Assembly: GCA_028715985.1 (NCBI GenBank) | Contig: JAQUQR010000001.1 | Span: 125,927-189,926 of the forward strand | Direction of reading: 5' to 3' | Length of the DNA: 64,000 nucleotides | Source of the DNA: Methanocellales archaeon | GTDB taxonomy: Archaea > Halobacteriota > UBA148 | Shown here: positions 1 to 64,000 of the stretch, piece after piece | Layout of the letters: each line of letters begins with the position of its first letter | Numbering within the stretch: position 1 is the stretch's first letter | The notes under the pieces: generated by a model | What the model was told of the DNA's origin: nothing | Databases searched by the model: none | What the model saw: only the letters and a program-made list of their open reading frames with translations | Program-made: the position numbers and the translations under genes

Positions 1-858
1 GACGAGGCTATTTGGCTTGCACAGCATGGTTTGACTGTAATGACCTTTGGCGACATGCTCAGGGTTCCTGGGACCAAGATGTCACTTTCGGATGCGAAAG
101 CAACCGGCGGAGACGTACGTATCGTTTACAGTGTTACCGATGCGGTGAAGATGGCAACGAAAGAGCCTGATAAGAGTTTTGTCTTCTTTGCGATAGGCTT
201 TGAGACAACAGCGCCAACGGTTGCCGCCGAGATTCTGAGGGGTCCGCCTAAAAATCTAAGCTTTCTCACCGCACATAGGCTGATTCCACCGGCGATGAAA
301 CTCCTCTTGGGCACCAAGGACATTCAGATAGATGGCTTCATTTGTCCGGGCCATGTGGCGACTATTATCGGAGCTGATGCATTCAGCATATTTCCTCAGA
401 CCCACAATATGCCCACAGTTGTAGCCGGATTTGAGCCCATGGATATCCTGATGGCAGTTCTCATGCTACTGAAACAGATGAAATATGGTGCCAGACTTGA
501 CAACGAATACTCCCGTTCAGTAACCAAAGAGGGCAACGTTAAAGCCCAGGGCATTCTCAAAGAGGTTTTCGACGTGGTTGACGGATGTTGGAGGGGGATT
601 GGAAGCATTCCGTCTTCGGCATATAGGTTAAAGGATGAATTTGCCGATTGCGATGCGCGCCTCAGATATGATATTAAAACAGAATCAGCAAGGGATATGG
701 TGCCCGGCTGTAGCTGTCATTTGGTCATCTTGGGAAAAATAAATCCTTCTTCATGCCCAATGTTCCTGAAAGCGTGCAGGCCTGAGCACCCACTGGGACC
801 TTGCATGGTCTCCCATGAGGGCACTTGTAATATCTGGTCGAGGCATGCCCAGCTCTAG
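1..858 (+). CDS. hypD: Hydrogenase maturation factor HypD, 5'-truncated at the window edge.
   Basis: FAIGFETTAP and CPGHV motifs, with a C-terminal Cys cluster. The reading frame is open from base 1, upstream of the first Met. Confidence 0.75.
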   Translation, partial: DEAIWLAQHGLTVMTFGDMLRVPGTKMSLSDAKATGGDVRIVYSVTDAVKMATKEPDKSFVFFAIGFETTAPTVAAEILRGPPKNLSFLTAHRLIPPAMKLLLGTKDIQIDGFICPGHVATIIGADAFSIFPQTHNMPTVVAGFEPMDILMAVLMLLKQMKYGARLDNEYSRSVTKEGNVKAQGILKEVFDVVDGCWRGIGSIPSSAYRLKDEFADCDARLRYDIKTESARDMVPGCSCHLVILGKINPSSCPMFLKACRPEHPLGPCMVSHEGTCNIWSRHAQL

Positions 859-994
859 GATTTCCGGATCGTTAATAGTAGATCGTTAATATTGATATGT
901 TAGGTAAGCTAATGAGGCAGGTAAGCCACTTATAACCCCAGAAGGAAAAGTTAAAACTTTTATAGACCATAGTTTTATCCTAAGTAGAGCATAT

Positions 995-1315
995 GTGATT
1001 GACCATGGAGGGAAGCATTTGGAGAAACTATATTTCTGTGGCTATGATGTAAAGAAAGATATGGATAAAGTGTTGGAGAACGACCTCCTCAAGCGAACAG
1101 GCTACACAGTTCGAGAATGCAAGTTACTGGAATCTGATCGTAAAGGGTACTTTTTGTACATATCTGGAACGCCTAAGAAACTCAAAGAAATCAGTGAGTT
1201 ATTTGCTGATTTGCCGATAGAGAAGCTCATAGGGAGGGAGGCTAAGCAGATAATCAAAAAGATCCAGGCTGAAGAGGATTCGGCTGCAACAGGTATGGGA
1301 ATGATATTTGGATAG
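995..1315 (+). CDS. Hypothetical small protein of 106 aa.
   Basis: Intact ORF with no recognisable motif. Confidence 0.4.
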   Translation: MIDHGGKHLEKLYFCGYDVKKDMDKVLENDLLKRTGYTVRECKLLESDRKGYFLYISGTPKKLKEISELFADLPIEKLIGREAKQIIKKIQAEEDSAATGMGMIFG

Positions 1316-1635
1316 AGTAAATCCAAATCATTCCTTCTTCATTTAAATTTTATTTTTTTACAGCTCTCACTATGTTCCTTCTCACTATATCCATATCCTG
1401 CTATAACCCTTCTTTTAACCAAATAACCTCCCTATAGTCTCTTTAACTAAACACTTCTAAAAAACGACCTCGTAGAAGATATAAGGCATTTCTTGGGGTT
1501 TTCAGGTCTTTAGACTACCTTCTCGGAGAGAGAAATGCAAGAGAGCGCAAATATAGAAGGAGTTATTCCAAGACTTGAGGCGGCATAGGATAGATGTCCA
1601 TCCTACTGCATTTTTTCTGTCTGTATAGCCTATAT

Positions 1636-2418
1636 CTATTGCTCTACTGAAGTTGGCTGACTCTTGGTAGCTTTTGAAGTTTTAACTTGTCTCCGTTTAG
1701 CAGGTAAGCATATCTTGGTTTTATCCATTTCAATGAGTGCGGCTTCATTCAACAGGTGGCGGAAAGCTCCAACAATATCTTCTGGGGACACAGATATGCC
1801 AGTATCTTTCTTTATTCCGCGCTGGAACCTCCTTATCGATTCTTCCGATAATACGGTCTTTAGAAGATTGAGAGCGGTTAACACATTTCTTTTTTGCCAC
1901 AATTTGTCCAATCCTTGCTTTTTAAGATTTTTATAGCTGACTATTTCAAACTTCTGAGCTAAGACCATTAGGTTATCATTTAACAAGTCCCAAGATTCTA
2001 TCAATTTAGTCTGAGGGGGTTGACCGAATGTAATGTGATAAAGTTTCCATTCTTTACTATTGGTTAGCAATATCCATTCACAGCCAATATCAATAGCATA
2101 GGATGCCGCCTGTCTGATGTGTTTTGTGGAGAGGTCAATATTCACCCTTTTAACTTCAATGAGTACATCTGGCTTTGATGTCTCTTCATGACCGAGTTGG
2201 ATGGCAATATCACAATGTACAGCATCCCCAGTCCCATGAATTGCATACTCCTGTGTGATATGTTTGAAAGTGTCATATCCCATAAGATTTTCAAGGATAT
2301 GGTCTATACGTTTGCGTGTTTCCGCTTCATTACTATCAGCTTTTGCAATCGCTTCTACTAAACTACGAGCATATAAGATGGCTTTCTTGGTTGCTTTATC
2401 AAGGCTAGGTTTAGGCAT
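1636..2418 (-). CDS. PD-(D/E)xK nuclease with an HsdR-N-like N-terminal domain (type I restriction enzyme R N-terminal / Mrr-like).
   Basis: N-terminal SNEAETRKRIDHIL resembles the HsdR_N signature. D..IAI followed by LIEVKR gives a D-EVK catalytic arrangement. The C-terminal ~130 aa are unassigned. Confidence 0.55.
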   Translation of the reverse strand: MPKPSLDKATKKAILYARSLVEAIAKADSNEAETRKRIDHILENLMGYDTFKHITQEYAIHGTGDAVHCDIAIQLGHEETSKPDVLIEVKRVNIDLSTKHIRQAASYAIDIGCEWILLTNSKEWKLYHITFGQPPQTKLIESWDLLNDNLMVLAQKFEIVSYKNLKKQGLDKLWQKRNVLTALNLLKTVLSEESIRRFQRGIKKDTGISVSPEDIVGAFRHLLNEAALIEMDKTKICLPAKRRQVKTSKATKSQPTSVEQ

Positions 2419-2601
2419 GGGTTACCTCCTCAATACTTCTTCCAGTTACCGACTGGCATATGTAATATTATATTGTTAACTTTTAAAGGTTCGTTTAATT
2501 ATACATCTGGTTTCGGTGGGAATTTTGTTACTAGATAGGGTATAAGAAAGGTATTTTAAACACAAATATCTGATTATATAAATTAGTGGAGAAGGGGTGA
2601 A

Positions 2602-3768
2602 ATGAACTATAACTGGCAAAAATATAAGGGGTGGATCATATGCATAATCATAACATTGGCAGTCTTTTTAATCTTGTATTACGCCTCTCCAAACACAGAT
2701 CAAGACAATGCAAGATACATATTAAGTGCGATCTCTCAGGGCTTGGCTGCCATACTTGCTTTGGTGTTTACGATTACGTTGGTAGTAGCTCAGATGACGA
2801 GAAGATACACGGCGATGGATAAGATCATATTTAGACGTGGAACCATCGGTTTAATGATTATTTTTGGATTAGGGGTTGTCACACCACTTTTAGTTCTTAA
2901 AGCAGGCTTCTGGGAATTGGGTGTAAATTTCTCAATTGCTCTTGCGGCTTTCTGCGTCTTTTCATTAATTCCATTTTTAAAAGACGTTAATAGCATATTG
3001 AAATATGAGATTGGAGCTGAGAATCTATATACAGAGTGTATAAACGCAATTAATTCAGGGTATGAAACAGAGACATCGGGCATCATCTTTGAATTGGGTG
3101 AGATTGTCAAAGGCGCAGTTAAAGAATCTTGTGAAGATGCGGTAGTAAATATAATATTTTATTTATCACAAATAGGCAAAAAATGTGCCGAAAAGAGATG
3201 GGTAGATGAGACTTGGTTGGTTATAGATAACTTAACACGTATTGGAGTCTATAGCGTTGGAAGGATATTTACATGGGCGACAAAGCCTACAGTCCGTGGA
3301 TTAAAAAATATCGGTGTTATGGCTGCTAAAAATAGATTGGAGGGTGCTTTCCTCCAAAGTAGGGATTTTCTGGCTGAAGAAGCCATCAATGGGTTAAAAA
3401 AGATCGGGATTAAAGCTGCTGAGATTAAAGCTGATGAGAAGGGGTTTAATAAAATATACGGTGGATCCGCTCGTGTTGCTGAAGATTTAAAGACCGCTTG
3501 CATGGGAGTCTCAATGGGCGGCATAATTGACATTTGCATGAAATTAGAAGATAAACATTTAGCTGTAAATGAGCTGTGGTGGGTAGGTGCATTTGTGACG
3601 AAATACTTACCTAAAAATAGTGATATAGCCATCCAAAGTCTTAAAGAAATAGAAGAAGATATCGGTAAGGGTGGATTGATGTATGGGGCGAAAAATTGTA
3701 CACGTGGCTACCCTCAACTAGAAGCCTCTTTGGAAGACTTTAAAGAGCAATATAACAAAAATACTTAA
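2602..3768 (+). CDS. Hypothetical membrane protein with about 4 N-terminal TM helices and a ~240 aa soluble domain.
   Basis: Hydrophobic segments within aa 10-130 and no recognised catalytic motif. Divergent from the neighbouring nuclease gene. Confidence 0.5.
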   Translation: MNYNWQKYKGWIICIIITLAVFLILYYASPNTDQDNARYILSAISQGLAAILALVFTITLVVAQMTRRYTAMDKIIFRRGTIGLMIIFGLGVVTPLLVLKAGFWELGVNFSIALAAFCVFSLIPFLKDVNSILKYEIGAENLYTECINAINSGYETETSGIIFELGEIVKGAVKESCEDAVVNIIFYLSQIGKKCAEKRWVDETWLVIDNLTRIGVYSVGRIFTWATKPTVRGLKNIGVMAAKNRLEGAFLQSRDFLAEEAINGLKKIGIKAAEIKADEKGFNKIYGGSARVAEDLKTACMGVSMGGIIDICMKLEDKHLAVNELWWVGAFVTKYLPKNSDIAIQSLKEIEEDIGKGGLMYGAKNCTRGYPQLEASLEDFKEQYNKNT

Positions 3769-3799
3769 TTCCAATACTAAAAAAGAAGTTTATTTTTTA

Positions 3800-5101
3800 T
3801 CACCCCTCTAACTTCAGCCCATACTCATCCAATCGCTCTTTTGCGCGTTCCCGTCCCTCCTGATGCTCCCTCAAAAATTTAATCATTAGTTCTGCAGCGA
3901 GCGACTTGCAACTCCCGCAGGTGCGTTTACCCTCCTTACATTCAGTGAATATCTCTGCCATATGGGCATCATCCTCTATCAAATGGAAAAGCAACAGTTC
4001 ATAGACCGTACATTTTTGGGGTTCACCGCCCAATTTGCGTTGATCCGTTAGGGTCACCCGCCCTCCAGTCTTTGCTTTCTTAACCTTTTCCGCTGCAACA
4101 TCGGGGGATTCTGTGAGAGCGATTATGCTGTCGGGAGAGCTGCTCGACATCTTCCCTCCCGTCAGTCCGCTCATAAAGCGATGATATATAGAGGAAGGAA
4201 GGATTAACCCGTATCCACCATGCTCAATTTCCACGGCCCGTACAACCGATTCGATCTTCCTTACGTCTTTATTGTCATAAATGTCCACGTGCTCGGCATA
4301 AATTTTCACGTCACCCTCCAAGCTATCAGCTATTTCATACATTGCCTCTTTGTTAGGGTGCTTTGCCCTGACGCTAATGTAATCCTCGCGTTGTTCCACT
4401 TTGAACATCCTCATCCGGCTTGCTATGTCCCGCGTAAGTCTGATATGGGGGTCTTGGTCAAATCCTACAGGAATCACAACTGGTTTGGGTCCCCCATATG
4501 CCTTCAGCTGTGGATGGAGGATATCCGCGCTTTGAACAAGCGCACTTACCATATGTGATATATGGGTCTCGCCGGAAAAACCATAGATTGCGCTCATCTC
4601 AGAGAGATTTGCCTCTACACCTAACTCAAAGGCCAGATCTTTGACAAAGGTGTCTTTCGATTGAAAATAGATCCTACCATTCGGTTCAAATCCGAGTGCT
4701 ATCACGCTAAGGACATACTCGTTGATGCCCCTCTCAGTGCATTCTTTCCATGGGATCCCTCGCACGGCATGCGCCTCCATGTCAGCTATTCCGAAGAATG
4801 CGTCTGCGCCCATCCGTTGGTGCCATATGATCTCATCCATCACCATCTTATGTCCTAGGTGCACCGGACCGGATGGCATAAATCCGCTCATGACGCCGAA
4901 GGGCTGATTTGAATGCATCGCATCCAAAATGGGTTGATAATCGCGATGGCCAAAGATTATTTGCCTTCTCATGTATAGGTGTGGATTGGGCACCTCTGCC
5001 AACAGATCCCCGAAAGGGGATACGCCAAACTCATCAAATAACTTAGAATAATCTTCTATGAAATTCGTGCTCCATGGATTGAGCTTTATTTTCCGCATCA
5101 T
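3800..5101 (-). CDS. trpS: Tryptophan--tRNA ligase, archaeal type.
   Basis: Class I aaRS motifs PSGPVHLGH and KMSSS. Its 433 aa size and adjacency to endA are typical for archaeal TrpRS. Confidence 0.8.
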
Positions 5102-6144
5102 GGCTTGGCCCTCCCGATATCAATGTATTTTACCTTTTTATCCTTTATGTAAGCAAAGATCATCTGCTTTCTAACGCTCTGAGCAAGCCTTATGGCACGT
5201 GACATCTCAGGCAACAAAAATATGTGGTCCTCTGGAATCGCGTGTACCAAATATTCTGAGTGTTGTAACCTTTTCATAGGCTCTATTTTCTTATAGACAC
5301 GGAAGTGGCTTCCAAACTTGAAACCTGTCTTTACAACCATTCCCTTATTTCTCATGTCCTCGTAGATATTGAGTTTCCTTTTGAAAGTGGGCTCAATTTT
5401 GGTTGCAACCCCTGTGAATTTCCTTAGACTGAGTGCATGTCCACTTCGATCAACGATCTCGATGACCTTCTTTTTTAGCAAGTATGCAGATTCGACCAAA
5501 GATAATTGTAACCTCTCCTCTTGGAGCTTTCCGAAGAAGCCATTATGGTAAAGGAAGTGAGCCAGCTTTGAGTCAAATATCATGGCCCTATCCTCTAATA
5601 ATAGGGCCTCCTCTTTAACATGATCTACTGGCTTCATATCCCCTTTCATCATTGCCCTTTTGACCTCATAGAAAGTTACTTCACTTTCCTCGTCAACTAT
5701 CGCTAATAATATTCCTTTTCGTACATTTTCCGCGGTTTCCATAAGAAATGTCAGTTTTGCCAAGGGAAGGGGTTTTCGCTCTGATATCACATGCACAAAA
5801 TACTCCGCTGGGGTTTCACCGGGTCTTTTACCCCTCGGATATAATCGAAAATCGGTTGCGCTCGGCTGTACATGGTACCCCCTTTCCTTAAGGTCCTTGT
5901 AAACGAGGTATTTCAGTTCGAAATTTTCCATTCGCATGGAAGCTATCTTGAAAAACTCCGCAAAGCTCAGAACATGTTTATCTAAAGCGATGGTGATTTT
6001 TGCCCTTTCCAGCAGATATGATGCTTCTGTTAATGATAATTCCAGGGTGTCTTCTCTGGGGCGCCCATAGTAGCTGGAATCATATAGCTCTGTTAGGGCC
6101 TCACTACCTACTATGACCTTGTCACCTATCAATTCGCCGTTCAT
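5098..6144 (-). CDS. endA: tRNA-splicing endonuclease, long duplicated form (homodimer type).
   Basis: 348 aa two-unit architecture with a conserved C-terminal catalytic region. The 4-nt overlap with trpS is a conserved archaeal gene pair. Confidence 0.75.
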
Positions 6145-6157
6145 ATCCTCACACAGA

Positions 6158-6229
6158 TGGACTCGGCGGGATTTGAACCCGCGGCCCCCGCGCTGCGAAC
6201 GTGGTGCTCTTCCACTGAGCTACGAGCCC
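6158..6229 (-). tRNA. tRNA-Ala (anticodon CGC).
   Basis: Cloverleaf with a G3:U70 wobble in the acceptor stem, which is the Ala identity element. Anticodon loop is TTCGCAG and T-arm is GCGGGTTCAAATCCCGC. No CCA is encoded. Confidence 0.8.
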
Positions 6230-6235
6230 CATTTA

Positions 6236-6508
6236 TTAGATTCGGCTGAGCTCAATGACTTGTACGCTCTCTACGCCATGAACTTTCGCGAACGACTCTT
6301 CTGCTCTTTCGGTTCCGCCCTCTTCGTCTTTCACAATTATGGCGGCTATTAGCGCTTTTAAGCCAAATGCTATCGGCTCTTCTGCAAATCCCTGCAATTT
6401 TGCGCCCTCTGGCACGGCTGCCCTTATGTCTGCCTTGAGCTTTTCAAAGTCGATATCTGTGTCTTTTGGCATTATTTTTATTGTAGCTGCTACATACAAA
6501 ATGTCCAC
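6236..6508 (-). CDS. Translation elongation factor 1-beta (aEF-1beta).
   Basis: 89-90 aa protein with an acidic C-terminal half, in the typical archaeal position next to the Zn-ribbon gene. Confidence 0.8.
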   Translation of the reverse strand: MDILYVAATIKIMPKDTDIDFEKLKADIRAAVPEGAKLQGFAEEPIAFGLKALIAAIIVKDEEGGTERAEESFAKVHGVESVQVIELSRI

Positions 6509-6509
6509 C

Positions 6510-6698
6510 TCAGGGCCCTATAAATCCGCATTTAGCACAACTATAAGGATTGCTCTGTTGTCGGCATCTCGTGCATCTTCCTATCTTTTCTCCACACTCT
6601 GGGCACAGAAACCGAGTAAACCCTCTCTCTGTGAGCCTAACCCCACAGGATATACAACTCTCTGATGTTGTACCTTTGTCTGTTGTTTTCTTAGCCAT
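6510..6698 (-). CDS. Zn-ribbon protein conserved upstream of aEF-1beta (COG2888-like).
   Basis: Two CxxC...CxxC pairs in 62 aa, with the adjacency expected for this family. Confidence 0.7.
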
Positions 6699-6825
6699 TG
6701 TTCTCTCCTAGATAACTCCAAAAAAATCGTAAAGAGTGAATTCAGGCGTTTATCTAGAGGGGATGGGACACCCAAATTCACTCCATACACAATTTGATGA
6801 ACCTATATTTAATATTTGCCTTATC

Positions 6826-7299
6826 TTATATACCCAATTTTTCTGCGATCATTGTCATGCGCTTTCCAAGCCCAAAAGCCTCTTTTTTAGCTTGTTCATC
6901 AGTCCCAGCTGCGCCATAGTGCCCACCGACTTCGATGGGGTCGCCGACGACGACCATTCCGTGTATCAACATCGCTTCCAATATGGAAAGCATGGTTGTC
7001 TCTTTCCCCCCAGTTCTGTGCCTGGATGTCACGAATGTGGCGCCGATTTTCCCCTCTAATTTTCGGCGAACGCTGATCGAATCATCGATAAGCCTTTTGA
7101 CATCTGCCGCCATATTTCCAAAGTAGACCGGAGAGCCGATGATTATTCCGTCATAAGTGGGCAGTTCTTCCACATCAACTTCGCTCACTTTTTTTAGGAC
7201 CGCCATCCCTCCTGCATCTTTTACGCCCTCTGCTACGGCTTTAGCAAGCTCCTCAGTATGCCCGGTCTTCGAGTAATATGTCACAAGTATCTTAATCAT
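6826..7299 (-). CDS. Flavodoxin-like FMN protein (WrbA / NADPH-dependent FMN reductase family).
   Basis: N-terminal LVTYYSKTGHTE flavodoxin signature. Confidence 0.7.
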   Translation of the reverse strand: MIKILVTYYSKTGHTEELAKAVAEGVKDAGGMAVLKKVSEVDVEELPTYDGIIIGSPVYFGNMAADVKRLIDDSISVRRKLEGKIGATFVTSRHRTGGKETTMLSILEAMLIHGMVVVGDPIEVGGHYGAAGTDEQAKKEAFGLGKRMTMIAEKLGI

Positions 7300-7362
7300 G
7301 GTTTAATCTAACAATCATTTGTCGTGATAAGTTTTTTTATCATGCATGCCAATCTAGCTCTG

Positions 7363-8037
7363 ATGGCAAATAAAGAGAAAGAAGCAGCAGGCAAATCTGC
7401 AGTAGAATTAGTCCAAGATGGGATGGTAGTTGGGCTAGGCACGGGCTCGACGATCAAATATGTGATCAGACATCTGGGTAAGAAAGTCAAAGAGGGCTTG
7501 GATGTCCTTGGAATCCCCACGTCTCACCAGACAGAGTTGCTTTCGATTCAAGCAGGAATACCGCTTACGACATTATGGGCGCATCCAGTTGTGGATATTG
7601 CGATAGATGGGGCAGACCAAGTTGATTCGATGCTGAACTGCGTCAAAGGTCAGGGAGCTGCACATACACGTGAAAAGATCATGGCATCTTCCGCAAGTAG
7701 ATTTATTGTCATAGTGGACGAGAGCAAAATGGTGGGTGTACTGAACTGTCCAGTTCCGTTGGAGGTCCTGCCCTATGCTCTACGACTCGTGGAACTGCAA
7801 GTGACAAAGTTTGGGGGCGTTCCTAGGCTGAGGGCAGCTCGTAAAAAGGATGGGCCGGTGATAACAGACAATGGTAATTTTGTGTTAGATGTGGACTTTG
7901 GTGAGATAATAGCTCCCAAAGAGCTTGAGGAGCACCTATCAAACATCATTGGAGTAATCGGGCATGGTATTTTCACAAACGTGGATGAGGTACACGTCGG
8001 GAGAAAGGAGGGGGTGAAAGTCTTAAAAAAGTCATGA
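7363..8037 (+). CDS. rpiA: Ribose-5-phosphate isomerase A.
   Basis: [12 protein letters not shown] motif and a GxDxxD region. Start chosen at Met14 of the listed ORF. Confidence 0.8.
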
Positions 8038-8412
8038 TAGGTGACTTAACTTACGTAGTTTTTTTATGTTTTCAAGATCCTTTTCTGCCTGTTGCCGTTT
8101 CATTTCCTCGAGACGGGTGATGATATCTTCGATGGGAACAGCTAATTTGTAGCTCTTTAACGGTCTGCCTTTGCCCTCTCTCTTGATATCTCGTACAACA
8201 ACCCAGTTTTCCTCTTTTAATTTCCGCATAGCGATGCTCACCTCAGGTTGTCTTAGATTCGCTCCGAGTTCTATGCTTCTAGAGGTAACATCATCTGCGT
8301 TAGCCAGATACATAAGTGTCCTGGCAACGTTCCTCTTAAGCCCTAGGTCCATCAATATTCCTACAGACTCTTCGTCTGTATCATCCAATACTGATACTGC
8401 TAATTTTTTCAT
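8032..8412 (-). CDS. Winged-helix transcriptional regulator.
   Basis: HTH-like segment [36 protein letters not shown]. Confidence 0.5.
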
Positions 8413-8508
8413 CTATTCACCTAATATGTATACTTTAAAATATCTCAGTCACAATAAACCTTTCGGAGACCACAACTATTATGTCACTTTATGTCGACTA
8501 TAAAACAA

Positions 8509-8582
8509 GCCGGGGTGGCCTAGTTGGTTAAGGCGTCAGACTCATAACCTGAAGACCGCGCGTTCGAATCGCGCTCCCGGCA
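8509..8582 (+). tRNA. tRNA with CAT anticodon (elongator Met or Ile2).
   Basis: Acceptor GCCGGGG/TCCCGGC, D-arm GCCTAGTTGGTTAAGGC, anticodon loop CTCATAA and T-arm GCGCGTTCGAATCGCGC. Confidence 0.75.
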
Positions 8583-9094
8583 TGATTGAAACGTCAAAAA
8601 TAGCAAATCGTTGCTGAATACTGTGAGTTATATTCTCACACTTACTTTTTCGGAATCACTCTCTCTCCAGAACACGTTTTTGGGGTAAGGCATCATTCTG
8701 TTAAAGTAGCGAATATCTAAACGGCAAGCAATCAGCATTACATTCATTGTATTGACTTCAGCTCATTTATGATTACGATTTTTTAACGTGTTTATGCAGA
8801 AATCTGCTTTCTTTATTCTAATCTTATGTTCTTCAGGTTCTTAGACCCTATTTGGAGACTCTCACAAGTCCTACGTATCCTAGTCAATTGACTTTTAATA
8901 TCTAAATCTTTTGAAATTCTCTTGCTCAAAGGTTGTTTGGCACCTGAAATACATCACATAATTTCATCACATGGAAAAGTGGTCACTTGTATATCGTCTT
9001 CATCGATATCTTTGTTACCCCCTGCGACGTTATATTGTATGTCCAATAAAAAGCGATATATATCCTCTGGTTCAACCTTGAATGGGGTGTCACT

Positions 9095-10276
9095 TTGTAT
9101 TTATTGGGCGAAGCATTGATCGGTGAAGAACCAGAGATCGCGCACATTGATTTGGTCATCGGAGACAAAAACGGGCCTGTAGGGATGGCATTTGTCAACG
9201 CGATGTCTCATATGTCTGCTGGGCACACTCCGCTCTTAGCAGTCATCAGACCAAATCTACCAACTAAGCCATCCACGTTGGTCGTTCCGAAGGTCACCGT
9301 GCAAAATCTAGAGCAGGCTGCGCAAGTTTTCGGACCTGCACAGACGGCCGTTGCAAAGGCTGTGGCAGATGCGGTGGAAGAGGGTTTGATTCCTAAAGAT
9401 AAAGCAGAGGAGTTAGTCCTAATAGTGAGCGTTTTTATCCATCCAAAGGCAGAGGATTATGGTAAGATTTACCGCTATAACTATGGGGCGACAAAACTAG
9501 CAATACAGCGAGCTATGGAAGGATTTCCTTCGGTGGATAAAATAATATATGAAAAAGATCGATCTATTCATCCGATCATGGGTTTCAAGATTGTGAAATT
9601 GTGGGATCCACCCTATCTGCAGGTCGCGTTGGATATACCGAGCATAGAGTCAACTAAAAAGGTGCTCGAAGAGTTACCAGAGAGCGACCACCTGATCCTA
9701 GAGGCAGGTACGCCACTGATAAAAAGATATGGCCTAGATATAATTCAAAAGATGAGAGAAATTCGAAGGGACGCGTTCATCGTTGCAGACCTTAAGACGC
9801 TGGACGTCGGTAACCTAGAGGCTAGAATGGCGGCAGACGCCACCGCTGATGCGCTCGTCGTATCTGGATTGGCGCCTCCTGCGACCATTGAAAAAGTGAT
9901 AACAGAAGCCAGAAAAACCGGGATTTGCTCTGTCATAGACATGCTAAACGTTGGAGATCCCAAGGGCTTACTGGAGCGATTAACCGTTATGCCGGATGTA
10001 GTTGAGCTACATAGGGCGATAGATGTAGAATCCAAGGAAATAAAGCATGCGTGGAGTGATATTAAAGGGATTAAACTTCTTTCGGATAAGATGTTGGTGG
10101 CAGTAGCAGGCGGTATCGTGGCCGACAACGCTAAAGAAGCGATCAAATCAGGTGCAGATATCCTCATCGTTGGCAGGGCTATCACCAAGGCAAAAGACAT
10201 CGAGGGCATGGCAAGGCGTTTCCTTGAGCTGATGAAGGAAGAAATCGATCAGTTTAGAGTGATGACTGATTTCTGA
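9095..10276 (+). CDS. fae-hps: Bifunctional formaldehyde-activating enzyme / 3-hexulose-6-phosphate synthase (Fae-Hps fusion).
   Basis: N-terminal Fae signature ([26 protein letters not shown]) fused to an OMP-decarboxylase-like Hps domain. 393 aa. Confidence 0.8.
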
Positions 10277-10963
<687 letters not shown>

Positions 10964-11466
10964 GTGCTGCTTCATCAAGTCTTGATTTGTGATAAACTCA
11001 ACTATGCTACTAAAGGATTATACCTGCTGTGATAGTATCTACTAGAAGGAAAAATCATCCACAACTTGGATAACGAAACCTTTTGGAGAATATATCCTTG
11101 ATGAGCTTTTTACATATATTTTCATCTTATATTTACTCTAGTAAAAGATAAAGCTCATATCACGGGAACTTAGCGTTTAACCTTGAGCTTACCTCAGCGA
11201 ACTCTGCTAGCTAGCTTGAATTGGTCAAGATTTAGATAATCCTAGGTTGATATTATGTAGACATTGGTGGTAGTTATCAGGCATATTGTGTTAATAGGGA
11301 AATTTGTGAGCGTACACTTCGCCTTTCAAGGATTTCATAACTATTGCTATACAATGACTCCAGTTTAGTTATGTATAAAAAAACTAAAAACATTTACCAG
11401 TATTTTCAGATAATAAAACACGAAACCTATTTCTATGAGAACTTTTACAAGTTTTATTGGTGAATT

Positions 11467-13095
11467 TTGCGGAGAAGGATGTCTTTGTTTGAGGTTGCTT
11501 ATAGGAGGTATCAAGCATTGGGGCTTAAAGGAAGAGAGGGTGCGTCTGTCAGTCGTCGGAACTTCATGAAGGGGTTTATTATAGGGGCAGCCACAGTCGG
11601 CGGAGTTGCTATCCTATTGCAGAGAGTTAGCGAGATTTTAATGCATAGAAAGTGGGATAAAGTAATGGATGTTGTGGTCATAGGATTTGGATGTGCTGGC
11701 GCAGCAGCAGCCATAGAAGCACATGATGCCGGAGCTGAAGTAATCCTGTTGGAGAAAGAATCCGAACCTGGCGGTTCCACCGCCATCTGTGGTGGAGTAA
11801 TATATGCTGCTGATACCTCATTTCAAAAGGAGTATGGAGTACAAGACTCTCCAGATGAGATGTTTAAATATTGGATGGCAACTGGCAAAGGTCTGAATGA
11901 TCCAGAACTGGTCAGAGTGATAGCAGACAGGTCTAGTGAAAATGTAGATTGGCTAATGGGATTGGGCGCAAAAGCGGTATTTTTCGGCTTTTCTGGTGCT
12001 GAATTTTTACCCGAGTTTGCGGCTGCAACTCCCCCTAAACCCCGGGGCATTAAATTTGAGGGAGAGGGTGCTGGACTCTTTAAAATACTTAATAATGCCG
12101 TTTTAGAAAGGAAGATTGAGGTTTTGCTGGAGACTAAGGCAATTGAGCTGATAGTAAACACTAAAAGAGAAGTTATTGGTGTCAAAGCAGAAGGTAAAGG
12201 GGAAGAATTATACATCTGCGCTAAAAAGGGCGTGATCATAACTACAGGTGGTTTTGGGCATAATAGGGAGATGCTCAAAGATTATAGCCCCAAAGGTTAC
12301 AAGAGCATATCTGTTAATCCTCCTTGCAATACCGGAGATGGTATTCGAATGGCAAGGGCTTTGGGAGCTGACTTGAGAGTCATGCATGAGACCATAGGTG
12401 TACCAGGAACTGAGGTTCCCAGATTGAGGAGAGGTGTTCCAGTAGTTGCGCCTTCAGCAGGGATAGACTTGCCTGCTATTTTCGTGGATAAAAATGGAAA
12501 GAGATTCGTTGATGAATCTCTATACTATGATTATCTGAATGAGGTTTTCTTGGATCAGGAGGTAGCGTTCTTGATTTTCGATGATAATGTGAGAAAAATC
12601 GGGGGTTCTGGAGTCATACAAGGTATTAAATTTGGAATGTCCATGATTGCACTTGGTTTTACTAATGAAATGGATGATGAGATAAAAGGGGGTGTAGTGT
12701 TGCAAGCGTCTACTATTAGGGGTTTAGCCATGAAGATTGGTGTAGATCCAACGGAGTTAGAGAATACAGTGGAAATCTTTAACGAAAATGCGAAGTCAGG
12801 AGTCGACCCCGAGTTTGGTAGGGCGCGTGGGCTTGGACTAATCAAAACCCCTCCCTTTTACGCTATTGAGACCAGGCCTGCATTTTTTGATACAATGGGT
12901 GGTGTAAGTATAAACGTTAAAGCTCAGGTGTTAGATGTGTTCAATGAGACTATCCCAAGGTTGTACGCGGCTGGCAGAACAACTGGGGGGGCAATCGGTG
13001 AAGTTTATCCCGGGAGCGGCTCTGACATTCAGGAAGGAACGTGCTTCGGTCGCATCGCAGGCAGAAACGCAGCCGCTGAAGAGTCATGGTTTTAG
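11467..13095 (+). CDS. Tat-exported FAD-dependent oxidoreductase (fumarate reductase / flavocytochrome flavoprotein family).
   Basis: SRRNFMKGFIIGAATVGG twin-arginine signal followed by a GFGCAGAAAA dinucleotide-binding motif. The exact start is uncertain. Confidence 0.65.
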   Translation: MRRRMSLFEVAYRRYQALGLKGREGASVSRRNFMKGFIIGAATVGGVAILLQRVSEILMHRKWDKVMDVVVIGFGCAGAAAAIEAHDAGAEVILLEKESEPGGSTAICGGVIYAADTSFQKEYGVQDSPDEMFKYWMATGKGLNDPELVRVIADRSSENVDWLMGLGAKAVFFGFSGAEFLPEFAAATPPKPRGIKFEGEGAGLFKILNNAVLERKIEVLLETKAIELIVNTKREVIGVKAEGKGEELYICAKKGVIITTGGFGHNREMLKDYSPKGYKSISVNPPCNTGDGIRMARALGADLRVMHETIGVPGTEVPRLRRGVPVVAPSAGIDLPAIFVDKNGKRFVDESLYYDYLNEVFLDQEVAFLIFDDNVRKIGGSGVIQGIKFGMSMIALGFTNEMDDEIKGGVVLQASTIRGLAMKIGVDPTELENTVEIFNENAKSGVDPEFGRARGLGLIKTPPFYAIETRPAFFDTMGGVSINVKAQVLDVFNETIPRLYAAGRTTGGAIGEVYPGSGSDIQEGTCFGRIAGRNAAAEESWF

Positions 13096-13427
13096 GGTTG
13101 TGGGATAGTGCAGCTTATTTTCAATGGTACGTGATCTTTTTTTGTAAGTATCTAATAACCATTTTCATGCTCCCTGGTTGAATTTCATATAAGAACTAGG
13201 ACAGCTCCCTAATAGTATGATGCACTTGCAAAATTGACAAAATTATTAATGAAGATAACTTGATATATGTTAAAAAAGGATTTGATATCACGAGGTTACT
13301 GTGAGTATGTCCTAGAGAAGTATGCCACTAAGAAAACAAGTTATTATAGATGTCTCAAATTTGAAGACCGTTTCTAGTATTAAGATCCCTATCCTAGAGG
13401 TAGAACAAAGAATTTTTCATCTGAATA

Positions 13428-14027
13428 TTGGTTTTTTATCATGTGAATGAGGACGATGATATGACCCCTAAGGAGACAGTTAAAGAAAGCATCGAAAAAA
13501 TGTTCCTAAGGGAGAAACCTGCAAGCATCTTGCTAGCGATTGCAAAGCAGAGTAAACCCTACGCATCTGTCATCTCAAAAGAAGTTGATGCCACATATGC
13601 ACACACTACAAGCGTGCTCTCTGAAATGGAGCACCATGGGTTAATCTCCTCTAGTCAAGATGGCAGAGTGAAGTATATTGAGCTTACCGATCTCGGCAAG
13701 AACATAGCGGAGGCATTAAGCGTATTGATTAGTGCCTTTGGAGAAGTTCAAGTTATCCCAAAAGCTGAGGTAGATACAGAATTACAGAAGAAAATAACTT
13801 CCTTACGTTTGAGAGTGGAGAGGATATATAAAGAAGAGTTCGCTTGCAGAAACTCTCTTAGTATGACAGAGTCCACCAAGGTAAGTAGGAGGCTTGGACC
13901 ATATTGCAGGGAAATACGCAAGATGGACACGATACCTATTCGAGCCGAATCATTGAGAAAAGAGTTTGATGAGCTGAAGAAACGTATAGAAGAACTTATG
14001 TTGCTTAAAGAAAAGCTCAAGTCCTAG
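13428..14027 (+). CDS. Winged-helix DNA-binding protein with a coiled-coil C-terminus.
   Basis: ArsR/MarR-like wHTH region with a Lys/Glu-rich heptad tail. Confidence 0.45.
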   Translation: MVFYHVNEDDDMTPKETVKESIEKMFLREKPASILLAIAKQSKPYASVISKEVDATYAHTTSVLSEMEHHGLISSSQDGRVKYIELTDLGKNIAEALSVLISAFGEVQVIPKAEVDTELQKKITSLRLRVERIYKEEFACRNSLSMTESTKVSRRLGPYCREIRKMDTIPIRAESLRKEFDELKKRIEELMLLKEKLKS

Positions 14028-14380
14028 TCGATAATGGATTGGTGAATATACCCATATCTGCATATTTCCATATAATATAATCTCTCTAAAGCGTAGATAC
14101 CATATCCCTTCATTATTAATTATTATAATTGTATTTTTAGAGGTCGGATGCATAGAATACTATGATACCTGCGGAATCTACCAGGCAGAAAAGGCAGAGG
14201 GGAAAGCTGCGAATAGATTAACATAGTATCAAAAATGACCTCAAATAGTGGGACATCAGAAGCATGGTTTTACTATGCTCGTTGTTGCCATAATCCTCCC
14301 ACTGTTTCTGCTGGCTAAGGTCATATCTGATATTTAGTGCCTATGGATGTATACTCTATCTAGACGCTCGTCCTAGGGAG

Positions 14381-14827
14381 TCATAGCGTTTCCGGCGAAT
14401 TTTCCAGAATGGTAACCCACCACCACTTTGCCATGTCTACTAAGTCTTTGCTAAACTTTCCAGACAGGTGATATTCTCCACCCCTTATCTCCAGTAGTCC
14501 AGCACCCAATAATTTATTCCGCATGGAATAGAACGAGGATCGGCCGATATCCAGTTCCTTCATCAAGAGACTCCATTCGCTGACCAATATGGGTTGACCA
14601 GCCTTCTTTCTTTCCTCAACTATCTCAAGAAAACCTTTGGCCCTCATAGCTGTCACCTCTCCTTGAAACAGTCTATGCATGAGTTCAAGATAAGGGTCCC
14701 GAGATTGTGTTATTCTAGCTGTAGTGTGCGATCTTACAACCAGCGTGGTAGCCGTCCTAGGGGCATCTTTTACTTTGGTCATGGGTTCTTCCTTACCCTC
14801 CTCCTTTTTATATACCGTTTTCTTCAA
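14381..14827 (-). CDS. Hypothetical protein, possibly a wHTH regulator.
   Basis: Intact 148 aa ORF with an HTH-like segment [34 protein letters not shown]. Confidence 0.4.
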
Positions 14828-14829
14828 CT

Positions 14830-15888
14830 ATCGCTATTTCTGTTGGTGTCAGCCCATAACTTATACACCTTTTTATCAATAGCTCTATCTTATCGTCCAA
14901 TTTCGTTCACTCATTTCATTCAATCAATTGACAGTAATTAAATACGACACTAATCAACTTAATCATACCTCTATTTTATATCCCTATTTTCAATTAACTC
15001 TCAACTTTTAACTCTCACTTTTTTCCACACCAACCATTTTTAACAAAACATTCATTACATTATTTTAATTAATTTCTTTTTTTATTTTATCTTTTTTCTT
15101 TTTTAGATGAAAAATATAATCTTAGATGTATCTCAGATGTATCTCACTTCATCTAATTTTAAGCCTTATAAAAGAATTAATTTGTTATTATTCCTTTTTT
15201 ATGACTTATTTATCTTAAAAAAACCTTTAAAATAACTTTTCAATCTTGAAATCAGCGAACTTTTTTGATTACAATTGATTTTGGTTCAAACAACATATGG
15301 ATTTTCCTATTTTCAGTTTTTGATGTGCATAGTACTACTGAATAGACTTCTTTTTCATCCGTATTACAAATAATATAAGAACAAATTTTCAGCACCCAAA
15401 AAATCTTGATGATTGTCAACTCAATCATTCCAAAGTATATAGGAATTTATGTTATGGTATGTGCAACTCCCCCCTTAACGACCAAAAGTATGTCAAAATC
15501 GATCATTCAGAAATTTTTTGAGTTTTGTTCCTATATAAGTTGTAATACTTGTTCTCTATGTTAATTCGTTTTACAATAAAGTTCCTTTTTCTTTTTTATA
15601 AGATATATTTTATATAATATTTATGGTACCCAATTTAGTTAGATGAAATAGCCTAAAATAAATATATAATCACATCTAAATAAAAAATATTTGGCTAATT
15701 CTAATAGTTATATTAGAAAGTATATTATATGACATTATTGTTATGATATACTCTTTTTAGAGTATATTTTTTTAGGGAGCCTAAAATATATTTAGGATAA
15801 CCTAAAAATTGAAACAACCAAAAAGAATTAAATTGTGGATTAAAAAATATGAGAAGAGGAAAAGTGAGAGTTCTGAAGAAAAATCACC
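14830..15888. other. About 1.06 kb AT-rich ORF-free intergenic region.
   Basis: No ORF of 60 aa or more on any strand. Roughly 20-25% GC against about 45% in flanking genes. Contains the short direct repeat agatgtatctc x2 and cctaaaat / atttagg palindromic pieces. Confidence 0.6.
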
Positions 15889-16281
15889 TTAATTCTCTTT
15901 TTCGTTGCCCAAAGAGTATTCTATTGGTTTTGGCCCATACTTTGTGATGATGGTATTTATCTGACTGATGTTAATGGATATCTCTCGTCCACAGACTTCT
16001 TTTCGTCTTCTTTGGCCTTCATCTATTGGGTGGTGCCCCGTCCCTCCAAACGTCAAGACTTTTCGCCGCTGACTCCCAGACAAATCCTCTCGCATTGGAA
16101 ATCCATTTTTATCTGTTCCACCTGTGATCTGCAACTCGTAACCAGGGAGTTCAAGTAACTCTCCGTCAATTGTGCTGCCGATCCTCTTGCCCACAAGCTT
16201 ATCTGCATGTGCTTCAGAAACTTCCACTTGATATGCCTTCCCCTTCTGGGGATCTGAAATGACTACTCTAAAGTTCACCAT
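15889..16281 (-). CDS. rps6e: 30S ribosomal protein S6e.
   Basis: Typical S6e sequence, placed in the conserved position downstream of aIF5B. Confidence 0.85.
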   Translation of the reverse strand: MVNFRVVISDPQKGKAYQVEVSEAHADKLVGKRIGSTIDGELLELPGYELQITGGTDKNGFPMREDLSGSQRRKVLTFGGTGHHPIDEGQRRRKEVCGREISINISQINTIITKYGPKPIEYSLGNEKEN

Positions 16282-16289
16282 GTTTTTAC

Positions 16290-18065
16290 CTACCTAGCCC
16301 AAAATGGGTCAATTTTCCTTTTTATTTCTAGAAACTCCTTCAACGTCTCAAGCTCGTCCGCAGGTATTGTGTCACATAACTCCTGTTCTATGGTCCTCGC
16401 ATGTTTTTTTGGAATATCCACATATAAAATATCCCCTTCTTTTATTTGTCTTCCAACAGTGGGCCCTTCGATGGATACTGCAGCCTCTTTTCCGGCAACA
16501 GCTTCATTTCTACTCTCTCCGTGTTCTTGGATGCCCTTGATTATTCCAACGTTTATGCCACTCTCTTTGATTACAGAAACCCCAGGCTTGATTTTACCAC
16601 CGAGTATTTTCACCCCAACGATTGCTGGCTTACTTTTCCTAAAAACACAACCTGGCATAAGCCTGAGCTTACCAGCCCTAATGATTGCCTCCAGTTCTTT
16701 CCTCTCAGATATCGACTGCCGTTCTTTAACCCATATATTATAATCCTCTAACAGCCGATAGATGACATTACCTTGAAATACTTGAACCTTGGACCTCAAC
16801 GCCTCATCTTTTGCATCTTGAAGCATCTCTACACAAAATCCGATGACGACCGCTAAATAGGGATCCCTAATCGTTGCAGCCTCTATGATGTCTCGTTTAG
16901 AAATGTCACCCACATCAGCCTTCCATATCGGAACTTTGGCATCGTTTAGCTCTTGCACTAACGCCTCTAAAGATCCAATTGTATCTGCTTTGAGGGTTAC
17001 ACCGATCTCGTCTGTCTTAATCTTTACTTCATCCAATTCGGATTTAATGTCATTTGATATTTTTTCTACTAGGGCCTCATCCTCAACAACTCGCATAGGT
17101 GAGCCAGCCAGTGCGCTCTCCAGAGAATGTGCAACTACCTTTATACCTGCTGCTGCAACGATTTTATCTACTCGCTGAAACTTTTCTTCGATCCTGATCT
17201 CGGTCAGAGGTCTTGGCTTTAATAGTGCACGAACTCTTGTCACGATTGGCTCCCCATAACTACCTACTATTATCGTATCTCCAGTCTTAAGTTCTCCATC
17301 ATATAATATTACATCGAGTGTTTTGCCAAGCCCCCTCTCTTCTTTGACCTCTAGCACAGTCCCCATACCTGGGCCTTTTGCATGAAGTCTTAGATCTCCC
17401 TCGAGGAAGCGTTGTGCTAAGCCTATCAAGATCATCAGTAAATCTGGGATCCCCTCTCCGGTCTTAGCGCTAATTGGAATAACGCCGACATTCTTCTGGA
17501 AGTCCCTGATTCTATCATACCTATCGGAACTAAAACCCGCTTCATTTAGCTGATTGATCAGCCTATAGACGAGGTTGTCGAGTGATCTTTTTGTATATTC
17601 GCTTTGATTCTCATATGTTAATATAAATGCTTTATCCTCATGTGGGCGCCATCCATGAATTCGATCGATTTTGTTTGCTGCTAATACAAAAGGTGTCTTA
17701 AAACGGCGAAGGATTTTAAGAGCTTCTGTCGTCTGAGGTTGAAAACCCTCTGTTGCATCGACAACTAAAACCGCTAGATCTGCTAATGCCCCGCCCCTGC
17801 TCCTAAGCGTTGTAAAGGCATGGTGTCCGGGCGTATCGATGAAAAGCAGTCCAGGGACTTTGAAGTCGCCCTTCATGAGAGAGCCGCATTTATCCTGAAT
17901 GGTTGCTAGGGGGACTTCAGTAGCACCTATATGCTGGGTGATGGCTCCCTTTTCTTGCTCCGCTATGCTGGTACCTCGTATCTCATCTAGTAACGATGTT
18001 TTTCCATGATCGATATGGCCCAATACACATATGATCGGAGTTCTTAGATCTGCCTTTTTTACCAT
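16290..18065 (-). CDS. infB: Translation initiation factor aIF5B (IF-2 homolog).
   Basis: GHIDHGKT G1 motif, DTPGH motif, 591 aa. Confidence 0.9.
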   Translation of the reverse strand: MVKKADLRTPIICVLGHIDHGKTSLLDEIRGTSIAEQEKGAITQHIGATEVPLATIQDKCGSLMKGDFKVPGLLFIDTPGHHAFTTLRSRGGALADLAVLVVDATEGFQPQTTEALKILRRFKTPFVLAANKIDRIHGWRPHEDKAFILTYENQSEYTKRSLDNLVYRLINQLNEAGFSSDRYDRIRDFQKNVGVIPISAKTGEGIPDLLMILIGLAQRFLEGDLRLHAKGPGMGTVLEVKEERGLGKTLDVILYDGELKTGDTIIVGSYGEPIVTRVRALLKPRPLTEIRIEEKFQRVDKIVAAAGIKVVAHSLESALAGSPMRVVEDEALVEKISNDIKSELDEVKIKTDEIGVTLKADTIGSLEALVQELNDAKVPIWKADVGDISKRDIIEAATIRDPYLAVVIGFCVEMLQDAKDEALRSKVQVFQGNVIYRLLEDYNIWVKERQSISERKELEAIIRAGKLRLMPGCVFRKSKPAIVGVKILGGKIKPGVSVIKESGINVGIIKGIQEHGESRNEAVAGKEAAVSIEGPTVGRQIKEGDILYVDIPKKHARTIEQELCDTIPADELETLKEFLEIKRKIDPFWAR

Positions 18066-18170
18066 CTTGGTCTGCTTAGTTATTCCGAGACAATATATAA
18101 GAATGTTGGGGATAACAATGATTTATGGCCAAAATATTCACGAAAAATTGAATAACACAAGAGAATTAAA

Positions 18171-18362
18171 ATGAAAGACTTTTGGAAGGGCTTGATCATT
18201 TTTATATTGGGTTTAATGCTCTGGATCATGGCTAGTATAGTAGAAGCTGCAGCAATAAGTTTCTATGGAGAATCATATTTTTGGTCTAGATTCATCATGG
18301 GTTTTGGATTTCTTTTGATGCCTCTTGGACCAATATTTTTTTTTGGATTGTTATTCCCCTGA
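18171..18362 (+). CDS. Small membrane ORF. It may be the N-terminal part of a longer gene interrupted at a T9 run.
   Basis: Two TM helices. The ORF ends just after the T9 homopolymer at 18336-18344. Confidence 0.35.
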   Translation: MKDFWKGLIIFILGLMLWIMASIVEAAAISFYGESYFWSRFIMGFGFLLMPLGPIFFFGLLFP

Positions 18363-18430
18363 AAAACAGATGGTATGGAAAACATAAAAAGCGATTTGCT
18401 ATTGCTATAACACCTTTTATTCTGGTTATT

Positions 18431-18913
18431 TTGCTTTCCCTCTATGTCATAGTCCATGGCGTTATGTATGGGCCCACATTACAAGAAAATGAAAAACAAC
18501 TAGACGATTTAGCCTACATCAAAATAATGGCTGCTGGGTATAGTGACGATGCTGATTCCGAATCTGAAGGTGTCGCTATTGATGTTGTTTATTATGATAG
18601 TAAAAGCGAACCTATTGATTTCACGAATGTTCCGATGAATGTTGTCATAGAATTGTATGGCTATCACGATATCTCAGATACCTTTGATCAGGATAAAATG
18701 GAATTAGTACATAAAGAATCTATTACCATAGACCATTCAATGAGGTTGGGCGAAATGTTTGGAAAATACATTAGAATTCCCTTTGATGACATTTCAGTCG
18801 ATTCCAAAGAGTACTACGAATATGGGACGATCAAAGTAACAGTAGAGATGCTGGGGAAAGGAAAATTTTCAGATGAAACCGATTTAGTTCCGTTATACAA
18901 AGTAACTGTCTGA
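18431..18913 (+). CDS. Hypothetical protein with an N-terminal hydrophobic anchor. It may be the C-terminal part of a gene begun at 18171.
   Basis: The listed ORF begins at TTG. A +1 frame continuation from the T9 run joins it to 18171..18362. Confidence 0.4.
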   Translation: MLSLYVIVHGVMYGPTLQENEKQLDDLAYIKIMAAGYSDDADSESEGVAIDVVYYDSKSEPIDFTNVPMNVVIELYGYHDISDTFDQDKMELVHKESITIDHSMRLGEMFGKYIRIPFDDISVDSKEYYEYGTIKVTVEMLGKGKFSDETDLVPLYKVTV

Positions 18914-18964
18914 GATAAACGTGGTATTTGGTTAAATATCCTCAAAAGTATCTTTCAACAGTAT

Positions 18965-19393
18965 CTATTCAGTACATTCATCATCGAAAAATATGCTGAT
19001 TTCCCTTTTCGCACTCTCCAATGAATCGGATGCATGAACTGTATTTTGCGTGACGCTGGAGGCAAAATCTCCTCTAATTGTGCCTTTGCTGGCTTTAGAG
19101 GGATCTGTGGCACCAACCATGGTTCTTACAGCCGATATAACATTTTTTCCTTCGAGGACCGTCGCCACTATAGGGCCAGACATGATATAATCGACCAGCG
19201 AGCTGAAAAACGGCTTATGAACATGCTCTGCATAAAGTCGTCTTGCGGTTTGTTCGTCAACAGACACCATCTTGAGCGCAGTTATCTTTAGCCCCTTTTG
19301 CTCGATGCGACGAATGATCTCTCCTATCAGTCTTCGTTCGACCCCATCTGGTTTTATCAGCAGGAGTGTGCGCTCTATTCTTTCCATACCCAT
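18965..19393 (-). CDS. ndk: Nucleoside diphosphate kinase.
   Basis: NDK family sequence with an active-site His region. Confidence 0.85.
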   Translation of the reverse strand: MGMERIERTLLLIKPDGVERRLIGEIIRRIEQKGLKITALKMVSVDEQTARRLYAEHVHKPFFSSLVDYIMSGPIVATVLEGKNVISAVRTMVGATDPSKASKGTIRGDFASSVTQNTVHASDSLESAKREISIFFDDECTE

Positions 19394-19400
19394 ATACGAA

Positions 19401-19664
19401 TCACTCTTTCTTCGATCTCGGCTTTTTAGGCTTCCTTGCTGGTTTGGGCTTCTCGACTTTCTCCTTTGATTTGCTCTCGGCCGTTTTCTTTACTTTTTTC
19501 CTTACCCACTCTGTTCTTCGAGAGACCCTGCCAAGAGCAAAGTTATTCTCACATTTCGAGGAGCAAAAGAAGTAGATGGCTCCATCGCTTTGAACAAACA
19601 TCTTGCCTGTTCCTGGCTCTATGGGACTACTACAGAACGAACATTTATTTTCCATCAGGTTCAC
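19401..19664 (-). CDS. rpl24e: 50S ribosomal protein L24e.
   Basis: N-terminal CSFC...CSSKC zinc ribbon with a Lys-rich tail. Confidence 0.85.
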
Positions 19665-19876
19665 CGCGTCGTCAGTTTCTTAGCTTCTCTTGCGGTCTCA
19701 AGTAACATTAGAATGTCACCTAAGCGCACCGGTCCCATACAATTACGAGTGATTATCCTTCCTTTATTGATGCCATCGAGAATCCGACAATTGACCTGGA
19801 CTGCTTCTCCATGCATTCCCGTCCTGCCAAGCACTTGTATGACTTCTGCTGGGACAACTCCCTCATCTTCTACCAT
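19661..19876 (-). CDS. rps28e: 30S ribosomal protein S28e.
   Basis: 71 aa with the typical S28e sequence. Confidence 0.85.
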
Positions 19877-19881
19877 TTAGA

Positions 19882-20250
19882 TCACTTTAACGCTTTAATT
19901 TTTGGTGCAATCTCTTCAATGAGACCTTTGCCTTTGCCCACATCTATGATTGCAGCGGATACGCAACCAACATTTAATCCTGCTGCTGCACCAAGTTCAT
20001 CTTGCTTGCGGACATATATGTAGGGCGTATTCTTTTCATCGCATAAAGGAGGTATGTGCATAACGATTTCCTCTGGCTGAACATCCTCTGCTATGAAAAC
20101 AAGTTTTGCGATGCCTCGCTCGATTGCTTTCGTGACTTCATTTGTGCCTTTTTTGATTTTACCCGTGTCCCTTGCCAATTCCAACAATTCTAATGCCTGG
20201 TCCTCTAGCTCTTTTGGAACCTCAAATCGAACATATATCGGTTTTGCCAT
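19882..20250 (-). CDS. rpl7ae: 50S ribosomal protein L7Ae.
   Basis: L7Ae/L30e family protein of 122 aa. Confidence 0.85.
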
Positions 20251-20350
20251 TTTCTAACCTCATTCTGGACTAAGTCCTTCATCAATCATCGATTGTGAAG
20301 TGTTGAGCCACTAATATTAAATCCTTGCTTTTTATACCTTATGCTCGATA

Positions 20351-22033
20351 CTACTTGTGCGCAAAATATGCCACTATCTCATCATTTATGGCATCTATCC
20401 TCACGAATCCGAACCGTTCAAATTGGACGACGTTACCTAACTCTGAGCCAATCCCTCTTTCTCCAATGCCCGTGTATTCTTTCTCCGGACCTATCACTTT
20501 GACCTTAACTCCTTCTGGAGGACACCAGTGAATGATAGCAGCGCCTTTTTTGGTGATACTTAAATCGTTCCCGATATACTCTGCCCTAAGTGGGCGTAAG
20601 CCGGTGATTTGGATATTGTACAAGTCCTTAAGCCGTAGATTATCGCCTTTCTTGATGCCTTGTAAGTCATCTTTGCATACAAAAACTTCTCCCTGCACTG
20701 AGATCTCTCTCAAGCCCCTTCTCTCTGTGGGATGCAGTGGAGCTTTTGCCACAGTTGGCATCGCGTTCTCTATGTCCAAGTGTAAGGGGTCCCAAACGAA
20801 GAAGTACCTGTTAGCAATGGTATCTACAATTTTCCTGTTTTCGGCATATAGTGTGTCCATACTAACTGCTATATCGGTCCCACTCATGCCAAGATCGATC
20901 ATGAAATTTCTGATAGCCTCTGCTTGGATGCCCCTTCTCCTTAGGGCTCGCACTGTTGGTAGACGCGGATCATCCCAGCCCCTATATTCTCCTTTTTCGA
21001 TTGCCCTCTTTATTTCACTTGTGCTGAACTTGCCGAATTCATGAATTTTTATACGCCCCCAGTGGCTCGTCTTGGGATATTTCCACCCAAAATAGTCATA
21101 GATGAATTTTTGCCTTTTTTCACTGTCCATCAGGTCCTTTCCCCTTATTATGTGTGTGACTCTAAGCAAATGATCCTCCATCGCAGATTCAAAATCCAGC
21201 ATTGGCCAGACCACATATTTGCGTCCTACTCTAGGATGTGACTCTTTGATGACCCTGAGAGCAACCCAATCACGTAGGGCAGGATCTTTATGCAGGATAT
21301 CTGTCTTTATCCGCAAAACAGCCTCTCCTTCGTCATATTCGCCGGCCAACATTTTTTTCCAGTGATTCAGGTTGGCCTCTGCTTCTTGTTCTCGATGCGG
21401 ACAAGCTTTCATGGAATCCTTAAAAATCTTGAACCTCTCCCTATCACAGAAACAGATATAAGCCTTGCCCATTTTTATGAGCTTCTCAGCATATTGATAA
21501 TACTCCTCAATTCGATCAGAGGCGATCACGATCTCATCGGGATTAGCGCCTAACCATTCACAATCCTCTTTGTACCAAGCATAGGCTTCCAGCATGGGTC
21601 TTTTAGTCTTTGGGTCGGTATCATCAAATCGAAGGATGAACTTGCCGTTGTACATTTGTGCATACTCGTGATTGATGATTATACCTCTTGCATTTCCCAA
21701 TGTCGGCGGTCCATTGGGATTGGGCGCAATCCTCATCGTCACTTTCTCTCCAGCCTCCAAGGGCGGGAGTCCACGCATTCTCTCCTTTTTTTGGGGTACC
21801 ATCAATTCAGGTGCAATTTGCTGGAGTCGTGCTAAACGTTCATCAGAGGTCATCGCACTTACTTTCTCTATGAGTCCCTGAATTAGGGGTGAAATTTTAC
21901 TTGTCTTTGTTCTAAGCCAGGGGCATTCGCCTAACACCTTGCCCATCACAGCATCTGCTAGGGGGGCTGAATCGTATTTGAGTGCATTCTGTAATGCATG
22001 TTTTTCAATTACTTTTTCTATCGATTCTTTCAT
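20351..22033 (-). CDS. gltX: Glutamate--tRNA ligase, archaeal type.
   Basis: Class I aaRS catalytic core of 560 aa, the archaeal GluRS size and arrangement. Confidence 0.75.
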   Translation of the reverse strand: MKESIEKVIEKHALQNALKYDSAPLADAVMGKVLGECPWLRTKTSKISPLIQGLIEKVSAMTSDERLARLQQIAPELMVPQKKERMRGLPPLEAGEKVTMRIAPNPNGPPTLGNARGIIINHEYAQMYNGKFILRFDDTDPKTKRPMLEAYAWYKEDCEWLGANPDEIVIASDRIEEYYQYAEKLIKMGKAYICFCDRERFKIFKDSMKACPHREQEAEANLNHWKKMLAGEYDEGEAVLRIKTDILHKDPALRDWVALRVIKESHPRVGRKYVVWPMLDFESAMEDHLLRVTHIIRGKDLMDSEKRQKFIYDYFGWKYPKTSHWGRIKIHEFGKFSTSEIKRAIEKGEYRGWDDPRLPTVRALRRRGIQAEAIRNFMIDLGMSGTDIAVSMDTLYAENRKIVDTIANRYFFVWDPLHLDIENAMPTVAKAPLHPTERRGLREISVQGEVFVCKDDLQGIKKGDNLRLKDLYNIQITGLRPLRAEYIGNDLSITKKGAAIIHWCPPEGVKVKVIGPEKEYTGIGERGIGSELGNVVQFERFGFVRIDAINDEIVAYFAHK

Positions 22034-22136
22034 CGGTATTATCCTATTTTTGTATTACTTGAAATTATGGCAACAAAAACTTTTATCCTCTTACTGTTAA
22101 GTATCTACTGTCGCTCTTTTACTGAGGTGAAATGAT

Positions 22137-23327
22137 ATGTCAAATCCTAGGCTCGAAATAGCGAAGAAGCACATATTTTCAACTGGTTTAGAGGATATAG
22201 GCTCTTCACTCTGCAGGGAAAACATGAAATATGGAATTGCGAAGATTCACTGGATACAAGAACAATTGGGTATGGAGTCTAACGCTATCTTTCTCTCAGG
22301 TCCAGATGAAACTGTCACCAAGAACAAAATGAGATGGACCAATGGTTTTGGTTATGGGGGCAAGATCTCGTGGGGTGATGGGACCTCTAAGGCAATAATC
22401 TTGGATGTGATGCCGAATGCCTGCGGTATGCTTGTCGGAGGCATGGATGAACTGCCACAGCCTGGCAGTCTCATAGAGCGAATCAATGATATAGAGACCA
22501 AGGAATCATATATCGATGATGTCCAAGTAAAATGGGATTTTAGTCAAAGCAACCATTTTATTGATGTATTCAAGGTCGTAAGATTAGCCGACATAGATTT
22601 TCCTGATTATGCGTTTATTATCCATAGTGGGGCGCCAGAATTAAAGGGCGACAATGTTAAGGGATTTGGGCTTTATGTTCATAAAAGTGAGATACTAAGT
22701 GAAATGGCAGAGACGATAGAAACACCATTTGGAAGGTCAAACGTAATTCTCGATAATGATGCGACAGAATATTTACGCTTCTTTCATTTTGCAGATAATT
22801 TTTCCAAGAAAAAGAGAAGGTTAGCAGCAAAAATGTTATTTGAAGATTTTGAGGAGATATCAAATCCATTACATCAGGGGTTATTGAACTATAATGAGAT
22901 TATTTTGGGCTCACATTACATAAAAGACGAGAGAGGGTCCCTGTTCCCCATAGCCCTGAGAGCAGATCTGCCCGCATATTTGATAAAGGGCAAAGAGAAT
23001 CTCTCTGATGAAATGATTGAAATTCTAGGTTTTTCCAAGAGGGCGAAAACTTTGGGCGTTTATTCATCTTTAAAAAATGCGAATATTTTACCCCATGGAG
23101 GAGGATATACGTTTAGAGACCTGCTCACGGTGACAAATGTAATTGAAGTAAAAGGTGAGAGATACTTTGAGGTTGAGATGCACAATGCTATAGGGCATAA
23201 AATATTTAGTAATCCCAAAGACATCGAGTTTATTTATAGGGGTAGGGAAGTCGTGATTAAAACACTTGAATTAGGTCTTGGAGAACTGGCAGCAAGACTT
23301 ATACCCGAATATGTGTTAAAAGTTTAA
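22137..23327 (+). CDS. Divergent RtcB-family paralog (RtcB-like protein).
   Basis: Shares the metal-ligand motif series with the bona fide RtcB at 59449: GFGYG...DVMPNACG, SNHF, IHSG, SHY and PHGGG. It is shorter, at 396 aa. Confidence 0.5.
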   Translation: MSNPRLEIAKKHIFSTGLEDIGSSLCRENMKYGIAKIHWIQEQLGMESNAIFLSGPDETVTKNKMRWTNGFGYGGKISWGDGTSKAIILDVMPNACGMLVGGMDELPQPGSLIERINDIETKESYIDDVQVKWDFSQSNHFIDVFKVVRLADIDFPDYAFIIHSGAPELKGDNVKGFGLYVHKSEILSEMAETIETPFGRSNVILDNDATEYLRFFHFADNFSKKKRRLAAKMLFEDFEEISNPLHQGLLNYNEIILGSHYIKDERGSLFPIALRADLPAYLIKGKENLSDEMIEILGFSKRAKTLGVYSSLKNANILPHGGGYTFRDLLTVTNVIEVKGERYFEVEMHNAIGHKIFSNPKDIEFIYRGREVVIKTLELGLGELAARLIPEYVLKV

Positions 23328-24304
23328 TATGTGCGAGTAATCATGTAATCTGCCAACTCCATTAATAACTCCTTTGCAGTGGAATCTGGCAACACATCCA
23401 ACTTGGATTTCCCCTGTTCCACTAATTCAAATGCCTTCTCCATCGCATAATCGATTGATCCAACATCAATTAATTGTTGAACTGCATCGTCGATCTCTTC
23501 TCTGGAAGAGTCTCTGCTAAGTGCATCCAATTTAACGCCTTTTGTGAGCGCATGGATCATTATCAATGTCTTTTTTCCTTCCATAAGGTCATTACCTCTC
23601 CTTTTTCCAAGTCGCACTTCTGGTGTGATCAAATCTAACACATCATCACGTATTTGAAATCCAACTCCAATTGTGCTTTCTGCTTGCCATAATGCGTCCG
23701 CGATCTCAGGGGTTGCACCACCGAACAAGCTGCCAATCATGGCAGATGTTGCAAATAGGACGCTTGTCTTCTTTTGGACCATCTTGAGGTATTCGCCCTC
23801 ACTAACAGAGCTTCGTTTCGCGAGTTCCATATCCATCCATTGACCTTCACAAATATCCGTACATGTTTTCGAGAGAATGCACAGACAGCGTTTTACTATC
23901 TTTGGCGGAGCATCGACGTTTGTTATGATCTCGAATGCCTTCGAATAGAGCGTATTTCCTGCTAGTATCGCTGCTGGCAATCCCCATTTTACATGAACTG
24001 TTGGATTGCCTCTTCGTATTTCGTCTTGGTCCATGATATCGTCGTGAATAAGCGTGAAATTATGAATGAGCTCTATGGAAACTGCTGCAGGAAGGACTTT
24101 TTTTACGTCACCACCGACCGACTCAGCTGCTAGCATCAACATCGCAGGACGAATTCGTTTGCCTCCGGCGTCAACTAAATATCGAGCTGCTTGATAAAGC
24201 CCCTCAGGATGGATGATGGGCAATAGTTGCCCTATGGCCTCATCTACCATCTTCCCCCTTTTTTTGATTTCATCGAGTATATGCATGAACATCACCTGAG
24301 ACAA
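23324..24304 (-). CDS. idsA: Geranylgeranyl diphosphate synthase (polyprenyl synthetase).
   Basis: LIHDDIMD and DDxxD motifs. Confidence 0.8.
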   Translation of the reverse strand: MSQVMFMHILDEIKKRGKMVDEAIGQLLPIIHPEGLYQAARYLVDAGGKRIRPAMLMLAAESVGGDVKKVLPAAVSIELIHNFTLIHDDIMDQDEIRRGNPTVHVKWGLPAAILAGNTLYSKAFEIITNVDAPPKIVKRCLCILSKTCTDICEGQWMDMELAKRSSVSEGEYLKMVQKKTSVLFATSAMIGSLFGGATPEIADALWQAESTIGVGFQIRDDVLDLITPEVRLGKRRGNDLMEGKKTLIMIHALTKGVKLDALSRDSSREEIDDAVQQLIDVGSIDYAMEKAFELVEQGKSKLDVLPDSTAKELLMELADYMITRTY

Positions 24305-25632
24305 AGCTCTTGTCCATTGCGTAAAACATGCACGGTATCTCCTAATACGTAGCCCGCCTCTTCCGCCAATTCTGCATATGCTGAAGTCATACTAAGTTCT
24401 CCATGGGAAGGTATGACTTGTTCGGGATTGACCATTCTGAGTAACTCCCAGTGATCCTCTCTGGATGCATGTCCAGAAACGTGCACGTCATCATATATCC
24501 TAACGCCTTTCATTTGTAGCTTGGTCTCGATAATATATCTGTTAGCGGCACTAAGTGGATTTGGTATCACGTTCGCTGAGAATATGACCTTATCTCCCCT
24601 CTCGATCTCATAGGGGGTTGAATCATTCGCTATTCTGGAGAGGACAGCACCGGGCTCTCCTTGGTGCCCAGTCAGGATCATCAAGTATTCCTCCTTGCCC
24701 TCTGTCATGACCCTTTTAAGAGCTTTGTCGATCGATCTTCTGCTCCCACGCACCTCTGCAGAGAAATCAATGTATCCTAACCGCTTTGCAGCTTCAGAAT
24801 ACCTTTCCATGGATCTGCCAAGTAATATTGGGCGTCTTCCCATTTTATTGGCTGCTTCAACTATCGTTTTGATTCGTGCGATATGTGATGAGAACGTCGT
24901 TACAAGCACACCTGATTTTGTTTCTTCAGTGCCTACCAGCACATCAGTGACCAAATCACGCGCGATCTGCTCCGATGGAGTCTTGCCAGACCGCTGAACA
25001 TTGGTGCTCTCGGCGATCATGGCAACTACGCCCTCCTTCCCCAAACTTTTTAACCGATCAAAGTCGGGCGCATCTCCGAGAACAGGCGTTCTATCGAGCT
25101 TAAAGTCGTTGGCATATAGGATTATTCCCTGTGGGGTGTGGATCGCAGCAAATACGCAATCGATTATGCTATGCTGTCCTCCAATAAACTCGACCGAAAT
25201 ATCCTCTGTGATGGGGTAAGTCTCACCGGCATTTAGTATGCGCAGTTCATTTTCCACACCGAACTTCATCTCTGAGGAGATCTCTTGTGATATTAGTTCC
25301 ATTGTGAAAGGCGTGCTTATGATGGGGGCACTATATCGATGCGCTAGTTTTGGGATCGCACCTATGTGGTCCAAATGGCCATGTGTGCAGACAATAGCTT
25401 TGACGGTGCCCTCGATATTATTCATTATCGTATCATCTGGTATGGCGCCCGCCCTGATAAGGTCTAATGAGTGCATTTTTTCCGTCTCCGCATCTTCATG
25501 AATTTGAACCCTGTCAAGGCGAAGGCCCATATCCATTATTACTATTTCCTTTCCATACCGTATCGCAGTCATGTTTCTTCCAACTTCGTCATATCCTCCG
25601 ACTGCAATTATCCCTATATCTGTATCTGTCAT
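24292..25632 (-). CDS. Archaeal RNase J (metallo-beta-lactamase / beta-CASP ribonuclease).
   Basis: HxHxDH motif (THGHLDHIG), about 446 aa, conserved position inside the mevalonate gene cluster. Confidence 0.8.
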   Translation of the reverse strand: MTDTDIGIIAVGGYDEVGRNMTAIRYGKEIVIMDMGLRLDRVQIHEDAETEKMHSLDLIRAGAIPDDTIMNNIEGTVKAIVCTHGHLDHIGAIPKLAHRYSAPIISTPFTMELISQEISSEMKFGVENELRILNAGETYPITEDISVEFIGGQHSIIDCVFAAIHTPQGIILYANDFKLDRTPVLGDAPDFDRLKSLGKEGVVAMIAESTNVQRSGKTPSEQIARDLVTDVLVGTEETKSGVLVTTFSSHIARIKTIVEAANKMGRRPILLGRSMERYSEAAKRLGYIDFSAEVRGSRRSIDKALKRVMTEGKEEYLMILTGHQGEPGAVLSRIANDSTPYEIERGDKVIFSANVIPNPLSAANRYIIETKLQMKGVRIYDDVHVSGHASREDHWELLRMVNPEQVIPSHGELSMTSAYAELAEEAGYVLGDTVHVLRNGQELCLR

Positions 25633-26741
25633 CTTGAAAACCTCGCCGTATCAAATCCTCTTTGTTCTAGATACTCCCTCGTCTCACCCGTTATGATGAG
25701 TTGAGCGTTGCCTAAATCTTCTATGAAAGGACAACCCGTTAGAAACATCGCTACCCTCAGCTCCTCTGTCATCCTTTTAAGTACATCAACTACCTCTTGC
25801 CTACCTTTCAGGGCAGGCCCCACCAAGGGCAGTGCAACCCCACAAAGAGAGGCTCCAAGAGTAATACACTTTGCCATGTGTATACCATTGCGTATGCCAC
25901 CAGTTGCAATGATCGGAACGCCAACAGATGATTCGACGATGCTGATGGCTGTGGGAATGCCCCAGTTCCAGAACAATTTGCCCAGATGTTCTGATATTTT
26001 ATCTCCTTCTGCCCTTGCTCGATAGGCCTCTACACCTGCCCAGGAAGTACCTCCAAGCCCTCCAACGTCTATCGCAGCAGCACCCGCCTCTTTTAATGCT
26101 ACTGCAACGGCATGTGATATTCCCGCACCAGTCTCTTTTACTATCACCGGGACGCTAACTTCATCGCATATTGCACGAATCGCTTTAATGCAATTTCTGG
26201 CATCAACCTCCCCTTCTGGTTGAATTGCCTCCTGCAAAAAGTTCAGGTGAACTGATAAGGCATCTGCATCGATCATTTCTATCGCTCGTTCGATCTCGCT
26301 TATGCCATATTCCTTCAGCTGGGCGGCACCTATATTTGCGTAGATGAATGCATTTGGCGCGATATCTCTGACGACACGAAACGAATCCTCTTGCTTGGGA
26401 TCCTCTAAAGCTGCCCTTTGGCTGCCCACCCCTATACCAATACCAAGCTCCTCTGCCGCTCCTGCTAGTGCCTCATTCACATTCTTTGTTTCAGGATGCC
26501 CGCCTGTCATGGATGCGATCATAATAGGCGCTTTAAAATGCTTGCCAAGAAAGACGGTGCTTAGGTCAATTTTTTCCATGTGAATCTCCGGTAACGCCTT
26601 ATTGACTAACATAATATCCTCAAATCCACTAGGGGATGATTCAACATCCTTCTCTGCACAAAGCCGCAGATGTTCGATCTTTCTGCTAGGTATGTCCAGA
26701 TCAATCACCTCTAATAATGGTACCGAAATTTCTTTCACCAC
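25629..26741 (-). CDS. fni: Isopentenyl-diphosphate delta-isomerase type 2 (FMN-dependent).
   Basis: TIM-barrel FMN-binding IDI-2 family, located in the mevalonate operon. Confidence 0.8.
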   Translation of the reverse strand: MVKEISVPLLEVIDLDIPSRKIEHLRLCAEKDVESSPSGFEDIMLVNKALPEIHMEKIDLSTVFLGKHFKAPIMIASMTGGHPETKNVNEALAGAAEELGIGIGVGSQRAALEDPKQEDSFRVVRDIAPNAFIYANIGAAQLKEYGISEIERAIEMIDADALSVHLNFLQEAIQPEGEVDARNCIKAIRAICDEVSVPVIVKETGAGISHAVAVALKEAGAAAIDVGGLGGTSWAGVEAYRARAEGDKISEHLGKLFWNWGIPTAISIVESSVGVPIIATGGIRNGIHMAKCITLGASLCGVALPLVGPALKGRQEVVDVLKRMTEELRVAMFLTGCPFIEDLGNAQLIITGETREYLEQRGFDTARFSR

Positions 26742-27465
26742 TTAAGAAATTCATGACAAGACCTTTTTTTGATGCATTAAATACGTGAGATGAGACCCCC
26801 TCTTCTGCCAGTTTAAACAACTCATTTGCCTTGGATGCCATGCCCCCAGTGACATCCACATCCTTGGATCCCTTTAGTAATTTTTTAACGCCGCAAAACT
26901 CTTCCGGAGTGATAACATCCATGACTTTCGTACCCTCCATTATCCCGTCAACATTGGTTCCAATGCCTACTCTCTCTGCATTTAAGCACTTGGCGACATG
27001 GGCGACTATTTGGTCGCCAGACAGTATTGCCCTCCCCCAAATCCTGTCCATTACCACATCGCCATGAAATACCGGGACTAGGTCATTTTTTAACATTAAT
27101 CTGATCTGATCTGTCATCATATTTTCTAACCGTCCCTCTCGAGAGATTGTACAGTTTAATGGGTGAACGGGCACAACAAGCATTCCATTCTCGGCCAATT
27201 TTTCGATGAACACTCTATTGAGTTCTTTTACTATATTATGAATAAGTATGGTCTCATAACCACATTTTCCGGGTACATCCAAGTCAAATCTCTTGGCTTG
27301 TGGATGCCCGAACGAGCCGGCGCCATGCACTATGATCAAGTCTCTTACATCAGCGGAGGCAATCTCTTTTGCAATTCTATTAATCTCTCCCAATTTAAGG
27401 GTTCTCTCTTTACTCCTATCAGTCAGGACGCTTCCACCGATCTTTAGTATCGTAACCTCACTCAT
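26701..27465 (-). CDS. ipk: Isopentenyl phosphate kinase.
   Basis: Amino-acid kinase fold with KIGGS N-terminal motif, adjacent to mvk. Confidence 0.8.
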   Translation of the reverse strand: MSEVTILKIGGSVLTDRSKERTLKLGEINRIAKEIASADVRDLIIVHGAGSFGHPQAKRFDLDVPGKCGYETILIHNIVKELNRVFIEKLAENGMLVVPVHPLNCTISREGRLENMMTDQIRLMLKNDLVPVFHGDVVMDRIWGRAILSGDQIVAHVAKCLNAERVGIGTNVDGIMEGTKVMDVITPEEFCGVKKLLKGSKDVDVTGGMASKANELFKLAEEGVSSHVFNASKKGLVMNFLSGERNFGTIIRGD

Positions 27466-28327
27466 GTATTACACCTGTTTCTGTTACCCTTGTATGGATT
27501 GCCATTCCACCAACGCTTTCTATGGCAGATGCGACCTCCCCCATTTTATCAAAGTCGACAAGTGCCACCATACACCCTCCCTTGCCAGCACCGGTTATCT
27601 TTGCGCCGAGAGCACCAGCTTTTCTCGCAGCATATATTTGTGCAGACAACTCAGGGCAACCCACGCCTAAGGATTCGAGCAAACCTTGATTTATATCCAT
27701 CAACTCGCCAACGTTCTTATAATCACGCTCATTTACTAAATACTCGCCCTTTCTTGCTAATTCTCCAATTGTGTGGAATATGGGCAGAATTATGGCGGGA
27801 TGCTTGTCCTTAAGTTGAGCCACCTGGGCTACGACCTCTTTTGTTGAGGAGGATAGACCCGTGTTTCCGATTACTATCCCGCAGTCCAAGCTGTTCAGTC
27901 TCCTACCAGCTGGCACAAAAAAGACACCGCCCATCGTAGAGACGAACGTGTCAGTCAAGCTTGCAGCGCCCTGTACTTCCCTTTCAACTTGGTGCCCTAA
28001 TTGTGCTATCTCCTCTTTGCTCAAACCGACGCCGAACTCCATATTTAGTGCAAACAAAGTTGCAATTGTAACAGCAGCAGAGGACCCCAGCCCAGATCCA
28101 ACGGGAATGTCAGAATGGATGTCTATGGTTACACTTTCAAATTCCACCAGATCAGAAATCTTTTTTACAGCTCCGGCTACATAAGGGCTAGTTATCTTGG
28201 ACTTTTCTCCTTCTTGAACCCTAACGCGGGTTCTCAGATCTATGGCACACGCGATAGCAGGCTCCCCGTAGACAACGGCATGTTCACCGCATAAGAATAT
28301 TTTTCCAGGTGCAGAACAAATAGCCAT
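27458..28327 (-). CDS. mvk: Mevalonate kinase.
   Basis: GHMP kinase motifs, including PxGSGLGSSAA. Confidence 0.8.
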   Translation of the reverse strand: MAICSAPGKIFLCGEHAVVYGEPAIACAIDLRTRVRVQEGEKSKITSPYVAGAVKKISDLVEFESVTIDIHSDIPVGSGLGSSAAVTIATLFALNMEFGVGLSKEEIAQLGHQVEREVQGAASLTDTFVSTMGGVFFVPAGRRLNSLDCGIVIGNTGLSSSTKEVVAQVAQLKDKHPAIILPIFHTIGELARKGEYLVNERDYKNVGELMDINQGLLESLGVGCPELSAQIYAARKAGALGAKITGAGKGGCMVALVDFDKMGEVASAIESVGGMAIHTRVTETGVIHE

Positions 28328-28334
28328 GAACTCC

Positions 28335-29159
28335 TCACAAATCTTTCAACAGATTTTTTAGCTTATCCCTGCTAAGTTTAATGAATTGGTCAGGATCGTT
28401 TGGTATCCATCCTTCGATTATCAAAAATCCCCTGTAATCATTTTTGATCAGTCTGGAAAGTACTGCCCTATAATCGATGTTACCAATTCCTATTGGCAAA
28501 TGATTATTAAAACCGATGTTGTCGCTGACGTGGACATGTTTTATGAGTGGTCCAAGCTCGTCGATAAAATCAATAATAGGTGTTCCGATTGTGTTGGCAT
28601 GTGCAACATCAAATGTCACTCGCAAATTTTTTGAACCTACATCTGCAACTATCTTGATTAGCTCTTTTGCATGTACTGCCAATGCCTTAGGCTTACTGGC
28701 AAGGTTCTCTAACCCTAGGGTCATATCGGCTTCGCTCGCATAATCTGTGATATCGATGAGAGTATCTATCATGATCTCGTATATCTTATCTCGGGGGTAC
28801 TTCCTTGATGCCACAAATCCTGGGTGTACTACAAGTATTTCTGCATTAAGGTCAGATGCAACGTCAACCGCTTCTTTTAGTTGCCGAACAACCTCAGACC
28901 TTATCCCAGGATTAAAACTGGCGATGTTAGCATCATGATAAGGTGCATGCACGGAAACGTTTAGGTCATAAGAATCCAAACTCTCCTTTATTAACCCCCG
29001 CTCCTTATCTGCGTCTTTTGTTGCCCAATTTGTGTAAAAAGGATGTTCACAGACGATCTCCACACAAGAGAATTCCATGTCGCACATGTGATCTATGGCT
29101 GCTGGAAGGTCATGATCCTTGTAGTTCCAGTAGACTGCTGTAGATGCACCAATTTTCAT
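28335..29159 (-). CDS. Sugar phosphate isomerase/epimerase (xylose isomerase-like TIM barrel).
   Basis: Xylose isomerase-like TIM-barrel (AP endonuclease family 2) resemblance. Confidence 0.55.
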   Translation of the reverse strand: MKIGASTAVYWNYKDHDLPAAIDHMCDMEFSCVEIVCEHPFYTNWATKDADKERGLIKESLDSYDLNVSVHAPYHDANIASFNPGIRSEVVRQLKEAVDVASDLNAEILVVHPGFVASRKYPRDKIYEIMIDTLIDITDYASEADMTLGLENLASKPKALAVHAKELIKIVADVGSKNLRVTFDVAHANTIGTPIIDFIDELGPLIKHVHVSDNIGFNNHLPIGIGNIDYRAVLSRLIKNDYRGFLIIEGWIPNDPDQFIKLSRDKLKNLLKDL

Positions 29160-29573
29160 GATTTACCTATACATTAAGCTTCCCAGATAAAAGTATGCGT
29201 GAAACGTGACAAAATCATGATTCTGATGCCATTTGTTTATTGTGAGTCTTATATCTCTGATCGTAGAGTCATTTAGTTATAAGTCAGATGGATACTTATG
29301 TTTCCAGATTAATGCCAGAAAAACGAAAATCAAAGTCAGCAAAGAGCCAACTCCCTAATAAATGGTTATATTCGTTTTTCATTTCATTAACATTCTCTCT
29401 TTTAAATAATGCTTTCTATTATGTGGGGCGGTTTCAATAAATATATGCTATTTCAAGTTTGATATTTTCGTTTATATTCCAGAGGCCTCTCACGTTTTAT
29501 CTGGGCAAACTAGTTGGTTCAACTTTTAATTTAATCATCAGCTATATAAGTGATTAGGCATTACCTTTGAAGA

Positions 29574-30512
29574 ATGATGCAACTCCTACTATATTCCGCT
29601 ATATTCATAATCGGTATAATTTTCCTCTGCAAGGGTGCAGAAATTTTGGTAGACGGCGCATCAAAAACTGCTGCCGAATTAGGCGTATCTCCTCTCATCA
29701 TATCCCTAACAATCGTAGCATATGGGACCTCTGCACCAGAATCTTTTGTATCTTTTTTGGCTGCTTTGGAAGGCTACGAAAGTATAGCCATAGGTAATGT
29801 GCTAGGGTCTTGCATCGCAAATTTGCTTCTTGTTTTAGGCATAAGTGCATTAGTGAGACCACTAAAGGTTAAGAGGGTCATCATCAAAAGAGAGATGCCG
29901 ATCATGTTGGGGGTGATATCCCTGTTCATGGTGGTCTCAATCAGGGGCGCACTCAATTGGATCGGTGGAATTATACTTTTAGTTGTGTTTGTTTTATATT
30001 TGTATCTCTTCGTAGGATTGGCTAAAAAGGAGACCGGTAATGCTCGAGAAAATGGGAAACAAAAAAATGGCATCTCCAAAAATATTTTGTTTATTATCGT
30101 GGGTACAATGGTGATAATCGTGAGTGCAGAACTTCTTGTTAGGTCATCTATTTTTATTGGAAATGCTCTAGCAATACCGAATGTTGTACTGGCATTATCC
30201 GTAGTAGCAGTTGGTACCTCTTTACCAGAATTGGCTGTCTCTTCTGTTGCCTCCTATAAAAGAGAGGCAGACATCTCCATAGGTAATTTGATTGGATCCA
30301 ACATATTTAACATAACACTTATATTGGGCGTCTGTTCATTGGTCTTGCCAATTCAAATAGAAATGATTTCTTGGCTTGCAACTATATTTTTGATCTTTAT
30401 GTGTTTAGTTATTATTCTTATGTTATACACGGGCTCCTCTATTTCCAGAAGGGAAGGGGCGGTATTGTTGGCTGCATATTGTTTATATATTTTTTATATC
30501 TTTTCTATGTAA
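29574..30512 (+). CDS. Ca2+/Na+ antiporter (CaCA family, YrbG-like).
   Basis: Two alpha-repeat motifs (GNVLGSCIANLL and GNLIGSNIFNI). Confidence 0.8.
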   Translation: MMQLLLYSAIFIIGIIFLCKGAEILVDGASKTAAELGVSPLIISLTIVAYGTSAPESFVSFLAALEGYESIAIGNVLGSCIANLLLVLGISALVRPLKVKRVIIKREMPIMLGVISLFMVVSIRGALNWIGGIILLVVFVLYLYLFVGLAKKETGNARENGKQKNGISKNILFIIVGTMVIIVSAELLVRSSIFIGNALAIPNVVLALSVVAVGTSLPELAVSSVASYKREADISIGNLIGSNIFNITLILGVCSLVLPIQIEMISWLATIFLIFMCLVIILMLYTGSSISRREGAVLLAAYCLYIFYIFSM

Positions 30513-30643
30513 TGTAAAAGAGTGTTACCTTAAGAGTCTTGTTGCGAAGGTAATGGCAAATATTCCGAGGGCAAACTTAAATATCATATGTTGACATCCT
30601 ATCTACCAAATTTAATTGTGAACTATAAAAAGGTTAAAAAGAA

Positions 30644-31615
30644 ATGGTGGATTTCTGGATCGTTATTGGAATAATTTGTCTGATTTTTCTGGTGATGTTC
30701 TCTGCATTTTTCTCAGCGGCAGAGATGGCTCTTATGACAATAAGTAAAATAAGGATAAGACATAATGCAAAAAAAGGAGACAAGCGTGCACTAATAATCG
30801 AAAAACTCCTAAAAGAGCCTCACAAACTCGTTACAGGGATAGTCGTGGGAAATAATTTTGTGAATGTGCTCGCTTCAATAATTGCAGGTACGATTACGCT
30901 AAGAATTTTTGGTAATATGGGCATTGCAATCGCTACCTTGGGCATGACGTTCCTTCTACTTTTATTTGGTGAAATCACCCCTAAAGCACTTGCGATGAGA
31001 AACGAGAAAATAGCTCTAAGATTTGCTTTGCCAGTAAAGTTTGTCATACGTTTTCTCTCTCCAGTGGCTTCAGGATTTACATTTTTGTCAAATAACCTCA
31101 TTAGGGCTTTTGGCAGGGAGCTGCCCTCGCAGAAGCTCACAATCACCGAGGAGGAGCTGAGAACTATTCTGGAAGTGGCAGAAGACCTCGGCACTATAAA
31201 AAGGAGCGAACGCGAAATGGTCCATGAGGTTTTTGAGCTGGACCAGATTTCTCTTGGGCAGATAATGGTGCCCAAAGATAGAATTATTTCCATTGAAGAG
31301 CTTGAGAGCATAGAACACTTTTTAGAGCGTGCAGGCAAAGCCGGCGTCTCCAAAATGCCAGTCTATCGCAACGACAATATAGTTGGAGTCGCCAATATAA
31401 AAGACGCTTTGAAATATAAAAATAGGGATACCAAGATAAAGCAAATTATGAAGCCTATTTTCAAGCTTAAAGCGTATGAGCGAGCTGATGCAGCACTTAG
31501 GAAAATGCAAAAAGCCAGAGAGCATCTTGCCATTGTAGTGGATGAAAAAGACCAATTGCTGGGCCTGCTAACCATAGAAGATTTGGTTGAAGAAATCGTG
31601 GGAGAGATTGAGTAG
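30644..31615 (+). CDS. CNNM/CorC-type transporter (DUF21 plus CBS pair).
   Basis: N-terminal DUF21 TM domain followed by tandem CBS domains. Confidence 0.7.
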   Translation: MVDFWIVIGIICLIFLVMFSAFFSAAEMALMTISKIRIRHNAKKGDKRALIIEKLLKEPHKLVTGIVVGNNFVNVLASIIAGTITLRIFGNMGIAIATLGMTFLLLLFGEITPKALAMRNEKIALRFALPVKFVIRFLSPVASGFTFLSNNLIRAFGRELPSQKLTITEEELRTILEVAEDLGTIKRSEREMVHEVFELDQISLGQIMVPKDRIISIEELESIEHFLERAGKAGVSKMPVYRNDNIVGVANIKDALKYKNRDTKIKQIMKPIFKLKAYERADAALRKMQKAREHLAIVVDEKDQLLGLLTIEDLVEEIVGEIE

Positions 31616-31716
31616 CTCTAAAACTGAAATCCTAGTTATTTATTGTTATTTATAAATTGAAGTTTTTACATCGCTATTAAATGAAACGACATTGCAAAAA
31701 AAAATGAGTGACATAC

Positions 31717-32574
31717 TCACTTTTTTCCATAAATAATTCCTATCTTTCCAAGCATCCAGGGCAAGCGAAGTAATCGTGGAATCTTGACTAACTTTGAGGT
31801 GTTGGTAAAATGCACTTCTTCAATGTTCCAGCTACCGATGACCTTAAGAAGATCATCCACTTTTCCATAGAATTTCCCGATTAGGAACAAATCTTGAAAT
31901 GAGAACGCACCGCCTTTTCGAACAACTCTAAGAGACTCTTGGATCAGCTCTCGTTTATCTTTGGCGTCTCTGACCTCGTGGAAGACGAAATTGCTCACCG
32001 CAGCATCGAATTCCCCATCATTGAACGGCAGACTGGCTGCACTTGCTTTTTTGAATATAACTCTATCGCTAACTTCCTCAATAACCGCATTTTTTTCGCA
32101 CATCTTTTTTGTATAGCCCCAATTTTTTCCCCAATAATCAATTCCCATGACTTTTACATTAGGATACTTCTTGGCGATACTAATTGCCAATGCCCCAGAG
32201 CCCGTGCCAATGTCCAGAGCTTTCCCTTGACCATCCCAGGTTAGTTTGTCCATCACGAGATCGATTATCTTTTTCTGGAACGCTCCATCATTTCTGCCGA
32301 ACACATGGTGAGCATAATAAAAATATAGAAAGATTAACAAGAAAATTGCTGAGAGACACCCAAGAATACTCCGAACAATTATGTGAACAGGTAAAAACGA
32401 GGCTACACCGAAAAGTAATGTGAGCCCGAGAAAAGTGATCAACATTCTCTTTGAAACCCAATTCCCATAACCTACCTTTTTATTGTTCATTTTGTTCAGC
32501 TCTTTATCTTTAATTATATACAAATGCTTTTTGATAAATGCCGATGCTTGACGATTCTTCACATGATTTTGCAT
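31717..32574 (-). CDS. Membrane-anchored class I SAM-dependent methyltransferase.
   Basis: Two N-terminal TM helices, then LDIGTGSGALAI motif I and an acidic motif II. Confidence 0.65.
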   Translation of the reverse strand: MQNHVKNRQASAFIKKHLYIIKDKELNKMNNKKVGYGNWVSKRMLITFLGLTLLFGVASFLPVHIIVRSILGCLSAIFLLIFLYFYYAHHVFGRNDGAFQKKIIDLVMDKLTWDGQGKALDIGTGSGALAISIAKKYPNVKVMGIDYWGKNWGYTKKMCEKNAVIEEVSDRVIFKKASAASLPFNDGEFDAAVSNFVFHEVRDAKDKRELIQESLRVVRKGGAFSFQDLFLIGKFYGKVDDLLKVIGSWNIEEVHFTNTSKLVKIPRLLRLPWMLGKIGIIYGKK

Positions 32575-33299
32575 TACTTCTGGTAAGGACAGTATATCAT
32601 CTCCATCTTCAAGCCCTTTGAATCAGATTCCGACTTTTTTGGGATTGACTCAAGCTTGTTTATACCTACCCTTGCGGTAACTGCTGCTGATAAGGCATCG
32701 AGAATGTCATCTATTTTAACATCCTTTCTTCTATAGGTGGATAAAGCATGCTCTATTATGTCCTCTGTACAAGGATAAATGGCTTGTAATATCTGCTTAC
32801 GCTCCGATTGCCCTTCAGGTTTCTTTTTTGAGTGTTGCATCGGATGACCACTAAGTGCCCAGAAACATATCTCTGGATGTATTTCCCTAATCTTCGATTT
32901 AGCAAATTCGTCTTTGGAAAAAAGGATATCTACTTCACGTATCTTAGGAATTATATTCCAGGTCTGTAAGGATAACTTTCTTCCTGTCTTTTGCTCATTG
33001 ATCTTGTTAGCCTCCTCATAACCCTTGACATAAGCATAAATTGCAGGGCGGCAAGGTGCTGGAAACACACTGGAGGCACGATTAGAGCCAAGCAATTCTC
33101 TAGCTTTCTTATCGCATTTCCGCTCTTCATATCCTTTCTCTCTTAAACCAATGGGGACATCGAGAAGTATCCAGGAGGCATTTTTGTATTTATTCCAAAG
33201 GCTTGAAATGTCTGGAAAAACTTCTATCTCCCAGTCATCATTCTCTTTAAGTAGAATCGTAAACCAGCCTGCTTTACAACCATCAGCACCAACAAACAT
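32574..33299 (-). CDS. DUF429 family protein (predicted RNase H-like nuclease).
   Basis: N-terminal FVGADGCKAGWF is the DUF429 signature. Its stop overlaps the start of the downstream methyltransferase gene (ATGA). Confidence 0.55.
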   Translation of the reverse strand: MFVGADGCKAGWFTILLKENDDWEIEVFPDISSLWNKYKNASWILLDVPIGLREKGYEERKCDKKARELLGSNRASSVFPAPCRPAIYAYVKGYEEANKINEQKTGRKLSLQTWNIIPKIREVDILFSKDEFAKSKIREIHPEICFWALSGHPMQHSKKKPEGQSERKQILQAIYPCTEDIIEHALSTYRRKDVKIDDILDALSAAVTARVGINKLESIPKKSESDSKGLKMEMIYCPYQK

Positions 33300-33516
33300 T
33301 TTTAACCCCTTAAGATCTATATTCGACTAACGTTACGCTTGGGAGCGTATTTGAAGTTTTGCAGAAAAGAGAGGCTCAAAATGGAGATATTAATCCGAGC
33401 CAAGCGTCTGCCCCATAGACGCGTGAGAATATTTTAGAGAGCGTGCTCCTACTTCATAATCGTTGATTTTACATAAAATCCTCTATCAGTTAGGAATTCA
33501 CATTTTATCAAAATGC

Positions 33517-33981
33517 CTATTTACGATAAGATAAATCTTCATTCATTTTATTTACGATGTCTCTAATCTGTTTTGAACTAATAATTAACATATAAATAAA
33601 GAATATGTAAGTTAAAAAAAACAAAATCAAATACTCTGTATTTACCATATCAGCTGATAAAAGGACCAGGTAACCTATCGTTAACATAAATAATATGAAA
33701 AGCCACATAGTGGTAGTATTTAGGATTCCCCTATTATTTTTTAAATTATACCAACTGTCCAAGTAAGATTTATAGTTCTCAATCTTCTCTCTGCTAACGT
33801 CTTCAGCCTCAGCCAAATTCTTGGTTTCTGTAATTAGAACTTCATTGAAGTATTTTGTTTCAATTTCATCGAGTTCCTTTTCGCTTCTCTGTAATAGGAA
33901 TTTTCTTGCACTGAATAAAGCAGCACCTATGACTGCTAATATTGCACCTCCCCCAAATAATATAGTAGACGTGTCAACCAT
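33517..33981 (-). CDS. Hypothetical membrane protein.
   Basis: N-terminal and C-terminal TM helices, 154 aa. Confidence 0.4.
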   Translation of the reverse strand: MVDTSTILFGGGAILAVIGAALFSARKFLLQRSEKELDEIETKYFNEVLITETKNLAEAEDVSREKIENYKSYLDSWYNLKNNRGILNTTTMWLFILFMLTIGYLVLLSADMVNTEYLILFFLTYIFFIYMLIISSKQIRDIVNKMNEDLSYRK

Positions 33982-34157
33982 ACAAACTATCCATCTTTTT
34001 AATATATGCTTCTATAAGGAGAATAAACTATCCATTATAAATGCTTTCTTACTTTTGATGTAAGCTGCTTACTTTATATTCAAAGAGATAACATAGCGAA
34101 ATTTAAAATGAATTAATCGATTTCGGATTTGGAGTTTAATTCGATTTGATTGGTATC

Positions 34158-34325
34158 TCATTTATCGCTTTTCCGCTTTTTCAAGCCGATGATGATCCAT
34201 GCGACTCCTACGACCATCAGTCCAGCACCAACGCCAGGATTAACTGCTGCCATAAGGGCTGCTCCAGCTCCCATAAAACAAACTCCGATCGCTATAAATT
34301 TTTGTTTGTTAGTTTGCCCTTTCAT
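34158..34325 (-). CDS. Small hydrophobic protein of 55 aa, below the ORF-track cutoff.
   Basis: Manual translation gives MKGQTNKQKFIAIGVCFMGAGAALMAAVNPGVGAGLMVVGVAWIIIGLKKRKSDK, a Gly-rich TM segment. Confidence 0.3.
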   Translation of the reverse strand: MKGQTNKQKFIAIGVCFMGAGAALMAAVNPGVGAGLMVVGVAWIIIGLKKRKSDK

Positions 34326-34394
34326 TTTTGACCTTTTTCATTTCTAAAGAGTCTTATGCCAATCTTAACGCAACAAAAACCAGTCCTATAACTG

Positions 34395-35186
34395 TCAGAC
34401 TATCACTATCCCCGCATAACCAACCACACTGGATTTATCACCAGTAACATCTCCGCTGGTAGCATATTTCAGCAATTTGCCTTTCTTTGCTCCCAGTGCC
34501 TTTGTGGTCTCCATCATGACTGCGATGGGCCCATAGCCACAAACCGACATTTGATGTTCATAGATTCGGGAATAGAATTTCGAAGCATTCAGCTCAAGGA
34601 TTGCCTCTATCACCGAGCTATCCTTCTCCCTTGCCACTTTGTCAGGCTCATAATGGGTGAAATCGGAGGATGCCAACACCACGACATCTTTATCTCTTAA
34701 TGCATTCGCCAGATCAATGCTGACATCTTTGACAGTTTCCTCATCTTGTAAGCCCATGCTTATGGGAACGATCTTGAACTCCTTGAACCTGTACTGCAAA
34801 AACGGCAACTGAACTTCTATCGAGTGTTCATATCTGTGAGCAACCTCGTCCACGTCTATGCTCGAAGAGAGATCATCCACGATTTCTTCATCCACTTCCA
34901 CCTTGCCTAAGGGCGTGCTCCAGGTCTCTTTTGACAAAGCGATGATGGAGCCGATTGCATGGTGGTTGGGCCCGATGAGGACATATGTCTCGGCGGAAGG
35001 GATCGCAGCATAGACCTGGGCCGCCACTTGCCCTGAGTAAACATAGCCGGCATGTGGTGCCACTCCTCCGCTTACACTTTCATTTCCCTCTTCAGGGACG
35101 GCCACATCAAAAAAGCCCTTTAGCTGAGATCTCAGACCTTCTGGGTCACCTCTATAGAATTGTCCTGCAACAACAGGCCTTCTCAT
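34395..35186 (-). CDS. MEMO1 / AmmeMemoRadiSam system protein B family protein.
   Basis: RRPVVAGQFY N-terminus with GPNHH and SSDFTHY motifs. Confidence 0.75.
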   Translation of the reverse strand: MRRPVVAGQFYRGDPEGLRSQLKGFFDVAVPEEGNESVSGGVAPHAGYVYSGQVAAQVYAAIPSAETYVLIGPNHHAIGSIIALSKETWSTPLGKVEVDEEIVDDLSSSIDVDEVAHRYEHSIEVQLPFLQYRFKEFKIVPISMGLQDEETVKDVSIDLANALRDKDVVVLASSDFTHYEPDKVAREKDSSVIEAILELNASKFYSRIYEHQMSVCGYGPIAVMMETTKALGAKKGKLLKYATSGDVTGDKSSVVGYAGIVIV

Positions 35187-35193
35187 AGACTCC

Positions 35194-35799
35194 TCATAGT
35201 TCTGCTTCGAAATCCTCTATAGCATAGCTAAATGGCTCCCCCCTTTCCTTGAGGGTTTCCCTGGCGAGCAACCAGTACACTACTGCCAGTGCCTTCCTTC
35301 CCTTGTTGTTTGTGGGGATCACCAGGTCGACGTTGGTGGTCATATTGTTGGTGTCGCACATTCCTATAACAGGAATCCCAATGCTCACCGCCTCTTTAAC
35401 AGCTTGCGCATCTCCACTCGGGTCTGTTACGATTAATAGGTCCGGCTCCGTATAACCTAGGTATTGTGGATTTGTCAACGTTCCAGGTATGAATCGCCCT
35501 GCAATCGCTTTTGCACCGATCGATTTGGCGAGTTTTTCCGCAGGTCGCTGACCGTATTGTCTTGCAGAAACGATCACTATTTTCTCTGGATCGTATCTTG
35601 CCAGCATCTTAGCTGCAACTCTAATGCGTTGATCTGTTGCCTGAACGTTTAAGACATACAGCCCATCCGTTCTCACCCGATAGATGAACTTCATCATGTC
35701 TTCAGTTTTCTGCTGAGTTCCGATATGAACGCCTGAAGCCAGATACTCGTCCATGGGTATAAGTGACTCATATTCGGTATCCATAAAATCTTCATTCAT
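35194..35799 (-). CDS. rps2: 30S ribosomal protein S2.
   Basis: Archaeal S2 sequence, in the conserved rps2-eno arrangement. Confidence 0.85.
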
Positions 35800-36992
35800 G
35801 CTAATTCCACCATCTTTTCACCCGACTCTTCTATCCTGATTAATTCATTAAGTTTTGCTATTCTTTCTCCCCCTATTATGCCCGTCTTGATGATTGGGGT
35901 ACCAAACGCGACTGCTAGGTGAGCTATCGTATCATCAGTAGTCTCACCAGACCTATGGGACATAACGCAAACATAACCGTTAGCATTTGCCATCTTTACT
36001 GCTTTATAAGCATCTGTTACCGTTCCTATCTGATTTGGTTTGATCAGCACGGAATTTGCTGCACCGATTTCTATGCCTCGCTTTATTCTGATCAAATTCG
36101 TGACGAACAAATCGTCGCCACAGATCAAACAACTCGCATCAGAGGTTAGTTTAGCGAATCCGTCGAAGTCTTGCTCGTGGAGCGGGTCCTCTACGTAATA
36201 TAGGTCGTATTGGTCTATCAATTCCTCAATGTATTGCCTCTGCCCCTCTCCACTGAGGTTAACATTCGAATATATATAGGATGAACCGTCCCATAATTCT
36301 GTCGCAGCTACATCAATAGCAGCACGCATCTTGAATCCGACATGATCCGATACATCCTCCATCGCTTCAGATATGAGTGTAAGCGCTTCCTCATTGCTTA
36401 TCTTTGGGGCCCATGCCCCCTCGTCACCTTTACCACAAGGTATGCCTCTATCGTCCAATAACGTCTTAACTTGTTTATGGACTAAGGCATTAGCAAATAC
36501 GGCATCTGTCATAGATCTTGCACCTGTTGGTAGCACTAAAAACTCCTGAATGTCAGTCCCTCCCGGGGCATGTGCCCCCCCTCCGATTACGTTACCCAGC
36601 GGATAAGGGAGATTTTTACCTAACCCAAGGTGTCGATACAATGGTACTCCAAGAGATGATGCCGCTGCTTTTGCTACTGCCATGGATGTCGCAACAGCCG
36701 TATTGCCGCCTATGTTCGAAAAGTCATCTGTGCCATCTATCTCATGGAGCAACGCATCTATACTCCTTTGGTCCATAGCATCCACACCGATCAATCTTGG
36801 GAGAACATTTTCTTTTGCTTTTGAGATTGCTTCTGGAACTGAGAGAACTCTTGCCTCAAAACTTCCTCTGCTGGCACCAGATGGTGCTGCCGCTCTCCCG
36901 AAACCGCTTTTCGTACGTATATCGACCTCAATGGTTTTGTTCCCCCTGCTATCGGATATCTCTCGAATCATCACATCCTGAATTATCGTCAC
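35796..36992 (-). CDS. eno: Enolase.
   Basis: Enolase N-terminal and C-terminal TIM-barrel signatures. Confidence 0.85.
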
Positions 36993-37081
36993 AAATTTTC
37001 CTCCTTTGAATGACTAATTGGCGCTATCCCAGAGGGTTTAATCTTTGACAATCTACGGTTTAAACAGGGGCTTTTAGGGGT

Positions 37082-37276
37082 CTAATCCTTTTTTCTATTT
37101 ACCGTGATGGGGCACAGGCCTTTTTTCATTTCGAGTGTCGCAATTTCGATTGGATCACAAATATCTTGAATATCCAGGCCTTCTAAATTCACTAAAACTG
37201 GCGCACCCATTGAAATCTGCAATGCACGAGCACCAATTATCCTCGCTTTCTCATATTTCGTATATTTTTGATCCAA
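37082..37276 (-). CDS. rpoK: DNA-directed RNA polymerase subunit K (Rpo6).
   Basis: 64 aa with the [16 protein letters not shown] motif. Confidence 0.85.
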
Positions 37277-37291
37277 TCAATCACCTTTGGA

Positions 37292-37366
37292 TGGGGTTGC
37301 TGAGACTTGAACTCAGGTCACGGCGACCCGAACGCCGAAGGATAAACCAGACTACCCCACAACCCC
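37292..37366 (-). tRNA. tRNA-Pro (anticodon CGG).
   Basis: Acceptor GGGGTTG/CAACCCC, anticodon stem CGGCG/CGCCG with loop TTCGGGT, and T-arm CTGAGTTCAAGTCTCAG. Confidence 0.75.
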
Positions 37367-37368
37367 TG

Positions 37369-37587
37369 CTAATACTTTGCCAGCGCATCCACCAACTCCA
37401 CATGCGACAATATCATGCGTCGGCAACAATATCTCTTAATGCCCAGGTCATCTAGTATATCTCCCACCTTTATCTCGTTTGTTCCCCTCTCTTTTTTTCT
37501 TTCCTCAACTCTTTTTTTATACTCCTCCCACGAACTAGATATGACATTTCCACATGTGAAGCATCTAACTGGAATCATGTCCATCAC
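37369..37587 (-). CDS. rpoN: DNA-directed RNA polymerase subunit N (Rpo10).
   Basis: IPVRCFTCG zinc motif, 72 aa. Confidence 0.85.
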
Positions 37588-38006
37588 CGATATGATTTTT
37601 GATACTTTGCCCTTGCACCAGGTCCACCAATTTTTTTGGGCTCTTTTTGCCTGGCATCGCTGATCAAAAAATTTCGATCATATTCTAAGAATAGGCTCTT
37701 GAGTTTTTCATCAGCGGTCCATTTTACCAATCCTCTTGCTATTGCCGTTCTAACGGCATCCGCCTGGCCCATGACGCCTCCGCCTTTCACATTTACATCG
37801 ACATCCACGCCCAAAGCAACATCACCTGCAATGAGCAATGGCTCAGAGATCTTAAGTCGTGCCAACTCTGGCTCTAAGATCTCCAGGGGTTTTTTGTTCA
37901 CCGTGACTTTGCCAACACCCTTCTTTATTGTGGCTCTTGCAATAGCTGTTTTTCTCTTACCACTTTCATTGACAATCTTTGTCATTGAATCACCATTTAG
38001 CACCAA
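37584..38006 (-). CDS. rps9: 30S ribosomal protein S9.
   Basis: S9 family protein ending in ...KYQKSYR. Confidence 0.85.
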
Positions 38007-38418
38007 GTTTTTGGCTTAGGGCCCCCAACCGCATATATTTAATCTTACTCAATCTTGTCATTTTAGCATCCTTAATGGTCTCAAAAGGCTCATTTTGCAG
38101 CTCATATGGCACTCCAATATACACTTTCAATCTGGAATATGCACTCCGCCCATATTTTCGTTTATAGGGAAGCATGCCTCTAATTGTCCTTTTTAGTATC
38201 CGGTCTGGTCTCTTTGGGTAATACGGGCCTTTCTCCGTGGTGCCTCTATTTACTTGTCTATTGTACTTTTCGAACGTGTTCAACTTCGAGCCTGAAATTA
38301 CGGCTTTTTCTGTGTTCACGATGATTATCTCTTCACCCAAGAGTAGACGTTTTGATATACTTGATGCCAACCGTCCTAATATGAGCCCATCTGCATTGAT
38401 TATAGTCATTTCAATCAC
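37990..38418 (-). CDS. rpl13: 50S ribosomal protein L13.
   Basis: L13 family protein of 142 aa. Confidence 0.85.
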
Positions 38419-38768
38419 TGAATTATTCGAACTCCCTTACCAGAGGGGTTCTCCTCCATTAATTGCTCTATTGTGAGGCATTTTCCTTTCACGTTCGCGA
38501 TTTTATCTCTAGCAGAAAGGCTAAAGTCAAGAGCAACTATCGCCACTGAGTGATCTAGAATACCAGAGCCAAGCACCTTGCCTGGCACGAGCACTGTTTC
38601 CCCCTCTAATGCATGTCGGTTTATTTGACCGACGTTAACTTCTGCGTAATCTCTCGTCGGTCTTTCTAGCCGCTTTGCTACATCTTTCCAGATTGCTGCT
38701 TCTCTCTCACGTGATTTGATCTTAAGACCCTCTACTAATTTGACCAATCTTGGATTTGTTTTTGCCAT
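38415..38768 (-). CDS. rpl18e: 50S ribosomal protein L18e.
   Basis: L18e family protein of 117 aa. Confidence 0.8.
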
Positions 38769-38769
38769 A

Positions 38770-38937
38770 TGCGGGGGACGAGATTCGAACTCGCGAACTC
38801 CTACGAGACAAGGCCCTCAACCTTGCGCCTTTGACCCAGCAAGGAGAAATTGCATTTCTCCATTGACCTACCCTTTTCTCATTTCCCGTCAAGCGAGGTG
38901 GAAAAGGGCTTGTTTGACCAGACTTGGCAACCCCCGC
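38770..38937 (-). tRNA. tRNA-Leu (anticodon GAG) with an ~83-nt insertion (putative non-canonical intron) in the D-loop.
   Basis: 5' GCGGGGGTTGCCAAGTCTGGTCAAA and 3' GGCGCAAGG-TTGAGGG-CCTTG, with a long variable arm, T-arm CGAGTTCGAATCTCG and acceptor CCCCCGC-A. The gene is 168 nt against about 85 nt expected. The 7-nt repeat GGTCAAA sits at both insertion junctions. Confidence 0.65.
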
Positions 38938-39756
38938 TCAACTTAGCTTCTTCAAGCACTTTTTTAGCCCATCAGTCTTTTCTTTTATGTTATCTATTGA
39001 CCTTAAGATTATCTCCTCTGCTGGAAGCGAACCATGGGCTTCAAGGTTAAACACGAACGATGCAGGATCACTGCTAATATGTATCGCCCCTAACTCGCAG
39101 ATATCCTCACAAAGGCGGCACAGGGAACAATCGAGTTCGTTAGTAATCTTCAAGGTATCATCCAGCTTGAGTATGCCAGTCGGACAGACTTCCACACAGG
39201 CACCGCACCCATTGCATTTTGATACAGAGATGGTCGGCATATTTTTGTAGCTACACACAGCTGGTTGCCATTTCGAATGCTCTCGACCTTTGCCTAACCT
39301 TGCTATTGCCTCCAACCCCACTTTTTGACCTTCCATGAGTTTAATGATGGGTATTCTCTTGTCTGAAGGAACTATTTTTGGGTCAGATGACTTTAACTCT
39401 CCGGAATAAACAACTTTCGGTCCTTCAGCGCTTAGCGTCAGAGATACTTGACACTGTGGGCACCCCCCCTCACATTTGCACTCAGAGTGCAATATATAGG
39501 ACTCCAGATCGGTCTCCAGGGGGATTAAGCCCAAACGCAGAGCAAGCATTTCATCAAATAATACAGATGTGTTCTCGTATATGTTAACATCATCTATCGC
39601 CAGTGTTGGCACCTCTGCGATCGCACTCCGCCTTAGAGCGTTTGCGAAAGCGGATGAAACGCCAGACAATATGAATTTCGCTCTGCGATCAGATAGCTCT
39701 CTTATATCGATTTTCGTCTCAGACCCTCCTATCACCTTTCGACCGCGTTCCATCAT
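38938..39756 (-). CDS. rpoD: DNA-directed RNA polymerase subunit D (Rpo3) with a 4Fe-4S domain.
   Basis: RpoD dimerisation fold with [12 protein letters not shown] and [11 protein letters not shown] ferredoxin-like clusters. Confidence 0.85.
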
Positions 39757-40129
39757 GAGGTATGGGTGTCACGTCCTCAATTATTCCTATTCGCAATTCA
39801 GCCCTAGCCAATGCCCGAATTGCGGCTTGCGCACCTGGACCTGGACTCCGCTGTTTGTTACCCCCCGGGGCCCTCACTCGTACATGAACGCCTACGATGC
39901 CCTTTTCTTTGGCTTGCTCTGCAGCTATCATTGCAACTTGCATAGCAGCATATGGTGAGCCCTCATCTCTATCTGCTTTAACCACCATCCCACCCGATGA
40001 CTTTGCAATGGTTTCTGCCCCTGTTAGGTCTGTTATGGTTACTATCGTATTATTAAACGATGCATAGATATGTGCAATACCCCATTTTCCATCAGACATG
40101 CTTTCACACCTCTTTCTGAGTCTGAGCAA
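39719..40129 (-). CDS. rps11: 30S ribosomal protein S11.
   Basis: S11 family protein. Confidence 0.85.
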
Positions 40130-40634
40130 TAGGAGGTTTAGCGTAGTATTCGATCTTGGACTCTTCGTCCTTTAGAACGGTGTAACTCGGAACGGTAATC
40201 TTTCTACCTGCAACCGCTACATGGCCATGAACAATGAGCTGGCGAGCATGTTTGGCAGAATTTGCAAGAGCTCTTCTGTGGACCAACGTTTGCAAGCGTC
40301 GTTCCAATATGTCCTCGATTCCTAAGGCGAGAATTTCATCTAATTCAGCATTTTTCTTTAGCAAGCCTATCTTGCTTAGTTTCCCTAACACGTTCTTTGA
40401 TTTCGATCGAGCATAATTCCCCACCTCGCCAGGTTCAGTTATCTCTGCAAGTAATTCTCGGGCTTCTCGTCGGTATTTTCTTAGTGTGCTATATGCCTTC
40501 CAAAGCTCTCGCTTATTTCTTAGACCATATTTTTTGACCAATTCTGCTTCCTCAGTCATCCTTGTCGCTTGCCATGGAAGACGAGGCGTTTCATACGTTT
40601 TTCTTTTCTTTCCTGGATAAGCCATGGCAATCAC
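40104..40634 (-). CDS. rps4: 30S ribosomal protein S4.
   Basis: S4 family protein with an S4 RNA-binding domain. Confidence 0.85.
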
Positions 40635-41119
40635 TTATTCTCTCCTTTTGCCGCCAGTATCTTCTTTTTTACAACTCCTACTGTAGCTCCCTTTCGCCCG
40701 GTTGACTTAGTTCTTTGACCTCTGACTTTGTGACCTCTCTCGTGCCTAATGCCCTTGTAACTACGCGTTTTCTTCATTCTGCTGAGGTCCTCTCGTAACG
40801 TCAGCATGACATCAGGACCAATAATGTGTCGTTCAGTGCCAAGTATTGGGTCTTTCTGCCTATTGACCATCCAACTAGGGGCACTTTTGTCGAAGTTCAT
40901 AACCGCCTTTTTCAATCGTTCAATCTCTTCATCGGACAAATAACCCATAGTGGACTTTAGATCCAATCCAGCGTTCCGAGCAGTTATACTTGCTGTCCTC
41001 CTGCCGATACCTCTTATGCCGGTAAGAGCATAGTGCACGCTCTTATTACCTTCTAGATCGGTGCTAGCGATTCTAACTATGTGCTTGATTTTTTCATCTG
41101 TCGTTTTTTGCTTATCCAT
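40631..41119 (-). CDS. rps13: 30S ribosomal protein S13.
   Basis: S13 family protein. Start moved to the internal Met (MDKQK...) because the longer ORF would run through tRNA-Ser. Confidence 0.8.
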   Translation of the reverse strand: MDKQKTTDEKIKHIVRIASTDLEGNKSVHYALTGIRGIGRRTASITARNAGLDLKSTMGYLSDEEIERLKKAVMNFDKSAPSWMVNRQKDPILGTERHIIGPDVMLTLREDLSRMKKTRSYKGIRHERGHKVRGQRTKSTGRKGATVGVVKKKILAAKGENK

Positions 41120-41168
41120 GTTATCACCCAGCTCAGACGAAGCAGGCACGCCAGGGAAGGGATTTGAA

Positions 41169-41253
41169 CCCTTGCGTTCCAGAGGAACACAAGCTCTCCA
41201 GGCTTGCGCTTTAGGCCGCTCAGCCACCCCGGCACAAGGGTCTAAAGCCCCGT
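41169..41253 (-). tRNA. tRNA-Ser (anticodon GGA).
   Basis: Class II tRNA with anticodon stem-loop CAAGC-CTGGAGA-GCTTG, a long variable arm and T-arm AAGGGTTCAAATCCCTT. Confidence 0.75.
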
Positions 41254-41273
41254 GAAATCCACATTGTCTTTAT

Positions 41274-42239
41274 TTACCATCCTTTGGGATATATGTTGGG
41301 TTCCATTAAGACCCTATCGGTGTCAACTACAACTCCTTTCTCAGCATATAACGTTTGCTGTGAATCCATTTTAGCCGTACCGAGGCATACCGCCTCACCT
41401 TTTAACGTGAACACAGCCACCCAATCTTCTGCATGGATACCCTTTTGGGCGGATAGTACTCCAGGTACTGCAAGATCTGCACCATGGCATATTGCGTCTA
41501 CTGCAGAATCCCTGATGACTACTTTTGGCAGGAAATCTAATGCATCTTCCATTGGAAGAATTACCTTTCTGAGGGTGGATTCTATGCCCTCTTCCTCCCA
41601 AAAGACGTATGCATCCTTGAGATCATGCAATGTCGTGATCGTTGCTTCTGTAAATGGCCCTGCTTGGGTCCTGCGTAATTCTGACATGTGTGCTCCGGTT
41701 CCAAGCGCTTTGCCGATATCGTGGCAAAGCTTACGAATGTAGGTTCCGGCTTCACACCCCACTTTGAATAGCACATCCTTTCCGTCCATCTCTTTTATTT
41801 CCAGATAGTATATATCTCTCTTGCGAATACGTCGCTTTACAGCAGACTTTAATGGGGGTCGTTGATATATCGATCCAACGAACTGGCTGAAAACTCTTGT
41901 TAAGTTCTCTGCTGAAACGTTTCTGTGAAGTCTCATTACACCTATATATTCTTTGCCCGCCGTTAGTAGGGCACCAACAACCTTGGTGGCATCGTTGAGC
42001 ATAACAGGAAGCACACCAGTCACCCTTGGATCCAACGTCCCACTATGACCTGCTTTGTTTAAATTTAAAATTCTCTTGGTCCATGCAACTACCTCATGAG
42101 AAGTTGGGCCAGGCGGTTTGTCTATGTTTATCAAGCCTTTATTGATGTGATCCTTCATATCACGTCTTCTTGGATCGCAACCATAATTTGGATTTGTTGT
42201 GTCCTCTGCTCTAACGAGCATCTCTCTCTGCGTATTCAT
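41274..42239 (-). CDS. cbf5: tRNA pseudouridine synthase Cbf5 (TruB plus PUA domain).
   Basis: TruB catalytic motif GTLDP with a C-terminal PUA domain. Confidence 0.85.
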   Translation of the reverse strand: MNTQREMLVRAEDTTNPNYGCDPRRRDMKDHINKGLINIDKPPGPTSHEVVAWTKRILNLNKAGHSGTLDPRVTGVLPVMLNDATKVVGALLTAGKEYIGVMRLHRNVSAENLTRVFSQFVGSIYQRPPLKSAVKRRIRKRDIYYLEIKEMDGKDVLFKVGCEAGTYIRKLCHDIGKALGTGAHMSELRRTQAGPFTEATITTLHDLKDAYVFWEEEGIESTLRKVILPMEDALDFLPKVVIRDSAVDAICHGADLAVPGVLSAQKGIHAEDWVAVFTLKGEAVCLGTAKMDSQQTLYAEKGVVVDTDRVLMEPNIYPKGW

Positions 42240-42775
42240 TTTTTATCGCCTAAAGCTTTTATCGAAGCATAAAGAATCTTCGCTACTCCGTCCTTGTCCC
42301 ACTTGGATGAGTCGACTACTAAGTCATAATGAGTCAGGTCATTGATATCGATTTGGTAGAGCTCCCTGTGTCGTTTTGCATCACATTCATCTCGTTCTTT
42401 TGCGTCGTGTAGGGCTTGGTCAAATGGTATTCCTTCTCTAGATGCGACTCGGCTGCATCGTGACTCTACAGGGGCCTTAAGCCATATTTTTATGTCACCA
42501 TCCACCATCCATCCCGATAAACGCCCTTCGATCAAGACGTTATCTTTTTTCTTAGCGATTTCCGCCTGTCTTTCGTCGATCATTTTATCTATTTTTGGAT
42601 CGACTTCTGCCAATTTGCCAAGTTCCAATAATGAGACCCCTCTCTCCTTAGCCATATTCCGAAACATGTCTCCAGCCGATACGATGTCGAATTGTAGCAT
42701 ATCTGCAAGCATTCGTCCGACAGTGCTGGTTCCGCTTCCTGACAAGCCACCCAATGTGATTATCATTTCATGCAC
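42236..42775 (-). CDS. cmk: Cytidylate kinase, archaeal type.
   Basis: MIITLGGLSGSGTST P-loop and 179 aa length. Confidence 0.75.
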   Translation of the reverse strand: MHEMIITLGGLSGSGTSTVGRMLADMLQFDIVSAGDMFRNMAKERGVSLLELGKLAEVDPKIDKMIDERQAEIAKKKDNVLIEGRLSGWMVDGDIKIWLKAPVESRCSRVASREGIPFDQALHDAKERDECDAKRHRELYQIDINDLTHYDLVVDSSKWDKDGVAKILYASIKALGDKK

Positions 42776-43367
42776 CTATGTTCAATAACTTTCGAATGAC
42801 TTGGCTTATCGAGAGGGAGCAGATAAAATACCAGAAGAGCCATGCGGGCATAAATCGCAGGACCTTGTCAGTTGCCAATATCTTGATACCGTAGAATGGC
42901 AACATGATCGTAGCCTCTGGCTGTAATACGAATATTAGATGATACAGCCAGCCAAATATGGGCAGTGTGACCAACATTGTATATGCCATCGGCTTGAATT
43001 GCTGCTTCATCATCTCGGACTGCATTTGCATCATTTCAGCCCTTTGCCCCTCCAATTTCTTCAGTTTGCTCTTATTCCCCGATAGCTGGGCTTCTCTAAA
43101 CTCCTTTTGGAAAACTTTCATTTGCTCTTGAGCCTTCTTCGTGGTCTCCCAGTTGATGGTATACTTCTGGATGACTGAAACGAATAAACCCGTTATTGCC
43201 GACAATAGTAAAATCAAGATATGGATTGGTAAGGCTGTCAAAGGTCCCAACAGATCGTTCATCATGACTCCTAGCGAATATCGGAATTCTTGACTCGTAA
43301 ACCCGATTATGAGGGCAAATCCTGCAATCAATGCAAACTTATCCAAGTATTCCTTCCACTTGTTCAT
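42768..43367 (-). CDS. DUF106 family membrane protein (archaeal YidC/Oxa1-like insertase).
   Basis: Three TM helices with a coiled-coil loop, located next to secY. Confidence 0.65.
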   Translation of the reverse strand: MNKWKEYLDKFALIAGFALIIGFTSQEFRYSLGVMMNDLLGPLTALPIHILILLLSAITGLFVSVIQKYTINWETTKKAQEQMKVFQKEFREAQLSGNKSKLKKLEGQRAEMMQMQSEMMKQQFKPMAYTMLVTLPIFGWLYHLIFVLQPEATIMLPFYGIKILATDKVLRFMPAWLFWYFICSLSISQVIRKLLNIGA

Positions 43368-44867
43368 CTATTTCTCACCAAAAAATCCTCTCAGCATGGG
43401 ATGCATTTCCATTAGCTGCTCGGATGCCAACTGCTCATACATTCCGTATACGATGCTGACGGTCAGCAAAAGACCGGTTCCACCAGCTTGTCCAACAGTG
43501 CCTGTAAAGCTCGCCAATGCAGCCAATGCGCCGATGAACGCGCCACCAATTATGGTTACCTTGGGTATATATCGGTTCATCACCCTTTCGATGGATGCAG
43601 TATTTTGCCTGAATCCAGGAATTTGCATTCCAGACCTTTGAATTTGTTCTGCCACACTTCTGGGATCCATTCCAGCCGTATCGATCCAGAATAATGCAAA
43701 TACGATGGATCCAAGAATCATGATGATCAGGTAAACGACTATTCTGAGAGCGATCTGCCAGGGGGAGTGCATTGCTACGCTGGGTATCAGCTCAGTTGGG
43801 CTATGTATTGACGAAATATAATACATGATCCCAAAGGTGGCAGTATTTCCATCGTATGCCCCTATCAGTGGGTTATGCCCGACGATTGATAGGTCACTAT
43901 TCCAGAGTAGCATGCCGACCATCTGTATGTTGGCAACAAGGGCCATGATCAGGATTATTGGCAGAACGGAGGCGTAGATCAATTTGACAGGGAATTTGCC
44001 CCTTGCGCCACGCACGGCAGAGTGTGCAAGTGGAATCTCAATTCTTGTGCTTTCGGCATATACGACTATAGCAAAGATAGATATGGTGCCAATCAAAGCC
44101 AGCAATCCACCTCCCATCATCAAGAAGATTAAACCATTTCCGGTGAGCACCCATTCAAAACCCATCGTAGTGAATATCTCGTACCATCTTGGTATCAATC
44201 CAACTGGAAGCATCCCTCCGGTGAACGGATGTATGACGAATGGATCGGGTGCCCAATGAAAAACACCACGTATCAAAGCGCCGGCTACACCAGCAACGAT
44301 AAAAAGGCCGACTCCGGAGCCAATGCCCCATTTCGACACAGTCTCATCCATGAATAGAATGAGAATGCCGCCAATGCATACTTGAATAAAGATCATCGTC
44401 GTTATTACTGTCGGAGATACGCCCAACCTACTTGCTAGCTCTAAATCCGGCATTAAGTAGCCGGCCATTATCTGGGGGAGTGTTGTTAGCGCGATCATGA
44501 CGAACACAAGCGTCTTTTGCATGCCTTGGAATATCGCTTGATCTCTTGGATCAGACAGGTCCAGCTTGATTATATCTGCACCGACGAAAAGTTGCAATAT
44601 GATGGAAGCAGTTACTATCGGGCCTATCCCCAGCAGTATCAGTGAGCCTGATTCCCCGGCCATGATGGTTCGATACATCTCAAATAGGTCCCTTGAATCT
44701 GGATGTAGACCGAATAGGGGTACATTTGAAAGCGCTAGATACAGTATGAGGATGCCAAGAGTCCATAATAACTTGTTTTTGAGATGAACGTGACCTACAG
44801 GTCTTTTTACAGCAGGCAACCTGTTGAAAAATGGTTCCAAGCGATCCTTAATGCCTATCTCGCCCAA
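43368..44867 (-). CDS. secY: Preprotein translocase subunit SecY.
   Basis: 10-TM SecY/Sec61alpha family protein of 499 aa. Confidence 0.9.
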   Translation of the reverse strand: MGEIGIKDRLEPFFNRLPAVKRPVGHVHLKNKLLWTLGILILYLALSNVPLFGLHPDSRDLFEMYRTIMAGESGSLILLGIGPIVTASIILQLFVGADIIKLDLSDPRDQAIFQGMQKTLVFVMIALTTLPQIMAGYLMPDLELASRLGVSPTVITTMIFIQVCIGGILILFMDETVSKWGIGSGVGLFIVAGVAGALIRGVFHWAPDPFVIHPFTGGMLPVGLIPRWYEIFTTMGFEWVLTGNGLIFLMMGGGLLALIGTISIFAIVVYAESTRIEIPLAHSAVRGARGKFPVKLIYASVLPIILIMALVANIQMVGMLLWNSDLSIVGHNPLIGAYDGNTATFGIMYYISSIHSPTELIPSVAMHSPWQIALRIVVYLIIMILGSIVFALFWIDTAGMDPRSVAEQIQRSGMQIPGFRQNTASIERVMNRYIPKVTIIGGAFIGALAALASFTGTVGQAGGTGLLLTVSIVYGMYEQLASEQLMEMHPMLRGFFGEK

Positions 44868-45226
44868 ACCTTACCACCCGTCTTCTCCAATTTAACTTTC
44901 GCAGTTTCAGAAAATTCGCTGGCATTAAGAACGAATTTTTTCGTTACTTGGCCACTGCCCAATACTTTAGCCACTCCCATATCTGCCAAATCTACATAGA
45001 TTAATCCCTGCTCTTCTTTTGCAATCCCCTCGTCAATTAAATAATCCGAGATCTGGTCGAGTTCACCTATGTTAATGGTCCTTTTTTCTTCAATAACCTT
45101 AGGGGGGCGTTTGAATCCATGTGGGGGCTCTCTGTACACTCTGGGTTTAGAGCCTTTTCTGTTATGCCCCATGCCAAATGTTTTTTTACCACGAAATTTC
45201 TTTGTTTTGTCGCGCATAGGTCTCAC
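44855..45226 (-). CDS. rpl15: 50S ribosomal protein L15.
   Basis: L15 family protein. Confidence 0.85.
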   Translation of the reverse strand: MRPMRDKTKKFRGKKTFGMGHNRKGSKPRVYREPPHGFKRPPKVIEEKRTINIGELDQISDYLIDEGIAKEEQGLIYVDLADMGVAKVLGSGQVTKKFVLNASEFSETAKVKLEKTGGKVWAR

Positions 45227-45687
45227 CTCATTTGTTTGAGGAGGTCATTGATTTTCTCACCATAAAATCCAAGCGCTCCTCCTTGCTGAAAACTTTTTTT
45301 AATCCCCCTGTGCCCCCCTCGTGGGGGGTGCAGTCGAAACACTGGCGTGAGCATGGGAAGAGCATCTCTTAGTGACACCTCTCTTTCATAGAGTGCTTTT
45401 GCCAAGCTTTTTATTGAGCTGTAGCTCGTGTTTTCTTTTATATACTTGTCTGTAAGTGGAGTTCCATCTATGAGTTCGCCTCTCGTCCGTAAGATCAATG
45501 CAAACGATTCTTTGCTGACATTACCCCAAGCAACGTAATCCTTCACTTTTTGGATCATCCCTTCATTGTTTGGATTTTCATCTAAGAAAACGCAGTGATT
45601 TACCCTGTTCAAATGTAACATGTGCAGCGTATCTTTTATGTCTGGTTTAAGATTGATGCTTCCCCTTAACATGATCACCGCATACAT
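45223..45687 (-). CDS. rpl30: 50S ribosomal protein L30.
   Basis: Archaeal L30 (L7 family) protein. Confidence 0.85.
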   Translation of the reverse strand: MYAVIMLRGSINLKPDIKDTLHMLHLNRVNHCVFLDENPNNEGMIQKVKDYVAWGNVSKESFALILRTRGELIDGTPLTDKYIKENTSYSSIKSLAKALYEREVSLRDALPMLTPVFRLHPPRGGHRGIKKSFQQGGALGFYGEKINDLLKQMR

Positions 45688-45688
45688 A

Positions 45689-46306
45689 TCACTTAAGCCC
45701 CCTTATGGTCGTAGTTTGTTTTAAAGCTTCATACGTGGCTTTTGCAAAATTTAGCGTGGTTCTAGTTTCCCCTCTAGTAAAAGTCCAAACATCTTTGATA
45801 CCAGCCAACTCCAATACCTTCTTGATGGATTCTCCCGATGCAATTCCGAGTCCTCTAGGTGCTGGTTTAAGCACGACGGTAGCACTACCAACCTTCCCTT
45901 TGACCTCTAATGGGACGGTATGTGGCATACCACAACCGCACTCCCAGGAACCGCAGCCCCTCTGAATCTGTATCAGATTTCGCTTGGCAGCGTTGATCGC
46001 TTTGAGGATAGCAGACCCAACTTGTACATCCCTGCCCTGACCAAGTCCAACATAGCCGTCACAATTACCTACGACGACGGTCACTCTGAATTTGACTCTG
46101 CGCCCAGAATCGGTCATTCGCTGTACCATGTTAACATCTAGGACCTCATCCATTAAGTCTGGCAGAAGGGCATCCACTATCTGATGCTCCTTGATAGGAA
46201 GACCCGATTCAATTGCTCCATTAATAGACTTTATTTTACCTTCTAGGACTAACCTTCCCAGACGGGTCTTAGGGATCCATATCTCCTCATCTATTTCTGT
46301 AGACAT
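45689..46306 (-). CDS. rps5: 30S ribosomal protein S5.
   Basis: S5 dsRBD and C-terminal domain. Confidence 0.85.
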
Positions 46307-46771
46307 CTACTCACCTTGAGTGCTCAGCATTTTTTCTTTGATAGCATCAAAGGATACGGTAATGTTCTTGATTCGTTCCTCAGGCGGAAACATGACCGGA
46401 TCATGCGGGATGCTCATGCCTGCATCGGTAATGCCCTTTAGCGTAGCATAAATTTTTGAGCCCGGAGATGACGTCTGTAGTCCAATATCCAGCACGGCCT
46501 CCTTTGCTATCTTTTTTGCTCTAAGGCCGAATAACAACCCAGTTAAGTATGCAGCAGATGTGTTTCCGGTTCTATTAAGCCCAAACTTTTTTAGCTCAGA
46601 GGAAATTACAGACAATCGTGTGACATCCCCCTGCTCGCCTGGATAAACTAGTTGCACGACTATATGCTTTAGGCTCTTTCGCACCACAACCCGTGGTTTT
46701 TGTGATAACAACAATTTAAGCCTCTGCCTAAAATTCGTCTTTCCTTCCTTTCTTCTCCTAAATTTTGTCAT
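46307..46771 (-). CDS. rpl18: 50S ribosomal protein L18.
   Basis: L18p/L5e family protein. Confidence 0.85.
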   Translation of the reverse strand: MTKFRRRKEGKTNFRQRLKLLLSQKPRVVVRKSLKHIVVQLVYPGEQGDVTRLSVISSELKKFGLNRTGNTSAAYLTGLLFGLRAKKIAKEAVLDIGLQTSSPGSKIYATLKGITDAGMSIPHDPVMFPPEERIKNITVSFDAIKEKMLSTQGE

Positions 46772-46773
46772 GC

Positions 46774-47229
46774 CTAACTCCTTTTGGTTTTCAGATGGGC
46801 ATCTAGGTGAGAGACATCCCGAAACTCCCCACTTGTGGCCCTACCATATAGTTTTCTGTACATACTTGCATCTATTGTGCCCTCTTCTCTGAGTGTTTTA
46901 AGCCTCTTTCGAAGAGCCCTAATCTTGTTCATCCATCTCTCTTTCCCCGGCATCCTGGCTCCCTTTGCACCCCGACGACTGCCGTGTCCTTTTTGATGTC
47001 CATATGCTCTCTTTTTATCTTTTGTACGTGTTCTGCCACGGCTTATGCCCTTCTGAAGTTTTCGTTTAATGATTCCTGTGGCGATCAGTTTCCGAATATC
47101 CTCTCTCGTGATCGCTGTAGATATATCCTCCGCTTTTTCAGCATCCATCCACACTTTCCCAATGCCAACACCAAGAATATCAGCAGCCATTCTCCTTTGA
47201 TTAGACAGGTCCATCTCACTCCCTCGCAA
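46774..47229 (-). CDS. rpl19e: 50S ribosomal protein L19e.
   Basis: L19e family protein. Confidence 0.85.
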   Translation of the reverse strand: MRGSEMDLSNQRRMAADILGVGIGKVWMDAEKAEDISTAITREDIRKLIATGIIKRKLQKGISRGRTRTKDKKRAYGHQKGHGSRRGAKGARMPGKERWMNKIRALRKRLKTLREEGTIDASMYRKLYGRATSGEFRDVSHLDAHLKTKRS

Positions 47230-47806
47230 TCGGATTTAACACTTTGATGCCGAATTCTTCCGCTTTTTCCTCTATGTCCAGTCGTTTCTTTTTCCCAACA
47301 CTGCTACCGATTCGAATCGCTTGGTTTGTTTCGTTAATATTTTCAACGTCTTTTGGACGATGCACCAAGACCTCTTCATAGCCAGATGGATGTAATCCTC
47401 TCACTTCTTTAGGACTGCCATACCCTATTTGGACCATTGCACCTTTTGCAGCAATTCTTTTACGCAACTTGTTATGCATACCTATGGGGCGTCTCCAACT
47501 TTCATCAATCTTCTTTTTCTTATGCGAGTCGTGGCGTCTAAAAGATGGTTTTTTACCTTTCTGTCGCTTTCTGACCTTGAGGAGATGCTCTTTTTCGTCT
47601 GAGAGACTTTTTTTGGCTCCAACTGCCCTTTTTATGCTCTCTGCCAGCGATAGGCTAATGCCTTTTACAGCAGTGAGATCCTCTATCGAAGCTCTTCGAA
47701 TGTCATCAACGGACTTAAATCCGGATTGATAGAGCGCCATAGCTTTAGCCTTGCCAAGTCCTTTTATCTTGGGAAGCTCCCCTATCATTTCGTCCATTGC
47801 GACCAC
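47216..47806 (-). CDS. rpl32e: 50S ribosomal protein L32e, with an N-terminal extension.
   Basis: L32e core preceded by an HhH-like extension. Confidence 0.8.
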   Translation of the reverse strand: MVAMDEMIGELPKIKGLGKAKAMALYQSGFKSVDDIRRASIEDLTAVKGISLSLAESIKRAVGAKKSLSDEKEHLLKVRKRQKGKKPSFRRHDSHKKKKIDESWRRPIGMHNKLRKRIAAKGAMVQIGYGSPKEVRGLHPSGYEEVLVHRPKDVENINETNQAIRIGSSVGKKKRLDIEEKAEEFGIKVLNPIARE

Positions 47807-48324
47807 CCCACCATGTAGATGCCGTCTTGGAAGACTCTGGAATCACGCTTTTTGATGCGGGTTGCCTGCTCTATGTTCGCAGCAGTTTGAGCCACCAATT
47901 CCTTGTCTATGCCTCTTACAAAAATCTCATCATTGTCGACATGTACCTCCACGTTGGGGATAATCTTTGCTTTTCTTGGCTTTCTTTCACCTAAAAAGTT
48001 GCCAATTGAAAGCGTGTTTCCTTCGACTTTAACTTGGATTGGAAAGTGGGCATATACTATCTTTAATTTATATTCGAATCCCTTCGTTACACCCATAATC
48101 ATGTTTTTGATGTGCGAGACAAATGTACCTACAATTGCGTTTTGGGCTCTGCCGACAACTGTGGTATCTACGACGACTTTTGAATCCTTTTTTGTGATCG
48201 TAACTCCAGGATACACAAACTCGCGTTGCAACTCGCCCTTGGGACCCGATACCTTCACCCTGCACTCTTCAATGCTTATTTTTGTGTCGTCTGGGATTGA
48301 AATGTCAATTTTTTCCTCTGTCAT
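47785..48324 (-). CDS. rpl6: 50S ribosomal protein L6.
   Basis: L6 two-domain family protein. Confidence 0.85.
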   Translation of the reverse strand: MTEEKIDISIPDDTKISIEECRVKVSGPKGELQREFVYPGVTITKKDSKVVVDTTVVGRAQNAIVGTFVSHIKNMIMGVTKGFEYKLKIVYAHFPIQVKVEGNTLSIGNFLGERKPRKAKIIPNVEVHVDNDEIFVRGIDKELVAQTAANIEQATRIKKRDSRVFQDGIYMVGWSQWTK

Positions 48325-48330
48325 CCTACA

Positions 48331-48711
48331 TCACCACACATATGCGAGCAGTGCTCCACCGATACCTTTTTCCTTGGCTTTATAATGGGGGATTACACCT
48401 TCAGAAGTCGTAAGAATTAGGGTACCAAAGTCTCTGGCAGGCAGGAATTGTTTTTCCCATTTTTCGAAATCCGTCTTTCGGACAGAAAATCGCGGCTTTA
48501 TAACCCCACATTTGTTGATTTTGCCATGTAATTGTACTTTAAATAATCCTTCATCATCGATGAACTCAAAACTTCTGATGTATCCCTGGTCTTGCATGAC
48601 CTTGAGCACACTGCCAATGAGCTTTGACGCTTTCAGTACACACTCTTGTTTTCCGATATTTTCAGCATTCTTGATCGTTGATAACGCACTAGCAAGGGAA
48701 TCTAACGCCAT
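48331..48711 (-). CDS. rps8: 30S ribosomal protein S8.
   Basis: S8 family protein. Confidence 0.85.
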
Positions 48712-48720
48712 ATAACTACC

Positions 48721-48861
48721 TCAACTATATTTTTTGAACCCCATATCTGGTGCAATCTCTCTGAAGCATTGTCTACATAGGTAAATGTTGTATTTTCTGA
48801 CCAATCCCTGTTTTCTGCCACACCTCTTACAGGAATTTGCACCGCGCCCGAATTTTTTCAT
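48721..48861 (-). CDS. rps14: 30S ribosomal protein S14 (type Z, zinc-binding).
   Basis: Manually translated 46 aa [46 protein letters not shown] with CxxC..CxxC. It is below the ORF-track cutoff and sits in the expected slot between S8 and L5. Confidence 0.8.
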
Positions 48862-49361
48862 ATTACCCCCACACCGAACTCTTCCTTGACAAACGTGATC
48901 ACTTCCTCTTTGGTCAATCTATGGCTCCTTGGAATTTTTCTTCTTTGAATCCGTCTTCTACTTATCCTGTAGCCTGGTCGCTGTAAAACAACGTTGATAT
49001 CCATACCAAATATGCCGATATCAGGGTCATACTCCATACCGGGAAAATCCGTATGCTCCTCGATGCCAAATGAAAAGTTACCCATATCATCAAACTGTTG
49101 CAGGTAAATTTTATTATCCTTTATCTCAAATGCCTTTTTCAAAAAATCTTCAGCCTTTTTCTTCCTGAGCGTTACCTTGCAACCAATTGGCTCGCCCTTT
49201 TTTATCCCAAATGTTTTTGCATTACTTGCGGTGGTTCGAACTGGTTTTTGACCAGTTATCTCCTCCATTATTTTCTCGGCGTTCAGCAATCTTTGACCAC
49301 CCTCACCTAAACACATATTGACCGTGACTTTATCGATTTTTATGCACCGCATGGGATTCAT
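48858..49361 (-). CDS. rpl5: 50S ribosomal protein L5.
   Basis: L5 family protein. Confidence 0.85.
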
Positions 49362-50089
49362 TTAACCACCTCTAAGTCGATCTCTGGCTTGTCGATACCG
49401 ACGACGAAAACATAATCTTCTACAACCTCAAATTCTTTTTCGCCTTTAACGGTCACCATATTTGGTTTGGAGCTCCTAACTTCTTTTCTCTCTTTGATGG
49501 AGCCAATCTCTCCCGAATGTTTGCCGCCGATAACCATGACAAGATTTCCCGGTTTACACTCAAGATGTTTTGTTATTTCCCGCTGAGGCACTTTTAGCAG
49601 GATAGAGTCACCAGTCTTATAGTCGTTTGAAGCGATAATATTTGAGCCATCATGCAGGTTAAGTTGAACTGCCCCTCCTTTTACAGTTGTTTTGTTTTTA
49701 ATCTTGCATAGTTTGATGTCTGAACGTTTAATTGGGTGGAGAATGAAGCGTCTTTTAGGATCAAGTAATACCCTGTAATATTTCTTTATAGATGGGATGG
49801 AGACTATGCTGAAGATGCCTATTGGAAACCGACGATCCTTTCTAATCACACCATCGACAAGGATCCCTCCCTCATTTAAGATATGTTTGATCTCTCTGGT
49901 ATTTTGACCAAGCCCCAACATATCTCTCAATGCTATGATCAAAGGAATGCATTGTTCCTTTGAGTGAGGACCAGAACTCGGTCTAGTAACCCATACGTGT
50001 GTTTTTCTGGTTATTGGCCAGGAAGTAGGTGCTGGTAATCTTTTTTGATGCATTTGTTCACCTCTTAAGGAGGTCCTTTCGGAGCTCAT
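49358..50089 (-). CDS. rps4e: 30S ribosomal protein S4e.
   Basis: S4e family protein. Confidence 0.85.
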   Translation of the reverse strand: MSSERTSLRGEQMHQKRLPAPTSWPITRKTHVWVTRPSSGPHSKEQCIPLIIALRDMLGLGQNTREIKHILNEGGILVDGVIRKDRRFPIGIFSIVSIPSIKKYYRVLLDPKRRFILHPIKRSDIKLCKIKNKTTVKGGAVQLNLHDGSNIIASNDYKTGDSILLKVPQREITKHLECKPGNLVMVIGGKHSGEIGSIKERKEVRSSKPNMVTVKGEKEFEVVEDYVFVVGIDKPEIDLEVVK

Positions 50090-50411
50090 CTTTCAGGTTT
50101 AATTTCGTAATAACGACCTTGGAGGGGTAGATCGGTTTTGCGATCTCGGATCCATCTGCTTTTTTTAGAGTAACGCCATCGATGGTTACAATGCCGCGCT
50201 TTAGGTCCACGTTCTGGACTTTGCCCTCTGTGCCAGCATGGTCCCCTCGCACCACTCTCACGACATCGCCTTTTATAACTCTTGCGTTACGTTTGGAGTA
50301 TTTTTTCCTTTCCTCCTCATCAAGTGGTGCTCTTAAGAATTTTTGTCGCTGGTGTAAAGGTGCACTCATCCTTTCGCGGCGTTGCTTCCTTGGCTGTTTA
50401 GATTTGAGCAT
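50058..50411 (-). CDS. rpl24: 50S ribosomal protein L24.
   Basis: KOW-domain L24 protein. Confidence 0.85.
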   Translation of the reverse strand: MLKSKQPRKQRRERMSAPLHQRQKFLRAPLDEEERKKYSKRNARVIKGDVVRVVRGDHAGTEGKVQNVDLKRGIVTIDGVTLKKADGSEIAKPIYPSKVVITKLNLKDELRKDLLKR

Positions 50412-50430
50412 TTTGATACACCATATCCTA

Positions 50431-50829
50431 TCATATTATCATAGTTGCAGTTGATGCAATCTTCGAGAAGCGTTCGGCTACCTCTTTGGCTACAGGCCCT
50501 TTAATATCTGTGCCTTTTAGCTCCCCTTTTTCGTCTGTAAGCACGGCCGCATTTTCATCGAATTTAACTCTCAGGCCATTTGGACGTCTAAATTCCTTCT
50601 TCTGCCTGACGATCACTGCACGAAGTATTTGTTTTCTCAGCTCAGGAGTGCCCTTCTTAACTGAAACGACGACCATTTCTCCGAGACCAGCCTTTGGATA
50701 TCGTCTCTTGACGCCTCTATAACCAATGACTGAGATGACTTGGAGAACCTTTGCACCTGTGTTGTCAACACACTTTAGTGAAGTTCCGGTTTGAATGGAG
50801 CGGGGGATACTAGCTTTCATTGCCTTCAT
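50431..50829 (-). CDS. rpl14: 50S ribosomal protein L14.
   Basis: L14 family protein. Confidence 0.85.
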
Positions 50830-50830
50830 A

Positions 50831-51151
50831 TTACATCACCTGAATTATCACAAAGCTCTTTGTCTTGCTCAATGGGCGACACTCAGCTATCTTCACCACA
50901 TCGCCCTCCTTAGCAGCTATGCAAGGGGGGTTATGTGCATTGATCTTTGACCGCCTACTCTCTTGTCGCAAGTATTTCGAAGATTTTCTGGTATATTCTC
51001 GCTGTACAACGGCCGTCTTTTTTATCTTAGAACTGACCACTCTCCCCTCTAAAAGTTGCCCTCTAACGGGAAGAATGCCATGGAATGGGCAATTCGGATC
51101 ATCACATTCTTTTTCGGGTATGGTTACATTCAGTCCAATATCTCTTACCAT
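50831..51151 (-). CDS. rps17: 30S ribosomal protein S17.
   Basis: S17 family protein. Confidence 0.85.
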
Positions 51152-51420
51152 CGTTTGCCCCCTCTTAATCTTCTTTTTATTCTATCTTCTGGCCTTGAAA
51201 CTAGGAGTTTACCATCGACTTTGACCTTGTTATTCGGAATAGAAAAGACGAATGTCGAGCATGACTTCGGGATTTTTTTATTTTCTATCACAAGAAGGTT
51301 TCTCGTCTCATCCACGACTTTCCCCTTTATCCCCACTAGGCTGGAGTTCGTGCTGGCGCTGACTTCTGCGAAAAGTCCGATCAACTCATGAAAGATTAGG
51401 TTATTTGGAGAAATGTCCAT
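51145..51420 (-). CDS. rnp1: RNase P protein component 1 (Rpp29).
   Basis: 91 aa Rpp29 fold in the conserved archaeal position between L29 and S17. Confidence 0.75.
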
Positions 51421-51627
51421 TTATGCTTCCTCCTGCTCTCGTTGTATAGTCTTAATTCTGGCTATTGTGCGCCTTATCTCTCGAATTCTGCCGGGATTAT
51501 CTGGCGCTCCACCTGCAGAGGCGATGGCTCTCTCTCGAATGAGCTCGTCCGTAAGCTTAACCAACTGCTCTCTTTTTTCTTCGGGTGTCATTTCTCTGAT
51601 CTCATCAGGCCTTAATATCGCCATCAC
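51421..51627 (-). CDS. rpl29: 50S ribosomal protein L29.
   Basis: L29 family protein. Confidence 0.85.
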
Positions 51628-52430
51628 TTGTCACCTTTGACTTTGGATTTTTTAGATGCCTTTTTTTGGGGTTTTGTTTTAGGCTTTTTATGCTCTTCTT
51701 TAACTCCTTTATTTTCACCTTCTGACTCTTTTACTTCTGAACTCTCCTTCTCAGGCATATCTGTGACTTTGGCGAGCTTTTCAACTCCTTCTGTATCCTT
51801 GTCCATCTTTTTTGGAGCCTCTTCTATGGTCTTCTCCCTATCGATCACGTTGAAGTCATCTGGCAACTCTACGCCGGGGGGTACTATCCTAACCTTGATC
51901 CCGATAACGCCAAGTTTCTTTATTGCAATCGCATAGCCCTCATCAACTATCTGTTCAACTGACTCTCCAGCGTGCTTTATGTATCCTGCCAGAAATTTTT
52001 CCACTCTTTTTCTAGGGCCGGTGAGTTTTCCAGTTATTCTAATCTCGCATCCCAGTGCACCTGCATTCATGATTCTTTGCAACGTGGCTCTACCTGCTTT
52101 TCGGAAATACCATCCTCTTTCTAATGCACTAGCAAGACCTGTTGCCATCATTTGTGCATTTAACTCTGGCTTTTCAACCTCTTGTACATCGATTTGTGGG
52201 TTGTCCAAATTGAACTGGGTATTTAGGTCCTCCGTAAGCTTGCGTATGGTTTTCCCCGATCTTCCGATGATCATTCCCGGCTTTTCGGCATAGATGGTGA
52301 TCTGTGTCCCCATCGGAGTCCTGATTATGTTCATTCCACCATAACTAGATCTGGTCAGTCTTTTCGTGAAACATTCGTTCATCATGGCTTTTTTTAAACC
52401 CTCTTGAACGAACTTCTTTTCAATAGCCAT
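51624..52430 (-). CDS. rps3: 30S ribosomal protein S3.
   Basis: KH domain plus S3 C-terminal domain, with a Lys-rich tail. Confidence 0.85.
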
Positions 52431-52891
52431 TAGTGCACCTCTTCTAAGATTATTTCGATATTCACAGTTTCACCATGCTTTGGCGTAGTCCGACCCATCG
52501 CCCGTGGAAAAAAACCCTCGATGACTCGCCCTCTTTTGGCAGATATGTGCAGGATTTGCATGTGTTCCGGATCAAGACCTTTGTATTCGGCATTGCTCTG
52601 AGCATTCTTGACGAGTCTTAGGATTTCAAAGGCGGCTTTTTGGGGATACCGTCCTGCATCCCATTTATGTAATCCCCTTCTATGGCCTACGTTTCTATTA
52701 TGCCGCTTGAACGGAACGGGCCTCTTTAATGCAATTACATCCTCTAGATATTCCCTCGCTTGGGAGATACGCATAGCCTTTAGCTCGCGGCAAATCTCCC
52801 TCGCATGTTTTGGCGAGATTTTAACCTCGTAACACATGGCCTTTGCCGTCGTATCCGACTTTATACCTAGGGAATAATTTATTTTTGCCAT
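52430..52891 (-). CDS. rpl22: 50S ribosomal protein L22.
   Basis: L22 family protein. Confidence 0.85.
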
Positions 52892-52895
52892 TTAA

Positions 52896-53306
52896 TCACT
52901 TCAGCGGCACATATCTACTGGACCTTGTCGCACCGATGCCAGCGCTTCCATGCGTAACCTTCTTACGTGTTAGGGCGAACTCTCCCAGATAATGCCCAAT
53001 CATCTCTGGTAAAATCTCCACACGATTGAAGTTTTTACCATCGTGTATCTCAAAGGGTAAACCGACCATCTCTGGCAATATGATCATGTCTCTTAAATGG
53101 GTTCTTATCACTTTTCCTTTCTGGATTCGCTGCAATAATTTCTTATGGGTTTCTGGGAGACCTCTCTTGAGGACACGTCGCTGTCTTGCTGGGAGCAACT
53201 CAGCTATCTGCTCCAAATTCATCTTTTTTAATTCATCAATTCCATAACCGCGATATTTGAATTCTTCTTTTCTTCTCGGTATTCTTGCTTCCTTATCCTT
53301 GGCCAT
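52896..53306 (-). CDS. rps19: 30S ribosomal protein S19.
   Basis: S19 family protein. Confidence 0.85.
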
Positions 53307-53321
53307 GCTATCATAATCCCC

Positions 53322-54035
53322 CTATCGTTTTCCTGTTCTCCTAGCTGCGATAGACCCTACTTTCATCCCTGGTGGGGCCCCCCTGCCCACAGTCTTTGGC
53401 CTTCCTGGATGTTGGCTCCCCCCTCCCCCAAACGGGTGGTCAATAACGTTCATTGCAACACCCCTTACTCGTGGATACTTTCCCGCCCGTGCCTTCATTT
53501 TATGGTACTTTTTGCCCGCTTTGACGAACGGCTTATCGACTCTTCCACCGCCGGCGACGACGCCGATAGTTGCCTTACATCTTGGATTTAGCCACTTTAT
53601 TTCTCCACTTGGTAATTGCACGACTGTCTGATGGACATCATGGGCCACCAGAATGCCATATACTCCTGATGATCTTGCGAAAGAGCCACCATTTCCTGGT
53701 TGACTCTCTATATTACATATCGGAACCCCCTCAGGAATTTCTGCCAGAGGCAATGTGTTGCCTTGTTTTATCTCTGCGGATATACCACATGCAATGTCAT
53801 CGCCTACAGCCACACCCTCGGGTATGAGGAGGAATCGCTCCGTATCATTATCGAGCCTGACTCTAGCTATGGGGGCGCTCCTAGCAGGGTCATGCTCTAT
53901 GCCAACAATTGTGCCCTTCACAGTTTCTCCTTCATCTGTTTTTACATGCTGGAGGTCTGCCTTGTATTTGTGAGACGGAGCCCTATATGTGGGAGTCCCT
54001 TTCCCCCTATTCTGAGATATTACTTGCTTCCCCAT
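53322..54035 (-). CDS. rpl2: 50S ribosomal protein L2.
   Basis: L2 family protein. Confidence 0.9.
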
Positions 54036-54047
54036 GTTTTTTCACCT

Positions 54048-54290
54048 TTAAAAGACCCCCAACCTCGTTGCAATTTCTTCCGCAGAATCATCCGGCGATA
54101 GAGTGACAATGGCCTTTTTCCCTTTTTTAGTAATCATCGTTTTAACATCTATCACTGTTACCCCATATTTTTCCTCGATCTCCTTTCTGATTTGATCTTT
54201 CGTTGACCTCATATCTATTATAAATTGAAGCTTGTTCCCAGCATCAATTCCTAAGGATGCTTTTTCAGTTACATAGGGGTGTCTGATCAT
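54048..54290 (-). CDS. rpl23: 50S ribosomal protein L23.
   Basis: L23 family protein. Confidence 0.85.
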
Positions 54291-55042
54291 CTAAACACCT
54301 CTTCTAGCTTTGATAGGGAGGACTCAGTCCAGATCGTCAGGCGACCTGCATGCGCACCAGGCGCAAGTAATTCCGCGTTTAATGCATTTACAGGGACAGC
54401 ATCCATGCCAGGTAGATTGCGCGCTGCTCGAACTATGCCCTTGTCCTCCGAAATTACAATTAGGATGCTCTTCTTTCGTTTATACTTTCTGCCCCTCATC
54501 TTGCCTTTGCCCGCTCTAATCTTTTTATTTTTTGCCCTAAGAACATCCTCCCACAGATTAATGGTTTGTAAAAATTCTTTCATCTCAGACGCTTTGGTCA
54601 ACCCCTCCAGAGAATCCTCGATGACTATCGGCAGTTCAGAATCAAACTTGTGCCCCCTACTCTTGACTACATGGGGGTTAGCAGTAGCAGCTATCGCAGA
54701 CCTGATGGCTTTTCTTCGCTCTTTTTTGTTTATCTTTTCAGAAAGATTCTTCTGAACCTTAGGGGGGTGAGCTCTTCTTCCGCCCACAGCGAAAGGAACT
54801 ATGGCAACTCTATTGCCATCCTTGATTCTTGGTGCCCTGGCGACGCCTCTGCCAACGCCCCATCCCTCAGCCGATGTCCTCATGCCGGCATATATGTCAG
54901 GGCCATAAGGCTGCAACCGGTTGGCCTGTGCTGCAATGACCGCCCTTTTGATGAGATCGGGCCTATACGCCTCATCAAAGATTTTTGGCAGTTCTATCTT
55001 GCCTTTGACATTTCCTGTTATGTCTATGACTTGTGCTTTCAT
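54287..55042 (-). CDS. rpl4: 50S ribosomal protein L4.
   Basis: L4/L1e family protein. Confidence 0.85.
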
Positions 55043-55046
55043 TGTA

Positions 55047-56060
55047 TCATCCCTGCTTAGATTCCCTGCTCACATAACTGATTTCTGGAGCGCCCCTAGG
55101 CACCGCAGGCGGTCTGATTGCAGGACGCATGCGAATTAAACGCTTTGCTGGCCCTGGAATAGTTCCTTTGAGCATTACGAATCGGTTACCCACTATGCCG
55201 TAGTTTAAAAACCCACCTTTAGGATTTACATCTTCCGAATCAGAACCTATTCTCAGAATTTGTTTATTGAACTCGGTGCGCTGATGATAACCCGTCTGCC
55301 CTAACTGAGGCACCTGCCATCTTATTCTAGCTGGGTGCCATGGTCCAAGAGTACCAATATGTCTTTTTTTACCAGTCCTAGAATGCTTGCGTTTTTGAAC
55401 TTGAACTCCCCATCTTTTTACAGGACCTTGTGTCCCCTTTCCTTTTGTGATAGCAGCAACGTCGACCAACTCACCGTCCTTGAAGACATCTGATATATTT
55501 ATTTCCTTCCCGAGAATTTTCTTCGCATACTCAAACCTAGCGGAAATATCTCCTCCACCGATTCTGGTTTCCATTACATCTGGCTTTTTCTTTGGTATGC
55601 TGGTTATCTTGGCAGGAAGCGTGTAAGTCAGTACAAAAATGTCATCTACGATGCCTTGGGGGATTAACTCCTCCATCTTCTTCAACGCCGTAACGGTGTC
55701 ATAATTTTTTGGTGTTGGTGAAGACCTGCTGAAATCAGGGTCAAGTTCATTTGCCCATACCTCTGTTATGGACTTCGTGCCATAAGGCGTGTGATTGTAA
55801 GCCCTGATCGCTGCTATCTTCATGGAAGGCGTTTCAAGGATTGTGACTGGGATTGATATCTCCATGCCCTCTGTCGAGCTATTCGCTCTATCATCTACCA
55901 TTAGCACATGGGTCATTCCTGCCTTATAGCCAGCAAAACCTTGTATTTTTGGCTCTCCGTCTACTTTTGACCAAGATCTAAATCTAGCCACAGCTGACCT
56001 TGCCCGCTTTCTTGGGCTGAACGCTAAAGACCCTCTTCTCGGACGGTGTCTTTTTGACAT
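55047..56060 (-). CDS. rpl3: 50S ribosomal protein L3.
   Basis: L3 family protein. Confidence 0.9.
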
Positions 56061-56061
56061 T

Positions 56062-56886
56062 TTACCTCCTGATAATATTTAATATTGCAAGAGTTGCTAA
56101 TATTGCCTCTTCTGTTCTGACAGTATCGGTCCCTTGATTTGGGATCGTGTTTATTATGTGGTCAGCGAGATCAGATAGGAGTAAGCCCTCTTCCTCCAGG
56201 ATGGTATCAAGTCCTCTATTTGGGGAGCCAAACGCAATCGAGATTTCCCCTTTCATCGCCTCTCTCAGCTTGGACAGCATTTTTACGTCCACGACTTCGC
56301 CACATTTGGACGTCGCAATAACCTTGGACTGTGCTTTCAGCGTTTCACCTAATGTCCCTGAGATGTGGGTTTGATACCCCCAATATAGTGGGATTTGATC
56401 CTTATCTGCTAATTTAACCTGCAATGGCCTTCGCGAAAATATTTTGACGGTTACACGCTCCCCCTTCTGCAAGATTTTATCTGTGCTTAAAGGGACTGGG
56501 CTTTTTATCCCGATATCAACCCAAGCGTTTTCGCCAGGTCCAACTTTGGTTACGATTCCTTCTCGAAATTCTCCTGTCTTAGGAGTTAGCAATGGATGGT
56601 GTGGAGTTCGCAGTGGTGGGATGACACCCACATATCTTAGCTCCTCGCTCAACGGAAACAACTGCTTACGCATGTACTGTGGTGTTTCTGCATACCTAAG
56701 CACCAGGTCGATGAATTTGCTGTCGTCGTACTCCGGATCTTTGTAGATTATGATCTTGCCCACCCGGAATATCGAGGCCGATCTTGCGATTTGTCCTACC
56801 TTGTATATCTTGATTCGTGGATCCCTACTCTCAGATGTCAGAGAGGAGGGTATCAGTATTGACAGATAGCACTGCATTGCTGTCAT
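56062..56886 (-). CDS. Predicted SPOUT-superfamily RNA methyltransferase (COG2106-like).
   Basis: 274 aa in the conserved archaeal position at the head of the L3 operon. Confidence 0.6.
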   Translation of the reverse strand: MTAMQCYLSILIPSSLTSESRDPRIKIYKVGQIARSASIFRVGKIIIYKDPEYDDSKFIDLVLRYAETPQYMRKQLFPLSEELRYVGVIPPLRTPHHPLLTPKTGEFREGIVTKVGPGENAWVDIGIKSPVPLSTDKILQKGERVTVKIFSRRPLQVKLADKDQIPLYWGYQTHISGTLGETLKAQSKVIATSKCGEVVDVKMLSKLREAMKGEISIAFGSPNRGLDTILEEEGLLLSDLADHIINTIPNQGTDTVRTEEAILATLAILNIIRR

Positions 56887-56945
56887 CCATGCATTTCCGA
56901 GTATATAATGCTGTCTTTTATTTAAAGGTTTTCATAACGAAAGCT

Positions 56946-56975
56946 TTGCATATAAAATCCATCTTGCATATAAAG
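56946..56975 (-). promoter_or_regulatory. Tandem TATA-box-like elements upstream of the r-protein supercluster.
   Basis: On the minus strand, tttatatgcaa occurs twice (56946-56956 and 56965-56975), 60-90 nt upstream of the SPOUT gene ATG. A third element, tatatac, lies at about 56900-56908. Confidence 0.5.
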
Positions 56976-57012
56976 TCTAAATTGATGGTACCGTTAAATC
57001 GTTAAGTCAATC

Positions 57013-57444
57013 TTACTTAAGCCTTCTAAGAATCCATTTGCCATTCTTATATTGATATGGCTCAGACCAATTATCAGCGTACGCTTTTTTTAAATCTGCT
57101 TCACTATCAACCATTAGCGTTTCATAATCTGGGGGCGATACTGCAATACTTAAATTCGAAACATCATTTTCACTTGCCTCAGAAATAACCGTCGCAACGT
57201 CTTTCGCCCAAACATCATATGGTTTAGTTATGCCTTTAGAATCTTTCATAAGAACTATCCAATTGTTTTCTATGCCTTTTTTTCCTGCAATTTCAAGTTC
57301 AACAGGAATTGTTTTTAAAATTGCATCAAGTCCTAAAACTTGCGTACCAGGAAGATTTACAGCCAACATTTTAATATTGCCAAAAGTAATCTTAATCGCT
57401 CTATTTTTAGCCAAAACTTCGTAAGAGGTCTCTTCATCAGGCAT
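57013..57444 (-). CDS. Hypothetical protein of 143 aa.
   Basis: Intact ORF with no recognisable motif. Confidence 0.4.
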   Translation of the reverse strand: MPDEETSYEVLAKNRAIKITFGNIKMLAVNLPGTQVLGLDAILKTIPVELEIAGKKGIENNWIVLMKDSKGITKPYDVWAKDVATVISEASENDVSNLSIAVSPPDYETLMVDSEADLKKAYADNWSEPYQYKNGKWILRRLK

Positions 57445-57542
57445 GTTTAACCTTTTTAGTTTTTCTTTTTAATGCAGATTTTTCTATTCTAATAGAGAAT
57501 AGAGAGATTACTATATAAATTAAATGAAGAGCAGGACTTCGC

Positions 57543-57575
57543 TCCTAAAGTCAGACAATTTTGGCACTTTAGGAG
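57543..57575. repeat. Perfect 10-bp palindrome CTCCTAAAGT-N13-ACTTTAGGAG, placed 3' of nrdD and 5' of the 57444 gene.
   Basis: Inverted repeat read directly from the sequence. It shares the CCTAAAGT core with the element at 62785-62864. Confidence 0.6.
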
Positions 57576-57581
57576 GAAGGC

Positions 57582-59372
57582 TCATAACGAATACCTATGT
57601 CGACTTCTATATTCCTCTTGCTTGCCGGGGTTCCACTGGGCTGTGCGCCCGAAGTATCCCGTAACTCTGGATATGTGTGTCACTATACTCCCACCACATG
57701 TTTGGCAACGCTCTTTTTTGCCTCTGGACACGTGGTTATTCTCACACACGCTGAAATCCGGCGAGAAACAGAAATAAGCTAACTTTGTTTCTGATAATTT
57801 TTTGACGATCTCATTTAGGCCAGTTGGATCTGGATGACTTTCACCCATCCAAATATGGCACATGGTTCCACCAGTAAAATATGGGTGAAACTCCGCCTCT
57901 ATGGATACCTTGTCAATTAGAGAGACGTCTGAAGAATAGGGGACATGTGTGCTGTTAGTGTAATACGCTCCATCGCCAGTCCCTTGGACGTTTGCCTTGG
58001 GAAACTTGGACCTATCGATCATAGCAAGTCGATGCGCAGCCGATTCGGCAGGCGTTTGCTCAAAGGTATATGTCACGCCATCTTTTTCAGAATAGTTTTT
58101 GATCTGCTCATGCATGTGTTTAATCATCCTCAGCCCAAACTTGTAGCCATCCTTTGATATGATGGGCTCATGGATCAGATTCAGCAGACATTCATTCAGC
58201 CCGACCATCCCAAATGTCAGTCTTCTTTGCTCAAAATCATAGTACGGCTGCCCTTCTTTAGTCACCATCTTCAGCCACGGCAGGATCTGCCACTCGTCCA
58301 ATGACCTCTTTATGATCCTATTGCTCTGAATTAATCCCACTCTAGCGATCTCCATTTTATCCTCTAGTAACTCAAAAAAACCAGACTCATCCTTGCTTTC
58401 GAGGGCAATTCGCGGAAGATTCAATGTGATCACCTTGTTTGAGCCCGTACCCATCCCTCCTGCCGACCATACGCCTCCGGAGTGAGTGACGAGAAGCCTG
58501 CAACACATGGCCTGAACAAAATTTTCTTTAAGATAATCTGTTGTTAGGTTTAAAAAATAGGGTGCACCTGTGCTGGCTGTGGCCTTCATCGTAGCTGTCC
58601 ATAGCGGATCATTTCTATCCAGGTCTGAGGTGATAGCTGTGGTCACTAATGGGAAGGTAAAGGGAGCGCCATCTGCGTCTCCCTCGCTAAGCACTTCCAT
58701 TATTGCTTGGTATATCATGCGTGCCTCGTCCTCAAAGTCTGCATACGTATCCTCCAACCTATGACCAGCCCATATTGCCTTCTCCCACTCAAGGTAGGGT
58801 GGACATCTGACGCGAAGCCCAAGATTTGTAAAAGCACTTTGGGATCCAATGCGGTTAGACTGGTTCATCTGAAATATGAAGCCTTGTAAGGTCTGCTTCA
58901 CCTGCTTGTAATCCAGATGATCATGGGAAAGGTGGGGTGCAAGCAACCAATTGAAGATATCTATGGCTTGGGCTCCTGCAAAAAACTGCTGAGAATGAAA
59001 CAGGTACGCCATGGTGTGGTATACGGCTGTATCAAATTTTTTGGCTGGATGACTCCTAGCGTCTGGGAATCGTAGTCCATCTAGCAGGAATATGCGGGCA
59101 TCGTGCCCGGCACAGTATGGAACAAGAGGACTATGCAGATCGTGGATATGGATATAGCCGCCCCTGTGAGCTTGCGAAACTTGCTTGGAATAAAGCCTCT
59201 TCAATGCATATGCTTTTTTCACTTGCGAGGTCACATACAAGTCTATCAGGGATGGGCTGATCCTGGTGTTTGAGTTTTCCTTCAGCAACCAACTGCTACG
59301 CTCAAGAACGTCGTCCACCAATCCCATTAGACCTTTATCCAGTTGATCCGTCTCATCTGACATCTTGGGCAT
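57582..59372 (-). CDS. nrdD: Anaerobic ribonucleoside-triphosphate reductase (class III RNR).
   Basis: C-terminal CxxC..C zinc site and RVTGYF glycyl-radical motif, 596 aa. Confidence 0.8.
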   Translation of the reverse strand: MPKMSDETDQLDKGLMGLVDDVLERSSWLLKENSNTRISPSLIDLYVTSQVKKAYALKRLYSKQVSQAHRGGYIHIHDLHSPLVPYCAGHDARIFLLDGLRFPDARSHPAKKFDTAVYHTMAYLFHSQQFFAGAQAIDIFNWLLAPHLSHDHLDYKQVKQTLQGFIFQMNQSNRIGSQSAFTNLGLRVRCPPYLEWEKAIWAGHRLEDTYADFEDEARMIYQAIMEVLSEGDADGAPFTFPLVTTAITSDLDRNDPLWTATMKATASTGAPYFLNLTTDYLKENFVQAMCCRLLVTHSGGVWSAGGMGTGSNKVITLNLPRIALESKDESGFFELLEDKMEIARVGLIQSNRIIKRSLDEWQILPWLKMVTKEGQPYYDFEQRRLTFGMVGLNECLLNLIHEPIISKDGYKFGLRMIKHMHEQIKNYSEKDGVTYTFEQTPAESAAHRLAMIDRSKFPKANVQGTGDGAYYTNSTHVPYSSDVSLIDKVSIEAEFHPYFTGGTMCHIWMGESHPDPTGLNEIVKKLSETKLAYFCFSPDFSVCENNHVSRGKKERCQTCGGSIVTHISRVTGYFGRTAQWNPGKQEEYRSRHRYSL

Positions 59373-59448
59373 TAGTTTATATCTCTTGACCTAAACATAA
59401 ATAAAGATTGACTGCTTTAGGAGTATAGTTGAAACAAAGGCGATTAGC

Positions 59449-60894
59449 TTGAAAGAGAATTTGGAAAAGCTTGGAGATTGTCTGTGGGAATTGCCTCAGG
59501 GCACCGTTAAAGGAATGAATGTACCAGCATGGATTTTCTTATCAGATAAATTGTTAGCGCATGTCGAGGAGGGTGCAGTAGTGCAGGCTGCAAATGTTGC
59601 CTGCCTACCGGGAATATACAAGCATTCTATTGCACTGCCGGATATGCATTTCGGTTATGGTTTCCCCATAGGAGGTGTTGCCGCCTTGGATGCCCAAAGC
59701 GGGGGCCTTTCTCCAGGTGGAATTGGCTTTGACATCAACTGTGGCGTTCGCCTGCTAAGAACAGATTTAACATCTGATGCATTGAAACCGGTGATGAAGT
59801 CTTTAATAGCGGAGATATTCAATAATGTGCCCTCAGGCGTTGGCAAGGGTGGAAAGGTCAAATTTTCGACGCGAGAGATTTGCGAAGCGATTGAGATGGG
59901 CGCTGGGTGGGCAGTGGAAGAGGGCTATGGGACTGAGAGGGACCTAGAGCATTTGGAAGAAAAGGGTTGTATGGACTCAGCTAAATCAGAGAAGGCATCA
60001 TCCAAGGCTATTCAAAGGGGTGAGCCCCAGCTTGGCTCCTTGGGAGCGGGAAATCATTTTTTGGAGGTCCAGAGGGTGGATAAAATATACCAGCCGGATA
60101 TTGCAAAGGCCTTTGGCATCTCTCACGAAGATCAGGTTTGTGTGATGATTCATACTGGATCCAGGGGTTTTGGACATCAAGTTTGCACCGATTATCTTCG
60201 GATATTGGAGATGAAGTTTAGAAATGAAATATCAAAGCTACCTGATCGCGAATTGGTGTATGCCCCTGCTGGAACCAATGAATTTGATGATTATTTTGCA
60301 GCTATGAGTTGTGCAGCGAATTTTGCCTGGTGTAATCGACAGATGATAACTCACTGGGTGAGGGAAGGCATAGCTAAGGTTCTGGGCATATCACCGGACG
60401 AGCTTGATCTTAACATCATATACGACGTCGCACATAACATCGGTAAATTAGAGAAACATGTGATAGATGGCGAGCAGACCGAAGTCGTCGTGCACAGGAA
60501 GGGGGCAACTCGGTGTCTAGGTCCTGGTGCAGCAGACATACCAAAGGATTATCGCGATGTGGGCCAGCCCGTGCTGGTTCCAGGAGACATGGGCTCTGCT
60601 AGCTACGTTTTAGTAGGGACAAAACTGGCTGAAAAGGAGACCTTTTCTTCCGTCTGCCATGGAGCAGGGCGTATCATGTCGAGACATAGTGCGGTGAAAA
60701 AATTCAGGGGAGAAGACATAAAGGCGAATTTGGAAAGCAGGAACATATTCGTACGGTCCGCCAGCTTGAAGATTTTAGCAGAAGAAGCGCCCGACGTATA
60801 TAAAGACATCAATGAGGTCGTTAGGGTTTGTGAAGTAGCTGGCATAAGCAAGACGGTTGCCAAATTAGTGCCAATGGGTGTGATGAAGGGATGA
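59449..60894 (+). CDS. rtcB: RNA-splicing ligase RtcB.
   Basis: DINCG, GAGNHF, HTGSRGFGHQ, HNIG and CHGAGR metal-ligand motifs, 481 aa. Confidence 0.9.
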   Translation: MKENLEKLGDCLWELPQGTVKGMNVPAWIFLSDKLLAHVEEGAVVQAANVACLPGIYKHSIALPDMHFGYGFPIGGVAALDAQSGGLSPGGIGFDINCGVRLLRTDLTSDALKPVMKSLIAEIFNNVPSGVGKGGKVKFSTREICEAIEMGAGWAVEEGYGTERDLEHLEEKGCMDSAKSEKASSKAIQRGEPQLGSLGAGNHFLEVQRVDKIYQPDIAKAFGISHEDQVCVMIHTGSRGFGHQVCTDYLRILEMKFRNEISKLPDRELVYAPAGTNEFDDYFAAMSCAANFAWCNRQMITHWVREGIAKVLGISPDELDLNIIYDVAHNIGKLEKHVIDGEQTEVVVHRKGATRCLGPGAADIPKDYRDVGQPVLVPGDMGSASYVLVGTKLAEKETFSSVCHGAGRIMSRHSAVKKFRGEDIKANLESRNIFVRSASLKILAEEAPDVYKDINEVVRVCEVAGISKTVAKLVPMGVMKG

Positions 60895-60995
60895 TCCTTC
60901 TTTTATTTTTCAGTAGGTTTTCCTGTTTGATAGGTTTCTTTTCTAATTTTTAGTTTATAAAGTAATTTTAGATGATTGATTCCCTAAATTTTAAA

Positions 60996-61940
60996 TCAAA
61001 ACCATTTTCTCTTTTTAAAGTAAAGAACCATAGATGCACTCAACAAAATCATAATAAAAATCATTATCCAAAAACCGTATATAAAACTTGAACCTGGCAG
61101 ATTTGTAAAATTAGTTCCATAAATTCCTGAAATTACGGTTAAGGGCAAAGCAATTGTAGCAATAATACTCAATACTTTCATTACTTCATTCATGCTATTG
61201 GAAACAGCTGACATATATGCGTCAAAAGTATTGCCTACAGCTTCCCTATAATTGTCAATGGAATCTGAAACTTTTATTGAATGATCGTAAATGTCTCTGA
61301 AATAAGGAATGGCATTTTGGGGTATGAACTTGTAGTCATTTTTAGCAAGAAATGATATTTTCTCCCTCTGTGGTAATGTGATCTTTTTTATTTCTACTAT
61401 CTGCCTTTTTAACTTGAGGGTACTGCTTAACAATTCGGGTTTTGGCTTTTTTGCTATCTCTTCTTCAATGGTTTCAATTAAGTCGTCAATCTTTTCCAAT
61501 GCGGGAAAATAATTATCAACTTCATTATCCAAGAGCTTATGGAAAAGAAAAACATTTCCTTTTTCGAATAGTTCGCTTAACCTCTCTTTATCATTTTTTA
61601 ATTTATTATAGGATTCAATATCCTTTTTATGATTGGTTATTAGAAAGTTATCTCCTATTATATAATCCAATTCAACCATTTCAATGGATTCTAGGCTTGC
61701 TATTCCATAGAACACGCAAAATAAATAATGTGGAAAATCTTCAACTTTCACCCTAATATTTGAGTTAAAAAGGTCTTCAGCAGTCAATGGATGAAGCTCA
61801 AATGTTTTTTGTATTAGCTCTTTCTCTTCTTCAGAAATATCCGTAATATCGATCCATAATTGTTTATTTTTGATATTTTTTAAATCTGAAATTTTAGCTT
61901 TTTGTACACCGTTTTCATAAAAAAATATCTCTATCATCAA
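60996..61940 (-). CDS. CorA-family divalent cation transporter with a GTN motif in place of GMN.
   Basis: CorA-like cytoplasmic domain and two C-terminal TM helices, with YGTNF at the position of the canonical YGMNF. Confidence 0.65.
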   Translation of the reverse strand: MMIEIFFYENGVQKAKISDLKNIKNKQLWIDITDISEEEKELIQKTFELHPLTAEDLFNSNIRVKVEDFPHYLFCVFYGIASLESIEMVELDYIIGDNFLITNHKKDIESYNKLKNDKERLSELFEKGNVFLFHKLLDNEVDNYFPALEKIDDLIETIEEEIAKKPKPELLSSTLKLKRQIVEIKKITLPQREKISFLAKNDYKFIPQNAIPYFRDIYDHSIKVSDSIDNYREAVGNTFDAYMSAVSNSMNEVMKVLSIIATIALPLTVISGIYGTNFTNLPGSSFIYGFWIMIFIMILLSASMVLYFKKRKWF

Positions 61941-62096
61941 GTAAAGTTATTGTTTGTATATTATATATAAATCTTTTTTTATGTGAGTAGGGCTGAAGAA
62001 TCATCCAAGGAATGGCTATTTTAAAATATATTTTTGGAACGTTAAACCTTTCTTTGATTAAGGTTTTTGAGTGACCAGATCATTCATAAAAAATAG

Positions 62097-62735
62097 TTAA
62101 GATCCAATCTGGCAAGACTCAAACCATTCGACGTTTAACAGGGTCTTATGGATTTTTTTGATACGTTCCTTTGGTCCCTCTATTAAGAATGTTGAGGAAA
62201 GCTCCCCCTTTTCCTTATTTATTTCTAAAGTTATCAACTTATATTTTTTCACTCCGTTTTCTTTTAAAACTGCGATTATCTCTTTTTCGTCAATTATTTT
62301 ATTCGTACACACAACTATTTTTTGTTGGTAGGAGCCTATCCCTTTTTTAGCAAGAATTTGGTCAAATAGGATGACCACCCAGATTATCATATAGAGATTA
62401 AACCCAATCCGATACTGCCCAAGGCCAATAATGAGACCTAAAATTGCAAATAACCAAATACTGGCTGCTGTTGTGAATCCAAAAATTTTATCGGTAGTTC
62501 TTATTAATGCACCAGCACCTAAGAATCCAATACCTGTTACGATGGCTCCAAGTAAAGGAAATGGATTAGTAGAGTCTACATCCATTGCTATTATTGCTAA
62601 AGCACAAGAGCCCGCAGATACAAAAATGAAAGTGCCAAATCCGATTGGTTTATGGGACCTCTGCCTTTCTAGACCAAATATTAATGCCATTATGAAGGTG
62701 ATAGTTAGTCTTAAGATTATTATGGAAGTTTTCAT
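62097..62735 (-). CDS. mgtC: MgtC/SapB family membrane protein.
   Basis: MgtC N-terminal TM domain (LERQ motif region), 212 aa. Confidence 0.75.
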   Translation of the reverse strand: MKTSIIILRLTITFIMALIFGLERQRSHKPIGFGTFIFVSAGSCALAIIAMDVDSTNPFPLLGAIVTGIGFLGAGALIRTTDKIFGFTTAASIWLFAILGLIIGLGQYRIGFNLYMIIWVVILFDQILAKKGIGSYQQKIVVCTNKIIDEKEIIAVLKENGVKKYKLITLEINKEKGELSSTFLIEGPKERIKKIHKTLLNVEWFESCQIGS

Positions 62736-62784
62736 GGTGATTCCCCTTTCTGTAGAACTATTTAAAGTTATTTAAAAAAGGAGG

Positions 62785-62864
62785 TTTGCACCTAAAGTCG
62801 GTTTTGACCTTAAAGTCGGGAGTCTGACCCTAAAGTCGGGATTCCTCCCTACTTTAGGTGCAAA
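62785..62864. repeat. Composite repeat element: a 14-bp perfect inverted repeat (tttgcacctaaagt / actttaggtgcaaa) enclosing three tandem copies of the (g)acCyTAAAGTCGG repeat.
   Basis: Direct repeats at 62788-62801, 62806-62820 and 62826-62840, with the inverted arm at 62851-62864. The element lies in the mgtC upstream and lipoprotein upstream divergent region. Confidence 0.65.
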
Positions 62865-62935
62865 GCTCATTAAAGGAAAAGATTTATTAGCTAGATTAAT
62901 AGATAAAAAGAAGTATAAATAAGGAGAATTATTCC

Positions 62936-63277
62936 ATGGAAGAGCCCATAAAAATAGGGTGACGAAAGTTCCTCAAATCTCTTGCTATTGCCGGTGCAGT
63001 AGCAACTATGGGGATTTCTGGATGTATGTCTTCTCCAGAGACTACACCAGCCACAACACCTACACCAAGACCTGCAGCAGAGCCAACGCCGACATCAAAA
63101 ACTACAACTAAAGAATTTACAGAAACTAAACTCTGTCCAAAATGTAAGAACAACTACATGGTCCTTCAAGACAAAAACGGTGTACTGTGGTGGGTGTGTC
63201 CTGATGCTGCATACTGTGGATACACTGAAAAAGTAACTGAGCCAGAAATTTTGAGAAAGTATGGTTATACAAATTAA
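62936..63277 (+). pseudogene. Tat-signal lipoprotein with a PT-rich linker and C-terminal Zn-ribbon. It is interrupted by an in-frame TGA at the first Arg of the twin-arginine motif.
   Basis: An AAGGAG Shine-Dalgarno lies at 62921-62926 and the ATG at 62936. The frame reads MEEPIKIG-TGA(62960-62962)-RKFLKSLAIAGAVATMGISGC... Changing TGA to CGA would give RRKFLK. The downstream ORF (63008..63277) carries CPKC...CPDAAYC. Confidence 0.5.
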
Positions 63278-63392
63278 ATCACATCGATTAAAAGTTGTAA
63301 ATCACCAACATCAAGACGGCTCTTTTTATAGGATTCAGTATCTCGTTATATGTTACATTACTATAGGAACAGATTAGTTTATACCATATCTA

Positions 63393-63515
63393 ACCTCATA
63401 AACCAGAAATCCTCACCTAAAAGAGCCTTTAACCTCTTTCTTTGACCTTAACTCATGATACTCGCACTCAGGGCAAACAAACTCGTCGAGGATGAATTCC
63501 AGGTCAGCACCGCAA
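63393..63515 (-). CDS. Mini Zn-ribbon protein of 40 aa downstream of archease.
   Basis: Manual translation gives MKKECPNCGADLEFILDEFVCPECEYHELRSKKEVKGSFR. It is below the ORF-track cutoff. Confidence 0.4.
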
Positions 63516-63541
63516 TTTGGGCATTCTTTCTTCATAAGCTC

Positions 63542-63964
63542 TCATATATCAAGGAGTACTTGAGCGATCCACATCCCATCGATCTGCTTGATTTCCATGC
63601 TGTGATACGTGCAAGCCTTTACATCTGTCTTCGTTATATGCTTAGCCGGATCGATGGGCTCACCTGAAACTTTTGCGCTAAGCCTCATCTGATTTTCATC
63701 TATCCGAACGTCAAATCTGGAGAAAGCGAGACCCTCAGCATCGACGTAGAATAGCAATTCGTTAAGCCACTCGAACATCAATGATTTTAAATCCTCGCCC
63801 TGAACCTTTATCTCTTTCACCACTATTGACTTGACGTTCTCAGTATCGATTATGACTTCAAACATCGCCAGGGCAGCATTGGCAAAAACCTCCTCTAAAG
63901 TTCTTCCATAGGCTTTGAAACATATGTCTGCTGTAGCAAATCCCAGAAACTCAAATTTTTTCAT
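63542..63964 (-). CDS. Archease (RtcB activator).
   Basis: MKKFEFLGFATADICFKAYG N-terminus and 140 aa length fit the archease family. Confidence 0.8.
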   Translation of the reverse strand: MKKFEFLGFATADICFKAYGRTLEEVFANAALAMFEVIIDTENVKSIVVKEIKVQGEDLKSLMFEWLNELLFYVDAEGLAFSRFDVRIDENQMRLSAKVSGEPIDPAKHITKTDVKACTYHSMEIKQIDGMWIAQVLLDI

Positions 63965-64000
63965 GCTGATATCTCACCATTTATGTTTATTAATGGCCGT

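What the first reader, a model, noticed from the sequence alone, without database searches (positions are those of the whole stretch)
995..3768. AT-rich three-gene island between hypD and trpS: small protein, HsdR-N-like PD-(D/E)xK nuclease and a 4-TM membrane protein
The segment between two conserved housekeeping genes is conspicuously more AT-rich than its flanks and carries genes with no core function. The 260-aa protein begins with an HsdR-N-type motif (SNEAETRKRIDHIL...D-IAI...LIEVKR), which is a standalone restriction-endonuclease-like domain, plus an unassigned ~130-aa C-terminal domain. Divergently transcribed from a shared 180-bp region is a 388-aa protein with 4 TM helices and a large unassigned soluble domain. 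The nuclease plus membrane-protein pairing and the compositional deviation fit a horizontally acquired defence-type module, though the function is unknown.
Basis: partly seen in the sequence, partly recalled or inferred. Interest (0 to 1): 0.55.

Follow-up and report, generated by a model that had tools for sequence, protein, structure and literature searches.

The report
Variable slot with two unrelated accessory genes
Between two housekeeping genes of a methanogen-related archaeon lies a swap-prone slot holding two separately acquired genes, a stand-alone restriction-type DNA nuclease of bacterial or phage origin and a membrane-anchored helical-repeat protein; they are not a conserved pair, and the small third gene is a resident core gene.

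Summary
The three ORFs exist as described. The 260-aa protein is a true HSDR_N_2 PD-(D/E)xK nuclease with all catalytic residues intact. The 388-aa protein has 4 TM helices and a cytoplasmic HEAT-like solenoid. The "three-gene island / nuclease + membrane module" reading holds only in part.

- **Small gene.** It probably starts at TTG 1019 (98 aa). It is a lineage-conserved, syntenic core gene, not cargo.
- **Variable slot.** Only 1360-3732 is variable. Related Methanocellales carry nothing, HicAB, or a DEAD-helicase cluster at the same place.
- **Two unlinked genes.** The nuclease family (>1000 homologues) turns up in Dehalococcoidia and in proviruses, and is always solitary. The membrane family is confined to ANME/Methanosarcinales-type archaea. 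Neither gene is found beside the other in about 29 other loci. A relative keeps an 18-codon stump of the membrane gene.
- **Composition.** The bias is mild: gene GC z = -1.1 and -1.45, and codon usage is unremarkable.

Most likely the nuclease is a mobile, solitary restriction-like defence nuclease, and the membrane protein is a defence-island cassette of unknown action.

Two side observations are more novel. The small protein ends in a near-invariant ribosomal-stalk-like tail. In ANME contigs the membrane gene sits in cassette arrays punctuated by ~200-bp copies of a type IIG RM gene's 3' end.

The parts
1019..1315 (+). Conserved small protein, 98 aa from TTG 1019 (the mechanical ORF starts at GTG 995). 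Core and syntenic, NOT cargo. Ends in AEEDSAATGMGMIFG, a ribosomal-stalk-like tail.
   Evidence: The family of 110 proteins is limited to Methanocellales, Methanoperedens and Methanosarcinales. The gene holds the same position next to hypD or pheS in L014, L016 and L017. The tail is near-invariant. TTG 1019 is preceded by a GGAGGG Shine-Dalgarno sequence. No Pfam, NCBIfam, PHROG or PDB match.
1360..3732 (.). Variable slot. This is the only stretch not shared with close relatives.
   Evidence: blastn: homology to L014 (91-93% nt) stops at 1359 and resumes at 3733; homology to L016 (88-91%) stops at 1314 and resumes at 3815. The slot holds other cargo in L014 and L017 and is empty in L016.
1360..1611 (.). 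Non-coding filler of unknown origin between the small gene's conserved downstream sequence and the nuclease segment.
   Evidence: No similarity to any fetched locus. No Rfam match. No convincing repeats.
1612..2430 (-). DNA segment homologous to the Dehalococcoidia nuclease loci. It comprises the gene, 12 nt upstream (which include the GGAGGT Shine-Dalgarno sequence) and 24 nt of formerly coding 3' sequence beyond a premature stop.
   Evidence: blastn gives 76-78% identity to L006, L010 and L018 over window 1612-2430 (L013: 1612-2422) and nothing beyond. Homologues are 12-16 aa longer at the C-terminus.
1636..2418 (-). Stand-alone HSDR_N_2 PD-(D/E)xK nuclease, 260 aa.
2029..2337 (-). Nuclease core (residues 28-130). 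Catalytic residues are E31, D70, E88-x-K90 and Q103-xxx-Y107.
   Evidence: All six residues are invariant in 41 sequences. They lie on the helix 1 / strand 2 / strand 3 / helix elements of the model.
1699..2013 (-). Family-specific all-helical C-terminal domain (residues 136-240), followed by a basic, disordered tail.
   Evidence: Helices 150-233 in the model. A search of 1.84 billion representatives finds this domain only at about residues 130-245 of HSDR_N_2 proteins, or in fragments.
2419..2601 (.). 183-bp divergent intergenic region. It has AT-rich TATA-like stretches for both genes. 2431-2579 is of unknown origin.
   Evidence: Sequence. Homology to the nuclease donors ends at 2430, and homology to the membrane-gene loci begins at about 2580. 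Promoters are inferred by eye only.
2602..3768 (+). 388-aa membrane protein: 4 TM helices (2602-2982) and a cytoplasmic HEAT-like alpha-solenoid (2983-3765).
3733..3799 (.). The last 12 codons of the membrane gene plus the 31-nt spacer to trpS. Relative L014 also has this stretch, as a gene stump.
   Evidence: L014 12521-12574 encodes PQDKFTIEEFKKQYNKNT*, matching residues 371-388. The membrane gene therefore predates the split of the two genomes and was later overwritten in L014.

Best explanation
Window 1360-3732 is a variable accessory slot. It lies between a conserved small gene and trpS in one Methanocellales lineage. It holds two single-gene elements that arrived separately and have no demonstrable functional link.

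**(1) The 260-aa nuclease.** The protein is a free-standing version of the nuclease domain found at the N-terminus of type I HsdR and type IIG restriction enzymes. Its metal-binding and catalytic set is complete (E31, D70, E88-x-K90, Q103xxxY107). A helical C-terminal domain unique to this family follows.
- The family is under purifying selection and is always solitary. It is AT-rich relative to 14 of the 16 host loci measured; the two provirus contigs are the exceptions.
- It is found in Dehalococcoidia chromosomes, on plasmids and in proviruses.
- In a provirus and in a temperate Thermus phage the gene sits directly behind the CI-like repressor.
- The archaeal copy is nested in that bacterial and phage radiation. 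It arrived as a gene-sized piece of DNA.
- Inferred function: a solitary restriction-type endonuclease with no cognate methyltransferase, type IV-like or otherwise self-sparing. It would cut incoming DNA and protect the host or lysogen. The helical domain would supply dimerisation and/or DNA recognition.

**(2) The 388-aa membrane protein.** It is anchored by four very conserved TM helices. It exposes a fast-evolving HEAT-like solenoid to the cytoplasm.
- Elsewhere it is a recurrent cassette in ANME-type defence arrays next to type IIG RM genes. Those arrays also carry OLD-like, HEPN, Schlafen/AlbA_2, HicAB and PIN-like (by sequence inspection) genes.
- Inferred function, weakly supported: a membrane-bound defence or exclusion factor. 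The variable solenoid would bind an invader component and the conserved membrane core would be the effector.

**What is shown and what is inferred.** Shown: the anatomy, the catalytic motif, the fold, the slot polymorphism, the lack of co-occurrence, the host ranges and the contexts. Inferred: nuclease activity, a defence role, the direction of transfer and any action of the membrane protein.
For: **Slot polymorphism.** The slot is empty in L016. It holds HicB-HicA in L017. In L014 it holds a 367-aa ORF, DUF2798 and a DEAD helicase.

**Nuclease**
- Pfam match; invariant catalytic residues.
- dN/dS 0.10-0.25.
- Gene GC is 38-46% against 45-56% for 14 bacterial host loci.
- DNA homology is limited to 1612-2430.
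- No neighbour is shared across all 15 loci.
- Hosts are Dehalococcoidia, Chloroflexota and one Zixibacteria.
- The window protein is nested in the NJ tree.
- phrog_17239 full-length match; phage structural hit.
- Provirus L045 and Thermus phage Riverbug place the gene right after an HTH + Peptidase_S24 repressor.
- Plasmid copies sit beside TA genes.
- Longer relatives add RAMA, DUF4268, DUF5655 or DUF2924. RAMA and DUF4268 are tied in the literature to restriction and type IV enzymes (PMC4738411, PMC4619093, bioRxiv 10.1101/2025.02.28.640651).

**Membrane protein**
- Model and fold; conservation split between TM core and solenoid.
- Contexts: type IIG RM in L030, L036 and L038; OLD-like TOPRIM in L033; HEPN and HicAB-like in L038; Schlafen/AlbA_2 in L036.
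Against: - No biochemical or genetic data exist for either family.
- PADLOC gives only sub-threshold hits for the nuclease and none for the membrane protein.
- This nuclease lacks any recognisable modified-DNA reader domain, so 'type IV' is by exclusion.
- The strong conservation (about 70-80% identity across the family) is unusual for a defence gene. It would also suit a conserved housekeeping or selfish role.
- The closest relatives (79-82%: P0002, P0003) are on contigs whose host I could not determine. Bacteria-to-archaea direction therefore rests on all identifiable hosts being bacterial or phage.
- dS of 1.2-1.4 to the nearest available loci means the donor is unsampled or the transfer is old.
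- Several membrane-family loci lie among housekeeping genes (L031, L032) or in other operons: transglutaminase in L050, AAA ATPase in L052.
- The cargo of the sister slot in L014 (a DEAD-box helicase) is not obviously defensive, so the slot is a general variable site rather than a dedicated defence hotspot.
Confidence: 0.6

Rival explanations
1. One reading: the nuclease and the membrane protein form one two-gene defence module, with a membrane sensor or anchor and a nuclease effector, transcribed divergently from a shared control region.
For: The genes are divergent around a 183-bp region. In three other loci the membrane-family gene lies downstream, on the same strand, of a type IIG enzyme whose N-terminal nuclease is also of HSDR_N type. 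In L030 the two ORFs overlap by 17 nt; in L038 and L036 they lie within 2-5 kb. This echoes a nuclease-membrane association.
Against: No neighbour is shared across the 15 compared nuclease loci, and no fetched nuclease locus shows similarity to the membrane gene. None of the 13 other membrane loci has the solo nuclease. Host ranges are disjoint. The intervening 149 bp (2431-2579) belongs to neither gene's homology block. L014 keeps a stump of the membrane gene and no trace of the nuclease. The type IIG association is explained by cassette arrays that also hold many unrelated genes.
Confidence: 0.08
2. The 260-aa nuclease is not a defence gene but a DNA repair or recombination enzyme, such as a junction- or flap-cleaving nuclease, that is useful to its hosts.
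Against: The gene is AT-rich relative to its locus in all 14 bacterial loci measured, and sits at non-homologous positions. It is carried by proviruses in the lysogeny module and by plasmids. Relatives are fused to RAMA or DUF4268 reader-type domains. The best structural matches are restriction-enzyme nuclease domains, not resolvases. It is absent from closely related Methanocellales.
Confidence: 0.1
3. The nuclease is a toxin-type or abortive-infection effector, held in check by its own C-terminal domain or by an unrecognised antitoxin. Rpn nucleases with intragenic antitoxins would be the analogue.
For: It has a two-domain layout with an N-terminal PD-(D/E)xK domain and a C-terminal helical domain. 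There are weak hits to Tox-REase-7 (E 0.038) and to a PADLOC DRT-associated PDDEXK model (E 2e-4). Plasmid copies lie next to TA genes.
Against: There is no conserved neighbouring small gene. There is no conserved internal Met with a ribosome-binding site in the alignment (by inspection). All the hits cited are below any curated threshold.
Confidence: 0.1
4. The 388-aa protein is an ordinary membrane protein of the DUF2254 type, with a structural, transport-related or scaffold role. Its defence-island neighbours are coincidental.
For: Weak DUF2254 similarity over the TM region (some homologues carry precomputed PF10011 hits). L031 and L032 lie among housekeeping genes. L050 is operonic with a transglutaminase-core protein. 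No PADLOC hit and no enzyme-like fold.
Against: Ten of 14 distinct loci have the type IIG 3'-end repeat next to the gene. The neighbours include OLD-like, HEPN, Schlafen/AlbA_2 and HicAB-like genes. The gene shows presence/absence polymorphism, with a stump in L014. The pattern of a conserved core with a variable repeat domain is typical of sensor-effector proteins.
Confidence: 0.25

Closest known systems
N-terminal nuclease domains of type I HsdR (EcoR124I, PDB 2w00; 3h1t) and of type IIG/IIL enzymes (BpuSI 3s1s, DrdV 7lo5); Pfam HSDR_N_2 (PF13588) / COG2810 'predicted type IV restriction endonuclease'
   Different: There is no helicase/translocase motor, no methyltransferase and no specificity domain. 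There are no hsdM or hsdS neighbours. Instead the protein has a roughly 100-aa helical domain found only in this family. No activity has been tested.
Single-protein modification-dependent defence nucleases (e.g. MdgA and MdgB, nuclease + DUF4268; GmrSD with DUF4268; RAMA-fused restriction nucleases)
   Same: One-gene nuclease with no methyltransferase, carried on mobile DNA. Remote relatives of the window protein with the same nuclease + CTD core carry DUF4268 or RAMA at the C-terminus.
   Different: The window protein has no reader domain. I could not compare sequences with MdgA or MdgB. Modification dependence is untested.
Prophage-encoded defence 'morons' in the lysogeny module (genes co-located with the CI repressor)
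   Same: In provirus L045 and in Thermus phage Riverbug a homologue lies directly downstream of an HTH + Peptidase_S24 repressor. There is a full-length PHROG family.
   Different: In the window there is no prophage, integrase or repressor. The gene sits alone in a chromosomal slot of an archaeon.
Core-gene-flanked defence or accessory hotspots described in bacterial pan-genomes (own knowledge)
   Same: The flanking core genes are the same while the cargo differs among relatives: empty, HicAB, a helicase cluster, or nuclease + membrane gene.
   Different: It is seen here in only four archaeal MAGs. There is no integrase, flanking direct repeats or adjacent tRNA. Not all the cargo is defensive.
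DUF2254 (PF10011) predicted membrane proteins
   Same: Weak similarity over the four-helix membrane region.
   Different: The score is below the gathering threshold, and the soluble domain is a HEAT-like solenoid with no match to the profile. DUF2254 itself has no known function.
C-terminal tail of archaeal aP1 and eukaryotic P1/P2 stalk proteins (comparison for the small protein only)
   Same: An acidic run is followed by G-M-G-M-I-F-G at the very C-terminus. Aligned from the end, it matches aP1 E96, L103 (M here), L106 (I here), F107 and G108. L103, L106 and F107 are required for aEF1A and aEF2 binding (PMC4267659). The tail is the most conserved part of the family.
   Different: The N-terminal part appears, by inspection of the sequence, to mix strand- and helix-like segments, unlike the helical P1 dimerisation domain as I recall it. 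There is no Ribosomal_60s Pfam hit and no long Ala/Lys/Glu hinge. Binding is untested.

Membership tests
HSDR_N_2 (PF13588) PD-(D/E)xK nuclease domain | Profile score above Pfam's gathering threshold | tested here: met
   49.2 bits against 25, E 6.5e-13, residues 31-130.
HSDR_N_2 (PF13588) PD-(D/E)xK nuclease domain | Catalytic D...(D/E)xK plus the QxxxY motif | tested here: met
   D70, E88, K90, Q103 and Y107 (and E31) are invariant in 41 family members. They lie on the expected secondary-structure elements of the model.
HSDR_N_2 (PF13588) PD-(D/E)xK nuclease domain | Restriction-endonuclease fold resembling HsdR and type IIG nuclease domains | tested here: met
Type I restriction enzyme (HsdR subunit) | SF2 translocase motor domains in the same polypeptide | tested here: not met
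   The protein is 260 aa and has no helicase domain by Pfam.
Type I restriction enzyme (HsdR subunit) | hsdM / hsdS genes nearby | tested here: not met
   Neither flank of the window locus encodes one. No neighbour is shared across the 15 homologous loci, and no methyltransferase appears in the annotated ones.
Type IV (modification-dependent) restriction endonuclease | Nuclease without a cognate methyltransferase | tested here: met
   The gene is solitary everywhere it was examined.
Type IV (modification-dependent) restriction endonuclease | A domain that reads modified bases (SRA, RAMA, DUF4268 and the like) | tested here: not met
   The C-terminal domain has no Pfam match. Only longer remote relatives carry RAMA, DUF4268 or DUF5655.
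Type IV (modification-dependent) restriction endonuclease | Cleavage that depends on DNA modification | not testable with these tools
   Needs biochemistry.
Catalogued anti-phage systems (PADLOC-DB 2.0) | Significant match to a system component | tested here: not met
   Nuclease: only weak hits (DRT-associated PDDEXK E 2e-4, type I MTase E 0.01). Membrane protein and small protein: none.
Two-gene operon or module (nuclease + membrane protein) | Conserved neighbourhood across genomes | tested here: not met
   No co-occurrence in any fetched nuclease-family locus or in 13 other membrane-family loci.
Horizontally acquired island / variable slot | Presence/absence or cargo polymorphism between related genomes with conserved flanks | tested here: met
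   L014, L016 and L017 compared with the window.
Horizontally acquired island / variable slot | Integrase, flanking direct repeats or a tRNA target | tested here: not met
   There is no integrase ORF. The nearest tRNA (Ala, 6158-6229) is 2.4 kb away. Only short, chance-level repeats are present.
Horizontally acquired island / variable slot | Deviant base composition or codon usage | tested here: inconclusive
   GC z = -1.1 and -1.45; GC3 z = -1.4; codon-usage distance is unremarkable.
DUF2254 (PF10011) | Profile score above the gathering threshold | tested here: not met
   22.7 bits against 28.8, covering the TM region only. Some homologues have precomputed PF10011 hits.
Ribosomal stalk P1/P2 (Ribosomal_60s) - small protein | Profile match / helical N-terminal dimerisation domain | tested here: not met
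   No Pfam hit to Ribosomal_60s. The N-terminal sequence is not helical-only by inspection.
Ribosomal stalk P1/P2 (Ribosomal_60s) - small protein | Conserved acidic/hydrophobic C-terminal factor-binding tail ending in (L/I)F(G/D) | tested here: met
   AEE[DE][SN]AA[TS]GMGMIFG is near-invariant in 23 aligned members. It was mapped to the aP1 residues in PMC4267659.

The most novel reading that the evidence does not exclude
The small gene inside the finding (1019-1315) may encode a free, non-ribosomal protein carrying a ribosomal-stalk-type C-terminal tail. Such a protein could bind the translational GTPases (aEF1A, aEF2, aIF5B) or ABCE1 off the ribosome. It could then act as a stalk mimic, either a decoy or regulator or a delivery factor. 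It occurs in the Methanocellales, Methanoperedens and Methanosarcinales lineages. It is embedded among translation genes: pheST, trpS, endA, EF-1beta, a ribosomal-protein gene (Pfam Ribosomal_aS21) and an IF-2B-like gene.

Separately, the membrane-protein family may be cargo of an integron-like cassette system in ANME archaea. That system would use the 3' end of a type IIG restriction gene as its repeat.
Probability: 0.25. Interest if true: 0.75.

Novelty: new member of a known kind. Interest (0 to 1): 0.35.

Why it matters
As stated, the finding is an ordinary accessory slot. Its value is mostly corrective: composition and adjacency suggested a module, and comparative data show there is none.

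It does document an apparent bacterium- or phage-to-archaeon transfer of a gene-sized nuclease cassette. It also defines a large, tightly conserved and experimentally untouched family of solitary HsdR-type nucleases that would be easy to test.

The side observations could matter more:
- A conserved archaeal small protein with a stalk-type factor-binding tail would be a new kind of translation regulator.
- Repeat-punctuated cassette arrays behind type IIG RM genes would be a new way for archaea to assemble defence islands.

Tried and rejected
- **RNA and repeats in the segment.** An Rfam scan of 800-4000 at E<=1 found nothing. The direct and inverted repeat search of 800-4000 gave only short, imperfect pairs with no att-like flanks.
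- **tRNA as integration target.** The nearest tRNA is 2.4 kb away, beyond trpS and endA.
- **Paralogues.** None of the three proteins has a paralogue in the 64-kb window.
- **L014 cargo.** Its 367-aa protein is not a homologue of the 388-aa protein. It has only a faint, sub-threshold SIR2 hit.
- **PDB sequence searches.** The nuclease and small-protein profiles gave nothing significant.
- **Family libraries.** NCBIfam found nothing meaningful for any of the three proteins. PADLOC found nothing above noise.
- **Membrane family in IMG/VR viral contigs.** None found.
- **Type IIG 3'-end repeat.** An nhmmer profile search found no copy in the window or in the sister loci L014, L016 and L017. The repeat has no ssDNA hairpin like an integron attC (z = 0.31).
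- **Small protein as a paralogue of aEF1-beta.** hhalign probability 0.2%, so rejected.
- **Source names for the closest nuclease homologues.** No names on record.
- **afdb50 fold library.** Not available.


Full report
**Source and reliability.** The window is the reverse complement of part of contig JAQUXB010000001.1 (372 kb) of a Methanocellales archaeon MAG, GCA_028692575.1. An independent Logan assembly (L002, 3,689 bp) spans trpS - 388-aa gene - 260-aa gene - small gene - hypD. Three shorter Logan contigs from sister runs carry the nuclease gene with the membrane gene. The arrangement is therefore not an assembly or binning chimera.

**Observation.**
- The ORFs are as described, and the flanks are HypD and TrpRS followed by the tRNA-splicing endonuclease.
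- The 260-aa protein matches Pfam HSDR_N_2 well above threshold.
- The 388-aa protein has four TM helices and a long helical soluble domain. The family alignment supports the start at 2602, so the 317-aa GenBank call is truncated.
- The small ORF most likely starts at TTG 1019, behind a GGAGGG Shine-Dalgarno sequence, giving the family-typical 98 aa.
- The compositional claim is weak. The segment is 38.2% GC against 42.8% for the window (9th percentile of same-size windows). The gene-level GC z-scores are -1.1 and -1.45, GC3 z is -1.4, and codon usage is unremarkable.
- The flanking hypD and trpS are unusually GC-rich. Ordinary genes such as CorA and MgtC are far more AT-rich.

**The slot.**
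- Three related Methanocellales contigs share the flanks at 88-93% nucleotide identity (L014, L016) or 69% (L017).
- Homology to L014 ends at 1359 and resumes at 3733. Homology to L016 ends at 1314 and resumes at 3815.
- Between the conserved small gene and trpS, L016 has only about 375 bp of spacer. L017 has HicB-HicA. L014 has a 367-aa ORF, a DUF2798 protein, a DEAD-box helicase and a 44-aa ORF.
- The small gene is therefore resident, and only 1360-3732 is variable.
- L014 retains the last 18 codons of a membrane-family gene directly abutting the trpS spacer (PQDKFTIEEFKKQYNKNT*). The membrane gene therefore predates the split of the two genomes and was later overwritten.
- There is no integrase, att-like repeat or adjacent tRNA.

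**The nuclease.**
- The search returned 1,032 homologues, the best 120 at 68-82% identity over the full length.
- Every host that could be named is bacterial: Dehalococcoidia or Dehalococcoidales, Chloroflexota and one Zixibacteria. Contexts with SecG, DprA and bacterial topoisomerase I agree.
- In a rough NJ tree the archaeal protein is nested within this diversity.
- Across 15 loci the only shared gene is the nuclease itself.
- Gene GC is 38-46% against 45-56% for 14 bacterial host loci. The two provirus copies (L045, L046) are the exceptions, with the gene more GC-rich than its locus.
- Nucleotide homology to the window is confined to 1612-2430. That is the ORF, 12 nt upstream including the Shine-Dalgarno sequence, and 24 nt that are coding in the longer homologues.
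- dN/dS is 0.10-0.25 and dS is 1.2-1.4 to the nearest loci. The protein is functional, but the actual donor is unsampled or the transfer is not recent.
- E31, D70, E88, K90, Q103 and Y107 are invariant.
- The helical C-terminal domain occurs only behind HSDR_N_2 domains.
- Longer relatives append RAMA, DUF4268, DUF5655 or DUF2924. RAMA and DUF4268 have been proposed as recognition modules of restriction and type IV enzymes (PMC4738411; PMC4619093; bioRxiv 10.1101/2025.02.28.640651).
- The family is also phage-borne:
  - a full-length PHROG match, phrog_17239, E 6e-37;
  - a BFVD structural match;
  - two IMG/VR proviruses;
  - in provirus L045 and in Thermus phage Riverbug the gene follows directly an HTH + Peptidase_S24 repressor;
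  - more distant two-domain homologues sit on Leptospira and Arthrobacter plasmids beside toxin-antitoxin genes.
- I infer a solitary restriction-type defence nuclease. It cannot be filed as type I, since it has no motor and no M or S subunits. It cannot be filed as a demonstrated type IV enzyme, since it has no reader domain and no assay has been done.

**The membrane protein.**
- The search returned 193 homologues at 40-65% identity, all from ANME-1, ANME-2c, Methanosarcinales or Methanocellales where named.
- The model shows a four-helix membrane anchor. The positive-inside distribution, by inspection, puts the rest in the cytoplasm. An alpha-solenoid follows that matches only HEAT-like and designed repeat proteins.
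- The membrane core is much more conserved than the solenoid: median pairwise identity 73% against 43%. TM2 plus the inner loop reach 91% column identity.
- Contexts vary:
  - overlapping the 3' end of a type IIG Eco57I/MmeI-like enzyme and followed by a PemK toxin gene (L030);
  - within 2-5 kb of homologous type IIG genes, with HicAB-like and HEPN genes (L038) or a Schlafen/AlbA_2 gene (L036);
  - next to an OLD-like TOPRIM protein and a PIN-like pair (L033);
  - behind a transglutaminase-core gene (L050);
  - inside an AAA-ATPase cluster (L052);
  - among housekeeping genes (L031, L032).
- None of these loci has the solo nuclease. A defence or exclusion role is plausible by association only.

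**Cassette arrays (outside the window).**
- In 10 of 14 distinct membrane-gene loci the gene is bordered by a repeat of about 200 bp. The repeat copies the last 50-70 codons of the type IIG RM gene (...LVYDLYGLTEEE...).
- Several such repeats separate unrelated cassettes in L033, L036 and L038.
- Copies are 74-91% identical both within and between loci. The copy that follows the membrane gene shares its upstream flank across loci, at 87-95%. This suggests a [gene + repeat] unit.
- The repeat is not structured as ssDNA, and it is absent from the window.

**The small protein.**
- Its family (110 proteins) has no database match.
- Its most conserved feature is the C-terminal AEE[DE][SN]AA[TS]GMGMIFG.
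- Aligned from the C-terminus, this reproduces aP1 E96, L103 (M here), L106 (I here), F107 and G108. L103, L106 and F107 are the hydrophobic residues required for aEF1A and aEF2 binding (PMC4267659).
- It is not detectably related to aEF1-beta.

**Verdict.**
The genes are horizontally acquired and defence-flavoured. They are not a module.
- The nuclease is a new, untested member of a known kind.
- The locus itself is ordinary. The two side observations deserve their own follow-up.

Noticed in passing
window 1019-1315 (+) (mechanical ORF from 995): A 98-aa protein conserved in Methanocellales, Methanoperedens and Methanosarcinales ends in a near-invariant AEE[DE][SN]AA[TS]GMGMIFG. This resembles the factor-binding C-terminal tail of the ribosomal stalk proteins aP1 and P1/P2, with equivalents of E96, L103, L106, F107 and G108. 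It lies among translation genes and has no database match. It may be a free stalk-tail mimic.
   Followed up: partly
L033 1134-1338, 3390-3582, 5892-6095; L036 667-870, 2658-2862, 4014-4207, 4709-4835; L038 3380-3583, 6435-6634; also L030, L031, L035, L037, L039, L040, L042: In ANME-type metagenome contigs, direct repeats of about 200 bp copy the 3' end of a type IIG (Eco57I/MmeI-like) RM gene. They punctuate arrays of unrelated cassettes: the membrane protein, an OLD-like TOPRIM protein, HEPN, Schlafen/AlbA_2, HicAB-like and PIN-like genes. The layout is integron-like, but the repeat has no hairpin and no recombinase was seen. There is none in the window.
   Followed up: partly
L030 6001-7443 (residues 298-385 of the 480-aa membrane homologue); L036 973-2763 (residues 419-506); L033 1361-3331(-) (residues 522-605): A segment of about 88 aa is shared at 45-62% identity by three otherwise unrelated proteins. 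One carries it as an insertion in the variable loop of the membrane-protein solenoid. In the L033 protein the region has a faint LAGLIDADG_2 hit. It may be a mobile insertion or a shared module.
   Followed up: no
window 2602-3768 / GenBank annotation of JAQUXB010000001.1: The deposited annotation calls this gene as 317 aa. The family alignment shows the 388-aa start, so the truncated call loses TM1 and most of TM2.
   Followed up: yes
window 1612-1635: The archaeal nuclease gene has a stop about 12-16 codons earlier than most homologues, so the acidic ...EVEAILAEKQ... tail is lost. The ex-coding sequence is still recognisable downstream. One other family member (P0050) ends at the same place.
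   Followed up: partly
L045 5321-10153: In an IMG/VR provirus the nuclease homologue sits in a row: CI-like repressor, nuclease, FRG-domain protein, a 767-aa DndB-like protein. This looks like a small prophage-borne defence cluster.
   Followed up: partly
window 60996-62735, 33517-33981 and 57013-57444: The most AT-rich genes of the window are CorA (30% GC), MgtC (36%), a 154-aa ORF with a hydrophobic N-terminus and no significant family match (31%) and a 143-aa unknown (35% GC, GC3 25%, the most deviant codon usage). Low GC here is not a marker of defence cargo.
   Followed up: partly
L014 8703-9806 (-): The sister-genome slot carries a 367-aa protein with only a faint SIR2-like hit (E 0.004) next to a DEAD-box helicase. 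It could be another defence candidate or nothing.
   Followed up: no

Follow-up and report, generated by a model that had tools for sequence, protein, structure and literature searches.

In the dense genomes of archaea, selection seldom maintains as much as some 860 bp of non-coding DNA. What, then, occupies the extremely AT-rich stretch of about 1 kb that separates the aIF5B-S6e genes of this Methanocellales archaeon, known from a metagenome-assembled genome, from two small winged-helix genes, and what keeps it there? We address this question within the 64-kb stretch of DNA that was analysed as a whole (hereafter the window) and in the corresponding loci of related genomes.

An ORF-free gap and its neighbours

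The region and its flanking genes are as follows.

14783–15888, no strand: intergenic gap, ORF-free and AT-rich (1106 bp, GC 0.258, no called gene)
15889–16281, minus strand: S6e ribosomal protein gene, flanking the gap (PF01092, E 6.7e-42)
16290–18065, minus strand: aIF5B gene, on the same side as S6e
14381–14782, minus strand: AF_0843-family winged-helix protein gene, flanking the gap on the other side
13461–14027, plus strand: PadR-like winged-helix protein gene (DUF6293_C), second neighbour on the AF_0843 side

The ATG of the AF_0843-like gene at 14782 sets the left edge of the gap. In the source record, the gene caller places nothing between this gene and S6e. Over 14942–15888 (947 bp) there is no ORF of at least 60 aa in any frame, which makes this the longest such stretch in the window (the runner-up is 503 bp); to its left, a 115-aa ORF (14594–14941, plus strand) runs antisense to the AF_0843-like gene. 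The GC content is 25.8% in the gap and 23.8% over 15008–15874, as against ~43% for the window (in A+T, 76% for the ~1-kb region against 57%), and nowhere in the 64 kb is a kilobase lower in GC, or a duplex less stable, than within the gap. A scan of the region for tRNAs and tmRNAs found none. The ORF-free, AT-rich stretch of the preliminary description is therefore confirmed with small coordinate corrections, as are its two small winged-helix genes on one flank, while its statement that intergenic gaps are usually under 150 bp was too strong, given that other gaps of 300–500 bp exist in the window.

Conservation among related Methanocellales

The spacer is kept at the same position in 10 related taxa that fall into two sister clades, and the closed 987-kb genome CP061209.1 carries the element near 609 kb. 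Two parts can be distinguished.

15008–15874, no strand: conserved core, in three modules (15008–15300, 15355–15550 and 15590–15874)
14783–15007, no strand: variable sub-region, with identity to relatives from 0.79 down to 0.07; absent in L015 and L007

Short tandem repeats are present in the variable sub-region. The core, on the other hand, is identical to that of five relatives (L003, L002, L006, L004 and L015) at 0.87, 0.86, 0.72, 0.68 and 0.71 of positions, where the fourfold degenerate sites of aIF5B in the same five give 0.82, 0.85, 0.62, 0.56 and 0.59; other intergenic regions give 0.15–0.80, against 0.68–0.87 for the core. A neutral spacer was ruled out, as the core is more conserved than both of these references. 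The comparisons show the signature of purifying selection over ~860 bp of 76% A+T DNA throughout a family-level clade of uncultured Methanocellales. Searches with nhmmer found the element nowhere else in the window, nor in the ANME, Methanosarcinales and Archaeoglobi loci. Judged by these alignments and searches, the element is orthologous, single-copy, lineage-specific and non-coding. That the region is functional rather than filler, as had been suspected, is supported by its conservation above neutral sites; relatives with the same spacer but no repeats of interest had also been envisaged, whereas the repeats are in fact its best conserved parts.

Boundary motifs, palindromes and module 3

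Outside the central cassette, the following features recur among the relatives or stand out in composition.

15010–15022, plus strand: left boundary motif AACTCTCACTTTT, then a T-run; found in every relative
15860–15872, minus strand: right boundary motif, an inverted copy of AACTCTCACTTTT with a T-run, 17 nt past the S6e stop codon
15054–15104, plus strand: T-rich tract of at least 92% A+T (40-nt windows at least 92.5% A+T), T-rich in both clades
15103–15157, no strand: array of AGAT/ATCT half-sites, with ATCT phased every 10–11 bp
15590–15810, no strand: module 3, most AT-rich and least stable part, with conserved TATA-like blocks and the palindrome CCTAAAATATATTTAGG (15780–15796)

The 13-nt boundary motif occurs only at these two sites in the window, a degenerate tandem copy of the left one being found at 14996–15008. 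Its right-hand copy, whose T-run measures 4–8 nt in relatives, is likely part of the S6e operon terminator. Extending the terminal inverted repeat beyond 13–15 nt gave nothing better than shuffled sequences.

The core of the half-site array consists of two adjacent AGAT-RY-ATCT palindromes (15124–15133 and 15135–15144) 11 bp apart. Every relative with a contig across the site has kept the array. In the palindromes only the central RY pair varies, and between them only the one spacer base; the array does not behave as an RNA hairpin. The direct repeat reported earlier is real and corresponds to these two sites, AGATGTATCT having its only matches in the window there. The palindromic pieces reported further right are likewise found, as copies of CCTAAAAT at 15652–15659 and 15780–15787 and as the palindrome of module 3, where the TATA-like blocks are ATATATAAT (15662–15670) and TATATTAT (15721–15728). 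The least stable DNA lies outside the cassette, at 15561–15727 and 15034–15086, the latter among the least stable 50-mers of the 64 kb. T-runs occupy the plus strand in the left half of the element and A-runs in the right half.

A central cassette inverted between clades

A 19-nt TATA-containing motif, TTMCAA-N4-TATARGAAY, is present in three copies (M1, M2 and M3), two of which lie in inverted repeats that enclose a cassette of ~190 bp; the 25-nt arms are 88% complementary.

15361–15385, plus strand: left 24–25-nt inverted repeat, holding M1 (TTACAAATAATATAAGAAC, 15364–15382)
15386–15523, no strand: cassette interior, inverted in clade 2 relative to clade 1
15524–15548, minus strand: right 24–25-nt inverted repeat, holding M3 (15527–15545, minus strand); degenerate in clade 2

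The inverted motif pair keeps a fixed 99-nt spacing in both clades, and the DNA between its members is the least AT-rich and most sequence-conserved part of the element. In clade 2 (L028, L007, L031 and L049/L050) the cassette interior finds matches only in reverse orientation (E 6e-12, 6e-12 and 4e-7), while modules 1 and 3 remain collinear between clades despite the inverted cassette. One inversion on the tree accounts for the pattern, and orientation is uniform both among five assemblies of one species (L003, L052–L055) and between two of another (L049, L050). As the cassette is inverted between clades yet conserved, it can be regarded as an autonomous unit, and the alignments show it, to all appearances, to work in either orientation.

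An arrangement of this kind recalls an invertible promoter switch (inverton), in which the ~190-bp cassette would flip and so alter local transcription. Inverted repeats of 24–25 nt do surround a cassette with a promoter-like motif, both orientations do occur among relatives, and archaeal cases have been reported in the literature, if little studied. Orientation, however, follows phylogeny as a single event, with the same state in all assemblies compared within each of the two species; one of the inverted repeats has decayed in clade 2; and no recombinase was found among the window ORFs scanned against Pfam or in the gene tables of the relatives' loci. We therefore regard a switch as very improbable. 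Active inversion switching was rejected, as no heterogeneity of orientation was seen among assemblies of a species. Where contigs break off near the cassette, loss of coverage in extremely AT-rich DNA is the better explanation.

A candidate small RNA within the cassette

The third motif copy, M2, heads a short unit inside the cassette.

15413–15446, plus strand: BRE/TATA-promoter-like sequence, M2 (15428–15446, TTCCAAAGTATATAGGAAT) with 15 conserved upstream bases (15413–15427)
15461–15519, plus strand: candidate small-RNA body, with a predicted start at ~15461–15466 and an oligo-T end at 15514–15519

Over nine taxa, 74% of the columns in M2, which resembles the aIF5B promoter ATTCTTATATA, are invariant, as are 7% of those in the 14-nt spacer that follows (15447–15460), 41% in the body and 50% in the T-run. 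This succession would fit that of promoter, spacer, transcript and terminator. In several relatives the oligo-T run is only T4, and of the 860 conserved bp no more than ~100 belong to the candidate RNA unit. TATA-like strings, ambiguous as to orientation, abound in DNA of 76% A+T, which tempers the reading as a small RNA with operators. Small-RNA genes occur in long AT-rich intergenic regions of methanogens, of the type known in Methanosarcina mazei.

Rfam 15 covariance models gave no hit at gathering or permissive thresholds, either in the window (best E 1.1, well short of the gathering score) or in the spacers of two relatives. RNAalifold, slid along both strands, returned consensus energies of 0 to -8.5 kcal/mol per 120 nt with no stable or covarying structure, and the long inverted-repeat stem shows almost no compensatory change (two of its 42 pairs). 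A single long non-coding RNA, one of the candidates first put forward, is unlikely, as ~190 bp are inverted between clades with collinear flanks and no RNA structure is conserved; one or more short RNAs from the region are possible.

Weighing the alternatives

Could the element merely serve its neighbours, terminating the S6e operon and acting upstream of the AF_0843-like gene as a long promoter-operator region? A boundary motif and T-run do lie just past the S6e stop codon, and the palindromes could be autoregulatory sites of the adjacent winged-helix proteins. The AF_0843-like gene, however, has its own proximal elements within ~40 nt of the ATG:

~14783–14816, minus strand: TATA box and Shine-Dalgarno sequence of the AF_0843-like gene (GGTATATAAAAAGGAGGAGGG, upstream of the ATG)

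In L051, moreover, a restriction-modification island splits this gene from the element and leaves it a 50-bp upstream gap, the AF_0843 homologues of Archaeoglobi and Methanosarcinales have upstream gaps of 30–80 bp with no such element, and 860 bp far exceeds the need of a terminator. Control of the neighbours alone is, in our view, improbable. A link between element and AF_0843 was rejected on account of the island in L051 and of the homologues in other orders that have no element; the two are separable, which agrees with an autonomous locus, and neither winged-helix gene need be tied to it. The AF_0843 protein has the structure of a generic winged helix with no informative relative, and a metagenome scan with it returned only distant loci (61% identity), presumably of Methanosarcinales type. 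More doubtful still is a mobile element now decayed or domesticated (whether a MITE-like cassette or the remnant of an integrated element), or else small protein genes of <60 aa, and we give these two together hardly any weight. While the cassette is of MITE-like size with terminal inverted repeats, the element occurs just once in the window and in each of the loci examined, its flanks show no target-site duplication, and its position is orthologous in two clades. Plasmid and phage BLAST gave no match, and matches to viral contigs stayed at the chance level estimated from pattern length and collection size. The decayed integrated element of the preliminary description accordingly finds no support: in the two sister clades the region is kept by purifying selection as a single orthologous copy, and viral, plasmid and phage collections gave no match beyond chance. 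As to small proteins, a 42-codon ORF (15107–15235, plus strand) is open in five of six clade-1 relatives, but in-frame pN/pS is 0.88 for this ORF and 0.67 for another at 15406–15564, no lower than off-frame and compared with 0.08 for a control gene, and stop codons lie within the small ORFs in L003, L006 and L004. Small protein genes were rejected on these grounds, that is, no coding signature and stops in relatives.

Somewhat more credible, though still unlikely, is an orphan origin or another replication-associated unwinding site with non-canonical recognition motifs, in which M1, M2 and M3 would be ORB-like sites, the AGAT-RY-ATCT array would hold initiator sites, and the T-rich tract or module 3 would unwind. 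The element includes the least stable duplex of the 64 kb, its inverted 19-nt pair has a fixed spacing in both clades, nested inverted repeats are combined with outward-facing protection from transcription, and GC skew passes from -0.58 to +0.14 across it (a local change, confounded by gene strand). Some archaeal origins, too, have no initiator gene alongside. Against this, the Methanomicrobia ORB motif TCCA[GC]T[GT]GAAA[CT][AG]A[AT]GGGGT (PMC4164010) has no match in the window at three or fewer mismatches, and mini-ORBs are no more frequent than chance there (11 matches, 13.3 expected), with none in 14783–15888. Genes for Orc1/Cdc6, WhiP and primase are absent from the window and from the loci used for comparison: no AAA+/Cdc6 domain turned up when 29 ORFs of the window were scanned against Pfam, nor in the gene tables of those loci, and tblastn with an approximate Cdc6 query, a weak test, found nothing. 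The interval between the inverted motifs is unlike an unwinding element in being the least AT-rich and most conserved; gene blocks, the large ribosomal-protein operons included, point toward the element rather than away; and the origin of Methanocella paludicola is predicted adjacent to cdc6, with mini-ORBs. Earlier doubt about a primary Orc1/Cdc6 origin is thus borne out by the lack of a cdc6 gene and of a canonical ORB. A site of chromosome architecture (a domain boundary, a site where nucleoid proteins load or stall, or a segregation site) seems to us a little less probable again. Such a site would accord with the A+T bias of a ~1-kb intergenic region in which A-tract tetranucleotides are more frequent than composition predicts (0.148 against 0.107, z 3.4), with its place where gene blocks converge, with the phased palindromes, and with the weak similarity of the PadR-like neighbour to the centromere-binding protein AspA (E 0.04). 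There is also a precedent in Thermococcus kodakarensis, whose boundary 1 is an intergenic region of >75% A+T around dif (Yamaura et al. 2025, PMC11840125). A dif site was sought here as an imperfect inverted repeat with 11-bp arms and a 6-bp spacer (TAA-N6-8-TTA), and the sole such 11-6-11 candidate, at 15554–15581, scores 8 of 11 and lies in an indel-rich part that relatives have not conserved. A purely structural role would not need base-by-base conservation, and AA/TT dinucleotides show no helical periodicity in the element. TrmBL2 is not known from the order Methanocellales, which also argues against such a role. With about the same low probability as an orphan origin alone, the locus might be a family-specific cis site of Methanocellales, either an orphan origin or a segregation or domain-boundary site, lacking an adjacent initiator gene and having motifs unrelated to ORBs or dif. 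Its recognition would then depend on the phased AGAT-RY-ATCT palindromes and on the 19-nt TTMCAA-N4-TATARGAAY motif.

A proposed autonomous regulatory locus

The best explanation of the data at hand would be a locus that acts through DNA-binding proteins and local transcription, rather than a gene, a structured RNA or a classical origin. Specifically, we tentatively favour, well short of confidence, an autonomous non-coding regulatory locus that combines operator-like sites with at least one small-RNA unit (promoter, variable spacer, conserved body of ~55 nt and oligo-T). In such a locus the AGAT-RY-ATCT palindromes, which lie just downstream of TATA-like boxes, would be the operator for a dimeric regulator, their 11-bp separation placing them on the same face of the helix. 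M2 would be the BRE/TATA promoter of a C-rich, unstructured small RNA of ~55 nt starting near 15461–15466 and ending at the oligo-T run (15514–15519), and M1 and M3, besides forming the inverted repeats, may be additional promoters or sites for binding factors. The inverted AACTCTCAC and T-run motifs could block read-through out of the S6e operon as well as from the opposite side, an effect to which the many T-runs, facing outward-to-inward on both sides, might contribute.

Several observations sit less easily with a small RNA and operators. For a regulatory locus in archaea, 860 bp is a considerable length, no transcript model is convincing for modules 1 and 3, and an origin, a partition site or a chromatin boundary could make use of the same motifs.

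Whichever reading holds, the element marks a function missed by annotation in an uncultured and poorly known branch of Methanocellales, an order of methane producers. A locus of small RNA and operators would represent a new family of regulatory RNA, while an origin or architecture site based on neither ORB nor dif would widen the view of how archaeal chromosomes are replicated or organized. The fixed inversion of the cassette offers a clean natural experiment on orientation independence, and experiments have ready handles in the two phased palindromes, the thrice-repeated TATA-containing motif, the candidate small RNA and the closed 987-kb genome.

Comparison with known systems

With origins of the Orc1/Cdc6 type (ORB, unwinding element, ORB) the element shares its ORF-free, very AT-rich and single-copy character, a least stable duplex and an inverted motif pair at fixed spacing, but it has no canonical ORB, G-string or nearby initiator gene, its flanking genes converge, and the DNA between its inverted motifs is conserved and relatively GC-rich. 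Like the dif region of T. kodakarensis (PMC11840125), the element is intergenic, large and >75% A+T, has many A-tracts, lies where genes converge, and combines conserved flanking sequence with inverted repeats. T. kodakarensis belongs to a different order, however, and the conserved 11-6-11 site is lacking here.

Bacterial invertible promoters (fimS, hin and the invertons of Bacteroides) resemble the element in that inverted repeats bound a ~190-bp cassette with a promoter motif and both orientations are found among relatives. In contrast to these systems, orientation here is fixed within clades and species, no invertase lies nearby, one repeat has decayed in clade 2, and a single evolutionary inversion explains the data. 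Small-RNA loci of the Methanosarcina mazei type differ from the element, which belongs to no Rfam family and has no conserved structure; it resembles them in its promoter-like BRE/TATA, its short conserved body ending in oligo-T, and its independence of orientation.

An AT-rich, ORF-free spacer beside the S6e gene

An AT-rich stretch devoid of ORFs had been reported next to the S6e ribosomal protein gene in the preliminary description of this window, and it is clearly there and non-random. The genes around it are arranged as follows:

13461-14027, plus strand: PadR-like winged-helix gene, adjoining the AF_0843-family gene
14381-14782, minus strand: AF_0843-family gene (133 aa), one flank of the element
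14783-15888: intergenic gap, 1106 bp, GC 0.258, with zero called genes
15889-16281, minus strand: S6e gene, the other flank, preceded by aIF5B

Positions 14942-15888 form the longest run in the window without an ORF of at least 60 aa (947 bp versus 503 bp for the runner-up), and, across all 64 kb, the lowest-GC kilobase and the least stable 50-mers both lie in the gap region. The short repeats named earlier were also recovered and, within the window, are confined to this region.

Members of the flanking AF_0843 family (PF27297) share 60-65% identity between Archaeoglobi, Methanosarcinales and Methanocellales. The proteins (P0001-P0120) have 40 invariant columns, some of them in the 27-aa N-terminal tail, which AlphaFold shows as disordered; the core is a winged helix, and no closely related structure has been solved. 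Elsewhere in the window, an L4-Archaeoglobi ribosomal-protein leader (RF03135; 56444-56537, minus strand) scores 43.2 bits against a gathering score of 34.5 in what is a Methanocellales genome, so that this family ranges more widely than its name, and ARAGORN calls a tRNA-Pro(CGG) (37292-37366, minus strand) missing from the Rfam gathering list, which has three tRNAs only. A second low-GC patch (61000-62800, 0.30-0.35), overlapping the CorA and MgtC magnesium-transport genes, may be horizontally acquired. Three ORFs lack a Pfam match (22137-23327 and 18431-18913, plus strand; 33517-33981, minus strand); the first two, the ones scanned against NCBIfam, had no match there either, and the first, of 396 aa, is a conserved neighbour of the glutamyl/glutaminyl-tRNA synthetase gene.

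Conservation among Methanocellales

The window belongs to a metagenome-assembled genome of the Methanocellales, and its closest relatives are further such genomes from that order. A synteny comparison, as proposed at the outset, placed an AT-rich spacer (about 830-1210 bp) between S6e and AF_0843 in the relatives examined, with the order S6e, spacer, AF_0843 gene, PadR-like gene kept in the homologous loci L002, L003, L004, L006, L015, L007, L028 and L049/L050 and in four further assemblies of the L003 species. Alignment divides the spacer into a variable part (14783-15007), missing from L015 and L007, and a conserved core (15008-15874). This core is conserved beyond the neutral level:

Identity in the spacer core and at aIF5B 4-fold sites
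L003: core 0.87; 4-fold sites 0.82
L002: core 0.86; 4-fold sites 0.85
L006: core 0.72; 4-fold sites 0.62
L004: core 0.68; 4-fold sites 0.56
L015: core 0.71; 4-fold sites 0.59

Identity in the remaining intergenic regions of the same loci is 0.15-0.80. Profiles of the three conserved modules found no second match within the window and none in the fetched ANME, Methanosarcinales and Archaeoglobi loci; thus the element appears to be lineage-specific, and each locus in the DNA examined shows a single copy.

Four metagenome contigs (L005, L031, L051, L055) end inside or beside the element: L055 and L031 next to its AT-richest part (window approximately 15561-15727), L051 about 20 nt past motif M1 (listed below) and L005 69 nt past aIF5B. 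The probable cause of these ends is a drop in coverage where the DNA is extremely AT-rich, not heterogeneity of orientation.

Anatomy of the element and inversion of its central cassette

Within the core we recognized the following features:

15010-15022, plus strand: left boundary motif, the 13 nt AACTCTCACTTTT, then a T-run
15054-15104: T-rich tract, at least 92% A+T
15103-15157: array of AGAT/ATCT half-sites, its core two adjacent AGAT-RY-ATCT palindromes 11 bp apart
15364-15382, plus strand: M1, within a 24-25-nt inverted repeat
15428-15446, plus strand: M2
15527-15545, minus strand: M3, within a 24-25-nt inverted repeat
15590-15874: module 3, with conserved TATA-like blocks and AT-rich palindromes
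15860-15872, minus strand: right boundary motif, inverted AACTCTCACTTTT, then a T-run, 17 nt past the S6e stop codon

Beyond motif and T-run, the two ends of the element show no likeness. A third, internal, inverted copy of the boundary motif lies between modules 1 and 2 in some clade-2 relatives (L049, at 302-318 of its spacer, the reverse complement of 9148-10000 in window orientation; L031), whose right-end copy is degenerate. The half-site array is kept in all relatives with a contig reaching across it, varying only at the central RY pair and a single spacer base, and these variants do not maintain an RNA hairpin. M1, M2 and M3 are copies of a 19-nt motif, TTMCAA-N4-TATARGAAY, and the inverted repeats holding M1 and M3 border a cassette of approximately 190 bp. 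On the plus strand T-runs prevail in the left half of the element and A-runs in the right, and GC skew passes from -0.58 to +0.14.

The cassette interior (15395-15545) matches L049, L028 and L007 in reverse orientation only (E 6e-12, 6e-12 and 4e-7), while modules 1 and 3 of these loci are collinear with the window; L015 is collinear over the full length. In a neighbour-joining tree of AF_0843 proteins the two orientations correspond to two sister clades and a single event, orientation is uniform within species (five assemblies of one, two of another), the right inverted repeat has decayed in clade 2, and no recombinase gene is encoded in the window. The inversion is therefore a fixed evolutionary one and not a demonstrated switch, and an active inverton is highly improbable. 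Since its sequence is conserved in either orientation, the cassette is an autonomous or symmetric unit rather than a piece of one long transcript, which makes the single long non-coding RNA once suggested for the region unlikely.

A candidate small RNA and operator

With the clade 2 cassette turned round, the nine taxa have 74% invariant columns in M2, 7% in the 14-nt spacer after it, 41% in the next 51 nt (the body) and 50% in the T-run. This profile resembles that of a BRE/TATA element, spacer, transcript and oligo-T terminator, and M2 is similar to the aIF5B promoter. Were M2 to act as a BRE/TATA promoter, the pattern would predict a transcript of some 55 nt on the plus strand, starting near 15461-15466 and ending at 15519. 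The phased AGAT-RY-ATCT palindromes could form an operator-like site for a dimeric regulator, and the end motifs with their polar T-runs might shield the locus against read-through. Of the readings considered we tentatively favour an autonomous regulatory locus that is non-coding, the most likely one though still less probable than not, in which modules 1 and 3 have no convincing transcript model.

Alternative explanations

Rfam returned no match for the element or for the spacers of relatives, so the proposed scan assigns the element to no known RNA family; a structured RNA is also rejected, as consensus folding energies lie between 0 and -8.5 kcal/mol per 120 nt and covariation is nearly absent. 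There is only a slight chance that the element is a mobile-element remnant or encodes small proteins. Matches to viral contigs are at chance level, plasmid and phage collections gave none, and the element is conserved, all of which counts against the decayed integrated element first suggested. Small ORFs have pN/pS of 0.88 and 0.67, not below off-frames (control gene 0.08), and contain stops in some relatives. One of them, of 42 codons (15107-15235, plus strand), coincides with the AGAT-RY-ATCT array and is open in five of six clade-1 relatives; codons 1-13 are kept in every taxon except L003, where codon 10 is TAG. It has no coding signature: pN/pS is 0.88 over its full length, and over the first 13-14 codons it is 0.54, versus 0.36-0.58 in the off-frames. 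A regulatory region serving neighbouring genes only is improbable. As an upstream control region of AF_0843 it is rejected: the gene carries a TATA box and a Shine-Dalgarno sequence of its own, the element is absent from homologues in other orders, and L051 keeps the element though an MmeI-like restriction-modification island separates it from the gene. That island (L051 486-5152; also L029, L030) consists of an MmeI-like type IIG restriction-modification gene of 1090 aa and a second gene, of 465 aa, that belongs to no Pfam family.

An orphan replication origin would accord with the instability of the duplex, the inverted motif pair at a fixed 99-nt spacing and the local change in GC skew. However, gene blocks converge on the element, the interval between the inverted motifs is conserved and relatively GC-rich, and canonical ORBs and a nearby Orc1/Cdc6 gene are missing from the window, as the early doubt about a primary origin anticipated; we consider an origin unlikely, and a classical one is rejected. 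For Methanocella paludicola, prediction places the origin next to cdc6, with mini-ORBs present.

The list of candidates drawn up at the outset thus holds in part: its doubt about a primary origin stood, the decayed element was not supported and the single long RNA became unlikely. No named family accommodates the element. In terms of function it is most sensibly grouped, as a new member, with conserved non-coding regulatory or small-RNA loci in the broad sense, and the chance that it represents a new type of cis-acting chromosomal element is not negligible. A site of chromosome architecture, which we think quite unlikely, would suit the enrichment of A-tracts (z 3.4), although structure alone does not need such sequence conservation. 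It has a real precedent in T. kodakarensis, where a 1.9-kb region around dif exceeds 75% A+T (PMC11840125). A conserved 11-6-11 dif site was not found in our element. The element is real, testable and unusual for an archaeon.

Follow-up and report, generated by a model that had tools for sequence, protein, structure and literature searches.

A divergent family of RtcB-like proteins, missed by annotation, in archaea and bacteria and its recurrent HD phosphohydrolase neighbour

Introduction

To our knowledge, RtcB enzymes are the sole known family to join 3'-phosphate to 5'-OH ends by way of a GMP-activated phosphate; as a rule they are regarded as one easily recognised family. A stretch of 64,000 nucleotides from a Methanocellales archaeon (the window) encodes a canonical RtcB and a shorter protein of 396 aa, in which the initial annotation had noticed a series of RtcB-like motifs. 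Is this second protein related to RtcB at all and, if so, does it act on the same ends?

Results

The RtcB-like gene and its setting

The open reading frame of the RtcB-like gene runs exactly from 22137 to 23327 on the + strand and encodes 396 aa, as initially delimited. A putative ribosome-binding site, GAGGTGA, was recognised by eye at 22124..22130 (+), with the ATG 6 nt further on; it lies in the 103-bp intergenic region from which gltX and the RtcB-like gene diverge. At its other end, the stop codon of the gene overlaps the 3' end of the convergent idsA. The order L7Ae-gltX / RtcB-like gene / idsA-RNaseJ-IDI2-IPK-MVK is kept in three related genomes, and dN/dS for the RtcB-like gene is 0.07-0.09. 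The gene is real and constrained, and is seated in conserved synteny among housekeeping genes. PADLOC defence-system models did not match the 396-aa protein and a search of 2.9 million viral contigs returned zero relatives of it, on which grounds a mobile-element or defence origin was rejected; together with the gene order shared by the three genomes, these results support the original view that the context is not a mobile one. The gene at 59449..60894 (+), identified from the outset as a bona fide RtcB, was confirmed as such by PF01139 (E 2.4e-170) and by its match to P. horikoshii RtcB (E 5e-176), and was used as a comparator from outside the new family. The RtcB-like protein is indeed 85 aa shorter than this canonical enzyme.

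Kinship with RtcB

An HMM search with PF01139 had been proposed as a check on RtcB homology. Scans of the 396-aa protein with Pfam and NCBIfam returned nothing, even at E <= 10, and PF01139 gave weak sub-threshold matches in four of 33 relatives (best E 0.046). Searches of PDB sequences with phmmer and with the family profile (hmmsearch) gave chance matches alone, to NiFeSe hydrogenase and LpxA, and the profile did not reach the RtcB entries; BLASTP against the RtcB of the window found a marginal C-terminal match (E 0.12). The relationship to RtcB is therefore visible only by structure and profile-profile comparison. The second proposed check, structure prediction, gave an AlphaFold2 model with the RtcB fold (pLDDT 93.3, pTM 0.91), and the best 15 Foldseek matches were all RtcB, the next match having E 0.07. 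HHalign of a 121-sequence family profile against an 8-sequence RtcB profile gave a probability of 97.05% (E 7.8e-11) over 345 columns, a significance reached only once distant family members had joined the alignment, as a shallow 33-sequence profile gave a probability of 1.5% only. The failed Pfam and NCBIfam scans, the BLASTP value and the result with the shallow profile are what would be expected if the motif resemblance were coincidental and the protein unrelated to RtcB; the Foldseek matches to the RtcB fold and the 121-sequence HHalign comparison refute this explanation, whose probability we put close to nil. The 396-aa protein has the RtcB fold, as judged from the predicted model, and the homology originally claimed for it is supported over those 345 columns, with most catalytic residues kept.

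A retained catalytic centre with altered surroundings

Residue correspondences to RtcB rest on HHalign, and conservation counts are out of 121 family members. In RtcB, metal M1 is bound by Cys98, His234 and His329, and metal M2 by Asp95, Cys98 and His203 (PMC9745838). Asn202 contacts GTP and the 5'-OH, Glu206 contacts guanine N1/N2, Asn330 the gamma-phosphate and Lys480 guanine O6, and His404 accepts GMP.

In the alignment, the M1 ligands are all matched. C96 (116/121), in P93-N94-A-C96-G97 (22413..22427, +), stands for the metal-bridging Cys98; H163 (121/121), which opens H163-S-G-A-P167-E168-L-K170 (22623..22646, +), stands for His234; and H246 (121/121), in H246-Q247-G248 (22872..22880, +), stands for His329, so that H246-Q247 is the counterpart of H329-N330. 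Two of the M2 ligands, Cys98 (C96) and His203 (H140), are also kept, but the third, Asp95, aligns with Asn94, a position that holds Asn in 110 and Asp in six of the 121 members; either Asn94 or the nearby D90, which is variable within the family, may be a metal ligand instead. H140 (121/121) belongs to N139-H140-F141-I142-D143 (22551..22565, +), equivalent to RtcB N202-H203-F204-L205-E206, in which N139 (117) and F141 (119) are nearly invariant. The nucleophile His404 in its H-G-x-G motif is matched by H320 (121/121) in P319-H320-G-G-G-Y324 (23091..23108, +; P319 120, G323 119, Y324 97), and the segment from Y367-R368 to K395 (23235..23321, +) corresponds to RtcB Y451-K452...K480, with R368 in 111 members and K or R at position 395 in 80 and 14, respectively. 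Towards the N terminus, P56-D57...G70-F-G-Y-G-G75 (22302..22361, +) corresponds to RtcB P64-D65-x-H67-x-G-Y-G (D57 115/121, R66 108/121, G74 119/121); T59 aligns with H67, and a 10-aa family-specific insertion between P56-D57 and GFGYG bears the conserved R62, N63, R66 and W67.

Among the GTP-contact positions, N139, Q247 (89/121) and K/R395 (94/121) are kept. Glu206 is replaced by D143, which is conserved in the core clade only and varies in the wider family, and Ser385 of the guanosine loop is replaced by Ala280; because of these two changes the specificity for GTP is uncertain. The positions that hold the polynucleotide strands in RtcB are altered. Arg238 of RtcB contacts the 5'-OH strand, its E. 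coli equivalent mattering 200-fold for sealing, and Arg190/Gln194 also contact it (PMC8051266). The alignment places P167 at the Arg238 position and shows the Arg190/Gln194 segment to be largely deleted; Arg350/Lys351, Arg408 and Arg412 have no conservation in register, Tyr324 standing at the Arg408 position. The conserved elements found instead are specific to the family: the R62-N63-x-x-R66-W67 loop, E168-x-K/R170 (E168 97/121, K/R170 110/121), Y324 and an inserted helical segment E295...R302. From its place two residues beyond E168, K/R170 might compensate for Arg238.

The strings on which the initial annotation had relied were all found in the protein: GFGYG (70-74), DVMPNACG (90-97), SNHF (138-141), IHSG (162-165), SHY (259-261) and PHGGG (319-323). 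Four of its five motif equivalences hold by conservation and by the full-length profile-profile alignment, namely PNACG with DINCG, NHF(I)D with NHF(L)E, IHSG with HTGS and PHGGG with CHGAG. The fifth, SHY with HNIG, is wrong: H260 is not conserved, the true counterpart being the H246-Q247 of LHQG. The metal-ligand series is not retained in full, Asp95 being the exception.

Compared with RtcB of PF01139 (P. horikoshii PH1602, E. coli RtcB, human RTCB), the order of catalytic motifs is the same and their spacing nearly so (74 and 75 residues for H246 to H320 to K395, 75 and 76 for H329 to H404 to K480). Common to both are the Cys that bridges the metals, three His that bind them, the nucleophilic His of P/C-H-G-x-G, Asn-His-Phe-x-acidic, Tyr-basic and the C-terminal Lys. 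The RtcB-like protein is nevertheless only ~12-17% identical to RtcB and escapes both PF01139 and the NCBIfam RtcB models; it lacks much of RtcB 107-190, and its alignment is weak in the N-terminal region.

An old and scattered family

The RtcB-like protein has 796 homologues with E <= 1e-3. The family is small: among 1.84 billion representatives just 339 relatives turned up (339 clusters at 50% identity), and the family was traced in at least 323 of the 185,579 species genomes. Its occurrence is scattered among Bathyarchaeia, Asgard, DPANN, Methanocellales and anaerobic bacteria, many of them uncultured; the hosts are sediment archaea and bacteria. Every copy found bears the label "hypothetical protein", and the literature searched held no prior description of such an RtcB-like family. 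The family is an old lineage of its own within the RtcB superfamily, far diverged and not annotated before. The term paralog, initially applied to the gene, is right in that the protein is related to RtcB and wrong if it implies that the gene arose within this lineage by duplication of the RtcB gene nearby: archaeal and bacterial members are ~55% identical to each other.

An HD phosphohydrolase as recurrent neighbour

In 35 of 82 loci, from bacteria and archaea, the RtcB-like gene is adjoined on the same strand by a gene for a YpgQ/YedJ-like HD phosphohydrolase; the partner is missing from the other 47, and it was not found in the 64-kb window by tblastn or HMM searches. It may lie on either side, with gaps of -7 to ~110 bp in most loci. 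HD proteins account for 33 of the 103 immediate same-strand neighbours at these 82 loci, the next family for at most four. Pairwise divergences of the RtcB-like and HD proteins are correlated (Mantel r 0.68, 0/2000 permutations). PF01966 matches the partner with E 1e-11 to 1e-17, and the 33 neighbours with E down to 5e-17; resemblance to the structural-genomics HD proteins 3djb, 2pq7, 5dqv (YpgQ) and 3gw7 (YedJ) has E of only 1e-7 to 1e-4, and the partner falls below all NCBIfam equivalog cut-offs. It bears the H...HD...H...H...D pattern (conserved H35, H66-D67, H79, H111 and D131), which is diagnostic of a dinuclear site; YpgQ itself is an Mn-dependent (d)NTP pyrophosphohydrolase (PMC8177086).

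Archease, RtcA, RtcR, PrfH and Pnkp/Hen1 are absent from the top 25 families matched by the 103 same-strand neighbours. An Endonuclease Q homologue (E 1e-59 to 5zb8) is encoded directly downstream in four loci, and double calcineurin-type phosphoesterases occur at five. One of the 150 representatives listed, P0136, is an APH-type kinase fused to an RtcB-like domain, and this single locus lies within a radical-SAM / aminotransferase / SDR / HAD cluster. HAD phosphatases also adjoin P0131. In Planctomycetota, the RtcB-like gene is preceded by TetR and DksA/TraR-type genes. Further recurrent neighbours include pyruvate kinase (DPANN), ETF (Aerophobetes/Clostridia), and VIT1 with a 125-aa protein (Odinarchaeia). 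These last three sets, and TetR with DksA, recur at five loci or fewer each; they were attributed to lineage-specific synteny and rejected as functional partners.

Discussion

The catalytic centre is kept almost whole and the gene is often paired with that of a phosphohydrolase; the protein therefore probably acts on phosphate-ended molecules other than the usual RtcB substrates. As the strand-holding residues are out of register and Asn stands in for the M2 Asp, the substrate should differ from that of the tRNA-splicing RtcB 37 kb away, and the preferred metal or nucleotide may differ as well. We favour, with some reserve, the prediction that the RtcB-like protein depends on an NTP and on metal, passes through a His-nucleotide adduct and ligates phosphate ends of a substrate different from that of RtcB. 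Two divalent metal ions and GTP, or another NTP, would give a covalent His320-NMP adduct; the NMP would be handed from His320 to the terminal phosphate of the substrate; and attack by a hydroxyl would form the phosphodiester and release NMP. Our best guess for the HD partner is that it would trim or hydrolyse phosphate or pyrophosphate ends, the two proteins acting as a heal-and-seal pair on damaged RNA or DNA 3'-phosphate ends. The link to nucleic acids is drawn from the Endonuclease Q genes in four loci, the calcineurin-type phosphoesterases in five and the activity of RtcB itself on DNA 3'-phosphate ends (PMC8051266).

The APH-kinase fusion in a biosynthetic-type cluster points instead to a small-molecule substrate. 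The protein could be a nucleotidyl transferase or phosphodiester synthase that places GMP on a small phosphorylated molecule or nucleotide, with the HD protein as the matching hydrolase. Possible products are a GDP-linked intermediate, a cofactor or lipid head group joined through a phosphodiester, and a dinucleoside polyphosphate signal. What guanylylation requires seems to be in place, yet the polynucleotide-binding arginines are out of register and an acidic residue, E168, appears, while the HD partner is of the YpgQ type, that of NTP pyrophosphohydrolases; the gene content around P0136, the HAD phosphatases beside P0131 and the TetR and DksA/TraR-type genes of Planctomycetota would also fit. 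F420 (CofC/CofD) and cobalamin (CobU/CobS) synthesis offer a precedent for GTP-driven phosphodiester formation: a phosphate monoester and GTP give X-pp-G, from which hydroxyl attack releases GMP, and CobU also forms a His-GMP adduct. However, these folds are unrelated to that of the RtcB-like protein and genes of such pathways are not linked to the main clade, where no biosynthetic neighbourhood recurs among the 82 loci; the fusion is a single case among the representatives listed. Conserved basic residues (R62, R66, K/R170, R227, R275, R302, R342 and R368) could bind nucleic acid, as the Endonuclease Q linkage would also suggest, and the family occurs in DPANN archaea, whose biosynthetic capacity is reduced. 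We regard a small acceptor as rather unlikely, though well worth keeping in mind.

The shared fold and catalytic residues, and Asn139 as counterpart of the RtcB residue that contacts the 5'-OH, would equally suit a redundant or back-up tRNA/RNA-splicing ligase that joins canonical substrates (2',3'>P or 3'-P with 5'-OH RNA). This is improbable: the window already encodes a canonical RtcB, Arg238 is not conserved in register and the Arg190/Gln194 segment is largely deleted, archease and RtcA are not associated with the family among the 103 neighbours of 82 loci, and the family is far rarer than a core tRNA-splicing enzyme would be. Loss of the Asp95 ligand and of the RtcB-invariant H67, R238, R350/K351, R408 and R412 might be taken to indicate a catalytically dead protein of binding or regulatory function, for which we see very little chance, since the family keeps four His in every one of 121 members and, almost as strictly, the Cys, Asn and Phe of the catalytic positions, which is unexpected in a dead enzyme; dN/dS is low, and Asn can still act as a metal ligand.

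An NTP-dependent enzyme with a substrate of its own would have parallels among specialised RtcB paralogues. E. coli RtcB2-PrfH is described as repairing ribosomes, and Myxococcus xanthus is reported to have RtcB1-3, of which RtcB3 caps 5'-phosphates (PMC9304027, PMC13166195). These paralogues are a precedent for diversification of substrates on the RtcB fold with dedicated partner genes; they are described as members of the RtcB family, whereas the RtcB-like protein is recognised neither by PF01139 nor by the NCBIfam RtcB models. Maughan & Shuman 2015 is reportedly a further source on such paralogues. The partner differs as well, being an HD phosphohydrolase and not archease, RtcA or PrfH; it is likened to the YpgQ/YedJ type on the basis of other genomes, since the window lacks it. 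Tentatively, the RtcB-like and HD genes could form a two-gene system, not recognised before, that has passed between archaea and bacteria of anaerobic habitats and carries His-GMP chemistry beyond RNA splicing ends, either to the sealing or capping of DNA 3'-phosphate breaks or to the synthesis of a dinucleoside-polyphosphate signal or a small molecule linked to GMP, which the HD protein would hydrolyse.

The RtcB-like gene reveals a second branch of RtcB that annotation misses, in which the residues that define the chemistry are kept, those that bind the substrate are remodelled and the HD protein is a new partner. The map of conserved residues offers testable mutants (H320A, C96A and N94D). 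Once defined, the substrate would either add to the known reactions of nucleic-acid repair or place RtcB-type chemistry beyond RNA metabolism, and several hundred protein clusters would gain a name.

A constrained gene encodes an RtcB-like protein

The gene at 22137..23327 (+) encodes 396 aa, exactly as in the initial annotation, which had described the product as a divergent RtcB paralog; the five motif strings quoted there were all present in the protein. It starts with ATG and carries GAGGTGA 6 nt 5' of this codon. The gene at 59449..60894, which served as comparator, encodes a canonical RtcB (PF01139, E 2.4e-170; P. horikoshii RtcB, E 5e-176). The reported context, between GluRS and isoprenoid genes, was also correct: L7Ae and GluRS genes lie upstream in divergent orientation, and genes for polyprenyl synthase, RNase J, type-2 IPP isomerase, isopentenyl-phosphate kinase and mevalonate kinase lie downstream in convergent orientation. 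This order is conserved in three related Methanocellales/Halobacteriota genomes, where the RtcB-like protein is 84-90% identical, a conservation equal to that of its housekeeping neighbours. The dN/dS is 0.07-0.09; the gene is real and strongly constrained.

The isoprenoid cluster occupies 23324-28327 (-) in the order MVK - IPK - IDI2 - idsA, and the RNase J (beta-CASP) gene sits between IDI2 and idsA; related genomes L003 and L005 keep this placement, and L004 stops inside the gene for RNase J. By eye, a 596-aa ORF (57582-59372, -) that diverges from the canonical RtcB gene looks NrdD-like, a putative anaerobic ribonucleotide reductase.

Structure and deep profiles connect the family to RtcB

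The protein matched no Pfam or NCBIfam family even at E <= 10, so that the PF01139 HMM search proposed with the paralog claim returned nothing. PDB sequence searches gave no relevant match, BLASTP against the window's RtcB found a C-terminal match only (E 0.12), and a family profile run against 1.84 billion cluster representatives recovered 339 relatives only and did not reach canonical RtcB. Structure prediction and profile comparison, also put forward initially, both supported the homology. AlphaFold2, given 33 family members, produced a confident model (pLDDT 93.3, pTM 0.91). In Foldseek the best 15 PDB matches of this model were RtcB without exception, at probability 1.00 and E 3.5e-7 to 1.5e-5; the following match had an E of 0.07. 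Distant members from the 1.84-billion-representative search were then added to the family alignment, and the resulting set of 121 sequences was compared by HHalign with a profile of the window RtcB, E. coli RtcB and six phage or virus RtcBs. The two proteins aligned end to end over 345 columns (probability 97.05%, E 7.8e-11). With the shallow 33-sequence profile the probability was only 1.5%, which explains why the family has stayed unannotated; adding distant members alone (Neff 2.5 to 6.3) raised it to 97%. The paralog finding was essentially right and worth pursuing.

Most catalytic residues are kept and residues of the substrate surface differ

Residues were mapped onto P. horikoshii RtcB from the HHalign alignment, with conservation counted over the 121 sequences and RtcB residue roles taken from PMC9745838 and PMC8051266. 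The counterpart of the metal-bridging Cys98 is C96 (116/121). The M1 ligands His234 and His329 correspond to H163 and H246 and the M2 ligand His203 to H140, all three in 121/121; the other M2 ligand, Asp95, corresponds to N94 (Asn in 110/121, Asp in 6/121). The GMP-accepting nucleophile His404 is H320 (121/121), and Asn202, which contacts the GTP bridging oxygen and the 5'-OH, is N139 (117/121). Among the other GTP contacts, Glu206 (guanine N1/N2) is D143, conserved in the core clade only, Asn330 (gamma-phosphate) is Q247 (89/121) and Lys480 (guanine O6) is K395 (K or R in 94/121). Two elements invariant in the RtcB alignment, Phe204 and Tyr451-Lys452, are F141 (119/121) and Y367-R368 (R368 in 111/121). 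The spacing is also close, with 74 and 75 residues for H246 to H320 to K395 and 75 and 76 for H329 to H404 to K480. The initial motif series therefore stood for C96, H140, H163 and H320, which align with RtcB ligands or the nucleophile, and failed for SHY; this string, considered as the counterpart of H329-N330, is unconserved and was rejected in favour of L-H246-Q-G.

Other positions depart from RtcB. His67 is replaced by Thr59, Ser385 by Ala280, Arg408 by Tyr324 and Arg412 by Asp328. In RtcB, Arg238 holds the 5'-OH strand by its first two phosphates (PMC8051266); here this position is Pro167, after which come Glu168, which is near-invariant, and K/R170, which is conserved. The Arg190/Gln194 segment is largely deleted and Arg350/Lys351 are not kept in register. 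Specific to the family are 10 residues inserted behind the PD motif (conserved R62, N63, R66, W67), a conserved G176-x-G-L-Y180 and, ahead of the nucleophile, an inserted helical segment (conserved E295, G298, F299, R302). The protein demonstrably combines the RtcB fold with strictly conserved metal-binding and nucleophile residues; judged from its sequence, the nucleotidylation machinery appears intact and the substrate-holding surface rebuilt.

A patchy family with an HD-domain partner

The family is small, with 796 clusters at 90% identity (E <= 1e-3) and 339 at 50% identity; among 185,579 species genomes, pattern-based scanning detected members in at least 323. All carriers are uncultured MAGs or SAGs, from Bathyarchaeia, Asgard (Odin, Thor, Hel, Loki, Jord), DPANN (Woese-/Nanoarchaeota) and Methanocellales among archaea and from Planctomycetota, Spirochaetota, Anaerolineae, Desulfobacteria, Aerophobetes, Clostridia and others among bacteria. 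No member was found in 2.9 million viral contigs or among PADLOC models. Archaeal and bacterial members are ~50-58% identical, which suggests horizontal spread with tight constraint. Three MAGs carry two copies on different contigs (L007/L012, L040/L041, L008/L059); in a Pirellulales MAG copy L040 has an HD neighbour and L041 has none.

ORFs were called in 82 loci and neighbours clustered. A ~215-aa HD-domain protein adjoins the RtcB-like gene on the same strand, on either side, in 35 of the 82 loci and in both domains; the gap usually lies between -7 and about 110 bp. It accounts for 33 of 103 immediate same-strand neighbours, every other family for at most 4, and is the sole robust genomic association in these loci. 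Pairwise divergences of the two proteins are correlated (Mantel r 0.68, 0/2000 permutations), shared phylogeny contributing. The partner shows an H...HD...H...H...D pattern and resembles the YpgQ/YedJ group, YpgQ being a Mn-dependent (d)NTP pyrophosphohydrolase (PMC8177086). Its gene was not found within the 64-kb window.

Rarer neighbours include a homologue of Endonuclease Q (P. furiosus EndoQ, 5zb8, E 1e-59; no Pfam match) directly downstream in four loci of Aerophobetes and Clostridia MAGs (L053:9175-10413, L056:3089-4321, L058:1702-2618, L074:9180-10418), with the order ETF - HD - RtcB-like - EndoQ in L053, L056 and L074. A protein of 450-550 aa that carries two calcineurin-like metallophosphoesterase domains adjoins the HD/RtcB-like pair in five loci (L017, L018, L020, L024, L046; e.g. 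L017:10060-11412) of Bathyarchaeota, Asgard and Deferrimicrobium MAGs. In the relative P0136 (L090:8001-10232; 743 aa), an APH-family kinase (PF01636) is fused to the RtcB-like domain; its surroundings, with two radical-SAM genes and genes for an aminotransferase, an SDR and HAD hydrolases, resemble a cluster for the biosynthesis of a small molecule. Archease, RtcA, PrfH and Pnkp/Hen1 were not seen among the top 25 families matched by the 103 same-strand neighbours from the 82 loci.

Downstream of the module, a Helarchaeota MAG (L024:9219-10601) and an Ardenticatenales MAG (L069:10554-11921) encode an unannotated protein of ~455 aa; the latter copy has no Pfam match and only weakly resembles glutathione synthetase, an ATP-grasp enzyme. 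Across the 82 loci, three neighbours matched PF14397 (sugar-transfer ATP-grasp). In Odinarchaeia, a VIT1-family membrane protein is encoded upstream (L002, L021, L023) and a conserved 125-136-aa protein with a C-terminal Cys downstream (L002:11343-11720, L019:9243-9620, L021:9242-9652, L023:9232-9609).

Possible function

By homology with RtcB, a His320-NMP adduct would form with two metal ions, the NMP would pass to a terminal phosphate and a hydroxyl group would attack; genomic context suggests that the HD phosphohydrolase may cooperate by preparing or hydrolysing phosphate or pyrophosphate ends. We lean, by a modest degree, towards nucleic-acid end repair apart from tRNA splicing. Our reasons are that the genome also has a canonical RtcB, that DNA 3'-phosphates are already within the reach of RtcB chemistry, and that EndoQ and phosphoesterase genes occur as neighbours. 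In the main competing possibility, which we consider rather unlikely, the enzyme would act on a nucleotide or another small phosphorylated acceptor; the loss of strand-binding arginines, the near-invariant Glu168, the fusion to a kinase within a cluster that looks biosynthetic and a partner of NTP-pyrophosphohydrolase type speak for it. That the protein is a redundant tRNA ligase alongside the canonical RtcB is improbable, that it is a pseudoenzyme despite its conserved catalytic residues more improbable still, and a coincidental resemblance to RtcB has a negligible chance.

The protein resembles RtcB in a chemical core that probably works alike, and differs in failing curated family HMM definitions and in missing several RtcB-invariant residues; for the latter two reasons we file the family outside PF01139. 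Our literature search found no earlier description, though the family may have been mentioned before. Remote homology can stay hidden when a highly conserved family has a shallow alignment. Within the RtcB superfamily we treat this family as a branch of its own, which had escaped annotation and has a different partner.

Follow-up and report, generated by a model that had tools for sequence, protein, structure and literature searches.

[quoted passage not shown] According to reviews, the alpha4 and alpha'2 forms of the tRNA splicing endonuclease EndA cut strict BHB motifs only, essentially at 37/38, and among alpha2 hosts non-canonical introns are confined to Korarchaeum, whose EndA bears the loop (PMC4033280, PMC4090602, PMC5829648). 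Table S7 of tRNAscan-SE 2.0 nevertheless counts four non-canonical introns in three Methanocellales genomes, 11 in 35 Methanosarcinales genomes and six in three Methanomassiliicoccales genomes (PMC8450103). The cultured members of the first two of these orders share their order-level label and EndA type with the locus described here, although the table provides counts only, with no tRNAs or positions. Because alpha'2 hosts with non-canonical introns are thus already catalogued, the rule has known exceptions, to which the present locus adds a well-resolved one.

Introns in the D-loop or its vicinity have been described in several archaea. In Methanopyrus kandleri, tRNA-Glu(UUC) is interrupted in its D-loop, at 20b/21, by an intron whose motif is of the HBh' kind (Kaneta et al. 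2018, PMC5829648). The pre-tRNA-Thr(UGU) of Aeropyrum pernix contains a D-loop BHB intron that EndA removes with no need for modifications, whereas an alpha'2 enzyme, the EndA of A. fulgidus, "hardly cleaved" this substrate when assayed in vitro (Hirata et al. 2011, PMC3241643). In the Thermoproteales, BHB introns occur at many positions, including 20/21 and 22/23 in the D-arm, according to the work of Sugahara et al. 2008 and Fujishima et al. 2010 as cited in PMC4090602.

How does the locus described here compare with these systems? It lies in a 64,000-nt stretch of archaeal DNA (the window, by which we mean the whole stretch that was analyzed), and it is very probably a functional tRNA-Leu(GAG) gene with a protein-spliced BHB-type intron, whose splicing we infer, between A21 and A22 at the 3' end of the D-loop. 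[quoted passage not shown] The M. kandleri EndA, however, is an (alpha-beta)2 heterotetramer and its tRNA also has a canonical intron, whereas the window combines an alpha'2 EndA with a tRNA-Leu(GAG) that holds a single intron, one nucleotide further 3' (21/22) and much longer than that of M. kandleri (83 nt, and up to 241 nt in the ortholog L004). With the A. pernix pre-tRNA it shares a D-loop BHB intron, but A. pernix is a crenarchaeon whose (alpha-beta)2 EndA bears the Crenarchaea-specific loop (CSL), while the only EndA of the window's host is an alpha'2 enzyme without such a loop. As in the Thermoproteales introns, so far as these are covered in PMC4090602, the intron appears BHB-bounded, with direct-repeat-like junctions and rapid internal turnover; those introns occur in large numbers in each genome, appear to have transposed between tRNAs and accompany a loop-bearing EndA, in contrast to the single and apparently vertically inherited intron at one site in the window's lineage. 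Like the C/D box intron of archaeal tRNA-Trp, it is long (about 65 nt or more in tRNA-Trp), structured and presumably removed by EndA, but the canonical 37/38 position, the C/D boxes and the guide function of the tRNA-Trp intron all have no counterpart in it.

An interrupted tRNA-Leu(GAG) gene between rpoD and L18e

The gene lies on the minus strand at 38937-38770 (168 nt), and its D-loop is interrupted by 83 nt. Read 5' to 3' from 38937 to 38770, with slashes separating exon 1, intron and exon 2, it is GCGGGGGUUGCCAAGUCUGGUCAA / ACAAGCCC...CUCCUUGCUGGGUCAA / AGGCGCAAGGUUGAGGGCCUUG...CCCCCGCA. Exon 1 (38914-38937, minus strand) runs from G1 to A21 and contains the 5' strand of the acceptor stem, U8U9, the 5' strand of the D-stem (GCC) and the D-loop AGUCUGGUCAA. 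The intron occupies 38831-38913 on the same strand. Exon 2 (38770-38830, minus strand) runs from A22 to the discriminator A73 and contains the 3' strand of the D-stem, the anticodon arm with the anticodon GAG at 38818-38816, the variable arm, the T-arm and the 3' strand of the acceptor stem. The direct repeat GGTCAAA, which a preliminary description of the locus had placed at the junctions, is present in two copies at gene positions 19-25 and 102-108.

When 38913-38831 is removed, an 85-nt class II tRNA remains, which ARAGORN folds as tRNA-Leu(gag) with a 7-bp acceptor stem (GCGGGGG/CCCCCGC), a 3-bp D-stem, an 11-nt D-loop (AGUCUGGUCAA), the anticodon loop UUGAGGG, a long variable arm, a T-arm and discriminator A. 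These coordinates and this fold agree with the preliminary description, which had outlined a 168-nt tRNA-Leu(GAG) gene with a D-loop insertion of about 83 nt and had listed the same class II parts (GCGGGGG/CCCCCGC, a TTGAGGG loop, variable arm and T-arm). The insert falls between A21 and A22 and not at 37/38, and the anticodon loop is unbroken, so that this is not a canonical intron. ARAGORN, which had been proposed as a check, accepted the spliced sequence and missed the unspliced gene, with or without its option for (canonical) introns, and 38770-38937 gave no Rfam match at the gathering threshold or at E<=1; because these tools cannot handle D-loop inserts, their silence says nothing against the gene. 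A self-splicing group I or group II intron was considered and rejected, the insert being only 83 nt long and the interval having no Rfam match at that same E-value.

The gene is tightly packed between its neighbors. Upstream, rpoD, encoding RNA polymerase subunit D (38938-39756, minus strand), ends directly 5' of tRNA position 1, with its TGA stop codon at 38940-38938 touching G1; downstream, the gene for ribosomal protein L18e (38415-38768, minus strand) begins with an ATG at 38768, 1 nt past the discriminator. The earlier statement that neither side has a spacer is therefore correct for rpoD and off by a single nucleotide for L18e. Could the interrupted gene be an artifact of assembly? This is unlikely: an NCBI MAG contig (GCA_028692575.1) matches the window without a difference over 1,554 bp that include the gene, and three contigs on record encode the neighboring L18e protein.

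The insert occupies one site in all orthologs

Comparisons of RpoD, EndA and L18e place the window among uncultured archaea that carry the NCBI labels Methanocellales, Methanocellaceae UBA148, 'Methanosarcinales Met33H/Met12' or Halobacteriota. The host is Methanocellales-affiliated, and the Methanosarcinales named in the preliminary description are not its lineage. Cultured Methanocella shares only 53% RpoD identity with the window, which makes it about as distant as Methanoperedens.

To sample orthologs, we drew rpoD-to-L18e junctions from the window, genome-collection MAGs, ENA, JGI, and metagenome and Logan contigs. The sample contains 18 orthologous Leu(GAG) genes, mostly directly 3' of rpoD, with RpoD proteins 62-93% identical to the window's. 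The insert sits at the same D-loop site in 18/18 orthologs, with lengths of 31, 32, 41, 42, 45, 48, 53, 61, 79-88 and 241 nt, and exon 1 is 83-100% identical among them. The preliminary description had read the insert as a non-canonical D-loop intron and had suggested a comparison of related genes; that comparison, with an intron in every ortholog and a conserved exon 1, supports the reading.

Outside this set, the tRNA gene is uninterrupted in Methanoperedens loci where rpoD and the tRNA are arranged in the same way. For further controls, metagenomes were scanned with one 23-nt exon-2 pattern, whose matches shared an identical anticodon arm; among the matches listed, at least about 120 other archaeal Leu(GAG) genes, all were contiguous and no further intron-bearing locus was found. 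No tRNA follows rpoD in Methanocella sp. CWC-04 (locus L156; RpoD 53% identical), an L18e protein search returned no named Methanocella, and in a more distant Methanocellales MAG it is tRNA-Gly(UCC), not Leu, that stands ahead of L18e. The simplest history for the intron would be one gain at the base of the Methanocellales-labeled clade followed by vertical inheritance.

A covarying central helix defines the probable splice motif

With the BHB rule applied to all registers that the repeat allows, a single one yields a 4-bp helix. Its exon strand, H5 (G18 G19 U20 C20a, GGUC; 38916-38919, minus strand), pairs with the intron strand, H3 (GGUC; 38833-38836, minus strand), as G-C, G·U, U·G and C-G, and four of four positions are paired across the 18 orthologs. 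An AAA bulge at 38913-38915 (minus strand) would place the 5' splice site after its second A, at 38914/38913, and a second AAA bulge at 38830-38832 (minus strand) would likewise place the 3' splice site at 38831/38830. The two bulges, at gene positions 23-25 and 106-108, lie on opposite strands and at opposite ends of the helix, as in a BHB.

This register alone is common to all orthologs, in which the bulges read AAN (AAU, AAC or AAA on the 5' side) and NNA. H5 occurs in three variants (GGUC, GGCC and GGUU) and H3 in six (GGUC, GGCU, GACU, GGCC, GACC and GGUU), each complementary to its own H5, so that over 14 distinct junctions 56/56 cells of the central helix are paired. In a control in which the partner was slid by 1-3 columns, the whole structure falls to 15-50% paired, and the observed covariation score was reached by 0/500 shuffles. 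The first pair of the intron-side helix h' also varies, being C-G in seven cases, A-U in six and U-A in one. An alternative helix of A14-C17 with H3 was rejected; it is 84% paired, compared with 100% for G18-N20a, and shows no covariation.

The direct repeat itself is not conserved. It has decayed in orthologs to pairs such as GGCCAAU/GGCUAAA, GGUUAAC/GACUAAA and GGUCAAA/GGCUAGA, and it is broken in L004, L158, L162 and L163, where the 3' bulge reads AGA or AUA and H3 reads GGCU, GGCC or GACC; these four genes give the same mature D-loop (GGUCAA/AGGC, the slash marking the junction) only in this register. Why, then, does the window carry a perfect 7-nt repeat? The repeat follows from the motif, because the GGUC helix is self-complementary (by way of two G·U pairs) and is accompanied by two AAA bulges.

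Folding and comparison recover this motif to different degrees. In L004, L007, L160, L011 and L162, the H pairs have an ensemble probability of 0.8-1.0. For the window and its five closest relatives, nearest-neighbor folding gives them a probability near 0; the GGUC/GGUC helix of the window includes two G·U pairs, and the BHB-constrained fold of its sub-lineage lies ~7 kcal/mol above the MFE. RNAalifold favors a rival helix that pairs G15-A21 with the 3' end of the intron, in columns that are invariant and carry no covariation signal. Since the window's own sequence does not adopt the BHB in thermodynamic folding, we rely on the comparative evidence. The preliminary description had suggested folding the junction to look for a BHB, and a 4-bp helix with two 3-nt bulges was indeed obtained, by comparison and not by folding of the window's own sequence.

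The flanking helices are weaker than the core. The outer exon helix h comprises 0-2 bp (U17a·G23, C17-G24) and competes with the D-stem; it is 0 bp in 8/18 orthologs, and h' spans 1-11 bp. In the window, h has 2 bp (U·G, C-G) and h' has 2 bp (C-G, A-U), the minimum of 2 bp for hBHBh', after which h' may continue past a bulged A with G-C and C-G. A CUUGCUG block in the window's sub-lineage may contribute to h', and L157 has contiguous CAGC/GCUG. The intron family as a whole is probably better described by a relaxed, HBh'-like motif than by a strict hBHBh'.

The preliminary description had sought the BHB core elsewhere, in CAAG and CTTG taken as the first and last four nucleotides of the intron, an assignment that is false under any splice register obeying the BHB rule. 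In that helix, between CAAG at gene positions 26-29 and CUUG at 95-98, the supposed bulges AAA and CUG face each other and form a 3x3 internal loop, and the helix is found only in the window's own sub-lineage.

Within that sub-lineage, splicing could instead use a register 7 nt upstream, in which C12 A13 A14 G15 pair with intron C95 U96 U97 G98; this lies close to the CTTG/CTG elements perceived in the preliminary description. It has four Watson-Crick pairs, bulges UCU and CUG, and cuts after C17 and U100 (38921/38920 and 38838/38837), and its product would again be an 85-nt tRNA, with G in place of U at 17a (predicted mature ...AAGUCGGGUCAAAGG...). A brute-force scan of every BHB geometry in the gene found exactly two registers that lead to an 85-nt product, and this is the second. 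That its central helix is all Watson-Crick, compared with two G·U pairs in the preferred model, and that six close relatives all keep the CCUUGCUG block unchanged both speak for it. Yet the CUUG+3 element is missing from all orthologs outside the window's sub-lineage, in constrained folds it falls behind the preferred register by 3-7 kcal/mol in all seven sequences, and the pairing needs C95, the closing base of intron hairpin 2 (described below). For L004 the upstream register would moreover give an abnormal D-loop, GGGCUAGA, in which G replaces the near-universal A21, in a tRNA whose remainder is 98.8% identical. We therefore regard the upstream register as unlikely, and retain the cuts between A21 and A22.

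Conserved exons surround a fast-evolving intron

With splicing between A21 and A22, the product is 85 nt long in all 15 complete orthologs, and exon identity to the window is 83-100%. Over eight distinct spliced sequences, pairing of the cloverleaf is complete (184/184 cells), and three pairs show compensatory changes on both sides (C-G/U-A/A-U and A-U/G-C in the T-stem, U-A/C-G in the variable arm). Intron interiors cannot be aligned across sub-lineages, and L162 and L163, with identical RpoD proteins, have different introns (32 versus 42 nt) in which the BHB is intact. Together, the invariant 85-nt length, the compensated cloverleaf and the fast turnover of the intron argue for a functional gene with a fast-evolving spacer, and the exons are under strong purifying selection across RpoD divergence down to 62% identity. 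The tRNA-Leu(GAG) is essential and probably single-copy, and selection on the tRNA is probably what keeps the BHB in place.

Folding predicts two hairpins inside the window's intron. Hairpin 1 (GCCCUUUUCC...GAAAAGGGU; 38870-38909, minus strand) has an arm, CCCUUUUCC, that is common to L160 and L168. Hairpin 2 (GGAGAAAU GCA AUUUCUCC; 38843-38861, minus strand) occurs only in the window's sub-lineage, where its stem is kept and its loop varies in L002, L005, L006, L157 and L004.

Is the intron kept for an RNA function of its own, as a C/D box guide of the kind found in archaeal tRNA-Trp introns or as a stable or circular sRNA? Both hairpins are conserved in the window's sub-lineage, hairpin 2 with the kept stem and varying loop just described, 83 nt is long for an archaeal tRNA intron (review medians are 12-25 nt), and L162 and L163 have a related hairpin in the leader 5' of this tRNA. 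No C/D box pair is present in the 18 introns, however: a strict C box (RUGAUGA) occurs in 0/18, and the D box, CUGA, occurs once, in L007, where it overlaps the BHB. Rfam finds no family in the intron even at E<=1, and the 241-nt intron of L004 contains no significant ORF, its one stop-free frame not being significant. The 31-32-nt introns of L009, L010, L011, L158 and L162 hold little beyond the BHB and a closing stem, which implies that any cargo is lineage-specific and dispensable. We thus consider retention for a functional RNA improbable. The two hairpins of the window appear to be lineage-specific additions, and the most economical reading is of an intron that is passively retained, the searches we ran having yielded no evidence of a function of its own.

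It is scarcely credible that the locus is a dead tRNA into which a small mobile element inserted with GGTCAAA as a 7-bp target-site duplication: a perfect 7-nt direct repeat does flank the window's insert, and standard tRNA finders do leave the gene uncalled, but the repeat decays in orthologs while pairing between its copies persists, the insert lacks terminal inverted repeats longer than 4 nt and has no other copy in the 64-kb window or in ~170 fetched loci, it keeps a single fixed site with lengths of 31-241 nt, and the exons, with their compensatory changes, bear the marks of strong purifying selection down to 62% RpoD identity.

Splicing enzymes encoded in the window

The preliminary description had reported a long homodimer-type EndA, RtcB and archease in the window, and Pfam matches bear out all three. 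EndA (348 aa; 5098-6144, minus strand) is an alpha'2-type tRNA splicing endonuclease with two N+C repeats, matching PF01974 and PF02778 in two stretches each. Its closest solved relative is A. fulgidus EndA (1R0V/2GJW, E=2e-37), with which the catalytic Y/H/K residues align. The alignment is gapless at the CSL site, into which that loop has been engineered (A. fulgidus, AFU ...YGSEKGDLVTLSL...), and reveals no CSL/L1-L3 insertion. Five EndAs from the Methanocellales-labeled lineage and five from Methanosarcinales are collinear when aligned, with no clade-specific insertion. The RtcB RNA ligase is encoded at 59449-60894 on the plus strand (PF01139, E=2e-170), and archease, the RtcB cofactor, at 63542-63964 on the minus strand (PF01951, E=1e-45).

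Discussion

The analysis shows the anatomy of the gene, the constancy of the intron site, covariation in the central helix, selection on the exons and the presence of the enzymes, and from these we infer the cleavage positions, the occurrence of splicing and the processing of the operon. In the precursor, the 4-bp helix would form between G18 G19 U20 C20a and the four intron nucleotides that stand ahead of the 3' bulge, with one 3-nt AAA bulge on each strand and an intron-internal helix closing the 5' bulge. The window's alpha'2 EndA would cut after the second nucleotide of each bulge, at 38914/38913 and 38831/38830, and RtcB with archease would join the exons into the 85-nt tRNA, with the predicted mature junction ...AAGUCUGGUCAA/AGGCGCAAGG..., while the intron would probably be circularized. 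The tRNA is expected to be co-transcribed within an S13-S4-S11-rpoD-tRNA-L18e-L13-S9-rpoN operon, in which the end cuts made by RNase P and RNase Z would also set the 3' end of the rpoD message and generate a nearly leaderless L18e message. Over time, the intron would have been gained once at the base of the clade, its interior evolving rapidly while the BHB core stayed fixed.

More speculatively, the intron might also influence the timing of these events. With G18 and G19 sequestered by the intron, the precursor would have no elbow, and this could delay the RNase P and RNase Z cuts that sever the rpoD-L18e transcript.

The locus is a conserved new example, at an unusual position, within the known class of non-canonical archaeal tRNA introns, and it leaves the picture of how archaeal tRNA introns work unchanged. 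One practical consequence concerns annotation, in that genomes of this clade would seem to lack tRNA-Leu(GAG) unless the tool used searches for non-canonical introns. The clade also offers a natural test set for splice-site recognition, with 18 variants of one intron, 31-241 nt in length, built around a fixed BHB core.

Of specialist interest, finally, is the occurrence of a loop-less alpha'2 EndA together with a D-loop intron, because it bears on the proposal that EndA architecture has co-evolved with the position of introns. Reviews assign substrates of this class to loop-bearing enzymes only, and the model alpha'2 enzyme of A. fulgidus hardly cuts them in vitro. We tentatively suggest that the loop-less alpha'2 EndA of this clade must routinely excise a D-loop intron whose exon helix is weak or absent, and that either alpha'2 enzymes have a wider natural range of substrates than the co-evolution rule permits or this lineage draws on a helper, such as the tertiary structure of the pre-tRNA, a chaperone or a modification.

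Remodelling of the D-loop intron

The intron in the D-loop of the tRNA-Leu(GAG) gene varies in length and sequence among relatives. Two Logan contigs, L162 (tRNA-Leu locus at 2016-2218) and L163 (1174-1387), are identical in their encoded RpoD protein (P0012) and almost so in their flanks; the intron is 32 nt long in L162, whereas that in L163 is 42 nt. The 5' bulge of the bulge-helix-bulge (BHB) core is AAA in L162 versus AAU in L163, and the intron-side helix, h', is C-G in the former versus UGAG/CUCA in the latter. This difference is a very recent remodelling of the intron in which the BHB was kept. At the other end of the size range, the orthologous intron of the MAG 'Methanocellales archaeon Yes46-07' (L004:4844-5084) is 241 nt long, far beyond the 11-129 nt given for archaeal tRNA introns by a 2014 review. 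It consists of hairpins in series and has an intact BHB core, with the intron strand of the helix (H3) GGCU and the bulge AGA. One frame is free of stops along the whole length of this intron, which is not significant.

The same hairpin is found in the tRNA leader of one lineage and within the intron of another: in L162 and L163, the 5' leader, some 30 nt ahead of position 1 of the tRNA, reads GUCAAGAGGCGAAUGCUUUCUCCUCAAGA, similar to hairpin 2 of the window intron with its flanks (38843-38861, minus strand), GUCAAUGGAGAAAUGCAAUUUCUCCUUGCUG.

Rearrangement around the tRNA-Leu gene

In a Methanocellales MAG (JAWCLZ01, L167:1336-1422), L18e is preceded by tRNA-Gly(UCC) rather than tRNA-Leu, with rpoD not adjacent to it, and in a Halobacteriota MAG (L170) L18e has no preceding tRNA and S13-S4-S11 is inverted; the operon junction has therefore been rearranged in some relatives. 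The tRNA-Gly(UCC) gene looks as if it carries a canonical intron of ~15 nt.

The intron-less Leu(GAG) gene that follows rpoD in Methanoperedens looks like an integration hot spot. In every Methanoperedens locus (L013-L031) divergence sets in right at the tRNA 3' end and L18e is no longer next; in L026 (2540-2800) the full tRNA copy is preceded, at a distance of ~150 nt, by a 43-nt partial 5' copy, and L165 (locus at 3134-3186) has a phage-type integrase ~1.1 kb downstream of the tRNA. Five of the Methanoperedens loci (L016, L023, L024, L030 and L031) share a palindromic insert of ~100 nt, AAACCUUUAGAAAGGUUU...GGGUAUGGCACGCCAUACCC...GACACGCCC..., between rpoD and tRNA-Leu, an element that looks MITE-like.

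Packing of tRNA genes in the window

Three genes follow one another closely on the minus strand: tRNA-Ala(CGC) (6158-6229), EndA (5098-6144), which starts 13 nt downstream of that tRNA, and a gene for a class I aminoacyl-tRNA synthetase of Trp/Tyr type (3800-5101), whose start shares 4 nt with EndA. The stretch 3800-6229 looks like a compact cluster of tRNA-related genes. An Rfam match to the L4-Archaeoglobi ribosomal-protein leader (RF03135; 56444-56537, minus; 43.2 bits, above the gathering score) lies upstream of the large cluster of ribosomal protein genes.

ARAGORN calls a tRNA-Pro(CGG) at 37292-37366 (minus), with orthologs also called in the relatives' loci L167, L168 and L170; Rfam's tRNA model does not call it at thresholds as loose as E<=1. 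Because it begins 2 nt past the rpoN stop codon, it is a second tRNA tightly packed in the same operon as tRNA-Leu. For ribosomal protein S13, the longest ORF (40631-41234 region, minus) has a GTG start at 41227 and overlaps tRNA-Ser(GGA) (41148-41234, minus). The true start of S13 is probably an internal ATG (MDKQK...), in which case a third tRNA, tRNA-Ser(GGA), would lie right against a coding region of the operon.
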